A stretch of DNA of 63,847 nt, the filler included, from Reticulomyxa filosa (taxonomy: Eukaryota; Protista; Foraminifera): assembly GCA_000512085.1 (NCBI GenBank). It is 17 parts of 17 records of this genome, joined end to end, with 100 filler letters (N's around TTAATTAATTAA, not from the genome) between each part and the next. Parts side by side here need not be neighbours in the genome. Positions count along the whole stretch, not along the records: positions 55,357 to 63,847 come from ASPP01005602.1; 16 more parts are not named here. One strand, 5' to 3'. Position 1 is the first letter of the stretch. Each line of letters begins with the position of its first letter. The notes below the pieces were generated by a model. It made no database searches. It had not been told where the DNA came from and saw only the letters and a program-made list of their open reading frames with translations. Shown piece by piece: positions 1 to 63,847 of this stretch. Position numbers and translations under genes: made by a program.

Positions 1-31
<31 letters not shown>

Positions 32-159
32 TTACTCTTAATCATCGTGCTATTCTTTGAAAAAACCTTACGTTTTTTTCAAGCTTTACTGTGTATCAGC
101 AAGATATCGTCGCTTATATCAAGCTGATCTTTGCTCAAGTATAGTTACTATAAAAGTTT

Positions 160-405
160 GGAACCTTTCCGGAACAGGTCGGAACAGCTTCGGAACAGTT
201 TATAGTAGTATATAGCGATAAACTAAACTGTTGGTGAACTGTCACTACAAATTTTTTTTCCGTCGTCTATACTTGGAACATTGTCGGAACACTCGGAACA
301 CCTTGGAACATTCTCGGAACGCTGATATATAGATATATAATTATCTATAGTATTGTTCGGAACATTGTTGGAACGTGTTACAGCACAACAGACAGCTGCT
401 GGAAC
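160..405 (+). repeat. Phased GGAAC motif array in the LINE 5' UTR (putative internal promoter)
   Basis: GGAAC at 160, 171, 181, 192, 275, 286, 295, 305, 316, 359, 370 and 401, with TATAAAAG at 149-156. The promoter role is inferred. Confidence 0.7.
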
Positions 406-413
406 AATCAACA

Positions 414-2036
414 ATGGAAACAAACAATAATTCGCAGTTTATGTTATCGGTGTACGCAACAAAGTCACTGAATAGAAAAAGAAAGAAGTTACCGGAAAAT
501 GAAAATGAAAATAATAATAATGAGCATTCATGTCACCAGCCCAAGAACAAAAGGCAAAAAACTGAAATTAATGCTCCATCATTAGAAGCAATACCTGAAA
601 ATAAAGAACAAGATACGGAAATCGAAAAAATTGCAACAGTAAATAATATAAATGAAGAAAAGAAAAATGATGAGGTAAATGAAGAAAATGTTTGGAAAAA
701 AAGCAGAAAAGTTCGACGGTTATATTTCTGTGCAAATTTTCCAACTTTAGTCATTACTCCTGTCAAAGGACGAATGCTGTTATCCGCATCGTCATTGGTT
801 CGTTTTATGGGACTTGATCAAAATTATATCCGATTAAAAGTCAAGGCTCATACACATTCAGCAAGTTGGAGAACACTTTATGTTCACCTATCAAAAGAAA
901 TTCAAACCTCTGAATTGGAAGATATTTCGAAACGATTTAATGACATCCACAGCAAACAATCAGTTCGAAATGATGCAAAAGATGGCAATGAAGTACAATT
1001 TGTGACTCCGAAATGTAGTATATTTCAAAAAACATACTCGGAAGAAGCAAAAAAGAAGAGGCTTGAAGATGTAAATAATCCAGATGTGAATCGTTATGTG
1101 TTACTCAAAAATATTAACTTACGAGAATCGGAGAAAGAAATTATTAGCTCGCTTGAAGAATACAAGTATAAAATTCAAGAATGTAAACGTTTTAAAGGAC
1201 TACCGATAGTAAAAGTATTAATGTCGTCAGCGGAAGATGTAAAACGCATTTTAAGTGATAATAATATCTTCATTGGGTATCAAAAAGTGAAATGTGAAAT
1301 ATTTGATCAAAATCGTCGTCGTCCAAGGAAATCGTTCAAGCAATGTCGTAAATGCCACGGTTTGAACCATATTGCAAATGAATGCAATAAAAAACCGGTG
1401 TGCAAGTATTGTGGAAGAATAAATCATAATTCGACACAATGCAAGTTTAAGAAATCACCAAAGAAATATCAATGTGTGTTATGTAAAGGAAATCATAGAA
1501 GTGATTCATTGATATGTCCAAAAACTCAAGAGATCAGACAGAAACTTGGTATTGCTTTCACCAGACGCGAAAATGAAATTATCAATAGGAAAAAGGATCA
1601 AAACAATAATCAAAATCAAAAAGGAAATCATGCAGCTGCAAAACCCAAGAAAAATCCAAATGAACAAGTACAAACGAAAGTCCAAATCATGAACAAACAA
1701 AAATTGGCTCCAAGTCAACAACCAGAGCACAAAAACAACCCAAGAAATCAATTGGAGTCTATAAATAACTTTGGAAAACAAACTCAGACAAGAAATATCA
1801 ACAAGAAAGATATTGGAAATCATTATTCGTTTGATAGTCATGAAAATGATGAAATTGCTTTTCTTCGATCTGAAGTTGCCAGTTTAAAATCTACCATAAA
1901 CAAAATGAATCTACTTCTTAACAAGTTAATGCCATTTATTGAGAATAAATTAGATAATGGGGACTCAAATGATTTCTCAAAAAACATGAATTCCAATGCA
2001 AATGATACAACGGATGAAACTATGGATCAATGGTAA
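414..2036 (+). CDS. LINE ORF1, gag-like nucleic-acid chaperone
   Basis: First ATG at 414. RRM/PRE_C2HC-like segment (RYVLLKNINLRESEKEI...IFIGYQKVKCE), then three knuckles CRKCHGLNHIANEC, CKYCGRINHNSTQC, CVLCKGNHRSDSLIC, and a C-terminal coiled coil. Confidence 0.9.
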   Translation: METNNNSQFMLSVYATKSLNRKRKKLPENENENNNNEHSCHQPKNKRQKTEINAPSLEAIPENKEQDTEIEKIATVNNINEEKKNDEVNEENVWKKSRKVRRLYFCANFPTLVITPVKGRMLLSASSLVRFMGLDQNYIRLKVKAHTHSASWRTLYVHLSKEIQTSELEDISKRFNDIHSKQSVRNDAKDGNEVQFVTPKCSIFQKTYSEEAKKKRLEDVNNPDVNRYVLLKNINLRESEKEIISSLEEYKYKIQECKRFKGLPIVKVLMSSAEDVKRILSDNNIFIGYQKVKCEIFDQNRRRPRKSFKQCRKCHGLNHIANECNKKPVCKYCGRINHNSTQCKFKKSPKKYQCVLCKGNHRSDSLICPKTQEIRQKLGIAFTRRENEIINRKKDQNNNQNQKGNHAAAKPKKNPNEQVQTKVQIMNKQKLAPSQQPEHKNNPRNQLESINNFGKQTQTRNINKKDIGNHYSFDSHENDEIAFLRSEVASLKSTINKMNLLLNKLMPFIENKLDNGDSNDFSKNMNSNANDTTDETMDQW

Positions 2037-5000
2037 ATCATCTAAAAATTTATCAAAATAATATAAATGGCTTTTACTCAAAGTCACAGATATTAGAACA
2101 AAATTTATATCACTCACAACCACATGTTTGTTTGCTTCAAGAATGTTTTCGTTCTGAGAAGCAAAATACCGAATATCACTCTCAACATTTGTATAATCAT
2201 TATTGGAGTGAGACAGGGAGATCAGGAATTTTTTGTAGAAAAGATCTTCATTCAACCAGAAGATTAATATTTCTGCATCCATATAAATTTGATATGTTGG
2301 GATATGAATCTTGTTGGGTAGAAGTCTCATATCCAGGTCAACATAAACCGTTGTTATTTTGCAGTATTTACAGGAATATTCAAAAATACGTTGTAATTGC
2401 AGACGAAGAAGAAGAAGAAGAAGAAAAAGGAAAGGAAGGAAATCAGCTACCTTTTAATGCCAATGCATTTTACTTGTGTGAATTTAAAAAAGAATTGTCA
2501 GCTGCCAAGAAAATATCTGATCACATCATTATTGGTGGCGATTGGAATGCCCATCATCCTGCTTGGTTAGATGAAAATGTCGATGAAATGGGAGAAGCGG
2601 TCCTTGAATTTATTATTTCAAATAATCTGCACATTTTAAATTCATATCCCTATGATTGTACTTATTATAAATACAATGCATCTTCATCTATAGATGTTAC
2701 TTTATGCTCTTCATCATTGGTAGGTCTTTGTAATAACTGGAGGACAGACGAAGATGAATTCGATGTACATTCCGATCATTTACCTATTACTTTCAATATT
2801 TTTGCACAATGGGCGCCACAAAATATTAAAAGACAGAAAATAGTTACTTGGAATTTGTCAAGTAATAATTGGGAAATGTTTCGACAACATTTAACAAGAA
2901 ACTTAAATGTATGGAAAAACTCGCTAATAAATTCACAAGCAGAAATTTCCTCGGAATCTCCTCTAGATCGAGCAGTGAAATCTTGGAGTGATTATGTGAT
3001 TAATGCTGGACAGGCCACAATTGGACAAAAAACTGTTTGGAAGGGAAATAAACCTTGGTGGAGTAATAAACTGTATAAATTGCGCAAAAAAGTACATCAA
3101 TTGAAAAGAAATTTTAGAAAAAACAGGACATCAGAAAATTATGAACGATATAAAGAAACAGCTCGATCATTAAAAAGACTTCTTCGATGTGAAAAACAAA
3201 TGTACATTACAAAAAGCATTGAATCATTACATGAAGGAAATACAAGACAAATGTTTTGTCAATTCCGATCATTAAACTCAAATAAAATTGCAATAATTCC
3301 ATCATTGATAATTCCAGGAAAAGATGAAGAGAAAGGATCGATTGCCGAAAATGATATCGACAAAGCAAATTTATTAGCTCATTGGTTTTCTCAACCACCG
3401 CAGCCCTCCAGAACCATCTAATGAAGATAAAGAACACTATGAATATGTTGAAGATGAAATATGTTCGGTGGTACAAATGTCAAGAGAAATTGAGTTGAAT
3501 GAATTCTTTTTACTGCACGAATGGTATCAATCTGAAATTACTGAAGAAGAAGTAATAGAAGCGATACGTCATATATCTGCATATAAATCACAAGGACCAG
3601 ACAATATTCATAATTTAATGCTAAAAAATGGTGGACAAAGTTTAATTGATTCACTTGTAATACTCTTTGGATGGAGCTACAGAATTGGTTATTTTCCCAA
3701 AGAATGGAAAAAATCAAATATTGTAGCTATTCCCAAACCAGATCGTGATCCAAGTATTTGTAAAAATTACAGGCCAATATCATTATTATCATGTGTAGGA
3801 AAATTGATGGAAAGGATTATAACAATGAGATTAATGAAATATTTGAATGAAAATCAAATGCTACAACAAAACCAAGCAGGGTTCCAATCGTGGCATAACA
3901 CATCAGAACTACTTCTACGTTTATCAGAATCAATTCATGCATCATTTGATAAAAATGGAGTAACATATGCAGCAATGTTAGATATTTCAGCTGCTTACGA
4001 TAGTGTTTGGCGTGATGGACTACGTTATAAAATGAGAAATGAGTTTAATCTTCGTGGTAGGCTTTATTGGTGGATTGATAGTTTTTTATCGGACAGATCA
4101 GGAAAGGTTGTCCTAAATGGTACCAATTCATCAATTTATGAATTCAACACTGGAGTTCCACAAGGATCATCTTTGTCTCCATTACTGTTTCTATTATACA
4201 TCAATGATATTACACAGGAAATCTATGAACCAATTCAATGTGGAATGTTTGCAGATGATGTTGCATTGTGGACATCAATTTATACGTCAAATGTAGGAGA
4301 AATGACACGTCAATTGCAGCTGCTCCAAAATAGCCTTGATGGAATAGCATCATGGGCATCAAAATGGAAATTGTTATTATCATCAGAAAAATCTCAATGC
4401 ATTACATTCCGTAATAAAAATAAAAGAAAGTATACGTCAATGTTCCTTCATCTCAGAGATGAAAAAATTCCAGAAACAAATAAAGTCAAATATCTGGGAT
4501 TAATTATGGATACACAACTATCGTACAAAGAACACATTAATTACGTATACGGGAAGGCTGCAAGAAAACTTGGCTATTTGACTTTTCTCTGTTCGTACAA
4601 AGGAATTAGACCCAGTTTGAGTGTCTATAATTTATTATATAAGACAATAATTAGACCTAATTTGGAATATGCATGTGCATTCTGGAATGGTGCTCCTGAA
4701 TCACATAAGAAAAAATTGGAAAAAATTCAAAGAATAGCAATGTGCAGAATATTGGGAGTAATGAAAAGTACAGCTTATGACACTGTCAACATTTTATCTC
4801 AAATGCCTCCTTTGGAATTAAGAAGACAACAAGAAGAGGTAAAATTATTCCAAAGATGTGAAAATCATATGCAAAATTTTCCTAATCACAATCTCAGCCA
4901 AGCATACCAATTATGGCAAAGCAATCACAATTTCAAACCTGATGAATATTTCTGTTGGTTAGGGAAACTTTCGACTTTATCTCGTGCATGTATTAACATA

Positions 5001-6125
5001 GAATTAGCTGGATTACATGGAATTAAAAATACTCCTCAAATAAAGCCATTACAAAGTATTCCACTAAAGTATCCAACTCTTATCCCACACCCAACTAAAT
5101 CACCATTTGCAAGATGGTGTGAACCATCATCAAGTCAAATATTGACATCATTGGATAACGACTGTGTGATTATATTTACAGATGCTAGCACAATTCCAAA
5201 TCCAGGTTTTGGTGGAGTTGGACTCGTGGTTCAAGACCCATCTATGTCTAAGTGGATTGAATTACAAATTCCTATCCAAGGTATCACGACAAATATTGGA
5301 TGCGAAATTGAATCAATCAAAATTGCACTGGAGTATGTATTAAAATACTATCAAGACAAGGAATATAGGGTAGTAATATTGAATGACTGCAAATTTGCAG
5401 TAAATGCAATTATGAACAGATGGGATGCAGAAATGTATAAAACTCAAGTAAATACATGCCAAAAATTAATGTTACAAATGGAACCAATAAACATACCAGA
5501 AATCTATTGGATCAAAGGTCATTCAGGTATTCCAGGCAATGAAAAAGCAGATGAAGTGGCAAAACGAGCAAGAGAAAGTGCTCAAAAAAATCAACCTGAA
5601 TTGTATCAAAGACCTGATAAAAGTGCATCATTTTTGAATGCAGATGGATTAAATCCCTATTTCACATTAATGTGGAATAGACATTGGACAAATGAGGGGA
5701 ATGAAAAAGGTCAACACAAGCATCCAAAAACATTTATACGTAATCTCATGGAAGCACAATCGTTTGAAAAAATTGTGCTCCATCGATTGGAGGTGCATGA
5801 AAGAAGGATAATTTGCAGAATTATTACAGGAAAAGTGGGATTAAATTATTATCTCCATAAAATTAATCGTGCAGATGCACCAGAATGCAAATGGTGCAGC
5901 AATGAAGTCGAAACTGTGGCTCATTTCTTGATGAAATGTCCACACTATAATGATATACGTACAGAGTGGTATGCAAATATTGTGAGCATACTTCCTGAGT
6001 TAGATGAGAAAAAATTTAATTTGAAGAAATTGGTAATTGGTGACAAAAAATGGTCATCTGAAAAAAGAATAAAGATCGTGAAAGAATTGGTTAGATTTGT
6101 TGCAGCGACAAGGAGAAAAATATGA
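2030..6125 (+). CDS. LINE ORF2 polyprotein (APE endonuclease, reverse transcriptase, RNase H, CCHC finger), split by a 1-nt frameshift near 3404-3406
   Basis: APE motifs QNNING, LLQE, GGDWNAHH, SSIDVT, SDHLPI. RT motifs GPDNI, NYRPISLLS, QAGF, LDISAAYDSV, GVPQGSSLSP, FADD, KYLG. RNase H motifs FTDAS, CEIESI, LNDCK, WIKGHSGIPGNEKAD. Finger CKWC...HFLMKC. The ATG overlaps the ORF1 stop. Removing one C from CAGCCCTCCA joins the 463-aa and 885-aa ORFs (QPPQPPEPSNEDKEHYEY). Confidence 0.92.
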
Positions 6126-6577
6126 CCGAGAATTGTACGTATGCATAGTAAAGAAACACCAAAAATAAAGAAGATTAGTGGAAATGAAAAATTTAAAGCG
6201 GACAAAGATAATCAATCATCGAGCAAACATTGGCCTGAATTTCAGGCAAAAACAGTGAAAGTGTGCTGTGACGAGAGCTGGTGAGTACCTGGAACCAGGG
6301 ACACATCCTGCGTTCAGCAGACAAACTGAACCACTTGAAACAATAAAGAAAAAATTTCTTTTTCTTGGAAAAAAATAAAATTATTGAAAAATTTTTGGTT
6401 TGAAACAATTTTGAATTTTCTGTTTTTCTTTTTGAGTGCCATGTCCTTTTTGGACCAGGTACGACTAACTTGTTTTGTTTGCAGAGTGGCTAAGGTGCGA
6501 TGTAGCTGTTTGTTGAGTGATCAACAACCAGCAGTCGCAACCACCTGCGCAAGTGAAAAAAAAAAAAAAAAAAAAAA

Positions 6578-6677
6578 NNNNNNNNNNNNNNNNNNNNNNN
6601 NNNNNNNNNNNNNNNNNNNNNTTAATTAATTAANNNNNNNNNNNNNNNNNNNNNNNNNNNNNNNNNNNNNNNNNNNN
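6578..6677. other. Artificial contig linker N44-TTAATTAATTAA-N44 (first of 16)
   Basis: Identical 100-bp spacers carrying a six-frame-stop 12-mer at 6578-6677, 7831-7930, 13273-13372, 19151-19250, 25376-25475, 27200-27299, 29162-29261, 32228-32327, 34180-34279, 36264-36363, 38080-38179, 40348-40447, 42220-42319, 48339-48438, 53828-53927 and 55257-55356. Confidence 0.98.
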
Positions 6678-6708
<31 letters not shown>

Positions 6709-6809
6709 ACGTATATATGTATATATGTACATTTATCATAGTAATATGCTAGAGGTCATATACACATATGAGCCACACTGTTTTGAATGTGTATATGTGT
6801 AATGTTCAG

Positions 6810-7676
6810 AAAATTTGCTGTTTGTCAGTGAAGTGATTCATATGAAAGACAAGTTTAAAGAGTTGGGTTAATTTTTTTTTTTTTTTTTTTTAAGAAATAG
6901 ATATTTCTTGAGATTTCGTGCCATAGTTGCTTTTACATGACAATCAATAATTGCATTGCATTTAAAAAAAAAAAGTGTAACATTAGAACAGTATCCGACA
7001 TTGCAGTGGACGAACGAGGATGACAATACGGAGAAGAAGATCGACAATACAGTGGCGACAGCCATGGTGGCGGAATCGGAACATGCATCTGGGGAACGCC
7101 ACACGATCGAACCTCAGCTTTCAATAGACGACAACGACACTATCTTGGCCGTGAGCAGCGTCGATCAAAAGATCCTGTCGACGGATCTGCAAAGAATCAA
7201 ACTGATGGAATCGAGCAGACAGTCAATGCTACTATCGCAATCAGACAAGGCTCTTCACAGCAGCACGGCGGAAATGACCAAGCTTGGTCCTAATCCCGCT
7301 CCGCTGTCTTCTCAGATATCAAGCATCCCTGACACGCTGGTCGTGCCGTCCATCACCACCACCACCACCACCACAAACGCACAACCACTATCGCTGCAAA
7401 AACAAGGCACTGTTGACGACCCTTGCTTGCCTTCGGCCATCGACGCCACCAACAAAACAGACATCCAAGATGAATTACCCTCCAAAAAACCGCTGCACGT
7501 GCGCAACACCGCTTTGAACTTGGAACTCACCTCCAAGCAACTCAACCTGCCGCAACTGCCCAAAGATCTCACTCGCACGCACACCATGCTGGAAGACGAT
7601 ATTGTCACATGCATTCGTATGATCTGCAGGAAATTCGTCGGCAATGGAAGTATATATCAAGTTAATATTTCACATG
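6810..7676 (+). CDS. RGS-domain protein, internal exons (partial)
   Basis: The exon at 6810-6866 encodes ENLLFVSEVIHMKDKF. The next exon ends ICRKFVGNGSIYQVNISH. These are the two hallmark RGS segments, separated here by a long Ser/Thr-rich insert. Confidence 0.65.
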
Positions 7677-7788
7677 GTATGTCAAGTTTTCTTTGCTTTG
7701 TTTTGTTTTGTTTTGTTTTGTTTTCCAAAAATTTTGATTGCGCTGTCAGCAAATTTTATCATTTAAAGAGAGAGAAACGGGACGGGGG

Positions 7789-7830
<42 letters not shown>

Positions 7831-7930
7831 NNNNNNNNNNNNNNNNNNNNNNNNNNNNNNNNNNNNNNNNNNNNTTAATTAATTAANNNNNNNNNNNNNN
7901 NNNNNNNNNNNNNNNNNNNNNNNNNNNNNN

Positions 7931-10900
7931 CATATTGCTGTTGGAGTCTAAGAGTTTCCACTCAATCTTTTCTCATCCGTTTGCCCCCTCTCTTATCGGG
8001 AATATTGAAACTGAAGGACACCAAATCGATAATGAAGCCACTTTAAGATAGAAAAACAAATAAAGTTTGTGGCAACGAATATATTTATAAAATTTTAAAT
8101 GGATCTCAAATGATTTATAGAAATGCCTAATTTGTTGTGGAATGCATTTTGTTCTATGACAGTAACAATAGCTCAGCGCAGAAAAAGAGTTGAGCTTTTT
8201 CTTATTTCAAAATTCTTTTCACTTAAAAGATTAACTATAACCTCCAATCAAAAAATAAAAAAAAATTTTAATAAATAAAAAGACGGCCAGTGAATACCTA
8301 GCAATTGTCCCAGATCTGCCAAGTATGCAAAAATACTTGCTGACTATCACCTGTTATATTCAACGCACAAAATTTTCATCATTGGGTCAGCATTGTTGCA
8401 TTCAGCCGAAAGTTCTAACATTGTTGAGTTTTGTGTGTTTGTGTATTGTATGCGTCGCAATCGTTTTACACTTTGTTTTGTTTTTTTGATTGAGTGAGAA
8501 AAGGAATAATCTCAAAAAAATTGATTGGTTGCCTTTTTATAGAAAAGCAACAAAATGTGAAACTTCTCCAAAAAAGATATCTGCACAACTCCGATCCCTT
8601 GTAAATATGCTTATTGCCTTCCCGCTCGTTTTAACAGGACTGCCATTTAAGGTCGTTATCTTGTGAAGGCGGACAGATCCAACTGAGGAATAAGTGTGAT
8701 ATTGCAGCTGAATTCACAAAGCACACATTTACAATAAAATGTGTAAGTGGAAGCAATCATCATTGACATTTATTACTTTTCCTGTTGGCAATGTTTATGT
8801 ATTTCAAAAGATCAATTTCAATTTATTAATCACGCCATTTTATCAGTCCGTAGTGTACATTTTCCTGATTTGTATTCAAATCTGAAATGAGGTAAAAGAG
8901 ACGGCAATGGCAACGAAACGGACTCAATAGTAATGGAAATAGAGTGGAGGCAGTATTCGTGACCGTTTTTTTTTACACTTAATAACTTTGTCGTTGTTTA
9001 TGTTGGTCCGTCGCTTTGTCTCGAATATGGATGGAGGCAAGTGGACCAGCATTGCTTCAACAAAAAATGATTGGCTGCGTTCGTCTTTGTGATGGCGAGG
9101 TTGTTAATGTATTTTGTGAGATGGAGTGACTCTTGGAAATACAGTCCATCATTCATTAGTTATTACTGCAACCATTTGTATCGCCTGTGGACTTAACGCA
9201 TTCTAGTTGTTGTAAAAACAAAACAAAAACAACAAATTAATTCAAATTGTTTAGAGAGAAAGACAAAAATAATTAATGTATTTTTAACTTTAGCCTTCTT
9301 GCGAATGCGTTCGAATCAACCAAGCCAACTATTTCATGCCAATCTTATTTGACGATAACAACAGATTTTTTACATTGAAAAAACAATCCAACCATCAATT
9401 AGATTGCAGTAATATTTTCCACCAAGTCAACACGAAAGTCATATCAATTATACATTGGAGTTCATACAGCATAATTGTATTAATATCCGTAAAAAGAAGC
9501 CACAAATATTTGATTGAATTATGCGCATTGACAAGTTGAAGTGAATCGATTAAATTAGTGTGCACTAATTTGAGTATTGTTGTATGATTGTAAGTCCATA
9601 CATATCATACATAACAACTTAAAGTATTGGTGAAATGGATTCCTTGTATCATCCTCTTTATTCACGTTATCTTCTTGCCTCTCAATAGCTCACACTTCTT
9701 ACACGATTCATTGTTAGTCATCATAATCCATATGCCACAATACTACTGATCCACATATTTTGCTTCCTTCTTTTTCTGTTCTTCTTCCCTTAATATACTC
9801 TTCTTCTTTTTCTTTATCCTCTTCCTCTTTCTTTCATTACAAATCTACAATTAAATTATCCATGCTCACATTGTTTTAGTAAAGATATTTCACAACAACT
9901 GAAAATATGATAAAAATAACATATACCTTCAGATAAAGCTGCTATCCTTCGTGATTGGTCTTTTTGTACGCCATTCTTTTGATTGTTCTGGAGTTGGTGA
10001 TATGCATTTTCTACCTTGAATTCAGGTAAAGCAGAATTGCATACGATGAAGAAATTCTCCACAGAATATGCGTTTATTTGAACTTTTCCTCTTTTCTTGT
10101 CGCTCGCACTTACATTCGTTACAGCTATGATGAAGCTATCTTTTCTGAACTGTATGTATTATATTCATTGATTTGTGCACTTAATAAACAATCCACTTTT
10201 GAGCTTTGATTGCGATGAACCAAGAAAACACCAAGCCGGACAACGGTATAATTGCGCTGCGTCTGTCCATAGATTTGATTCATATTGTCTTTGTAATTTT
10301 TGGTGATGACTTGTGGTATGTATAATATTTTGAGATTGGAAATGTAATTTTGAGTTGCTAATTGGATATCAAATGATCAATTCGTGGTGGAATGTAGGCA
10401 GTGTATTGTCGAAGGAGATCGAGTGGCTCACAAATAGTGCCAATATTATCTGCAAGTCGATGATAAGACTTTAATGCTTCAATTCACCATTCAAACCTCG
10501 ACTATTTATCCAAGATAGAGTCTGCAATACATACGTATTATAAGCCGATTCTGCTCTGGACAACTTGTCAATAATATCAATTCTTTCACTTGAGCGATAT
10601 TTTTGTTGCTAAAATCTATTTTCACAGGAATATAGTATCATCTGTATATTATTCAAGAAAAAAAAAAGTATTCAACCAAGTACATACTTATTCCAAATTT
10701 ACTTCAACGATTGATCTTTTTTCTTCTTTTGATTGCGAGATTTGGGCATATGGAACTTGGTTTTGTATTATTTCTATATTGCAGCGTCCAATTCTTAAGC
10801 ACGAAATATCGATGACCTAGAACGCTTGTCCGACTTGAAGATAAAGTATTAAAATGTTAATACTTGTTCAATTTGTACGAGCATGCGGTGTTCAAGAATG

Positions 10901-12840
10901 CTGGTATAATCTATAGCCGTTTGAAGATTATTCCATGTATGTCCGTCCATACGATCTCAACAAAGATGCGGACGTAATAGAACTTTAATTAAATCGACAA
11001 TGACTTGGAATCGCAAGTTTTTGTGTACATTACCGACATGTGCATATCCAGATCAATTTTTGGATGGATGTGGTTGGATGGTGCAGCTGTCGTCACTGGA
11101 GATCCATTTTTTTTTTTTACCAAATATTAAAAAAAAAATTACATTTCAAATATAAATTTTTTTTACTTATTATCTTTTTTGTTTTTTCTTATTTATTATT
11201 TCTTTTTCATTATTTTTTTCTATCACTTTTTTACTTTCTTTTTTTCTTTTTCTTTTTTCTTTATCTTTTTATTATCCTTTTTTCCTTATTATTACCTTTT
11301 TTTTCTTCAATCTTTTAAATAACAGACAAAAAAAATATTTATAACTATTTGGATACAATCTTTATTTCTATTGTTTTTTTCCTATAAAGACACTAACAAT
11401 ATTTTTTTTTAGGTAGGGGGAACAAATAAATAAATAAGTATACATATGTTTTTTTTTCTTTGATGGGGGAATCCTATTTAGTCACACAAACACAAAACAT
11501 TACATAACAAAAGAATATCTATGTATACATAAATAAATATAATATAACAAACCATTTTTCCTCATCGAGGATACGGGGTAGATTTCAACCCATATTTTTC
11601 TTTTTTTTCTTTTGTGTGAAGGGGAGGGAAAACATAATTGTAACGAGTATTGCGGACGGAGGAACATATGTTACACAACATACAACACAAAACACTTAAA
11701 CATATCTTGAAAAAAAAGATAGATAGTACAAACCTTTATTTCTCCTTTCGGAGACGGGGTGGTTTCTACCCATCGCTGCTCCATTTTATCTAATCTATAC
11801 AAGTAACAACAAAATCATATCTTTATATTGTTATTACAACAACAAAATAAAAATAACTTTACAAGACCACATGGGTCACATTTTGATGTAGAGATTAAGC
11901 TTTGCACTAAATCTTTTCTCCTCCGTTTGCCCCCTTTCTTACCAGGTACACTGAAATGGAAGGACATCAAATGGGCATAAACCCACTTTAAGAAAACAAA
12001 AAAAGTTTGTGACAAACGAGTACATTTATGAAATGTTAAATGGATGTCATACGATGTGTAGAAATGCCGAGTTTATTGAGGAAGGATATACGTACAAAAA
12101 AATCTTAGCTAGAACAAAAATAAGTGAAATACGCATCCATCAAATAAAAAGAGTTCCAGAAAAATGAATGATTGGCAATTAATTTTGACAATTGGTTTAA
12201 TTTCCTTTCAAAAAAAGAACACTGGCTTGCAGAAGTGAAAGATCAATACACTGTTTTGGCATCACTTGCAAGAGTAATATAATGCAACAAATTTACTAAC
12301 AAAAACAAATGTTTTGATATATTGTCCTACGAGACATCTGCGAATATTTTTACAAAGATAAATTAAGAATGTGACGATGGACATAACTTCAAATCAAAGG
12401 AATCAAATGTGTTAATCTGTCAGCAAAACTGTGGAAATTTTATCTTTTAGCACATACGTATCATACACCAAGCCTTGTAGCTCCAACAATGTATTACATT
12501 GATGTGAAAGAATCAAAGGGAATAATTTGAACAAATTAAATTTGTTTCGTCAGAAAAGAGAATTATGCTTTGAATAGGTTTGGAAAATTTATATTGATAA
12601 AATTGGCAAAATTATATTGTTATCTTCTGTACAGAGGAATTCACAACTCACACATTGACAATGAAATATGTAAGTAAGTAGAATCAATCATCATTTGCCA
12701 TTTATCACTTCTCCTATTGACAATGTTAATGTATTTCAATTAGAGCAATTTCAATTTATTAAGCACCCCATTTTATCAGTCCTGTGGTATAAATGTTCCT
12801 AATTTGTATTCAAATCAGAAATAGAGCAAAAGAGATGGTC
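7931..12840 (-). pseudogene. Degraded coding-like sequence with diverged internal duplication
   Basis: Short protein-like minus-strand stretches broken by stops. 7970-8128 resembles 11915-12069, and 8705-8900 resembles 12634-12836. Family not recognised. Confidence 0.4.
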
Positions 12841-13383
12841 AAAAAAAAAGAAATGATGCTGTTTTATAGCAATTGAGAATTTCATATTGGATATAATAGA
12901 AATGATAATGTGTTTGAATATCTGAAATTGTATGCATTTTATGCAAGCAAACACTCGGTTTTTATTTTAAGTTTGTGTGATTGCTATGACATATATTTCA
13001 AAATTTTATTGATCAGCTGTAAATCAGTCCCCTTTTTTAAAAAAAAGTTGCTTAAGCAATTGTTTGTCAAAGAAAAAACTTCTCCATCGCTCGCTTCATT
13101 CCATTCAAGCAACTTCTCTCTCTTGCAGGCTCCAATCCTGTTGCTGTAAGTCTCGTTTCACACCTCAGTCACAAAAAAAAAGGCGCAAATATGAACCCGA
13201 GTTTTTTAAGTAAACAAGACAAATTTCAAATGAATAAAAAGTAATTTTGTTTCAGCAAGAAGCACGACCTTTNNNNNNNNNNNNNNNNNNNNNNNNNNNN
13301 NNNNNNNNNNNNNNNNTTAATTAATTAANNNNNNNNNNNNNNNNNNNNNNNNNNNNNNNNNNNNNNNNNNNNAAAAAAAAATT

Positions 13384-13415
<32 letters not shown>

Positions 13416-13416
13416 G

Positions 13417-13906
13417 GAGTACCAAAGACATTAGTGGTGGTATACAAGTATGGAGCGAATGCCACCTCGTTGGGAGTTGCGATTGTCAAGGAACACAGTA
13501 AAATGGAAATTACGTGCAACTCACGCGATTGGAAACAACATAATTTCCAGTCGCAATCGGACACGTTCACCGTTCTTGGAGCTGCCTATGGCTTGGCGGA
13601 TGTCACTACGAAAATACAACCTTTGCTTTCTGACAAATGCACTGTCGCGGCAACCAACCAGATCTTTGGAGACCCTTGGCATGGTATGTCACTACTTTTC
13701 TTTTTCAAATTTATTTTATCCCTTTCTCCTCGCTAAAAATACATTTCATTATTATTATTATTATTATGTCACTCACAATAAATATAGGAGTGAGAAAGAG
13801 CTTGGTCGTCGTTTATACCTCTGGTGGATCCAAAGTAATCCACACTACTATAGTACAAGAAGGCTTGGAACTCACTTTGTCTTCTCAGCAGCAATTAAAA
13901 CAATGA
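13417..13906 (+). CDS. 3' part of a protein with tandem DUF3395/SUEL-lectin-like beta-sandwich repeats
   Basis: VLGAAYGLADVT...ATNQIFGDPWHG|VRKSLVVVY across an intron at about 13685-13788, preceded by the tail of an earlier repeat, GVPKTLVVVY. Confidence 0.55.
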
Positions 13907-14081
13907 TCAAAAAAAAAAAATTGTCAGTTTTGGGATGAAACTTAAACTTTAACCCATTTTTTCGTTTTAACCTTTTCCAAAAAATATAAAGTTTTCCCTT
14001 CAACTTTTGAGATTAGTGATCAGGACCAAAACAAAAGGGTTTTTCCCTCGTCAATAAAAAAATCTATAATCGTATTGAAAA

Positions 14082-15482
14082 ATGTCTTGCTTGGAACTTT
14101 TTGTAACAATTGACTCAAAAGAATATCGACTCGGGTTGGAAGTGTTGACAATAGTAGCTTTGAAGAAACAATTACTTAATGTGCACAAAGTTGATGACGA
14201 ACAAGGAAATGTGTCGATTAAAATAACTGATGCAAATGCGTGTGATATTGAAACAGACGAGCAACTGCAACAGGCAATTAAAAACTCTAAGTTTGATTTC
14301 ATTGCTTATGTGCAACAGCAAAGGACCAATGGAGAGAAGAGGAATACCCCAGAGACTTTGGACTTTAAAAGGCATTGGGACATGGGATGGATAATATCAA
14401 ATACTGAGGCAGTAAAAATTGTGGAGCAAATGCTAAGCAGAAATGAAAAAGGATTGATTGCAGTGATTGCAAATGAAATTGAACAGCAAAATAGTGCAAA
14501 GAAAAAATCAAATGGGATGACATCCTCTTTTATTTCGTGTATCAATAATGATGCAATTACTAAAAAGCAAGAATATGGTGATTATTGGTTATATGTTATG
14601 AAGCAAAATCTGATTATATTTGACGAAATGATCATTGATGGGAATGTTTATGCAGTCGAATGTGAAATTGAATGCAAAGGAAATGTAACGATAACCACAC
14701 AATTGTTTGTTACAAAAAATGTAAGAATTGATAGTATTTTGACACAATCAATTTCACCAATTCAATGGAATACCAAATTTCATCACGATATTCTAATACA
14801 ATTACAAGAGCTCTATGACAAGGGATGTGAATCAATAGCAACATTTAATGTCAATGATAGCATTGGATATTCTCGGGAAGCTTTACAGCTCGCTTTGGAT
14901 AGTTTTGATTATAATCATCCTTATGTTGCCAATACATATAGCAACTTAGGGATTTCTTATGGCGAGGCTGAACAACATGACAAGGCAATGGAATGCTATG
15001 AAAAAGCGCTAACAATCACTTTGAATGTTTTTGGAAGTAATCACGGTTGGATGGCCAATTTATATACGAGCTTTGGAACTGCTTATTATAGCATTAATAA
15101 TTTTCATAAAGCAATTGAATTTTATAACAAAACATTACAAACTAAATTGAATATTTTGGGAATGTATCATCTGAGTGTTGCCAATGCTTATAGAAATTTA
15201 CAACTTGCTTATTCTCTTAATTGTGAACATGAAAAGGCAATTCAATGTGCTCAACATGAATTACAAATTGTTGTGAACATACTTGGAAACAAAGACAATA
15301 AAATCATCTCTTTGAATTGGAGATTGGGAGAAATGTTTGAAACAGTATTCAACTTAGAGGAAGCACGCAAACATTATGAAGAGGCATGGAAATTATCCAG
15401 TGAATTACATGGCGAATTCAATATAGAAACATTGCTTCCAAAAAGAAAGATTAAAGAATTATCAATTAAACAAAGAAATTAA
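14082..15482 (+). CDS. TPR-repeat protein (kinesin-light-chain-type TPRs) with N-terminal PB1-like domain
   Basis: Intact 466-aa ORF with repeats HPYVANTYSNLGISY...AMECYEKAL and MANLYTSFGTAY...AIEFYNKTL. Confidence 0.85.
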   Translation: MSCLELFVTIDSKEYRLGLEVLTIVALKKQLLNVHKVDDEQGNVSIKITDANACDIETDEQLQQAIKNSKFDFIAYVQQQRTNGEKRNTPETLDFKRHWDMGWIISNTEAVKIVEQMLSRNEKGLIAVIANEIEQQNSAKKKSNGMTSSFISCINNDAITKKQEYGDYWLYVMKQNLIIFDEMIIDGNVYAVECEIECKGNVTITTQLFVTKNVRIDSILTQSISPIQWNTKFHHDILIQLQELYDKGCESIATFNVNDSIGYSREALQLALDSFDYNHPYVANTYSNLGISYGEAEQHDKAMECYEKALTITLNVFGSNHGWMANLYTSFGTAYYSINNFHKAIEFYNKTLQTKLNILGMYHLSVANAYRNLQLAYSLNCEHEKAIQCAQHELQIVVNILGNKDNKIISLNWRLGEMFETVFNLEEARKHYEEAWKLSSELHGEFNIETLLPKRKIKELSIKQRN

Positions 15483-15883
15483 TTTGTCGTAGAATAATTA
15501 CTTCAATCAAATTTAACTTTAAGAAGGTGACAACATGATTTGATGATAAATTTAAATGACAAAAATCCAAATACAAATAGAATAATTCACTGTAGTATAA
15601 TTATTTTTTTTTTTTCAATGGAGAAAATTAGATTATTTGCAAAGCAAACAAATGAAATGATTGAATCGTAAAATCTAATCTTTGGAAGCAAATTCAATTC
15701 ATTTCTAACTAAAAATACATTTTGTTTTTAATTGAAGACAAAACATTTTGTCGAATTTGTAGAAATAATTTTCTTACATTTTTGGCTGAAAAGTTAACAA
15801 TAAAAAAGAAAAGGAACAAAAGTTCAAAAACCTTTTTTTTTTTAGATCAATCAATCTTTTATACAAATAAAAGTAGTGAAGCA

Positions 15884-17045
15884 ATGGATCGTTCCTGTTC
15901 ACAAGTAAATACGATACCACAGTTGGTTGGTCTATCATATCTTTGTCAGCTGTTCTATAAACAAATAACTTACAAAAACAACAGTCAGAAAAACAAATAA
16001 AACTTATTATTGAAAATTGGCTTCGAATTTTGAATATAAGATTGGGATGGATTAATGATTTTAACAAATTTGTTATTAAATATGTTAAGTAGTTTGATTT
16101 TATTTTTTTTTTTATTTCAAATAAAATAAAATATTAATTTTTATTATAAATCATCAATAGGCAAAGTATTTTAAATTATTAAAAATTTTACGAGGACATA
16201 AAGACACAATAAATAGTGTAATCTTTTCATCAGATGGTCGCAAAATTGTTTCTTCAGCAAGTGATGAAACTGTTCGAATATGGGATGTTGAATCAGGAAA
16301 ACAGATTCAAATATTTATAGAACATTCAAGTTTGTTTAATGCTGCAGAATTTTCACCAGATGGACGTATTATTGTAAGTTGTTCTGAAAATAAAATAATT
16401 CAATTATGGGATATGGAATCAGGAAAAGAAATAATGAAATTGAAAGGACATTCAAGTGCAGTATGGGATGTAAATTTTTCTTTAGATGGTAAATATATTG
16501 TATCAAGTTCATCTGATAAAACAATAAAATTATGGGATGTTAATTCTGGAGAACAGTTACAAACAATGATTGGTCATTCATCTGGTGTAACTAGTGTACA
16601 ATTTTCACCAGATAGTCAAATGATTGCATCTGCATCTCATGATAAAACAATTGTATTATGGGATGTAAAAACTGGTACAAGATTAAAAGAATTAAACGGT
16701 CATTTCGGTCTTGTATTACGTGCAAAATTTTCATTTGATGGTCAATATATTATATCATGTTCATGGGATAAAACAATTCGAATATGGAGTGTGAAATCAG
16801 GAAAAGAATTAAAAATATTAAAAGAAAATTTTGAAAAAGTGAGAGATGTGTCATATTTTCCAGATGGTCAAACAATTGTATCATGTTCATGGGACAAAAA
16901 TATTAGTTTATGGGATGTAAAATCAGGAACAGAAATACAAAAATTAGAAGGACATGATGAGAGAATAACGTGTGTAAATATTTCTCCAGATGGTGATAAA
17001 ATTGTATCAAGTTCTGTTGACTGTACAATTCGAATATGGGGATAA
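15884..17045 (+). CDS. WD40-repeat protein (3 exons)
   Basis: Exons 15884-15925, 15985-16083 and 16161-17045 with GT-AG introns. About 7 GH...FSPDG...D+TIRIWD repeats. N-terminal exon IIENWLRILNIRLGWINDF. Confidence 0.9.
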
Positions 17046-17364
17046 ATTTTTTTTTTAAAATAAGAGAATGAAATATCAATTTGATTGTTATGACAATTAT
17101 TTTTCTTATTGTTATTACTTATTTTATGAATAATGTTTCATCATCAAACATCCACAATTAAAAAGAGATAAAACAAAGTATTGTTAATTTTTTTTTTCAC
17201 ATTTTAGAATTTTCTTTATCACAACTAAGAATAAAAAGAAAATGTGTAGATTTTTGTTGTGTCAAAAACTCTTCATTGAACTTAGAAAAAAAAAGCTCAA
17301 ACATTTGTTCATCTTATATCATCTAAAACAACCTCAAAAGAAAACTAAAAAAAAAATTGAAGGA

Positions 17365-18741
17365 ATGACCACCACTATCAGTAATAAAAAACAAACTCTA
17401 ACTCAACTCTCTTTGGTAAGTTTCATTTCATGCTTTCAAAAAACTAACTCAATTAGATCTTTGTATTTGCCAGTTAGAAAAAGAAAATGAAATCCAAGTA
17501 ATTATTCGACATTGGATTCGAATATTAAACATTAAATTAGGATGGATCCATGATTTCGACAAACTTGTTGTCAATTATGTTATGTTTTTTTTTGTCAATG
17601 AAATATTTAAATATTTATTTTTTATTACAATACATAATCACTAATTTAATATAGGCAGCTATAATCTTCATGCTAGATACATTTAGTTCATCGTCTAAAT
17701 TACTCAAAACTTTTAGTGGACATACTAACTATGTGTGGAGTATTGATTATTCAATATTTGATGATAATCAATTAATTTGTTCTGGGTCACACGATAAAAC
17801 AGTTCGTGTATGGAATGCAGATACAAACAAACAAATTCAATCATTCACTGAACATTCAGATGCTGTGTACTGTGTAAAATTTTCAACTTATCATCGTCAT
17901 AACAATTATCATAGTGTAATTTGTTCTTCATCATGGGACAAAACCATTCGTTTTTGGGATTTTAAAGATAACCAACAATTAAAAGTATTAAATGGACATA
18001 AGGATGTCATTTATGGAATTGAATTTTCACCATTTAACGGTGGTAGATATTTGTGTTCTGGATCATATGACAAAACAATTTGTTTATGGGATATTGAAGC
18101 ATCTAAATCACTACATTTTTTCAATGGACATGAAGGTGGTATTATTTGTGTAGATTTTTCACCATTACAAAGTAATAACAATAGCAAGAATGAAAGTAAT
18201 ATTATTGGTGTGATTGGTGGTAATGGATATACAATTTGTTCTGGATCATCAGATAAAACTATTAGTATATGGGATATTGAAACGACAAAACAATTAATTA
18301 TATTCAAAGGAAATGAAGGTTGGGTTGATTGTATAAAATATGGATCAAATGAATCAGGAATCAGTGGTGGTGCAAATACAATATTATCTGGATCTGCAGA
18401 TAAAAGTGTTCGTTTGTGGGATATTAGATCTACTCAACAAGTTCAAATATTTAGTGGACATATACACTGTATGGGATGTCGAATATTCACCGTTCATAGT
18501 CAATAATATTGAAATTGGCGGCAGTTCAAATGTGATATGTTCTGCATCAGGTGATAACACAATTCGATTTTGGGATATTCGATCAAATAAAAATGAATTA
18601 TATGTAATAAATGAAAATAAAAAAGAAAATGATGGAATATTATCTCTTAAATTTCTACAAATTAAAAAAAGAAATAATGACTATGGTTGTGTTAATTTGT
18701 GCTATAGTTCAAACGGGGGCCTTATTCATATTTGGGGATAA
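17365..18741 (+). pseudogene. WD40-repeat gene, tandem paralog, frameshifted near 18460-18470
   Basis: Same 3-exon layout and IIRHWIRILNIKLGWIHDF exon. The last repeat (GH..VWDVEYSPF) is split between the ORFs 17670-18506 and 18340-18741. Pseudogene or sequencing error. Confidence 0.75.
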
Positions 18742-19384
18742 TTTTTTTTTTCAAACAAGTTTTTGATTTTTTGAATTGACTTAAATGAAATAATCTTCCT
18801 ATCAATCAAATAATGTTTTTTAGTATTGCAATTATGGCTAATTTGCATTTCAATTTAAAGAATTTAACAAGGATCAGAAGCGTTAATTCAAATTACTTTG
18901 TTTCGATTATATCTTTCGCTGTTACTCATCTTGTTTATTAATAAATTGTTGGGGTCAAAATGATAACTTGAACAAGCAGCATTCAATGATAAGCAATACT
19001 TATTAATCAAATTGAATTTGACACACGATGTAGAAAAAGAGAAAAAATATTATCCTTTTTATGGAAGTATTGTATAGAATTTGGAGCGGGAAAGTAAGTT
19101 TTAAGAAAAAGGAACATACAGTAGGTTGCAAAGAAAACTGAACGCCTAAANNNNNNNNNNNNNNNNNNNNNNNNNNNNNNNNNNNNNNNNNNNNTTAATT
19201 AATTAANNNNNNNNNNNNNNNNNNNNNNNNNNNNNNNNNNNNNNNNNNNNTTTTTTTTTTTTTGTGTTTGTATATTAATATGAACATATTCATGTACTTT
19301 TTGGAAAAAAAAAAAGTGGGTTTTTTTTTTTTTGCATACTTTGATGACCCTTGTAACAAAAGTCGACAAAAGCATTAACAACAG

Positions 19385-19953
19385 AGCCTCTGAAGCACAG
19401 TACAAAACAACCGATGGAAAGGAGTCCAACGGTGGAGTCAAATGGCACGTCGGACAACGCGAACGGTGGTGGCAATGCAAACCAAAGAAAAAAAAGTGGT
19501 CATGACAGAAGTCGCAGCAATAGCAACGATTGGGGGGAGGAAAAATCTCGAGTCGACTTTTCAATGACAGTGGACGTCGACAACTTTGACTTTTTCCAAA
19601 ATGGACATCACACTACTGAGTACTCGATGACTTGGCTGGACGAAGACGAACTGCTACTACTTGGCAATCAAAATGCCAATAACAATGGCAACGAAGAAGA
19701 AAATGGCAATGAAGGCTCACACAATCCCAATAACAATACCACCACCCAATTTTCACAATATGTGGAATATAATGAATTTGAATTGACGGCGGAAGAGGAA
19801 GAGGAATTTAAACGGGTTGAAGCTGAACATAATAAATTATTGGCAGGCGGATTTAATCCTTTACCGCCTGTTGCCATGGACTTGTTCACTGCTGACATTG
19901 TAGATGCATATAACCAAAAAAATAGAGAAAAAAAATCACATCTGCGAAAATGA
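19385..19953 (+). CDS. Terminal exon of an unknown acidic, Asn-rich protein
   Basis: Open frame after an AG at 19383-19384, with coding-like composition. No domain recognised. Confidence 0.5.
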
Positions 19954-21468
19954 TTGATTTCTCACTTTTCTTTTAGTAGCGTTTGCCCAATGTAGTTTTG
20001 AAGTTGTTCGTCAAATAAAAAGGAGATGAGAACTACTCCAACAAAATTACTGTGCATGTACAATGTAAGTTTTCCAACGTTTTCAGATTTTTTAAAGAAT
20101 TCTTACAACCTGCTCCAAAAATTTCGTCTTTAAGTTTGCTTTACTTCTTCTCTGATAATAAAGAACAAACCATTTTTGTTGTCAGCAAATCATTTCTTTT
20201 TTGTTTTATTTATTTTTGTTTAGGAATATAGATAATGGATAATCCTTTTTCAATTTACAATACCACAAAAAAAAGAATTCGTAGAAATGCCAGTCAGCAA
20301 AGCAGAAAAACACTTTTTATTAGAAAAATTGAAAGAAGTGCGATTCATGTATTTGAGTATATAAAATAGTTTGAAAGACTCTAACGAAAAACAATTTAAA
20401 TTATCAATTATGGCCTTTCGATTGTTTCATCACGCTTGATAGAAGTTAGGCAACGTATAATCCACTAGACATAATGCTACGTAACTACACACTAACATGC
20501 AAAACCAAAAAGTATATGCACGAATTCGATTCTAGGCATAGTTATTTTTTTCTACTAAAGAAAAATACGTAACAATGTCTGTTTGTTCAGCATAGTATTT
20601 ACAAGACGATATTGCAATGTTTTATTTTCGTTTTTTGGTAAACTTGAGATAATGCAGACATGCTTTTTAAAAAATAGTGTTTCGCATCAAAGTAAAGAGT
20701 TACTTGTATTAATAAAAATGACAAATAAAAACCAACATGTTACGACAAATTATTAATTAAAGAAATTCGGTGTCTTCGTTTTAACTATCTCCAAAAAAAT
20801 AATTTTCTTTTTCGAGACGTTTCTGGCACGTTTGTCTTCTTTTATTTGATTCATTTTCTTTGAAATTAGCGAAGAGCCAGCCTTCCTATAAATTTTTCGG
20901 AAATTTTGCTTAACTTTGATCAAGTTGTTTACAAGTATATCTTTTGGACTGATCATTGCGAAAAATATTGTATATTATCTATTTTTTTGCAAACTACCGC
21001 ATTAAGTATATTGCGTCCAATTTATAAGCCGATTTGTCTAATGGCAATTGTAGTATTAAAAAAGCAAAGTTAATAACAATATTGTAGGGCAAGTCCCTAT
21101 TATAAGTGTCTGAACGTCAAGGGAGCCGGAGGAATCCCCAGTAGGTTAAACTTCCTCAGCAACCTACTTCTTACTTTCTTACTTTTCTTTACTTTCTTTT
21201 GTTATCTTGTTTTATTATTTAAATTGCTTTCGTTTTACGACACTCCAATTCTCTCCTAAGTAAACACCTCTCGTATTACAGTTAGTGCACCAATACTATC
21301 AGCAGACGTCCCACAATATTCTCATTTTTTGGAAATTTGTTACAAGTGTCTTGTAGTTAAACAAATTTTGTTCGATTTTTGAGCATAGTAAATTCACTTT
21401 CTTGAAAATTAGCATCACAACACTTACAAACATTTCAGTTGAACAGCAGCTTTTTGAAAGAACAAAAA

Positions 21469-24050
21469 TTACAAAGTAGGAGATTTATTATGTCTCATCT
21501 TTCGGAGGGTTTTGTGATTACTACTCAAGAAAACGTTTCTAGAAGCTGAAAACTCAAGAGATTGAATCTCAAGACCTTTTTTTGGCTCAGGTTGGGGTGG
21601 TAACATTTGAGAAAGTCTTGCTTTATTGAGATGGGGCAAAGATATGCGCTTGTTTCGATGATAATCAGCTCTATTTCTAAACTGTAATCGTTTGTTTTGA
21701 AGAAGTTTAGGTGCATTGTTTAAAGAGTTAAACAAAATGTTGGCAATTTTATGATGAAATTTTTGAAATTCTGTCGTTTTTTGCTGCTGTCTTGTTTTGG
21801 TATTCCAATTTTTATCCCTGTTCCGAACGAGCCCTGCATCTGTGGATGAATTCAATGCTGGTGCTGCATGCTCATGGGTCTTCTTGACACTTTTTGTATT
21901 TTCACGGGCGAGGTCAATTTTTTCGCTTTCACAGCTAGATGTTTTTATCTTGCTCTTGGGGCCTTTGTTATTAGCTTTGGCCGTGGAGGCTGATGTCGGC
22001 ATGTTGAAAAAATCTTTACGGGAAATCTTTTGTTGAATGATTATACAGAGTGTTCAATTATTTTCGAATAGAGCAAAAGATAAAAAAATATTTCAACTTT
22101 TTTGGATTTAATTTTGGATTTTGCAGATTTACTGCGTTTTTTTTTAGAGTTATTCTTCAGATTGTTTCTGCAAGCGAAATAAGATTGATTGGTGCCTTTT
22201 TTAATTATATTTTTGAGGTATGTTAAAAACAAAGATGCTACTATTTTAAGAATTTATTAAGTATATTTTGACACTCACCTTGAGTTTTTTGTGGAAAGAA
22301 TGGTTGCATCCTTTGTTTGACAAGCTTACTTTCCGCCATGAGTTGTTGGATTGTGTCTTCATCCATCGAAGCGTCGCTATCATCTTCAGATGTGGTTAAA
22401 ACATCCCTTTCTGTTACTAATATTAATTCGTTGTCACCAGGTCTGAAAACAGTCATGCACAAAACAAAAAAGAGTAAGCAAATTACTTTTTATATCACCT
22501 CTGCCCTCAAAATGATACGATCAACTCTTCAACTAGCTTTGGTAATTTTTTCGAAAGGCGCAACGGAGCAACTGCAATGGGATTTTTTGTGCGATTTTTT
22601 TTAGACTTTTGGAGTGAGCTGAGTGTTCCTTCTTTATCTGATGTATCAGTATCTATGTCATTAACTATATCCAAACATCCATTAATGCGTTTTGACATAT
22701 GAATGCATCAAACGGCTTTTTTTTTGTGTACAAGATAGGGAAATATATAGATACCTATGTCAAATGCCTCTTTTTTGTCAATATCTTCTTTGATGCTACA
22801 TTGAGGTGTCCAGTGCTTGAGACTTGCAAAGTGGCACAAAACAGAGGGACCTTTCTCGCTTAAATCTGTAGACCAAAGGCTTTCATAGTAACTCTATTGA
22901 TGGGATTGTAATTATTGTTACATAAATAAAAAAAATATCAAGCAAATTTTTCAAATTTATTAATATTTTGTGCAACCTTTCATAATGGCTCCAAGTTTTG
23001 TTTAAAAGAAAAAGAGGAGAGAAGATTGATGTTATTTTTTTAAATATTTGTGAAATAAAAGCACCACCAACTTCAATATATTCTTGAGTTTTTCTTAATT
23101 CTTTGACATCTGGATGAATATCAATATTTAGATTAACTTCATATCGGCTGTTAATATCTTGAATGATATTGTCAAAAGAAACTATTTGAAATGGCAGTGG
23201 GGTAATAAAATTCCTTATACAATCTGCACTTTCGTTTTTTTCATCGTTATTTTTGGAATGTTGTGTCATGGGATGATTCGTTGTTTCTTCAAGTTGTAGT
23301 GTGGCTGCGTTTTGAAAAGGGGGAAGAAGAAAAAAAAATGTTCTTTTTATTTTAAAGAAACAAACTATTCAGCTCATTGACAATATCAATCAATTCAAAT
23401 TCGGAGTCGACATCCATTGCTTGTTGCTTCAAGTAAACACTTAAATCAAAAGTGCTGATATCCTTGCATATCCACTTATTGGACCTAGTATCAAACAATG
23501 ATTGCGAATGAGTCGTCTTGTATATTTCGAAGCGTTTTCCCTTCAAGATGTGGTCATCCCAAGACAGCATATTTTTGTGAAAGGTAAGTACTAATGCAAT
23601 TGGATAACACAAAAAAAAAGTTTATTCGTTATACAAGTGCATGTGAAAGAGTGCTGGAAACGAAGTCAGAGGATTGCTTAGAATTTTGGAGTTGTCGGTT
23701 GAAATATTGAGACTGTACTGAAACACGACTTGCATTCTGATATGGAGCGCAGATCTTGGAACTATCAGATAGAGTGTCATCAGACCAATCACTCCGGTGC
23801 AAATGGTTGACTCCAAGTTGCCATGCCATTACAGAGTATACGTCTAGCAATTCATTGGTATTTTCAGATTCCTCATTTGTCCTGTTATTGTGAGCCAAAC
23901 AAGAGACAAAATAAATGTTCTAAGTAATTTTAAAAGATCGATGATAGCCAATGAGTGTTATTGTTATTATTTGTCCTTCTTGACACACTCTGCTTTTATT
24001 TTTGTATTTGGATCAAATATCTGCGTTTTTTCAGCCATGGCCTTGCTCAT
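21469..24050 (-). CDS. Multi-exon hypothetical protein
   Basis: Chain of minus-strand ORFs (23629-23898, 23352-23612, 22883-23269, 22507-22698, 22241-22462, 21469-22002) separated by short AT-rich intron-like gaps. Putative start MSKAMAEKTQ at 24050. Confidence 0.5.
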
Positions 24051-24736
24051 TAGTTGTACCTACATTTTATATTTATAAGTAAATTGTCAACAAGTTAACA
24101 GTTGTTTGATCAATTCTGCAGAAAAATTAGAGTACTTGTGACTCTGTTCGGTTTAAAAATTTCCGCAAACATTCAAATTTATTCGAATCGCTATGTTGTG
24201 ATGGCACAAACTCTTTTTTGTTGGAGGATAATCCGCAATATATCTCAAGTTGGGCATCAATGGCACAGTTTTGTGATTTCAAGTTTTTATGTTGTAACAG
24301 CATCATTTAAAAATGTGCTGCACTATGATATTGTTTTAAAAATAGACAGGATATCCTAAACCACAATTATGAGAAGATTAATACTTTATTCAAAGAAAAT
24401 AAACGAGCAATGTTTCTTTTTTTTTTCCAAATTTTTTCAGTATCAAAACCGTTTCTGTGGCGTTTCACATAAGCAAAGATATTACATTTTTAAATGTATG
24501 AATTATAAAAAGAGATTAAACACCGCCGCTTGCATTTTGCAATGTTTGAACTTTTCACTCTCTGATACTTATAAAAAGCATCAATAAAAAAAATTGACAC
24601 CAAAAAAACACCTTAAAACAATGTTTATTGTCATTACTTGTTTATCGGCATCTATCGAAATACAAGACGGAAGGAAAAAAAGACGAACTAGAAGATTTTT
24701 TTCATTAAACATTACTCCCGGCATAATAATATTTAC

Positions 24737-25290
24737 ATGGATTCTACTAAAGAGATTGTAACACTCCAATTTGGAGCTTTTGCGAATCATGTCGCTGCTC
24801 ATTACTGGAATTTGGAATATGAAAATACTGATTTTGGCGGGAATAGTGTTAAGAGCGAGTCGTCAACAGCAAACAGATATCCCGTAAGCGGAGGTTCAAC
24901 AAGCAATCCTTACAAGGATGACATGCACTTGCACAAGGCAAAAGATCCACAATACAGTTCCACGCTTCGGCCCACGCCTGCAAGCCGTACTACTGCTTAC
25001 AGTGAGCGCAAAGAGGTGGAAACCAGGCTGTCAGCGTTGTCAAGTAGCAACCAAACAGGCGAGCATCGAAATATCAACCCAAGCATAAATTTTTTTTCCA
25101 ACTCAAAAAAAAGTAGAACATTGGGTGGTAACAACATAAGTGAAAAAAGTACATCGTTCAACTATGTCCCAAGGACCATTGTTTTTGCAATGAACGGAGA
25201 AGAAGGCAATATATTGGAAAGTGCAGCCACCGCTTCCGAATATCAATCGCAATCGGGCTCAGACCCTGCCAATGTGTTGACCTGGGATAA
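24737..25290 (+). CDS. MSTO1: Misato/Dml1 tubulin-like protein, first exon (partial)
   Basis: KEIVTLQFGAFANHVAAHYWN (Misato segment II) and YVPRTIVFAMNGEEG. Donor GT at 25291. Confidence 0.8.
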
Positions 25291-25332
25291 AGTTTTGCTG
25301 ACGAATACTTTGTTATTATTATATAACCTCAA

Positions 25333-25365
<33 letters not shown>

Positions 25366-25475
25366 TTTTTTTTTTNNNNNNNNNNNNNNNNNNNNNNNNN
25401 NNNNNNNNNNNNNNNNNNNTTAATTAATTAANNNNNNNNNNNNNNNNNNNNNNNNNNNNNNNNNNNNNNNNNNNN

Positions 25476-27199
25476 GTGGTGTTCATGGCCAGCTGCGCGA
25501 GTTTGAGCACAAGGTTGATGATGAGGACGACCCTGTTGACAAAGACATTTTTGCTGTGTACAGAGTTAACTCTTCTTTTTGTGCTCTTACTTGTTTTCCT
25601 TCCTTCTTTCTACTTCAAAAAAAAAATAAAATAAAAAAAAGGGGGAACCTTGGCCAAGTCTCATTCCATTTGGTAGCAGCATTGAACGAATTTGGCCGTA
25701 CAGGAGGCTTTGATGCGTTAATGCGACGATTGGATAATCACAGACCAAATATGCCCGTCAAAAACATTCGTGCAATTTTGTCGGCATTGTCAAAGTCGGT
25801 GAAAAGCTTGACTCGTCGCTGCTATCGTGAGTATGTATTGCCATTGCACGATCGTGTGCGATCCACACTGGAATCCATGACCGACGTGGAGCTGCGTGAT
25901 TTGAAAAAGGAAATCTTGTCTCGAATCGTCGAGGCGATGGAGGGGCTGTTGCAACGCGAAAAAAGCGAAGCCGAGGTTGCACAAATTACAGAAACATTTC
26001 AACTGGCAATGGGTTTGTGTTTGTATATAATTCATTCGACGACCTTACTATACATTATTTTATGATCAATTTTTTTAAAATATAAAAACAAACAAAAAAA
26101 AAAGCATTGCGACGATTGACATCTCAAACCATTGAAAGACGTGTGAACGGAGTGCAGTACATTGCATCGGTGTGTTCGCATACGCGCAAAGGCTATCATT
26201 CGCACTCCATGAAATTTATGACGGCAGAGTTTCTCTTCAAATGGATCGAAGAGAACAAACTGTTGGAAATACTCTTTGGCCCAAAGTCTCATCCGCAATT
26301 GATGAAACAAGCCACCGACATTTTGAAATTCATTTGTTTGGAGAGTGTTTTGACTGTCAATCATTTGGCTATCATTTGGAGTGCTTTAGAAGTTTGCATC
26401 ATTATATATTTATACATGTACATATACACATATATATATATATATATATTATATTACGTTATTTTTTTTTTTAATTCGACCCTTTCTATTTTACTTAAAA
26501 AAAAAAAAATTATTTTTTTTTGAGGACCTTAGAGTAATGTATGTGAATGCATGGACACAGAGAGCAGCAAAGAAGTCGGACGACGTGGAGAATGAGCTTC
26601 AAACGCTGTGCAAAGTAGTGGACGACATAGCATACCACCTGACAACGGAGCACTTTGAGTTTTTGTTCAAGAAGTTTGAGAGCATCCCACTGAAGGAACT
26701 GACGGAGCATCACTTGCAGCTGATGAAAGAACTCGCGCAGCAGACGTACAAACAGTCAACAACGACAGCACCAGCAGAGCGAGCGATCAACATTTTGTGG
26801 AAGTTGGTGCAAGACGAGAGTGATGCGGAAGACAAATTGGTGAACGAGGCGAAGAACATGTTGAAGGAGGTATTGGGCTCGTACTACTTGAAAGAGTTGC
26901 GTCTGCCCAGTGCTGACGAAATGCGTGACCAACTTGGCCGAACACAAGTCGGTGGTGTCTTCGTTGCAAGTGTTGCAAAAGATTGTGCAAATCTATCCGA
27001 TTTCGTCGACGTCGACAGTGACCGATGACGTGTGGACCGTTGGATGATTGTGAAGAATTTGGACACCGAGTTTGGCATGATGAAACACTTTTTTTGCCGA
27101 CGTGTTGTTCTTCAAGCAAAATGCAAGTACCAAAGCAAAGGATATACAATCACCAAATGAGCAGAAGGAATCTATTACAAACAATAGCAATAATAACAA
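25476..27199 (+). CDS. USP9X/USP24/USP34-like deubiquitinase, N-terminal helical region (internal fragment)
   Basis: NEFGRTGGFDALMRRL; TIERRVNGVQYI; FKWIEENKLLEILFGPKSHPQLMKQATDILKFI...HLAIIWSA; EHFEFLFKKFESIP. Three introns, and frameshifts near the contig end. Confidence 0.75.
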
Positions 27200-27615
27200 N
27201 NNNNNNNNNNNNNNNNNNNNNNNNNNNNNNNNNNNNNNNNNNNTTAATTAATTAANNNNNNNNNNNNNNNNNNNNNNNNNNNNNNNNNNNNNNNNNNNNT
27301 GCTTTTTTTTAACACTACAAAAGAAGCTAGCAACAATGGACAAGTAACAGGACAAGGAACAATACTCATAAGAAAGGCAAGAAAAAAATTTTTATAGTTG
27401 TTGGCAAACAAGAGGACTGTAGATTTTTTTTTGAAGGAAAATTAAAAATAAGAATAAACAAAATATTGATTACATCCAAATTATAATATTTATTTACTTC
27501 CAATATTGATCTCTTCCACAAAATATGATCGTCTGTTAACAAAAACAAGTAGTCTGAAAAACAAAAAGGTGACCAAAAAAATCACCAACTTTGCTAATCT
27601 ACTCACTTTGGAAGA

Positions 27616-28395
27616 ATGGTATTGATATATTTAGCCTATTCAAACTTGCGAAACTAATATGTCTGCAAAAAAACTTGGTCTTGTTTTGCTTGTATAGATC
27701 CGCTTTGTGGTACTTCAAAACAGACAAGGCAAAACACGATTAGCAAAATGGTTTATTCCCGACTTTACGCAAAAAGAGAAGCAAAAAGCTCTGAGAGAGA
27801 TTGGACATATGGTTACCTCACGAGAAAAAAACAAATGTAATTTTTTGCAATGGCGTGAATACACTTTGGTTTACAAAAGGTGCACTTTTATTCCACCTTT
27901 TTTTATCATACATCATACGTGAAAACATTAAAAAAACATTGTAAACTATTCACAATTAAAAAAACAATAATAATGACATAGATATGCATCATTATATTTT
28001 GTGATGTGCATTGGCGACAAAGACAATGAAATATTGGCAATGGAACTTATTCATCAATATGTGGAAGTGCTTGATAGTTACTTTGGAAACGTTTGCGAGT
28101 TGGACTTAATTTTCAATTTTGATAAAGTTTCATAATGTACATATTTTATGCATATTGCTTATTTTAAAATTATTGCTATATTGTCTCGTTGTGTGTGCAT
28201 GTGGAATGATCGATGCACGAATAGGCACATTACATGTTAGATGAGATAGTATTGGCCGGGCAAATTCAAGAAACAAGCAAACGCGAGGTTATCCGTGTTA
28301 TGAAACAACAAGATGATCTTGAACAAAAAATCAATGATGAAAAGAAACAAAGTGCTTCTTTTCGTAAAAAGTACATTAATGATATTTTTCAATAG
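27616..28395 (+). CDS. AP1S: Clathrin adaptor complex small (sigma) subunit, probably AP-1 sigma
   Basis: Four exons (ATG at 27616, exon 2 from 27698) give [20 protein letters not shown]...VYKRYASLYF...[44 protein letters not shown] at 28393-28395. Confidence 0.85.
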
Positions 28396-29699
28396 AAATC
28401 TTTTTTGGCATTATTCTCTAACATTTCTTTTTGAAAAACTAAATTTTTATTTTTTTTATAAAAAACACAAATGTTTAAATGCAATTTTGAACGTGCCATT
28501 TTTTAATTATCGAAAGTTTCACACCTGGTTTAAATGTACTTAAAACAACCTTCATCTTGGTGTAATTAAAGTAAAGGAATGATGAAAAATGAACGAAATA
28601 CGAATTGTTTTGATAATGCCAGGTGAAAATATTTGTAATGGTATCTTTTAAAAAAGGAATACATTTGAACATGTAAGCAATTGAAAGCAGAGACCTATAG
28701 TAAGGAAACAGAAGAAGCACTACCAGCTTTAATTAGGAGCTGATACAGCAACAAGAAACAACGCAGCTCTGTAAAACAAGCTTATGAAAGTAAAGATATG
28801 ATGCAATCATTTCCAAAGGCACGTTGGCTCAGATCTTTTTTTCCCTCTCCTTTTTGATCGAAATAGACTCAGTTTTTTTTTCTCTTGATCAGAAAGTCGG
28901 CAGAAAGTATTTTTTGCATATACAGTAGGATTGCAAACCATTTCAAAGTTTTATAAAACACTCAAATATTGATGCAAATAAAAACCATGCAAAAACGTGG
29001 ACAACCAAGAACAACAAAGGTAAAACCTTGCATGTTCAAATTACATTATACACAAATATTTTTGAGAATATTCCAGGCAAAAAATACTTTCTCAAATGTG
29101 CAAACGATATAAAAAGAATGGAAAAGAAAAAAAAAAAACTCACAATAACAACAAAAATGTTNNNNNNNNNNNNNNNNNNNNNNNNNNNNNNNNNNNNNNN
29201 NNNNNTTAATTAATTAANNNNNNNNNNNNNNNNNNNNNNNNNNNNNNNNNNNNNNNNNNNNCCACATGTACGTAACTCAAAACGCAATACATGGTCCATG
29301 TTTGACGAACGCCGCCATTAAAAACGAAATTTGTTCAATAATGAACAAATACATTTTATTGGAAAAATGACAGACGTTTGCCTTGTAGTGCGGCCCATGA
29401 TTCGACGATATATTGAACTTCCTTCACAACAATTCGGCCATGATGTTTCCACTTGTACTCTCATTGCCGTTGCTGTCACCGTCGCCATCATTGCTGGAAA
29501 CTCGCTGTAGCATAAATGTCAATGTAAACAGCAAAAATTTGTCCATCCGCATTTCAAATTTTCATTGTTAGATTTTGAAATACCTATAAACAATTTCAAA
29601 CAACACATACCACATACATAATAAATGAACAATCAATATACGTATAAAGATGTTGCTATTAATTATTGAATATGTCATACATAATAAAAAATGTACATA

Positions 29700-32227
29700 T
29701 ATAAAAACTTTTTCAACAAATGGACCCAAACACGATTAAAACGATAGGTGACAGGGACTTGGAACAGGCACGCATAAATGACCAGCCAAATAACAACAAG
29801 CCCATGTGGAAAAGATGGAGAGGGGATGGGGACTCGACTGCTTACGTAAAATATTGTATCGTTTTACCCAGCAGTGCCCAGCGCCATCACACATTATCAA
29901 TATCCAACATTTTTCTTGTCCCAAATAATGGATCGACTTTTGAATCGTCAACCAATTCTCGACTGGCACAACTTTGTTACTTTCGTAACAAACACGCAAT
30001 AGTATTAGCTCTATTGCGCATACCAAATTAAATTGTGGAATACATCAGCGATACCCAAGTATTGGCGCTCACAACACCAGTCCAATGTGCTGAGACAATT
30101 GACAAATGAGTAAAAGATATCACGGACTGCATTTGATCGTTGTTGCCACAAGCATAATTGGCACTGCTCTTGACATTGTCCCACCCTTGCAGTAGATTCC
30201 ATTGGAGGGGGCGAAGGGGCGCACTATGTGATATTCGTCCATGTCTAGGAACGCGCAGCGTTCAATGTCGCACGCGAACTTACAACTTCTACCATCATTA
30301 CGAACACGACTTGAAATCCAAAATGTGCGCATGTGCGCAAGCAAGCGACTATGTTTCGGCACAGTCGCACAAACTTGCTCGTTATGGAAATGGACCTAAT
30401 TTTATAAACGCAGGACCACAACATAAATGCAGAAATTAACTTGCCCGTTGGCGCCAGTAGATCGCAGTTTACTACTTTCTTTGCGGATAGCTATTGGAGT
30501 GGCACAGCACCAGATACTTGTGTTTGCATAAGTTGATTACAAACAACTTTTTTCAAATACTTGGGGCTACCACTGCTAGATATCGCCATATTCGTTTGAT
30601 ATTTTCCATTGGTGAAGGGAGGACGCTATTGGAAGTTAGTCGACGCTCGCCATTAGCGACTTTGCGTGTTTCCATACGTAAATAGCGAGTCTATAGCCAA
30701 TGTCAATAACACCTGCCGACTGACTTTTTTTTTTTCTTTTAACCAAATGCAACGTGATAAAGACCTGTCATTTTTTGTTATTCTCTTCATCCCCATCCTT
30801 CTTCTCCTCTTCCTCATCATATTTACTTTCTTACCGGTATCTTGCTGATCGCAATGTCGCTTATTTTCCTACAATGTTCGCGACCTTTTTTTCCATCGTC
30901 TTTCAACTCTTCGTCGGTCCAGTCACTGCAGCCGTTGCTACACTGTAATGTCGGCGTCATTTTCATTTTGCGTGCTATCACCATCTTCTTTTTTCTTCTT
31001 CCTGGCGGGCTTGCTTTTATGTTCTAGCGGCACCAAGGTCTGGATATTGTTTGAGATTTGCTTGTTAGAGTCTTGCCCCACTGTTCCTATGCCATATCGC
31101 GACGTTTTCCAACCACGAGTTTATCTTCTCTAGTCGACGTTGTGATGATGAACGCACTTTGATCTAATTGAATGAACTCGACCATTTGCAATAAGGTATT
31201 GCACTATTTGCACGTTCTATTTTTTTTTATTAGGCATATCCGTTCTCCATCTTTTTTTTTATTTCTTGAGCGCCAACAACACGTCGTCCGTATTCCGTAA
31301 TCAATCCTGAAAAAAGTTCAACATGAATAATAGGCACTTGCTCATGACGCAAAATCCAAGTTGCGAATGTGCGTACGCACACAAACAGTTTCTGCGCGAT
31401 CTCTGCATTAATAAAATTAGGTCCATTTCAATAACGATAAAATCTCCCTTATTCTTTGACGATTGAAGATCGCACATCGGTATCATCTTTGGTGCTGTGC
31501 CATGTTAAGAGTTATCCGCATGACTTTTGAGCATCTAAGTTGGCGGCAAACAACTCTTTCTAATGCTTGGGGCAATATTTGAAGATAGTCCACGCCAGCG
31601 ATTGGCGAATTTGCGCTTTTCTTGGCTTGAAGAAAAATTTCATAACGAAGTTCAACACTGCGGCAGACTACTTTTTTTCTTCACAAATCCAACGCGATGC
31701 TGACTTGTTATTCTTTTTCTTCTATTCTTCATCACCTTCGTTTTATTCTTCTTGGTGAACTTGCTTCTGAATGAGGGCGCAGTGTATGTACTGTCTTGGA
31801 TTGGTCTGTGATAATCTTCAACTTTTCCAGGGCCATCAAATGGATGTTTCAACTGCGAAGTTCAGCCCTTGTGATGACATACTTTGGCCTTGATAATGCC
31901 TTATTGGAAATTATCGAACGGGCGCATTGAGACGATATGAACGATTTGCATTGCGCCATAAAATTTATCCCAGCTTCCACAACGATCGGTTCCTGTCAGT
32001 AGACATTCCACAATTAACAAAGTAATTCAAACGATTTTTGCTTTTTTTAAAAATACCAAACTTTGAAATTTTCTCCACTATTTCTCCTCCACTATTTCAG
32101 CTCCAACTCTTTCTCCTCCGTTTGCCAGCGATCTTGAAAGTTTCGATAGCTTCTCCACAACTTTTGCTGCACTCACGATGTTTGGCCACTTCCATTTTAT
32201 CAATTGCTAGTGCGTGTGGCCGACGCA
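29700..32227 (-). pseudogene. Degraded coding-like sequence with internal diverged repeats
   Basis: Higher-GC sequence with no long ORF. 30715-30815 resembles 31661-31750. Family not recognised and strand tentative. Confidence 0.3.
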
Positions 32228-32327
32228 NNNNNNNNNNNNNNNNNNNNNNNNNNNNNNNNNNNNNNNNNNNNTTAATTAATTAANNNNNNNNNNNNNNNNN
32301 NNNNNNNNNNNNNNNNNNNNNNNNNNN

Positions 32328-32526
32328 CAAACACAAGCACAAACACAAACACAAACACAAGCGAAAGTGGAAGCGGAAGCGCAAATACAAATGCAACGAC
32401 AAAAGCCAAAATTAAAGCCGAAATCCAATCCAAAATTGAAACCGAAGCAAAAAGATGACAATATTTTCCAATCCTCGATTTCGTTTTGTTTTGTTTTATG
32501 TCTATTTCAAAAAAAAAATTTACTAT

Positions 32527-32557
<31 letters not shown>

Positions 32558-34179
32558 TATTTGTAATGTGTGTTGAACAAAGAAATGCAGAACGTGAACT
32601 TGACATAACCAGTCGATCGATTCCGAAGGAATACACGCCCGAACCTGCTCCACTGCAGTTGCAGTCGCAGTTGGACCAGGCCCTTCCCCAAAGCAATGGC
32701 GATTCCGATGTGAAAAGCGATGGCACGCATCATGTCCCGCTTGCGTCCAACACCGCCATCGACATCTCCGAAGACATTCACCACACGTTTGAGTTTCCTT
32801 TTCTTTTTTCCAATGTTTTTTTTCTGGTCATAGGATAAAGTATTTCACATTACCAAAAAAAAAAAAAAAGTAACAGGGCAACAATGGAGTTGCTGACTGT
32901 CCCTTTGGCTGCGAACAAAAACGTGGGGATATTGAAAGCGACGGAGAATAAGCAATTGCCTTTGGATTGGACGTTGAATAATCATCAAGAAGAAAACAAA
33001 ACCACAACCACAGCCATAGCTACGACGGTGGAGGCCCCTGTTATGCCTATACATAATGTCGTCGTCACCGCTCACTCGCTCACGCACTCCTTTCTTGGCT
33101 TACATTCATATTCTCCCCCATTCACCTCAGAACATCCTCAATTGCAATCCAAACTGTCCATCTCGCCCTCTGACGGTAACTCGTTTGAGTTTATTTATCA
33201 AATACATTTATACATAAATATATTCATATATGGTATGTGTGTATATGTTGGGGGGGGGGGGGGGGGAAAAAAAAAAAAAAAAAGAACAACCAATGAAAAA
33301 TCGGTTAATACGAAGTGAAAAAGAAAACCATGGAAAATATGACAGTGGCGTTTGTTTGAAGCAAATCGAGAGTAACCTGTCGAAATTGTTTCGCTCGAAA
33401 AAACCGAAAAAGTTGGACCAACACAAAAAAGATGACAAATTGAAGCTGCTTTGGCAGTCCAATGCCACGCCGACTTCAATTGTGGCCATCCAAGCCAGCG
33501 ATAGTCCAAGTAAAAGCAAAAGTAAAAGTAAGAGTAAAAATAGCGTACATATAAATCTAAGCAGAAGCAAGAGTAAGAGTGGAGATCACAATGAACAAGA
33601 CCAAAGAGAAGCCTTGCGTGCAATTGCAAGCAAAGACAACGTGACCGAACCACGTGCGAATGAAAACGAAGTTGTAATGAACAATCAATTGAATGACAGA
33701 AAAGACACATACAGCAAGTCCATCGACAGTAGCAAAGGCTTGACACTCGGACACATTGGCAGCTTTTCCGATTCGATCACGAATAGCATCCATTACGACA
33801 ATGAGTTTGACGAAGAGGAGCTGGAGGCGTTTTCACGGCAGCTCAGCATCAAGAACTTGCAGCTGCAAACGGCCATTGAAGAGGATGCCAAAGTCAGCGA
33901 CGTTAGCAAGACAAATGCAAAAGAGTCGCTCTTCTGTCTTGAAGATATCGTCGACAATGCATTGTCAGCTCAAGGCAATGCCGTGGGCCAAGCAAAAGTC
34001 AAAGCCAAGGAAAAAAGCAAAACAAAGTCTAATGCAAAAGCAAAAAGTAAAGTCAAGACTAAAAACAAAAACAAAAAGAATACCAATAAAAAAAAAAGCA
34101 AAAAAAACAATGATCGAGAAGACAATATCAACATCAATGTCAATGCCAATGCCAATACCAATACCAATGTCAATGTCAA
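32328..34179 (+). CDS. Low-complexity hypothetical protein, internal exons
   Basis: Several plus-strand ORFs separated by TA-repeat or poly-A introns, with KS, KA and NA dipeptide repeats. Confidence 0.5.
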
Positions 34180-36375
34180 NNNNNNNNNNNNNNNNNNNNN
34201 NNNNNNNNNNNNNNNNNNNNNNNTTAATTAATTAANNNNNNNNNNNNNNNNNNNNNNNNNNNNNNNNNNNNNNNNNNNNTGTTGATTTGGTGGAATATAT
34301 CAAATGTTTGGTAATTGTAATTGGATTATAAAAGAACCGTTGATATCGTCGTCAATGGAGATTGTCATTAAATAATTGAATTGGACGATTTAGAGTGCCT
34401 TTGAAATAATAGTGAAGTTAAAACAACATAATTACTTTTGTTTTTCTTTTAAAGAAATTTAAATTAAGTTGTTATTTGTTTTTGTGTTTACAATAACTAG
34501 GATATGGTCCACTGGTGGCGTAGATGATGGAACTGCAAATATAGAAGAAGAAAAGGATTCCACATTGAAATAATGACGACTGCCTGCTCAAGATAAAGCG
34601 ACGATTCAACACATTGAATAATGACAAAGTCATTGTATTTAATGTGAATAAAAATAAGTTCATAAATACTGCATTACTCGATTGTTATTTTCATTATTAT
34701 TTCTATGGATTCTGTTTCGTCGCTATTATCGTAATGGGCACTTGATATGACGTCAATATCATAGTGTAGTTTTGGGATCACAGTTGTATCAACTGTCTTA
34801 TCTACATTCTTCTTCTCTGGTTGCATTACTGTCATTGTCATCAAGGCCAATCTTCATTGCAAAACGTATTATGGCTGCATCAGTGAAAGCAAAGCAAGAC
34901 TTATCAACATTGCCACGACATACATATTTGGCAATATTGTCTGCTTGGTCTCTTCAATGATATAACAAATCAATGTGTTGATTTGTTTTTTGTGTTGTTC
35001 TGCTTCTTCTAATGTAATTCGTTTCGTTGTGTGATTTGGTACTGCCACTGTGTACAAGTGTGTTGTAATCTTATAATTGTTGCTGTTTTCCATTGCAGTT
35101 GTATTTTTATATGAAAAAGAAATCCAAATAAGGTCCAAACTTTACTATTTCTGGCATTCTGTTCTGTTGGTCCAAGTGTTTCCTCATTGTAGAGTTCGTT
35201 TGTGCATTTATTTTCCTATTTCCCCAAACTTTTGCGACGAATAATGCTATTTGAAAAAAAGACGGCAGCCTTTTCTTTTTTGAAAATAATAAAAGTAAAA
35301 AGGATAGCTATTCTTTTTTCCCACAATGTTTTTGAATTAATTTGATTATCTAAGAAAAAGACTCATAACAAATCAGCATATTTCAACCAGCGTTTATAAA
35401 ATGTGCAAAGCGCACTACAAAAAAAAATCACCTAGAACACATATACGTACAAGACCATAACTATTCAAAAAAAAAAAAAGGGGTGTAAGCAATGGCCAAA
35501 GTATTAATCGGTTGTAATGTAGTCTTAGTGCTACTAAAGTATATTAAAAACTAATTAGATGGCCAGCCATATGTTCTTGTAGAATGGTATTGTAGTGAAG
35601 TATTTCTGAGCAATCTCTTCAATTCGTATTCATAAAATAGAATCATATCATCTTGATCTACGTATACTTGATGATTGGGGAAGTACTTACGCTATCTGAA
35701 AATGCGTGATATGACCACGCCCGAAATAAAGCTTACCAAAATTTAAATAAATTGATTGGTTCCAACATAATGTGCTTATATCGCAACGATAAGTCAGTTA
35801 TTTATTATGGAACACTACACGATATGTGAGTGTGGCCATGCTTGTAATTCTTTCAGTTCGCTATCTACTGACAACTCCTTGTCGTGAGTGTCCACGCTAT
35901 GCCGGTTTGCTGGCACCTTCATATACATCCAGCCTTCTGTTGAACAGTTTAACATTTGATTGCACCCAACGCAAGGTTGTCTGACGGACATGTCGTCCAC
36001 ACAACCAAAGCTACACCATAACACCCACCACAATGACACGATCTTTTTCAACATTTTTTTTTGTTTGTTCTTCGATAACTATCTGTGCTTTAAGATTATC
36101 GATTACAACGTCAAAAAAACTTTTTCATGACCCGTTCTGCTGTCACTGCACCATCGTCAAGTCCAAAAAAAAACGACTTTTCAGTTTTTGTTTCAAAATT
36201 ACCAAACTATTCATTTTTTTTTTAAATTATTTTAACTTCAAATTATAACTTACGTTGCTTTAGNNNNNNNNNNNNNNNNNNNNNNNNNNNNNNNNNNNNN
36301 NNNNNNNTTAATTAATTAANNNNNNNNNNNNNNNNNNNNNNNNNNNNNNNNNNNNNNNNNNNNAAAAAATAAAAT

Positions 36376-38079
36376 TAAAATATAAAAACTACAAGATTTG
36401 TATATATTTTTTTTAAAATAAAAAAAAATTAGGTCTAAATGTTTATTTTTCATGGAGAAAATCGATTATCATCATAAGATATCGTTTTATGCGTTCAGTT
36501 TTCTTTGCAACTTACTGTACATCAAATCATAGAAAATAAAAGTCAAAGTGAAGAATCTACAATGAATAAAGTGGAAGATAAAAAACTTAAAGACAAAGAA
36601 GTATCTGTTAAAACCGGAGAAACTCCAATTTCTTTTGGACAGCAATTATTTGACAGAAACTGCGTATTGCAATTGAACAATATTGTATTGGGAAAGACTT
36701 AAAATATGTAAATACACTTTGAATTGTGATCAACTTTGAGCTGGCGAAAAATAACATCCAACAAGTTCATTTTTTCATTCTTTATAAGATTTACAATACA
36801 ATATCAATATATAAAAAAAATAGTATTACAAAGAAGATTAAACACAAAAAATATAAATGGAGATATTACAAAAATGAATAAAGATAGTCTAACTTTAAAC
36901 ACAAAAGTGTATGTTTTTATATAAAAACAACAATAAAAAATATACATATATCAGAAAGAGCTAAACAATCAAATTACAAAATTAAAATAAACATTTGAAA
37001 CAATAATGCATGAAAGTAAAATTAGTGATGATCAATTCAATAGTAAATATGCATTTAACTTGAATATCTCGTTATACCAACAACGCAATAAACTTTTTGA
37101 ACAGGATAATATAGTTGATATTATTAGTTATATAATATTTGATAGTAATTAATTCATTTGTTGGATTATATGATAGTATAATTTATGTGATATTGACAAT
37201 AATAACAAATTGAAAAATTCAAGCATAAAGATATATCATGGTTCTGCTGGTGCTGTTCGCAACAACTCATAACAGCTTTTTCTTTGGTATGCTTTTGAAG
37301 ATTGGGAATTGTAAAAAAAAATTATATTTGTTCATGAACAAAGCTAATTAATTGTAGTCCAGAATACTACATTATACTATCAAAAAAAAATTGAATATTT
37401 TTTATATTAAACCTAATCATTGTTATATGTAAAAAATAAATAATAGACCAAACTTACAATTACAGATCTATTTATAAAATAAATTTTTTTGTATTAGTGG
37501 CGTTTTTATGTTAATAAGTATGTTGTACTATATATTTAATATATTAAAGTCATTAAACATTTATTGATAATATCTATCAGATTACTTTGCAAAGTATAAA
37601 CAAAAAGGTTAACACATAAAGAGTCATTTCATATAGATAATTGATTTTTTCAATTGCAAAAAAAACCAAAAAGAATTTGACTATTTTTTTCATAATCTGT
37701 CATTGCTTAAGCACGTTAACAATACAAATACATCAATGTATTATTCATTATTTTCAATTTTCATTTTTTTTTAATTTAACTTTATGTATCCTCAATTTTG
37801 CTTTTGTATGTCATGATATTACTATTTCACAAACTACAGAAAATTGATTTTAAGGATTGTACGAATTAGTTTTACCTGGATCCTGAGTTTCCTTTATCAT
37901 AATAAAATACTTTTAATGATCTATGTACAAATTGTTATTACTACAGTAGATTGCAAAAAAAACTGCCATACCTAAATGGCACTATACAAAGAGAATCGAT
38001 TTTCTCCATGAAAAATAAAGATTTAAACCTAATTTTTTTTTTAAAAAATATCTACTAATCTTGTAGTTTTTAAATATTA
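36376..38079. mobile_element. ~1.7-kb segment bounded by ~90-bp inverted repeats (candidate non-autonomous DNA transposon)
   Basis: 36376-36467 (AAAAACTACAAGATT...TTTATTTTTCATGGAGAAAATCGATT) is the near-perfect reverse complement of 37994-38079. No transposase ORF inside. Confidence 0.65.
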
Positions 38080-40447
38080 NNNNNNNNNNNNNNNNNNNNN
38101 NNNNNNNNNNNNNNNNNNNNNNNTTAATTAATTAANNNNNNNNNNNNNNNNNNNNNNNNNNNNNNNNNNNNNNNNNNNNATATAAATGGATCATACAAAT
38201 AAGACCATCTGTAGAAAAAAGGAATATTTGTCGTCCTTTCAAACAAAAGAAGTGAGTTGTTTACTTTGTCTAATATACAAAAAAATTACTGATATCTGAA
38301 TACTTTTATTTTGAATAATGTTTTTGCAAAGATAGAAAAAAATCCTTTATGACGTATATTCTTTGCATTGCAAAGATCAAGCAGAAGTCAATGTGTCTAT
38401 TTTCAAATATGTTACATGCTTTGCAAATTGCACATTCTCATTGTTTCAATTTGCTAAACATAATAATTTGCGACAATGCATTTGCTTCTTTCTCCAAGTA
38501 TTTTTGTTTTGTACAATCATATAAAGTTAAATCAAACAAAAATAATGTGAATAGATTACTTATAAAAAAAAGAGAAAGAAAGCAACTTTGAAAAGCGGTT
38601 TAAACGTGGTATTTGGAGTATGAAACGAAAAACCACTTGAAATTAAAACAAAAATAGCGACAGAAACGTCCAAAAGTGCGCCAATGTCAAGCAATGATAA
38701 TAACAGCAACGACAACAATACCAACCTGGGCGATAGACACGAATTCAAATAGGCGGCGAAAAGTAAAAAAACAAAAGATTGAATGAAAAAAAGTCTGTCA
38801 TTGTCGAACGTATCAACTTGTCCAAAAAAAAAAGAATTCCGAAAGCATACGTAAAAGTGGGAAAACATGCTATAGTCAATTGTTTGAAAGATTACTGAAA
38901 CTGGTTCATTTTAATTTGACACAAATGTGAAGTGATTACGACCTTGTGTCGCCTTTTTCTTTTTTAATGATATTTTTTTTATTTTTCGTAAAATATTGAC
39001 CCTTATAAGCATCAAGCTAAATAATGTAATATTGGATAATTCAGAGATATTTCTGCACAGCATAATAAATGTAATAATAAACTATTTGAACTTTTTCGTT
39101 TGTTTAATTTGTATTGCAAGTTAAGTTCGTAAAGTATGGCCATTTTAAGATAGAAATAACAGACAACTAGCTTATTTATTTTCGGATTTTTGAATGAAAA
39201 CATTGGTATGCCCATCAAAAAAATGTTCATTCTTTTGATTTGTCATTACATCATTACTGATATTTTTCTCTGATTTTAATAAAATTGGAATATGTGGAAG
39301 GTTATTCCTTTTTAGTTTTTTTTGTTTACAAGTTCAGTATTTCTGCAACTGACTGTAGCGAGTTATTTTGTAATGTATTTTGATGGATTTCAAAATAAAA
39401 AAGAGTCAACATTGTATGAGAGTTGTTCATTATTTATACACTAATTTATAATTGAGGGATGCTTTATCATCTAATTTTTACTCTTAGTTTCTTCAGTCTT
39501 GTTCAAACACAGCGTGGAAGGGGACAGCGCTAAGAAAACTCTCCGTTTTTTTTGACAATTCATTATAAATGGCAAGTTGGAAAGTAAGGAATGCCAGTGA
39601 ATTTACCAACCCAAAACCTAATAATCGAAGAGGACGAGGTCGTAGATTACACTATGTAAACTATGGATACTACGATGAGTTTGGAGAAAATGAAACGTAG
39701 CTTTTTATAACAACAAAGCAAGGAATGAAAGCAGAACTTTCCATAAAAGGATGTCTACTGCATATGAACAAACTCCGAATTTTCGTTACCATCGGGTCCA
39801 GAGCAGGGAATATTTTAATCACAAACAAAATCGTGATTATCAGTATAGCAGACAAAGCGTGTATGAACATCAAGAATACAAATACCACAAGAATAAAAAC
39901 ATCAATCGTTACACGGGATATCGTTATGATGATGCTTTATCTTGGAGTCAAAGAGGCAGAAAAAAGTATTGGAGACGTTGAAAGAAACTATATTCAGTAA
40001 ACTGGACAAAATATATATGCACATACATATATACAAATATGAAATATTTTTACTTTTTTTAAACAAAATTTTAAAAAAAATAGACAAATAGCCGTATTCT
40101 TGAATCACATGGCAATTAGTTTATGAGATATGAAATTGGGTAAAAAAAAAGTGAAAGACATAATAGACATAAGTTGTATCAGAATAACATTATCTCCACA
40201 GATGATAGATTTCTTACAACTTTTTCACCCTATGGTATGGCTGCAATACATGACTTGGAATCAGGGAATGTGTTACAAAGAGTATATGAAAGTTTTGTAA
40301 TTGGTTGGTGATATTTTCCAAATTGACAAACAATTTTGATTGGATTTNNNNNNNNNNNNNNNNNNNNNNNNNNNNNNNNNNNNNNNNNNNNTTAATTAAT
40401 TAANNNNNNNNNNNNNNNNNNNNNNNNNNNNNNNNNNNNNNNNNNNN

Positions 40448-42219
40448 CCGCATTTCCGGTGCTGCTGCGTCGAGTGTTTAAAAGATGAATTTGTGTAAAA
40501 AATTAAAGTGGAATGTATTGGCAAATGCCAAAAGGCTTTAGAAGAAAAACAAAATGAAGAAGAAGGTGATGCGACAGATGATGAGATGGACGAAGCAACT
40601 CGCGAACGAGTAGACTTGGTGACAGTGTGCAAAGAAGCACAAAATTTAACATTGATAGTACAGCAACGCCTTGGCGAATTGATGAAGGCTGTAAAAAAGA
40701 CGATAACAGGCAATGCATTGAACTGTGAAAAAATAGTGCAAAAGATGTTGGGCGAATTGATACTTGATTCGCATTTTGCACGACGCGTTTGGTCGAATCG
40801 GCGTTTGAGGCAATTTCGAAACTTAGAGTCTCTAACTGTGTCAAGCAATTGAGTGACAGGATTTTTAGATGATGGTGCTGGTGGACTGTTGCGCGAAATC
40901 ATTCGAATGTTGATCCATCGAAACAAGTCCAAAATTCGTAATGTTCGCTTGGTCGGACTTTTTGCTAATTCATCCGTCTCCGACCGGTTTAGCAGTAGCA
41001 ATTTAAATACGGGACTTCGCAGACCTACAGTCGCTTCAGTGAATGCCCTTATCAAGAAATGTGTGGGTAAACTTGTACAAAATATGGAAGCGAGTTGCGC
41101 AAATACGTGTGGCTTGGATTCCCCTTCCAACAGCTTTACGTATGTTATATATAACTTTTTTTATTTATAAAAAAATATTATTTGTATGTGTTTGATCTTT
41201 GAATAATTTTGATAGGACCTTGCAAACGTCGTTGTCCGCGTTATTTCGAAACATCTCGGTTGGTTTTACCAACAGTTAAGTTTTTTTTTTTTATAAAAAA
41301 TTACGTATAATTATGATATACGTTTTGATTATAAATATGTACATGCATAAAATTGTACGAACAAGTATGCGAGCTTCTGAAAGCATCAAGTGCAAATGTG
41401 GAGGAATTGTCCTTGCAATGCTCGTTTTCAATACTGGATAAATCGACTTTTCCACTTTTATCAACACACTTTCCAAACGTGAAAGTATTAAATATCTCAT
41501 CAAGTCTCCCGATAGTCTCGAAATTGAATTTGGTAGTAAGATATACAACAACATCAATAGCATTTGATAGTTCAAAATGGAAAGCTGTAGAATCGATCAT
41601 TGTCGACGCAAGAAATTTTTATTCTTTGGCCAATGCTGTTCACAAGGATTTCACATCGCTCAAAAGCATTCGAATCGAAGGCTGCCAAACCAGTGGTTTT
41701 TTGCATTCTGAACAACCGGTGTTTTTTCCCAGTGTGCAAAGCGTTGTTATTATGTATCACTTGGCCAATGAAGTGATATCAATTGCAGAGTTTTGTCTTT
41801 TTAAAAAAGTATAATAATATATATTAAATTAATAATAATAATAATACAATAGGGAGCAAAAAATCTTCGATGGAGTCAAATGCGACATACAGCAGTTATT
41901 GATAATGATGCCCAACGTACAAAGTTTGAAAATTGGATCAACAAACACGCTGCGATATTCAGAAACTTATTTGAAGTGTTACCAGAGAATGAAATCCAGA
42001 TCTTCTGAATATATCCTTACTGGTAAAAATGCAAGTGGAATTGCATGGAAGGATGTATTTGGCTCCAGATTATATAATCAAATTGAGTATCTTAGCATTG
42101 ATATTGATGGACAGTTGGAAGAAAAAGAGATTGAGAAAGAATATTATTGGAGCACTGCGATGCGACGAAGATGTCAAGGCGATTTTCATTGAAGTCATTA
42201 TATTTATCCTTCCCCGATA
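40448..42219 (+). pseudogene. LRR-like (F-box/LRR-type) gene with in-frame stops
   Basis: LRR-like units FRNLESLTVS, FPNVKVLNIS, FTSLKSIRIEG, MPNVQSLKIG, IEYLSIDID. In-frame TAA at about 40496 and TGA at 40850-40852. Introns present. Confidence 0.55.
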
Positions 42220-42350
42220 NNNNNNNNNNNNNNNNNNNNNNNNNNNNNNNNNNNNNNNNNNNNTTAATTAATTAANNNNNNNNNNNNNNNNNNNNNNNNN
42301 NNNNNNNNNNNNNNNNNNNTTTTTTTTAAAAAAAAAAAAAAAAAAAATAG

Positions 42351-42817
42351 GCGGCAGTGCGGCTCAAAGTGCACTGTTCCAATGTCTGGACGTGTTCTTA
42401 AATGTCGTCCATCCGAACAGCGAGTTCTTGGATGAAATGCTAAGTTACATGGCTTTGGAACATCGGTCGTTTATTGCCAAACTCAAGACGCTTCCAAAGT
42501 TTTTAAATTTGATGTCGGCTGTGCATAACAAGTCTCACGGCAAGCTTGAACCACGCGAGGCCGCGTTGGCTCAGGAAATTGTACAAATGTACAGTCAGGA
42601 GGCCATTGCCGTGTTACGAAAGTTCCGTACTATTCACTTGGGAATTGCCGCGTATTATGTGGTGGCGCCGGCTGAAAAAGCCCAACAAGAAATCAAGGGG
42701 ACTGGTGGCTCCTCCGTCGTTCCTTACTTAAAGTCCATTCGCGATGACACTGTTGTCAATGCTGATGCTTCGAAGCTATTTCCTAAGCAAGACGACTCTC
42801 GTCGTTCCAAACTTTGA
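42351..42817 (+). CDS. IDO: Indoleamine 2,3-dioxygenase, last exon
   Basis: GSAAQSALFQCLDVFL; EFLDEMLSYM..EHRSFI; FRTIHLGIAAYYV (proximal heme His); KGTGGSSVVPYLKSIRDDT. Confidence 0.9.
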
Positions 42818-43166
42818 TCTTTCTTTTTCAATCAAACCTTTTTTTTTAATCAATACATACACATTTTGTCTCATTTTTACATCGTAATCTTTTTTTCCGA
42901 GTATTCAATTTCGTCTGCGCTATCTGACTTAAACGGAGTTTAGCTTGATGGAGGTCATGCTTGGAGTACAGAAGATAAGTTAACCCCATTTAATTAAGAT
43001 TTTAAATTTTAGACAAAAAGAAAAACTTCCAACATTTAATTTTAAAGCGAAGCTCAAACAAAGAGACAAACAAATAAAATGCTACTTTTTTTTGTGATCT
43101 TTTTGTTAAGTAAAGTTCAAGTGAACTTTTTTTTGGAATAGACCCTTTCATTGTTGGAGAGATTAA

Positions 43167-43376
43167 ATGTCCACAGAAAAACTGGAATTGCAAAAGGTGG
43201 AGCAAGAACATAAAGACTTGCTTCGTGAGTTAGAATTGTTGGAAGCAGCAGAAGCTCCAGAAATGGCAGCACAACAAATTGTGGAATACATAGTGGCTAA
43301 CAACGAGCCTCTTCTCAATGAAGAAAATCCTTATCGACCCAACGCTGGATGTTGCAGTAGCTGTGTCGTGCTATAA
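43167..43376 (+). CDS. Heterotrimeric G-protein gamma subunit
   Basis: 69 aa with an N-terminal coiled coil, AAQQIVEYI, EPLL...ENPY (DPLL/NPF motif) and a C-terminal CaaX box CVVL preceded by CC. Confidence 0.85.
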   Translation: MSTEKLELQKVEQEHKDLLRELELLEAAEAPEMAAQQIVEYIVANNEPLLNEENPYRPNAGCCSSCVVL

Positions 43377-45638
43377 ACAAACCAAACGCATGTAATATGA
43401 ATTGCATCGTCTTTGTTATGTACATTGATGCATATTGCGCTACACTATATGCAAATACAATATATTTCATCGTCGCAAGGACGGACCAAACACGCATATG
43501 CATTCACATAAAAACAACAAAAAATTATTTTTGATTAATTTGATTTTTTTTTATGTTCTGTTTACCATTATTGTTGTCATTTTTTCTTTTTTTGTGTATT
43601 CACATTGCCGTGGATGTATCAACAGTCAGAGGATAGAAAGAATTCAAGCGACCGACAAGAGAAATTTTAAATTGTGATTGAAACGATTTTTTTTTTGTGA
43701 TGTTTTTCTCAACCAACTTTGGCTTTTTTTTTTTGCTTTGTTATTTTCTTCAATTTCTCCTTGTCCCTCTCACTTTTCCATTGCATTTGGCTTTTGCCCG
43801 GATAGTGGTAATGCTAATAACAATCCAAAAAATCATTTTAAATTACTTATTTATTTTGTTTTGTTTTCGTTGTTTTGTATTCCCATGTTTTACAATAGCG
43901 CACTTTAATTCGCTTGTACAAATTAATGCCAGTTGGTTGTCTTTCACAAAAATTTAGTGAGCTGGGACTTTGAACACTTTTGTTATTGCGTTTTCACTCA
44001 CGACATGTGATGATATCTTTTTTTTCTTTTTTGAATACAAAAAATTAATTGTTAAGACTTTTCACTGTTTTTTTTCTTTTTTTGTCAAAAAAAAAGGGGC
44101 TAACAGAAAAAGCTTGACCCACTGACTTTCAACATTTTATTGTCTTGCTTTGATGTCAAGGCAAGATTGTTAAGTCTAATATGCAATATTCCATAACCAT
44201 GTTGTACAATTGATTTAATCCCCTTCTGGCATTTGTGTTTTATTTTTTTTCTCTAAATGGCATCAATTACCATACAAAAAGATAACGGTAACCCAAATTG
44301 CAGAGAAGGAAGACTAATGTCTCCATATATTCCTATAAAACTACCTTTTATTCTTCTAAATCGGACCAACGAGGAATTTTATCGTTTTGCTTCTTTGAAG
44401 CAAATTTGCTTGTACAATATCGATTTACAGGTCATAAGACTGAACAGAAAGCTTCAAATAAAACGTCATGACGAAGAAAATCTGAGCTTTTGACATCTTA
44501 CATTATTTCTATCGATCTTGAGCTTTCATCAGTTTTTGCAGCAACTTCTCGTAAAATAGATTATCATTGCATCTATGAAAAACCCTAAAAATAAAGTCTT
44601 TTCTTTTTAGACACAAAACATATAGTTTTCGACCTTTGACAAACTCTGATTTACTATATCATACTAATTTGCTTAAGCTAATTTCCAATGAAAATGAATT
44701 TTTTAAAATAATTAATTCATTGATAAACAAAATTGTAAAAATGAAACTCACTAGTTGTTGATACATCTAAAACCATTACAGCCCATTACAAATATGAACG
44801 ATAACATTCAGACAATATTTTAGTTTTAAAAAATTTAAATAAGATAAAATCTAACTGAGAAGTCAATAATAGTTGTAACATTTCAATCACAATCGATTAT
44901 TGAATCAAATGAATGAGTTCCTTAACATTTAAATAAACGTTCAACTAGAAAACAAATTAATTAACATTTCACATACAATTGCTCACAATATTACATTTAG
45001 AATTTGGCACATTTGTACAGTTTTTCACATTGTTTATGTTCTGGTATGCTTTACAAAAATAATATAAACATGAAATTTTTATCAATTTGACAAAGAACTT
45101 ACGCATGTTTGAAATGTTTTATCAATACGCACTTGTATAAGCAAGTATATTAGTGTAGTATACTAGTCAAACTGTAATATGTTCAATTCAATTGTACTTT
45201 TATTTTTTATTCCGTCCCCTTTTTTAAAAAGTTGTGTACGTACGAGTATGTGGAACCTGGCCATACAAATATATCTTTTTTGATGTTACAAACAGCATAC
45301 CTGCATCATTGAGGAAAAAGTATTTCTTACTTGCAAATCAACATATTTCTTTTTGTATTTGTCTTCACAATGAGACTGGCTTAGTTTGCAAAGATATTTG
45401 CACAAACATAAAAAAAGTACAATGGAAGAGCTGCTGGCAAGCTCAATGAACAAAAGCATTTATTGTTTGAAAAGCGACAAATCAAATTTTAACAAAAACT
45501 CTTTGTCAAAAACCAACAACCAAATGATTCCAAAAACGACATTGGGAGCTGATTTTTACTTTTGGCGGTCACCACTGACCATTTTACTCCATCCAACACG
45601 ACAATTAAACCCAAGTTTAAAAAAACAAAAACTTTTTT

Positions 45639-46082
45639 TTATGAGCTTTGCGCTTCTAATTTTTCTAATTCTTCCATTCTTTCCAAGATGGTTTTCTTGG
45701 CTGTTTCTTGGATTTCTCCTGCCAAATAGTATTCATCCACCAATGCCAATACTTTGTGGAAGTTGAATACCAGGTCTAATTCGCATACGTTTCCAAAGTA
45801 CTGATCCAACAACTCCACAAACAAGTGAATGCTTTCAAGATATCCCAGTTCGTTGTCGTTTGTGTCCACACATAACGAAAAGTACAACCCAGCGTAGCGG
45901 CGGTAAATGACTTTGTAGTTGCGCCATTCAATAAAATTGGTAAACTTTTGGTTTCGGTTTGTCACTAATCGGTGGACCTCTTTTTCTATGTCTCTTTTGT
46001 CGTCCGTTCCCCAGTCACCAGTGTACCACTTCGACATACGTGTTTTGCCTTGCTTATTTTGGAGTAAGACAAAGTAAATCAT
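45639..46082 (-). CDS. AP2S1: AP-2 complex sigma subunit (intronless)
   Basis: [20 protein letters not shown]...EVHRLV...[22 protein letters not shown]...[35 protein letters not shown]. Confidence 0.92.
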
Positions 46083-46438
46083 GGCCAACGATCTTTTTTT
46101 TTAGTTTCGATAACAATGCCAAAAAAGGAAGGGTTCAAAATTTTTTTGATTACCCCCTTTTTTTAAAAACCCAACAACCCCTAACGTCACAGCTTGGCCA
46201 CAATTGCCATATACTTTTTGGTGATGTTTCGAAAGGTGGAAGCCTCTTGATTAAAAACAAAAAACCTTTCCGTATTTTTCTGTAAGCAAAATGATAGAAA
46301 GACTTGTTTCTTCAATATAACTTTTTGTTTGGCAGATACAGATCTCTGCACCAGTGAGCCGAAGATGATAGGATGGCTTTTATGTGCAAAAAAATAAGAG
46401 CAGCAAGGAAACTTTTGGTTTTTTTAATCAGAGTTGCA

Positions 46439-48177
46439 ATGTCCGTTAATCCGTCACTGGTTTGTAGCTCGCCGTATGCAGATGATTGCTCATGCAGTCT
46501 GGCAAATTTGACATTAACAAATTCAACCTTCACGCGTTGTTTTGTGGAGTATGTGTGTGCGTACAACGCAACAACAAACCAGTTTTGCAGTGGACACGGC
46601 AGCTGTTTGTTCAATGAGAGTCGTTGTGATTGTGACTCGAATTACGGATTGGTCGATTGTTCAGCACAGTATGAGACGAAGGAAATAGCCTCCTTGATCC
46701 GATATCCATTACTTGTGTTTGGTATTTTGTTTATGGTGATATCGCTGGGTTTAATCCAATGGGTTTGGAAATATCGTCGGACCAGTGAAGTGAAGGCCAT
46801 GTCAATCACATTTACGAACCTGATGTTACTCGGCTGTGCCCTGGTCAGTGCCGGTGTCGTGATTATTGGATCTGGTTACAATTTCACCAACTGCATTTTG
46901 GTCGAATGGTTCACATTCGTCGGCAGTACCCTCGTGGTTGCGTGTGCTGGTGTCAAAGCGTTCCGAATTGCATCCGTCTTCAATCGAAAGGTCATGTCCG
47001 GTGAAGACTTGACCGACAAAACGTTGCTCAAATATCTCTTCGGCACCAACATGGTCACCGTCATCTTGTTGATTATTTATACCATTTTGAACTTTACGGA
47101 TGGGTTACGTATACTTTTTTTTTTTTGAAGAGGGGGCGGGAGACCAAAAAAAGATTTCTTTTTTGTGGTTTTGTTGGATGCGGAATGGTGAAAATAATTG
47201 TTTGCTTGATTGCTCTTCGGAACACATTGCACAGAGGCGCATATTTCCGAAAATTGAACAGCAATTCTCTGCCATTGCTGAAAGAGCACCGCTGTTCGCA
47301 TGCGACATACACGAGTATCACGTATTATGTGATGGTGGCATATGTGTTCATTTTGCTCGTTGCCGTTTTGAAATACGGAAATGAAACTCAGTCGGTTTCA
47401 AACATTTTCAAAGAAACCAAATGCATTTATCTCGGCTCGAACATTGGCACTGTTATAATCATTGCCTTTGGCGTCGTCATTTTGTTCACCAAAAACTACA
47501 GTGCACAAATTGCCGTGCGAGGATTCGGGACTTTGATTGTCACTGTTGTTGTTATTATCTTATTATTTGGGTGTGCTATTTTTATTCGTTTCTTATACTT
47601 TATATATTTATATATGAATATATATATTTATTTATATGGATTATATGTATGTATAAGACGTGAAAGTTTGAATTGTTTTTTTTTTCGTAATGGCTACAAC
47701 AGACCTAAAATGCGGGCAGTTTACAACGTCTCAGTGCTGGACAAGGATGGCTTGACTGTAGAGGAAAAGCAAATGAGTACACAATATTCAACGAATATTC
47801 GAGAAAAAAATAGCAAAGAAGTAATGCTAGTGATGAATACATTGGTCGCGGAAATGACGTGGCGTTTGGAGCACAAGATAATGTCGATTGAATTAACTAC
47901 AAAAAATTTAGAGACTTTAATGAATTTAAGTCAAGAATTAACACAACTTATTGAAACCAATGCCAAAGGCAACAAAAACAATACCAAGAAGGACACCAAT
48001 AATAATAGCAGCACCAACAACGCTAACGCTAACACTAACAATAACAATAACAATGCGAATAACAGTGGAAGCAACTCACCATTACAACCCATGCCAAGTC
48101 GAAGTGATATCACAAAGGAAAAGAGTGAAAACGATGCTGGTAATGAAACTGAAATGGAAATGCAAACCCAACTTTGA
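46439..48177 (+). CDS. Class C (GABA-B/glutamate-like, 7tm_3) GPCR with N-terminal EGF-like domain
   Basis: Exons 46439-47103, 47235-47570, 47703-48177. EGF motif CSGHGSC...CDCDSNYGLVDCS. Seven hydrophobic segments with class C motifs EVKAMS, VKAFRIASVF, FKETKCI, LLFGPK. Confidence 0.82.
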
Positions 48178-48485
48178 TTTTTTTCTTACGTGTCGTTCAC
48201 TGCGTCTATTGTAAATTGTCACACAATCAACAATAATTTTTTCCAGGGTTGTGTTTTTTTTGTTATTGGTATTTTGTTTGTTTTCATAGAATTTGGAAAA
48301 GGATATCTTCTTCAAAATTGAAAGTTACAATTTCTTTANNNNNNNNNNNNNNNNNNNNNNNNNNNNNNNNNNNNNNNNNNNNTTAATTAATTAANNNNNN
48401 NNNNNNNNNNNNNNNNNNNNNNNNNNNNNNNNNNNNNNTTTTTTTTTTCAATATTTTTATCATTCATAAACAAAACTAATACAGG

Positions 48486-49398
48486 TCCAAGAACAAATAA
48501 CAAAATGGTTGCGACAAAATAATCCGAGCCAATCCAAAGCAAGTTGTTTTGAAGCATGTCATGAATTGCTATTTAATATCTTGATTAAAGTATATGATCA
48601 TGTGAAATCATATAAGACAAACGTGTATCAAGAAATTCAACGTACTTTAGGGGTTGGACATGTGATTGAAGAAGGAGAGAAAGAGAAGATGGAGGAAGAA
48701 AAAAAGATAAATCAAAATGATGAACAACGAAACAAAGGAAATGAAATACAAAAAAAAATGAATGACTTGACAAGATATTTGTGTCAATTTTATTTGAGAA
48801 AATATCATCATTTCTTGTTAGGTTACTACAACGATAAATATTCTTCTAGTGATTTTGAAGAGAAGTTGTATCAATGTATATACGGATTCATTGGTAATGA
48901 TGAAATGCAGCTACCACAGTTGTGTTTTTTAGTATGGTTGTTTAACAAGAGTAAGCGAAAACAAAACATTTCTAAAAAATAAAAAGAGAGCTGCGTGAAA
49001 GTATGAATGAATATGTAAAGAATGTAAAAGAATGGAGTTGGCGTGCAATATTGCAAGAACCAGAACTTGTGTTGGATCCGAGCTCGTTTCGAATGAGTAG
49101 CAATAAAAAACAACCTGTTTTCTTCAATGAAAAGACTTTTAAAAAATTTCATACCAGTGATCGCGATGGTACTATTGTGTCTTATTGTGTGTGGCCTTCC
49201 TTGTCTCAAAGTGGAGCCCTTATCGGTGACTTGCAGATTGAGGTTGTCGTGAAGGAATTCTTGAATCGGCCAAGTGAAGACGTAGAGATGAAAAACATGA
49301 ATCCAGGTGAAAAGCTTCAAAATCAAACTCTAAAACAAGACAATAAAAATGTGGGCAATTCAATGCAAGCAAAAAAAAAAAAAAAGGATAACGAATGA
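48486..49398 (+). CDS. Protein with MIEAP/SPATA18-like C-terminal domain (3' part)
   Basis: YVKNVKEWSWRAILQEPELVL...FNEKTFKKFH...GTIVSYCVWPSL resembles the MIEAP C-terminal pattern as recalled. Short intron at about 48951-48988. Confidence 0.5.
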
Positions 49399-49981
49399 GA
49401 CAATATATTATTTTTCCACGTGCTGACTCTACATTTATGTTTGATCTCACTTTGTTCCTGTTATATATTTACACTTTTGCGTATTGCTGAAAATATATTC
49501 CACTGCGTCCCTTCTCTCAATTGTTTGGTCAGAACAAAAAAGTCACCATTCACACAGAGTACAGACCATACTGTGTAGAATAAGCTTTGATGGAAATAAA
49601 AATAGCCTTGAGCATCATCACTAGCAAAATTTGACACTATTCTTTCTTCGTTCGTTACATCAAAGTATATGAAGCAAAGTTGAACCAGATTACATCTTCT
49701 CTGTGCAATAAGTTTAGAAAATAATAAGAGATTAGAGAAACGAGTAATACATGCTAGATTTTGCCACTTCAAGACATATCCTACAAGATCGAAGAAACAC
49801 AAGATTATCGAGTCGACAACTGATGATTAAAATTTTACCTTGTTTTCTTCAAAGAATTGTTTTCCGCACTCAATTTTTAAAAAAACGTGTTATCGCTCTT
49901 TTATTACAACACAGCTTATTGAAAAAAAGCCAGTAACTATGCATGAGTTTGTTCTATCCCTAATTGTTCCAAAAAAAAAAT

Positions 49982-51107
49982 CTATTTATTGGAGGGCAAA
50001 AAGAGGACCCCAGCAGCGTAACTAACACTGGTATCTTTGTGAGAACGAACTTGATTGGATTGACTGTAATGAAAAAATTGGAGTTGAAAACTTTTAAAAG
50101 TTTTAGAAAATTGAAGTGTTTGTAATAAAATGGAAATAGGACGTCGACCACAAATAGTATTTTTACTATAATCAAGATATTGTTTAAATTGTGAATAAGA
50201 TAAAGTTTCAATACAAGCCATTCCAATATGATCCATATATTTAATAAATTCCCAAATATGATTAAAATGATTATCATCATTATCATTATTATTATCATTA
50301 TTATTATCATTATTATCATTTTGAATAGATTTATTTGGTTGATATAAATATAAATTAGGTAAATCTTTATATGAAGGCATAAAATTAAAACGTGTACCCC
50401 AATGACAAAAATCAGAAGAAATAACAAATAAAGTATTTATATCATCTAAATAATTAGATAAACATTTTGAAATAAGATCATCTTGATTTTTTGAATTAGA
50501 ATATAAATGTCCAATAATAATAGGTATAATAGTAAATTTAATATCTTTCATAATATATGCAATATAAGGAATACATAATTCTATACAATGTTCATTAATA
50601 TCTTCTTTTAAAGTCATTTTTTCAAAATATCCTGTTTTTAATAATATATTATTTATTTCATTATCTATTTTAATATTACCATATGGTGTTTCCCATTCAT
50701 TATAACTACTTATTAAATATGGTACTTTTTTATTACGTGTTGAACCACAATGATCTGGTCCTAATATAAATATTCTTTTTATTTTTTCACGATTCTTATT
50801 CTTCATTATATTTATATAACTATATGCACATGTTTCTCCACAATGCATATAACCTGCATGAGGTGTTATTATTGCTTTTATGTTATATGTTTCATCTACA
50901 TTTACTTTTGCTTTTTTTATCCATGTATTCATTTCTTCTTCTAATTTATCTCCTAAATATATATATATATATATATGTTTATATATAATTAATGTATGTA
51001 TATGTTTATATATAACTATTATGTTTTTTTTTTTAACTTTCTTTCGTATACCAACTTCCTGCTTTTGAAGCTGGTCGGACCAAAGTTTCCTCTTTTAGTT
51101 CAGCCAT
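49982..51107 (-). CDS. MEMO1: MEMO1-family protein (2 exons)
   Basis: Exon 1 (51107-51038) VRPASKAGSWY. Exon 2 (50952-49982) IITPHAGY, ILGPDH, ETPYG, EHCIEL, ISSDFCHWGTRF, NTICGRRPI, YSQS, SVSYAA. Confidence 0.93.
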
Positions 51108-52591
51108 TACTTAAGTACTTTTCTTTGGCTTGTTCAAACAATTACACAAAAAAGAATTTTTTTTTTTTTTTCAGTTTCCCTTTAAACTACATTATTCCAT
51201 TATCAATTGATAAAATTTCTATGTCCAAGTATTACAAAATAGTATTTGTAACAGCTAAAAAACAAACTTTACTAATTATAATTCATCATACAAACATATT
51301 CACAAAAGACTGAAGAAAAAAATTGTAATTAATGAATTTTTGATAACATTAAATTTTTCCATGTTGTTTCGTCTAAAATGTAAAAATATTTTTAAAATTG
51401 CAACTTTATTATGAGCTACACATTACGTTTTACTGAGTAGAAAAAGTGCTCTTTTTTCTTTTTTTTGTTGTATGTCTTGTTACAGTTTTTATTTGTTGTG
51501 TTATTATACATCTTCCACATACACGTTTCGTATGTCTTTTTAAAATATTTTTTCGACTTAAAAGAAAGTCTGTTTTTGTGTTTACACAGACTTCCACTTT
51601 GAAAAAAAAATAAATTTTAATTTTTGATGTTTTGCATCCGCCAGCAAAAAAATAAATAAATAAATGGATAATGACACAATCTCCAAAAGGAGGCAAATAT
51701 GTTTGTATATGCTTATATGTATATTATTTTTTGAAATATACTAAGCTATTTATGTGTTTTATATTATAGCCTTAACCAATCTGAAAAAAAAATAAATTTA
51801 AATCAACTATGAAGAAAAAAGTCTGGTGTTGAAGTCCAATCTGCATTGAAATAAAAAGACAAAGGGTTTGTATGTGTGTTTGGTTTTTATGTTTTTATTT
51901 CCTTATAAAATGTAGTTTTGTTTATTTGTGTCTTTGTTAATATGCATGCCCCCATCAATAAAAAATTTTATTTTGTCTCCACTATGTATAAAAAAAATAT
52001 TATTTTCTTGGTTGACTTGAACTCCAAAGCAGAAAAAAATAGAAAATTGGAAATTTGATCTTATTTACACTAGCAAAGGTATATTTTTTTAAGATTGTGT
52101 TGGAGAATGATAGTGATATTTGAAATGTAATAATAATGGAAAAAAATATTTGATAAAATTTTTTATTTAAGAATAAAATAAAAGAAAGTAAAAGATTAAA
52201 AATAAGAAAAAGAAAAGATTATTTAATATTTTTTTTGTTTGGAATCAAAGCTCAACTTAAAAAAAATAATATGACGCTGGATCTTTGCTGAATTCAGTTA
52301 AATTGTATAAAAAATATACTTTGTTTTTAAAAACTAAAAAGTATACTTACACAATATTATATAAGTCAAATTTCAACTTTGGTGAGAAGAAAATAGAAGC
52401 GCGCTCTATATGTAGTGAACGTTGAGTAGAATACTTGGAATTATGTTTGTACAATGTTAATGTTATTCGCTATGAAACTTTGGATTGTGATCTAGTAATT
52501 ACTTTATATCGTTATCGTCGTCTTAATGAATGTCGTCGTTTCGTGGTAGATGTTTCTGTATTAATGTTGGACCGTGCTGTTGTAAATATAA

Positions 52592-52775
52592 TTGGAATAC
52601 ATAATTATATACAATGTTCATTAGTATCTTCTTTTAAAGTCATATTTTGAAAATTTCCTGTGTTAATAATGTATTATTTATTTCATTATCTATTTTAATA
52701 TTACCATATAGTGTTTCCATTCTAATAACTATTTAATAAATATGGACTTCTTTATTATGTGTTCCACAATGATCT
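52592..52775 (-). pseudogene. Degraded partial copy of MEMO1 exon 2
   Basis: Aligns by eye with 50567-50756 in the same orientation, with substitutions and small deletions. Confidence 0.8.
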
Positions 52776-52984
52776 CAAGAAAATGATCTATAAATTAATA
52801 GCAAAAATTATAAATTAAGTAAATTTTCGCCAATTTCAAACGAAAATTGATTAATTAAGCAGTAAATTTATGTCTACAAATGGTTATACTGTTTTTTTTT
52901 TAATCAATTTTTTGTTCTTACCATTGACAAACTTAAAAAAAAGCGTTTTTTATTTTGCAAATCCCCCTTCGAAACTCTCTAATT

Positions 52985-53719
52985 ATGGATAGTGTGTTGT
53001 CAAATGAGCACATCCTGGCACAATTCAAGCAATTTACAAATGTGTTGAATGATGAAGTCGCATTAGAGTATTTGATACGAAATGACTGGAACTGCGAAGC
53101 TGCAATAGCAATGTGGTACGATAACCCAAATATGTTTAACGAATCTGCAGGACAGCCAGGTCATCTAAGCCCGAGCAGGAACAGACCAAGAAGAGAGTCG
53201 ATAGGTGAGCGTATAGGGAAGATGTTTCCAGGGATTCCAGGATGGAGACAATTGCGCAAAGTCTTTGATTATAGTTATAGTAGCATAGCGTTAATGTTGT
53301 ATCCATTGACACGGCTGCTAGGTATCCTCAGTAGTCTCATGAGTTATATCCTTTGGCAACTGGGGATAAGTTTAAATGGCAAAGCAAACGGAGCAAAGCG
53401 TGGTAGTATTAACACGTACCACACATGCTACGAAGAGTTTTTAGCACGATATGGAGACGGTTTTGCATTTGTATTTCAAGACTGCACCTTTCGTCAGGTC
53501 GTTTCCCTGGCACAACAGACACAAAGCTGTCTCATGCTTTACTTTCATACTCATAGTGATGCCACCTCATCGCCTAACCAACATGCCAGCCTGCGACCCT
53601 GTGATACCTTCGTCAGGAACATTCTCTCGGACCAAGAGGTCAGGGCTTTTATCACGCATAACTTCATTCCATGGTTGGCTGACTTTAGATGTGTCGAAGC
53701 TGCTCAATTGTTTCGACAA
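52985..53719 (+). CDS. FAF2/UBXD8/PUX10-like protein, first exon (UBA-like, hydrophobic hairpin, UAS domain)
   Basis: LAQFKQFTN...ALEYLIRNDWNCEAAI; FLARYG...FQDCTFRQVVSLAQ...LMLYFH; FVRNILSDQEVRAFITHNFIPW. The UBX domain would lie beyond the contig end. Confidence 0.78.
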
Positions 53720-53787
53720 GTTTGATTGATATTCTTTTTGTTGTTGTTGTTGATTATTTTCTCACTCTTCCCTTCTCCTCTCCTCTC

Positions 53788-53827
<40 letters not shown>

Positions 53828-53927
53828 NNNNNNNNNNNNNNNNNNNNNNNNNNNNNNNNNNNNNNNNNNNNTTAATTAATTAANNNNNNNNNNNNNNNNN
53901 NNNNNNNNNNNNNNNNNNNNNNNNNNN

Positions 53928-54052
53928 AAATCGGAAAATTCGGCACGCGAGGCCTTGAAACCTACGGTGCTGGCGTTGGACACGTTGTTACCGATAACGT
54001 CCAGTTGTTTCGCTGCGGCGTTCAGACCACTCAGACCTTGCTGAAAACTCAT
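53928..54052 (-). CDS. flgE: Flagellar hook protein FlgE, N-terminus (bacterial)
   Basis: MSFQQGLSGLNAAAKQLDVIGNNVSNASTVGFKASRAEFSD, with an AGGAG ribosome-binding site upstream. Confidence 0.93.
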
Positions 54053-54080
54053 GATTCTCTCCTAACTTTCACACCGCAGA

Positions 54081-54761
54081 TTACAGAATCTGACTGATCT
54101 TGCTGACAGGCACACGCTCGCCAGACGAAATCACAAACATCGGCACACCTTTTTCCCATGCCACGCTGGTCACCTTGCTCGGCGCCATCATGGTGGCACC
54201 CACTGCCGTATTCCCGTCGGCTACCGCCTCCACCTTGAAGGTGTAGTCGCCATTGGGCAGGGTCTTGCCATCGGCACCTTTGCCATCCCAGTTGAAGACA
54301 AACTGACCGGCTTTTTGCGCGCCCATCTCGAAGGTATCCACCACTGCACCGTTGCTATTGGTGACGGTTACCGTTACCTGGGTAGCCGCCTTGGCGAATT
54401 CGATGGTGCCCACCGCCTTGCCGTCAGTCATGGTCAAGGTGTTGTTAGGGCTGAGCACCTGACGGCCAATCAGCATCGTCGCCAGCAGCGACTGGCTGGC
54501 AGCCTGACTTTCGGTCATGGCCTTCACTGCCGCATTGACGCTTTCCAAACCGCTGACCGTGCTGATCTGCGCCATCTGACTGGTCATCTGGCTGTTATCC
54601 ATCGGGTTCATCGGGTCCTGCGCACGCAGCTGCGTGGTCAGCAGGGTGAGGAAACGGTTCTGGATTTCGGTCGCGGAATTGCCGGTAGCGGTCGTACTGG
54701 TCGACTGCGTCGGGTTCAGCGAACTGTAGTCAAAATTGGTGGAGGCAACACTGGTAGCCAT
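54081..54761 (-). CDS. flgD: Flagellar hook capping protein FlgD (bacterial)
   Basis: FLTLLTTQLRAQDPMNPMDNSQMTSQMAQISTVSG; FNWDGK...LPNGDYTFKVEA. Confidence 0.95.
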   Translation of the reverse strand: MATSVASTNFDYSSLNPTQSTSTTATGNSATEIQNRFLTLLTTQLRAQDPMNPMDNSQMTSQMAQISTVSGLESVNAAVKAMTESQAASQSLLATMLIGRQVLSPNNTLTMTDGKAVGTIEFAKAATQVTVTVTNSNGAVVDTFEMGAQKAGQFVFNWDGKGADGKTLPNGDYTFKVEAVADGNTAVGATMMAPSKVTSVAWEKGVPMFVISSGERVPVSKISQIL

Positions 54762-54778
54762 GACTTAACACTCCTGCC

Positions 54779-55189
54779 TTACTGACCCATCTGCAGGGTT
54801 TTCTGCAGCAGGGACTTAGCGGTATTCACGATTTCAACGTTGGTCTGGTAGGAACGCGAAGCCGAGATCATGTCGGCCATTTCCTCTACCGGGTTGACGT
54901 TGGGCATGCGCACATAGCCTTTATCATCAGCCAGCGGGTGACCCGGCTCGTACTTCATGCGGAACGGCGACGTATCTTCAGCTACCGCAGTCACCCGCAC
55001 ACCCGCCACTTGCGGCGCTTGCGCACTCACCGGCACCGCGGTAAACACGGCGTGGCGGGCACGGTACGGCTCACCGGTGGACGACGCCGTACTCTCGGCG
55101 TTGGCGATATTACTGGCCACCAGGTTCAGACGCATCGACTGCGCGGTCAGCGCCGAGCCGGCGATATTGAAAACATTAGACAGCGACAT
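54779..55189 (-). CDS. flgC: Flagellar basal-body rod protein FlgC (bacterial)
   Basis: IAGSALTAQSMRLNLVASNIANAES; YEPGHPLAD..GYVRMPNVNPVEEMADMISASRSYQTN. Confidence 0.96.
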   Translation of the reverse strand: MSLSNVFNIAGSALTAQSMRLNLVASNIANAESTASSTGEPYRARHAVFTAVPVSAQAPQVAGVRVTAVAEDTSPFRMKYEPGHPLADDKGYVRMPNVNPVEEMADMISASRSYQTNVEIVNTAKSLLQKTLQMGQ

Positions 55190-55191
55190 GA

Positions 55192-55256
55192 TTACTGACC
55201 TCCCTTGATGGCTTCCATCAAGCCACTGATGCGTTTATTCAGGAACGTCAGCGTGG
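55192..55256 (-). CDS. flgB: Flagellar rod protein FlgB, C-terminus (bacterial)
   Basis: TLTFLNKRISGLMEAIKGGQ-stop directly upstream of flgC, in canonical operon order. Confidence 0.85.
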
Positions 55257-55428
55257 NNNNNNNNNNNNNNNNNNNNNNNNNNNNNNNNNNNNNNNNNNNN
55301 TTAATTAATTAANNNNNNNNNNNNNNNNNNNNNNNNNNNNNNNNNNNNNNNNNNNNTTTTTTTTTTTTGTTGCTGTTCTTCTCCTTCCTTGACTTGCTTG
55401 CTTTGATGTTCTTTTTTTGCTGGTGAAG

Positions 55429-55734
55429 GTGTCATCAAATACATTGGGAAAGTGCATTTTGCGAAAGATGAGAAATATGGAGTTGAACTAGATGAGCCGA
55501 TCCCTAAAGGGAACGATGGAAGCGTTGACAGATACAAATACTTTGAGGCCAAGTTTGGATATGGCACATTTGTTACCAAAGCAATGATCGCCAAACGCTT
55601 GGAAAGCGCCAAACAAGATATGAGGCCCGTAATCTTCAAAGTTGGAGACTGTGTTATGCTTAAAGACAAAAAAATGGTTAAAAAAAATAGACAAAATTCT
55701 TTCAATGTTTGAAACAAACGACACAATAATAATG

Positions 55735-55773
<39 letters not shown>

Positions 55774-58700
55774 AACAATGTCAACGAGGGGACAGGTATT
55801 GTCCGGTATATTGGACAAACTAATATGGTCAATGCAATTTTGGTTGGACTGGAACTTACGGAAACAATTGAAAACGGAAGTGATGGAAAATTCGGAGGCA
55901 AGAGGTATCTTGTCGACTATTGTGTTCATCTTGTGAAGAAGGGGGGGGGGGGGGGGGAGGTGAATGCAAAACATTGATGGAAAAAAAATGACAACCTAAC
56001 AACACGACAGGTACTTTGACAGCAAAGCTGGACATGGATATTTGCACGTATTACCGATGTCACAACCATTGTCAAGACACGAGAGGAAATCGAAAAAGAA
56101 AACGAAAAGCAGCCCGAAACCATTCCGGACGACTTGGAAATAGAGGCCCCGTTGCAATATCAACAAAAAGTGAACGTTGGAGACCGAGTTACACTGACCG
56201 ACAATCGCATGGGGGTGGTGCGCTATGTGGGAAATACCGATTTCGCCGCCGACGAAATGTACGGAATTGAACTGGATGGCAAACTGTCCAATGGCCATGA
56301 CGGCGCGCAAGGCAACACAAGATATTTCACCACCGAAGCTGGACGTGGCGTGTTTGCTCGTAGAGCCAGTATCATTTCTATCGATTCTTTGAAGCCACCC
56401 CAAGCCGATCAAAACAGTGTCCTCCCCGAGGATGTGGACCCGTTGTCCCAATGGAATGATCAACAATTGAACGAAAATGACAAAATGGAAACCATTGGCG
56501 AGGAAGACGAAGATGAGGATGAAGAAGAGCCTGAGAACGTTCATCCTGAAGTTGATAGCTATGTGACATTAGATAATGGCCACAATGGAGTTAAGTTTTT
56601 ATTGTAGTCAGTACCAAATGGTATATACATTGATATGTGTGTGTGTATATGTGTATATGTGTATACATGTATATATGTGTATATGTATATATGCATATGT
56701 ACATATGTATACATATTTGTAATATTCCATGTTTGTTTTCTTCGTGCATTGGACTTTGTTTACGATATTATTATTAGATGGTACGATACATCGGAGTAAC
56801 CGACTTTAGCAAAGAGGAAGAAGTGTTTGGAATAGAGCTAGACCAGTGGGACGCAGCAGCAAACGACGGATCAAAAAATGGCAAGCGATATTTTAGTTGC
56901 AAAAATGGACGTGGCATGTTTGTGAAGCGAAGCAACATTATAAAAGTGTTGAAGATCCCAAAGAACTTGCGCCACTTGGACCTGAAAGAGCTGCTGAACG
57001 ACGAGCGCGACGTGAGGACCGGGAAGAAATTGGGACTGCAAGAACGTCTCAAAATGCTGGAAGAAAAAGAAAAAGAAGTTAAAAAAGAACAAGAATTGGA
57101 AAAAATGATTGAAAATCTGCAAGTCGGCGATCGTGTGGAATTGGATCGAGGACGAACAGGTGTTATTTTTATTTTTTAAAAATCCATCATTACTATTATA
57201 CATATATATATATATATGTATATACACCTTCAATTTCATAAGTGCATACAAAAACTTTGACTTTGTTGTCCAACAATGGAAAGGTATTGTTCGCTACGTT
57301 GGACCGATGGACGCATCGGGAGGCGGAGAAGCAATTGGCATTGAGTTGGACAAGTACTCTCAGCTTGCACACGACGGCAAGGGCAAGTTTGCGACGAAGC
57401 AGGGCTACGGTTTGTTTGTGCGTGCGAAAGACATCAAAAAGGTGTATCCACAGGTACCGGAAAATACGGAGGATGAAGACATTGACAATGGTCCACCATT
57501 GACGGGTGAAAACATTGTTGTGAACGTGTTGGACCGCATCCGTTTGCAAGGTGGACGCACTGGCGTGGTGCGTTACTTGGGGCCATTGGAAGGCATGGAG
57601 GACCCGAAGAAGCAATACATTGGAGTGGAGTTGGACGAGTGGGATCCGAATGGATCCACGGGCATGTTCCAAGGAATGCAATACTTTCGCGTCAATGCGA
57701 ACAAAGGAGCATTCGTTGACAGATCGCAAGTGGTGGAAAACCTGGGCAACTCAGTGTTAGTGAGCAAGAGTCTTTTGCCTCCGGAGCCTTATCGTGGCGA
57801 TTTGGCCAAAGGACAAATTGTGAAGACAAAGTATTATGGGGTGGGCACGATCATGTTTATCGGAGAGGTCGGTTTCAGCGAAGGAGAAGTGGTCGGATTG
57901 GACATGAAGCATTGGGGACCCAATGGAAGTGACGGCAGTATCAACAACAGAGAATACTTCCAATGCCAGCCTGGACATGGTTATTTTTGTTCTCGAAAAG
58001 ATATTGAGACTGTTGTGAGCGGAATCGAAGCGGAACGCATTGCCAATTTCAATGACAGCAAAAATAGTGACAAGTTTGTAGGATGGATCCAACCCAAAAA
58101 TTACTTGCGAAGAGTACCTGTGATCAAAGATCGCGTACGAGTATTTGACGGACAGACGGGAGTGGTTCAGTTTATCGGCAAAGTCGACTTTGCCGATGGC
58201 ACATGGATCGGCTTAGTTTTAGACGACTTTTCCCCAATGCCACGGATGGGACTGTGAAGAATAAAAACTACTTTCGAACCAAGCCCCAGCGAGGGTTCTT
58301 TGTTAAGCAAAAATACCTGATTGAACATCTGGGGTCCACCATCAACACCCCGCTCGATCGCATGTTGGGAATTAGCACCCGAAAGAGCGAAAATGTGCAA
58401 TTCCAAGTCGGCGATCGGATTCAATTGGCGGAAGGAGGGACCGGCGTGGTCAAATATGTCGGCGGTGATCCCAATGAAGAGAACGACACGGAGCCGATCA
58501 TTGGAGTGGAATTGGACCGATGGGATCCAAATGCAAACGATGGCAAGTTCAAAGGCAGACCCTTGTTCAACACCAAAATGGGCCGAGGCATGTTCACTCG
58601 ACGTCAATCGGTGTTGCAAGTGCTGCCCTCCAAAGCAAATGATTTGCCGCATTTGAAAGAGCTGCCCGACAAAGGCGATCGTGTTCGTCTGCGCTCCGGC

Positions 58701-61700
58701 GAAGAAGGCATCGTGCAAAAGATTGTGGACGATCTAACCACTTTCCCACCACAAAAAGAGATTCAAATTGCGTTTTTGGATTCATCCAATTCGGGTGTGC
58801 CCAACACCCGACTGGTGACTCTGGGCGAGCTCAGTGAGAATTTGGGTAAATACTACGACGAACGCTATGCCAGTTTGCAGAACAAGCAATTGAATATCAA
58901 AGTGGGCGATCACGTGCGACTGCTCCGTGGCAAGACAGGCATTATCAAATACATTGGACCCGTTGGCGAGGAGTCGGAGTTGATTGGCATCGAATTGGAT
59001 CTATGGAATCCCAGTGCTCACAATGGCAAGGGCGTGTTTCAGGCGGCCAATGGACGTGGCTTTTTCACAAAGCGATCAGCAATTGTGGAAATCATTGAAA
59101 AGCCCGAGGAAGCTGAGCAAGCGAAAATTCAGACTCAACGGTATCGACAAATGCGCTATCTTAAAAAAAAATTGTACAAAATCGAACAGTTGGAAAAAAA
59201 AAACGCCACGGCAAAGAACTCGATTCCGAACAACTCCAAAGTATTCAAATCAAACCATTGGTCCAAAGACAACTAAACGAGTTGAGAGAGGCGTTCAATC
59301 GAAGCTATCCCTCCGTGGAAATTGACGACATTGTCAAACGTGAATCCACCATCGAGTCCAAAGGCTCGGGCTTGCCTCTCGTCAATCCAAAACCAGAACT
59401 CAAGGAAGGAGACAAGGTCGTGCTGGACACTGGCGAAACTGGCAAGATCATATTCATTGGCTGGGTCAATTTTGATGAACGCGAAATGCTCGGCATTCTG
59501 CTGGACAACTGGTCGCCCAATGGACACGAGGGCACCGTGGACGGAGTGCAGTACTTTTCGGCTCCTGAAGGAAGGGGTCTCATGGTCCCGTTTGAGTCCG
59601 TCGTCGGCTTGTATGACGAAAGCAAACATCAACACAAACGAAAAAAACCAGACAACCAGCAGCGTCAATCGATGGAATTGGAGCCTGTCAAAGAAGAGGA
59701 AACCGAAGACATCGAAGACAAAGAAAACGAAGAAAAAATGTTGGAAGATATCCCAGAGTTGGAAGAAACGAGCGAAACCAAGGAAGTGTATGAGGATCTC
59801 CCGAAATTGGGTGAACGAATCGATTTAGGAGGTACTGTGATATATCTATCATTGCATTTTTTTTAAACTGAAGCACATGTACATACATATATACATATAT
59901 GTATATATGTATGTGTATATATGTATGTGTATATGATATACATATATGCATATACATATATGTATATGTATATGTATATAAATACAATTAAATCATTCAT
60001 ACGTACACAAACAACAATAGGAAAATCGGGAGTGGTAAAGTATATCGGAAAAACAGAGTTTAGTCAAGACGAACCCGTGGTCGGAGTCGAGCTGGACTAT
60101 TGGACAGCCAACGCGACCGACGGATCACTGTTTGGCAAGCGGTACTTTGATACGTTGCCGGGAAAAGGCTTTTTCATTCGCAAGACGTCATTTGCGTCAC
60201 TCAACGAAATGATAGGCGACAAAGAAAGGGAACACATCCTGCGCCAAAACTCGTTGGCCTTGGAAAACTTTGAGCTGAGGGCTTTGCCAGTATACTTTGA
60301 CGTTGGGGATCATGTGGTGACGAGCGAAGGCCAAAGCGGAATTGTAAAGTTTTTGGGACCTGCCAATTTTTCCTCCGGAGAAATGGTCGGCCTGGCATTG
60401 GACGAATGGGACCCGAATGGACACACAGGCACCGTTCGCAATGAAAAGTACTTTGAAGCCAAGGAAGGACATGGGTGGTTTGTGCGTGCGGACAAAATCA
60501 CAATGAAAATTGAGAATGAACAAGAATGGAAAATCAAAAAGCTTGAAATGGAAAGACGAAAAGCAAAAAAAAAGTCTCGCATGAAAATTGAACTTGGACA
60601 ACGTGTCCAAATTTCAGGAGGCCAACGTGGATCGGTCTTGTTTTATGCCAAGACCGACTTTGGAGGGAATGACAAGTGGGTTGGCTTGCAATTGGACGAT
60701 TGGTATTACAATGCCCATGACGGCACCGTCCGAGGAAAGTCGTACTTTGTCACCCACAAGGGCTATGGGTATTTTGTGAAACCCGAGTCTGTGACGATCA
60801 CATTGCGACGTGCGGAGGAAAAGAAGTCGGTCGAGTCGTTGTCCACAATGCCCGAAATTAATGATCGCGTTCGAACCATTCGAGGCAAAACTGGCGTTGT
60901 GCGCTATGTTGGAAAAGTTGATTTCGCAGAGGGAATACTTATTGGAGTCGAGTTGGATCGATGGAGTCCAAATGGCAATGACGGATCTGTGAAAAACCAT
61001 CTTTATTTCGAATGCACTCCAGGACGTGGCTACTTTACTCGTTTGGCACATTTGGTGGAGAACTTGGGCTCCACATTACCAACCTCATTGCAAAAGACGT
61101 CCAAAAAAGAATCCGAACATACCCCCAGAGACCCCCCGCCAGACTTCAAACTTGGAGACAAAGTGAAGCTGGCACATGGAAAGATTGGTGTTGTGAGATT
61201 CATTGGTACCACTGAAGACACGGGCACGGATGAAATTGTTGGCATTGAGTTTTGTGGCAAATCTTTTTTTTTTTTTTTTTTTTTTTGAATGGAGGGCGCC
61301 CCCTTTTCTTACATGACTTAATAAATACTTGGGAAATGAATAGATTGGATGGATGGGACGCAAATGCCAACGAAGGGGCCCTTGGAGGCAAACGATTGTT
61401 CGCCGCTGAAAAGGGACGAGGCTACTTTACTCGTCGAAGGTCAATCGCCAATATTGTGAGGACACATATCCGAGAAGGGGCGTACGCCAAATTGAAAGGG
61501 TTAGTGCAGTCGAGCAAGTTCAACGGCAAACTTGTGAAAATAATCGAATACGTGCCAAAGAAACAACGATGGAAAGTGAAACTGCACGGCAGCGGAAAGA
61601 AAAAAGACGGAAAGAAGAAATGCTTGGGTGTGAAAGAAGAAAACCTGACTCCAATCTTTGATTGGGAAGTGCCTCCGGACGCGGAATTGGACGAAAATCG

Positions 61701-63764
61701 TGTCACAAGAATGCCTTGGATGGGAGACCACGTACGTTTAAAAAATGGAAAGACTGGCGTCGTTCGCTATCTTGCACCATCCGGTCGTGCCAGCAAAGAA
61801 GCGAAAGAAGACAAGATGACAATAGGTTTGGAAATGGACGAATGGCATCCTTCTGGACACGATGGAACAGTGGACAACCGCAAGTATTTCGAATGCAAAG
61901 AAGGACACGGTTACTTCACCAATTTGGACGAATTAGCCGCAAACTTGGGACAATTTGATTTGAATGAAAATAAGGCGCCTTTGCCTCCCAAACCCAATTT
62001 CAAAGTCGGAGACGAGGTCCGATTGGCGCGAGGCAAAGTCGGCAAAGTCAAGTTTATTGGGACCACCGAGTTTAGCAATGGCGAAGAAATTGTGGGATTG
62101 GAACTAACCCAATGGACAAAAGGTGCCAATGATGGCAGCATGAATAGCAAGCGATATTTCTACGCCAAAGAGGGACGCGGCTATTTCACCCGAAAAACCT
62201 CTGTGGTCAATTTGGTATTGCCAAATGAAACGCACACCAATGAAAGCAGTCGATCTCGCCTTCGTCGCGAAATCAATCGGACAAAGAGAAAGCTACGAGA
62301 AATCGACGTGTTGGAAAAGCGACAAGAAAAGGGCGAAAAATTGCGACCGCCGCAATTACAGAAACTAGAAAACAAACCAGCGCTGTTGCAAAAATTGAAC
62401 GAATTGGAAAATGGAGACTATGACTTTGAAGCCCAGGATAGAGAAATGCAAACACAAAATTTGATGCGACGCAGCAATTTATTGGAAAGAAAGGCCACTT
62501 TGGATATGACCAATCTCGACAAAGCGCAGTGGCTTGGTCAACCATTGGTGGATGTTCAAATTGACGATGCGGTGAGATTGAAGAATGGGGCCACCGGTGT
62601 TGTGAAGTGGATTGGCAAAGTGCCAATATTAACAGACGAAGTAATCGGATTGGTAATGGACGAAAATAATCCCAATTTCCATAACGGCGAATTGGATGGC
62701 AAACAATATTTCAAAGTCGCCAATCAACGTGGCTATTTTGCATTGCGAGAGGAAATCCAGGAAAATCTGGGAACGACCAAACGTGCCCGTCGACGAGGCT
62801 CCGTCAATTTGGATCGAACGCCACAACGTCGCGACAGTGTTCACATTGGCGATACTGTCAACACTATTGAAGGAAAAGGAACAGTTGTTTGGAAAGGTGA
62901 TGTCCTTCGAGGAGAAGAAGACGGGAAAAAAGATGAAATGATCGGAATCGAATTGGAGCGCTTCAGCGCAAATGCAAAAGATGGCACTATCCAAGGTGTT
63001 GAGTACTTTGATAGCAAGCAAGGACGCGGCTTCTTTGCTCACAAGGAATCGGTTCAACTTGATTTTCCTCCTGATTTTGTGAGAAGCGGAACCACCAATA
63101 TTGACTTTGAAATTGTGCCAGGCGACAGAGTCAAAACAGAACATGGCTACACTGGAGTTGAGAAGGATGTGTTATTCATATACTTTTTTTTTTTCTTTCT
63201 TTATTTGTACAATATATACATATATGTACATATATATTTATATATGTGTATATGTATATATGCATATATGTAAGAAGAGACAATCAAATCGAGACTTGTT
63301 TTTTTTTTTAATAAAGGTCGTCCGATTTGTGGGCCCAGTACACTTTGAAGAAAAAGAGGAAATGGTCGGCATTGAATTGGATCACTGGTCGCCCAACGGC
63401 AATGACGGCAGTGTCCACGGACAAAGATATTTCTCGTGCCATGAAAACAGGGGCTTCTTTTGCACAAAAGCACAGATTGTGGAATCCATGGGCTCTTCCG
63501 TCAGCAACAACCATCGTCGAGGATCTCGCGATCTTGGAAAAGACGAAATCAAGGAAGAGGAATCAGACAACGAATGGACGAACAAGAAGAATGAACAAAT
63601 CAAGATTGGAGATCGCGTTGAATTAGATCGCGGGCGCAGAGGTGTGATCAAATGGATCGGACCAACTGATTTTAGTAGTGGTGAGGAAATGTTGGGTATT
63701 GAATTAGATGAATGGTGGATCAACGGCCACGATGGAAGTAAAAATGGCAAAAAAATACTTTCAG
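55429..63764 (+). CDS. Giant tandem CAP-Gly repeat protein (at least 22 domains; partial at both ends)
   Basis: Repeated VGDRV.L..G.TGVVRYVG..F...E.VG.ELD.W.PNG.DG...G..YF....GRG.F units across all exons. At least 6 internal GT-AG introns, and 4 single-base frameshifts in homopolymer runs (about 56041, 58232, 59194, 63749). Confidence 0.9.
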
Positions 63765-63808
63765 GTACGTTATTTTATGTTTCCCCTTGCTATCTTTCTG
63801 CAAAGCGA

Positions 63809-63847
<39 letters not shown>

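Follow-up and report, generated by a model that had tools for sequence, protein, structure and literature searches.

Does a single foraminiferan gene encode more than twenty tandem CAP-Gly domains and, if so, what would such an array bind? The question is raised by the complete contig ASPP01005602.1, which occupies positions 55,357 to 63,847 of the window (the whole stretch of 63,847 nucleotides that was analysed) and for which the original prediction had proposed a giant poly-CAP-Gly protein from a possibly foraminiferan host; the host is indeed the foraminiferan Reticulomyxa filosa. The CAP-Gly proteins characterised so far, textbook examples of factors that read the tyrosinated tubulin tail, have between one and three such domains.

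One reading frame across the contig

Eight exons lie on the + strand within 55429–63764, separated by seven internal GT-AG introns that are AT-rich (GC 0.26 versus 0.47 in the exons; Table 1). Four frame slips of one base each, all in homopolymers (TTT, TTTT/CCCC, A10 and A7), were located, and with exons and slips taken together 12 stop-free in-frame pieces were obtained, totalling 2447 codons with 0 stops; read in the two off-frames, they hold 201 stops in 4870 codons (∼4%). Position 55429 is the first base past an AG acceptor and 63764 the last base ahead of a GT donor, so the predicted limits coincide with splice sites. Neither a start nor a stop codon of the poly-CAP-Gly gene was found on the contig, and both contig ends lie inside introns, i.e. 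in a T12 run at the beginning and an A38 run at the finish, bearing out the prediction that the gene extends past both ends.

The deposited annotation divides the contig into four genes encoding 454, 316, 483 and 1226 aa. That these are correct, adjacent and independent genes is very improbable, even though it is the deposited model: every boundary halves a CAP-Gly domain, the cut falling at a GT-AG intron in two cases and at a homopolymer slip in the third, and the halves rejoin via the intron or the one-base slip; the intergenic gaps are just 128, 105 and 55 bp; the 53-nt ‘intron’ by which RFI_06886 bridges the A10 slip deletes sequence aligning to paralogue coding sequence; and the paralogue RFI_31450 is modelled over the same region as a single 2604-aa protein. 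Because all three boundaries cut CAP-Gly domains, we read the contig as one gene, as had been claimed. On this sequence evidence the contig represents a single very large R. filosa gene by an internal fragment no shorter than 2447 codons, and from the sequence logic and the paralogues we infer one transcript.

The four slips could be real mutations instead of assembly errors, in which case the contig would hold a poly-CAP-Gly gene copy that is decaying as a pseudogene. Four slips within 7.4 kb and the existence of several paralogues speak for such decay, but we consider it improbable, since the 2447 codons contain no stop versus ∼100 expected by chance, the splice sites are intact, and paralogue conservation is equal on either side of every slip. 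Moreover, every slip sits in a homopolymer and the contig is itself broken off at such runs (T12 and A38), a sign that the assembly handled homopolymers poorly. In the public annotation, homopolymer errors and contig breaks have fragmented this contig and its paralogues, and merging is warranted.

Table 1. Exons, introns, slips, public gene boundaries and CAP-Gly units (D) of ASPP01005602.1, in window positions; L002 is the contig of paralogue RFI_31450
Feature	Position	Strand	Details
Intron, 3′ part	55357..55428	+	T12 run; acceptor ...GTGAAG/GTG; GC 0.35; contig begins within
Exon 1 (frame 2)	55429..55676	+	then intron 55677-55788 (112 nt, GT-AG)
D1	55429..55592	+	loop PIPKGNDG; N-terminal strand upstream of contig
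D2	55638..56070	+	loop TIENGSDG; split by introns 1, 2 and slip 1
Exon 2	55789..55904	+	then intron 55905-56010 (106 nt, GT-AG, contains G17 run)
Exon 3	56011..56589	+	slip 1 at TTT 56041-56043; then intron 56590-56777 (188 nt)
D3	56176..56373	+	loop KLSNGHDG
D4	56557..56939	+	loop WDAAANDG; split by intron 3
Exon 4	56778..57159	+	then intron 57160-57283 (124 nt)
D5	57120..57432	+	loop YSQLAHDG; split by intron 4
Public gene 1/gene 2 boundary	at intron 57160-57283	+	mid D5
Exon 5	57284..59831	+	slips 2 and 3; then intron 59832-60020 (189 nt)
D6	57526..57732	+	loop WDPNGSTG
D7	57808..58005	+	loop WGPNGSDG
D8	58123..58316	+	loop FS(x)NATDG; contains slip 2; 92% identity to counterpart in paralogue L002
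Slip 2, TTTT/CCCC	58228-58235		inside D8; boundary of public genes 2/3
D9	58407..58613	+	loop WDPNANDG
Dx, degenerate unit ‘PDKGDRVRLRSGEEG...’	58671..58865	+	position 10
D11	58902..59084	+	loop WNPSAHNG
Slip 3, A10	59194-59203		in exon 5
D12	59405..59602	+	loop WSPNGHEG
D13	59807..60193	+	loop WTANATDG; split by intron 5
Public gene 3/gene 4 boundary	at intron 59832-60020		inside D13
Exon 6	60021..61248	+	then intron 61249-61343 (95 nt, contains T23 run)
D14	60302..60496	+	loop WDPNGHTG
D15	60593..60790	+	loop WYYNAHDG, identical in paralogue L002
D16	60857..61051	+	loop WSPNGNDG; unit chosen for folding
D17	61151..61446	+	loop WDANANEG; split by intron 6
Exon 7	61344..63156	+	then intron 63157-63316 (160 nt)
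D18	61720..61932	+	loop WHPSGHDG
D19	62005..62205	+	loop WTKGANDG
D20	62560..62754	+	loop NNPNFHNG
D21	62845..63054	+	loop FSANAKDG
D22	63118..63478	+	loop WSPNGNDG; split by intron 7
Exon 8	63317..63764	+	slip 4 at A7 63749-63755; ends at donor CAG/GTACGT
D23	63602..63764	+	loop WWINGHDG, identical in paralogue L002; slip 4; C-terminal third past contig end
Intron, 5′ part	63765..63847	+	contig stops within, in A38 run

Twenty-two CAP-Gly domains with an altered binding loop

Every one of the ten long ORF pieces on the + strand matched Pfam CAP_GLY (PF01302) with 32.5–225.5 bits, above the gathering cut-off of 26.5 bits (E 8e-8 to 5e-68; 23 stretches matched), and a profile made from the array's own repeats detected units on the + strand only. 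Once the halves split by introns or slips had been merged, the units numbered 22 CAP-Gly domains and one further, degenerate one, the very count predicted. All 22 align to the profile. The glycine and aromatic scaffold of CAP-Gly domains (G..G..YF....G.G.F) is kept: an alignment of 14 complete units shows four glycines and a phenylalanine without exception, and another phenylalanine in at least 90%. Units follow one another at ∼95 residues start to start, with flexible linkers of 12–118 residues, several of them acidic, and the net charges of domains and linkers, −8 and −18, are together near neutral to acidic. The repeats are ∼40% identical within the protein versus 52–92% to the same-position unit of a paralogue, so the array is old.

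The degenerate unit, Dx, retains ‘GDRVxLxxGxEG’ without a binding loop; conservation, with an ENLG[RK] motif, was seen in nine members of the family. It had no Pfam match; its predicted fold is a small five-stranded beta-barrel (pLDDT 86), for which a structure search returned weak PDB matches only, CAP-Gly among these. Dx is best read as a CAP-Gly-derived degenerate barrel.

The AF2 model of D16 (pLDDT 95.9) has the CAP-Gly fold, its best PDB matches being the CAP-Gly domains of CLIP-170 and p150Glued (TM 0.87, rmsd 1.2–1.5 Å) and nearly all of the top 40 being CAP-Gly domains. CAP-Gly domains read EEY/F tails through the GKNDG loop (PMC13406575, PMC3806363). Neither GKNDG nor GKHDG occurs in any of the 22 units: in place of the Lys they all have Gly, Ala or Phe, and at the Asn position H, N, S, T or K, in line with the predicted loop alteration. 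Instead, 15 of the 22 carry W-x-x-[N/S/G/A]-[G/A]-x-x-G (19 if F or Y is permitted for W), with the final Gly in every unit, and in a HMMER alignment with p150Glued the GKNDG residues fall opposite N-[G/A]-x-D-G. This loop type is family-specific, as the best 40 homologues hold 0 canonical and 88 family-type motifs versus 217 and 4 in the next 80 matches, mostly animal CLIP3/4. Compared with the paralogues, the loops are 79% identical and the remainder of the domain 70%; they differ among units, but the loop at a given position is conserved between paralogues.

A family in Foraminifera and environmental sequences

At least three paralogues in R. filosa (RFI_31450, RFI_03278 and RFI_05929/05930) are collinear with the array at 52–72% identity; their units are orthologous one to one with those of the contig, and their alignments cross the slip sites without interruption. 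RFI_31450 (ETO05945.1, ‘hypothetical protein, partial’, contig ASPP01027642.1) is a single deposited model with 23 units, collinear with D3–D23 (53–72% identity over HSPs, 52–92% per domain), and has the same loop type and a degenerate unit that is 66% identical. An identity of ∼60% makes it a paralogue in its own right and a different gene; its contig extends further 3′, to ∼28 units, of which the last has a near-canonical GKHDG loop and precedes a Cys/His-rich segment; the most complete paralogue would have about 28–30 units. With this 2604-aa protein and several other long R. filosa fragments in GenBank, the uniqueness originally ascribed to the array was overstated.

Further relatives were an independent, Illumina-era TARA marine scaffold, whose ORF P0122 encodes an uninterrupted 1694 aa with 14 collinear units, and multi-unit proteins of Nonionella stella and Bolivina argentea in EukProt. 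Together with RFI_03278, RFI_05929 + RFI_05930 and RFI_09516, these have 5–14 units per fragment and non-GKNDG loops of the window array's type, differing from it in being fragments or shorter proteins at 28–62% identity; RFI_03278, RFI_05929/05930 and the TARA ORF are collinear with it. None of these entries, RFI_31450 included, carries a name or, in the literature searched, a description. We define a foraminiferal giant poly-CAP-Gly family by >10 collinear units, an N-[G/A]-x-D-G loop and an ‘ENLG’ degenerate unit after unit 9, and the window array has the collinearity, the loop type and the degenerate unit. The family is known so far only from Foraminifera and environmental sequences, and databases hold it as fragmented "hypothetical proteins". 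Our literature search found no paper on giant poly-CAP-Gly proteins of Foraminifera; hence, of the claim to an undescribed system, the lack of a name and description stands, but long arrays as such were already in GenBank.

A 1430-aa ORF, P0254, on ENA metagenome contig ERZ26695579 ctg117655 (L005) likewise comprises 14 tandem CAP-Gly units. As an exact tandem repeat of 246 nt at 97% DNA identity it is a recent amplification, with the loop PKARHDG, unlike the old, ∼40% identical repeats of the window.

Candidate ligands and function

We favour, with a little more confidence than doubt, the reading that the contig is a fragment of a giant poly-CAP-Gly gene acting as a multivalent tubulin-tail or microtubule scaffold. 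Judged by domain homology, the function first proposed, binding or bundling of the microtubule lattice with a changed tail specificity, would be reasonable. Every unit would keep the CAP-Gly peptide groove and bind a C-terminal tail. Alpha-tubulin tails recur every 8 nm along the microtubule, and because of this repeat a chain of ∼30 weak readers could bind by avidity along or between microtubules, and so might bundle, stabilise or capture tubulin in the very dynamic reticulopodial microtubule system. The change of the GKNDG Lys to Gly/Ala and the added Trp in most units imply, as judged from the loops, a ligand preference unlike that of classical EEY/F readers.

The near neutral to acidic charge means that the protein is without the basic flanks that aid lattice binding of CLIP-170 and p150Glued; with the GKNDG Lys missing in all 22 units as well, tubulin binding is not assured. 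One giant poly-CAP-Gly protein could instead read no tubulin tails and serve as a scaffold or condensate-forming hub for proteins with C-terminal aromatic tails, ubiquitin or its own acidic linkers, which we regard as possible though rather unlikely. Besides the missing lysine and the net charge, this is favoured by the unit-specific but position-conserved loops, suggesting several distinct ligands or registers, and by two precedents, namely that CYLD CAP-Gly3 binds ubiquitin (PDB 7owc/7owd) and that a Gly substitution in the Trypanosoma brucei TBC-B loop shifts the seating of the peptide in the groove (PMC3806363). It is disfavoured by the nearest folds and sequences, which are tubulin- and EB-binding CAP-Gly domains (41–49% identity to CLIP-170 and p150Glued), by the retained loop Asp-Gly and glycine and aromatic scaffold, and by the presence of the family in organisms whose microtubule system is unusually elaborate.

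To our knowledge, no lineage remodels its microtubules faster than Foraminifera, and a molecular explanation for this has yet to be given. The poly-CAP-Gly array is a concrete candidate for a role in this remodelling. Foraminiferal microtubules convert into helical filaments (PMC4990898). An extension of the tubulin-scaffold reading, speculative and unlikely in its entirety, is a lineage-specific foraminiferal MAP class in which ∼30 rewired-loop CAP-Gly readers with position-specific specificities would zip along successive dimer tails over a few hundred nanometres, may be Ca2+-controlled via C-terminal EF-hands, and may organise the fast bundling, sliding and microtubule-to-helical-filament transitions of reticulopodia.

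Comparison with characterised CAP-Gly proteins

CLIP-170 (CLIP1) and p150Glued (DCTN1) share the fold (TM 0.86–0.88, rmsd 1.2–1.6 Å) and the glycine and aromatic scaffold of the window units, but have 1–2 domains, canonical GKNDG, basic or Ser-rich flanks and long coiled coils; CLIP-170 has two N-terminal CAP-Gly domains and, at its C-terminus, zinc knuckles plus an ETF tail. No such hallmark was seen in the contig, which holds an internal gene fragment with both termini beyond it, and with CAP-Gly units and short linkers only this fragment does not show the CLIP family layout. CLIP3 and CLIP4 (CLIPR-59 family), with 2–3 CAP-Gly domains, were the best-scoring named non-foraminiferal matches; they are set apart by ankyrin repeats N-terminal to CAP-Gly, of which no ORF piece had a match, and by canonical GK[NH]DG loops. 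By its loops, the array would fall outside the EEY/F-tail-reading subclass of the CLIP-170, p150Glued, KIF13B and TBCB type. Precedents for an altered loop with an altered ligand are CYLD CAP-Gly and TBC-B of T. brucei (loop GKGDG, shifted peptide position), which differ in their substitutions and in being enzymes or chaperones with one to three of the domains. Against these, a conserved family with 20–30 CAP-Gly domains per polypeptide, all without the key lysine, would be a new MAP architecture.

Results

The poly-CAP-Gly array lies on the + strand of contig ASPP01005602.1 of the R. filosa assembly GCA_000512085.1, which encodes the deposited protein RFI_06886 (P0028, 483 aa), so the guess of the original prediction at a foraminiferan host was correct. 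Reading all frame transitions base by base delineated eight exons and, between them, seven GT-AG introns (95-189 nt); GC content is 0.26 in the introns versus 0.47 in the exons. Added together, the 12 in-frame pieces give 2447 stop-free codons, and the off-frames of the same pieces held 201 stops in 4870 codons; codon totals are sums across pieces, and single in-frame pieces were the input for searches and folds. Four one-base frame slips occur, all within homopolymers, a context from which we infer that they are assembly errors. For intron 1 a slip-free acceptor was preferred to a possible alternative that gives a better domain length and would need a fifth slip. Neither gene end is present, because the contig begins at T12 and finishes at A38, both intronic, and by these breaks homopolymers seem to limit the R. 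filosa assembly.

Public annotation divides this contig into four neighbouring + strand genes (products of 454, 316, 483 and 1226 aa) with gaps of 128, 105 and 55 bp, and all three boundaries fall inside CAP-Gly domains. In addition, the RFI_06886 model spans the A10 slip via a 53-nt 'intron', far below the 95-189 nt of the seven introns, and what it excises has a coding counterpart in the paralogue RFI_31450, with an alignment that begins 3 residues past the slip (56% identity over 209 residues, E 2e-73). This 'intron' appears to be an artefact that lets the model cross a one-base error within A10. Since its boundaries cut domains and its 'intron' removes sequence that is coding in the paralogue, the four-gene model was rejected, and the four public models are regarded as artefacts of slips and missed introns. 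Real frameshifts would instead make the locus a pseudogene, and this is unlikely, as the frame is without stops, the splice sites are intact, the slips are confined to homopolymers and conservation is equal on either side of each.

As side observations, the introns are full of homopolymers (G17, T23) and of (TA/TG)n and (TATG/TATA)n microsatellite-like repeats. Six introns, including the partial 5′ one, cut CAP-Gly units at nearly the same spot, directly 5′ of the '(G)VVRYVG' strand, with differing phases and exact codons, reflecting either an old position that slid or repeated gain at the same site.

Pfam CAP_GLY (PF01302) scored above its curated cut-off in all 10 long + strand ORF pieces (E 8e-8 to 5e-68), and a profile made from the repeats of the window itself found units on the + strand only. 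Neither that profile on the minus strand nor Pfam on the five longest minus-strand ORFs gave a match, and there was no Rfam match. Once split halves were merged, the set originally predicted between 55429 and 63764, 22 CAP-Gly domains plus a single degenerate unit, was recovered identically; the 14 uninterrupted units constitute alignment A1. The AF2 model of one unit, D16 (pLDDT 95.9), best matched the CAP-Gly domains of CLIP-170 and p150Glued in the PDB (TM 0.86-0.88, rmsd 1.2-1.6 Å, 41-49% identity), the same families that were returned by a profile search of PDB sequences. Linkers of 12-118 residues separate the units, start-to-start spacing being mostly 88-127 residues, and the net charge is near neutral to acidic overall (domains −8, linkers −18).

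The GKNDG loop of CAP-Gly domains flanks the peptide groove. Through its Asn it forms a hydrogen bond with the C-terminal EE[Y/F] tail that alpha-tubulin and plus-end-tracking proteins carry, and when the loop is changed the peptide sits differently (PMC3806363, PMC13406575). In the p150Glued alignment, 'LDEA-KGKNDG' lies over 'LdewspnahdG', so G-K-N-D-G corresponds to N-[G/A]-x-D-G here, with one extra residue before it. The canonical loop was found in none of the 22 units, bearing out the predicted alteration: the Lys position is occupied by Gly in 11 units, Ala in 10 and Phe in 1, and the Asn position by H, N, S, T or K. Four residues ahead of the Lys-equivalent position stands Trp in 15 of the 22 units, and Phe or Tyr in 4 more. 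Among the best 40 homologues, 88 family-type and 0 canonical loop motifs were counted, versus 4 and 217 among the next 80 matches, mostly animal CLIP3/4; judged by these counts, the non-canonical loop characterises the family.

In the degenerate unit, Dx, the N-terminal 'GDRVxLxxGxEG' is retained and the binding loop is absent; the unit is conserved across nine family members and has a motif of its own, 'ENLG[RK]'. It is predicted to form a five-stranded barrel (pLDDT 86); its sequence had no Pfam match, and the PDB matches of its model were all weak (E ≥ 0.08), to SH3-like barrels that include CAP-Gly, KOW and Tudor-like ones. From the N-terminal motif, Dx is likely of CAP-Gly origin. The linker following D11 was also considered as a repeated module recurring after D23 in paralogues, and was rejected as not significant (E 0.12 and 6.3).

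Searching 1.84 billion representative proteins with a profile yielded 8629 CAP-Gly proteins, of which the highest unit counts belonged to R. filosa RFI_31450 (P0121; 2604 aa, 23 units), an intronless, uninterrupted ORF of a TARA marine metagenome scaffold (P0122; 1694 aa, 14 units), R. filosa RFI_03278 (P0123; 1525 aa, 13 units) and R. filosa RFI_05929 (P0124; 994 aa, 10 units). Proteins of Nonionella stella and Bolivina argentea in the EukProt listing carry 5-8 units each. The TARA ORF is collinear with D8-D19, Dx included, at ~42% identity, and its source is presumably a marine member of the Foraminifera or of another retarian group. The R. filosa paralogues follow the window array in collinear order and are roughly equidistant (52-62% identity). 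Taken one by one and in order, D3-D23 correspond to units 1-19 on the contig of RFI_31450 (L002, ASPP01027642.1; ~28 units over 10.5 kb) at 52-92% identity, versus only ~40% between different units inside the window array. Even idiosyncratic loops are conserved by position, for instance WYYNAHDG in D15, WWINGHDG in D23, and NNPNFHNG versus TNPNYHNG in D20. By this pattern of identities and position-conserved loops, the array is ancient and was duplicated as a whole. The loop columns were 79% identical versus 70% for the rest of the domain in this unit-to-unit paralogue comparison, and constraint appears to act on the loop of each unit.

The array probably continues on contig ASPP01007144.1 (L004) as part of one gene, as far as the sequence at the junction indicates. 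L004 opens with an exon encoding exactly the C-terminal third that D23 lacks at the end of the window, and the paralogue has 'RYFQCAEGHGYFAHRRS' at that position; L004 could instead be owned by another paralogue with an unassembled D23 region. Further along, L004 carries RFI_09516, a 785-aa product that adds 7 units, as well as a Cys-rich stretch and EF-hands, with one EF-hand_6 match of 27.5 bits versus the 25-bit cut-off. If the join is true, the gene would comprise at least 29 CAP-Gly units, more than 3700 codons and a Cys-rich and EF-hand tail. On L002, the last CAP-Gly unit has a near-canonical GKHDG loop and is followed by a Cys/His-rich segment; the loop of the last unit on L004 is near-canonical too. 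Against Pfam, the Cys/His-rich stretch of L002 and L004 gave no family above cut-off. The EF-hands hint at a possible Ca2+ regulation of the family.

Features of the poly-CAP-Gly gene and related loci (window positions unless a contig is named)
Feature	Position	Detail
Contig ASPP01005602.1, whole	55357-63847	8491 bases
Eight exons, first to last	55429-63764
Intron 1 acceptor used	55788/55789
Intron 1 possible alternative acceptor	55795/55796	fifth slip, A7 run 55668-55674
Frame slip	56041-56043	TTT
Frame slip; public genes 2/3 boundary	58228-58235	TTTT/CCCC; splits '...IGLVLDDFSP / NATDGTVKNKNYF...'
Frame slip	59194-59203	A10
Frame slip	63749-63755	A7
Public genes 1/2 boundary	57160-57283	GT-AG intron; splits '...VGDRVELDRGRTG / IVRYVGP...'
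Public genes 3/4 boundary	59832-60020	GT-AG intron; splits '...GERIDLGG / KSGVVKY...'
53-nt 'intron' of RFI_06886	59189-59241
Degenerate unit Dx	58671-58865
Exon starts near '(G)VVRYVG' strand	55429, 56778, 57284, 60021, 63317
Homopolymer/microsatellite-like stretches in introns	55941-55957, 61264-61286, 56633-56711, 59877-59984, 63202-63272
Intron at end of window part of D23	63765-63847	'...GKKYFQ / gtacg...A38'
Start of L004	L004:1-100	A39, 'taag' acceptor, exon encoding 'CADNRGYFARRRSV'
Last unit, then zinc-finger-like Cys/His-rich stretch, EF-hands	L002:10192-11166, L004:3046-4707	GKHDG or GQHDG
TARA ORF P0122	L003:452-5536	TARA_SAMEA6035044
Exact tandem array	L005:6795-10236	ENA ERZ26695579 ctg117655

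Discussion

The locus is one large ORF system in which flexible linkers join 22 folded CAP-Gly modules, whose binding loops are both constrained and diversified. To date, only Foraminifera and unnamed environmental sequences have yielded members of its family. Each module may bind a C-terminal tail in its CAP-Gly groove, and, through multivalency, sites that bind weakly one by one would together hold a row of tails avidly, e.g. the alpha-tubulin tails spaced 8 nm apart on a microtubule, a distance that a 65-residue domain with a linker of ~30 residues could reach across. The outcome would be a bundling, stabilising or tubulin-capturing scaffold. Because the key Lys is absent in every one of the 22 units and basic flanks are missing, a ligand other than tubulin is a serious, if rather unlikely, rival.

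In the literature searched, no paper on CAP-Gly together with Reticulomyxa or a foraminifer was found, and the two works with both CAP-Gly and Rhizaria concern dynactin evolution and Vps9 proteins. Sequences of the family are already public as 'hypothetical' or 'CAP-Gly domain-containing' proteins. The CAP-Gly domain is known, and the uncharacterised part is the architecture, i.e. 20-30 units, a rewired loop, a conserved degenerate unit and whole-array paralogues. The only comparably long array of unnamed source is an ORF of 1430 aa on a 170-kb eukaryotic contig (L005), which has 14 exact tandem CAP-Gly units with a 246-nt period, 97% DNA identity and the loop PKARHDG. That array is a recent exact 14-fold amplification, whereas the window array, by its sequence, is old and divergent, and the two represent different phenomena.
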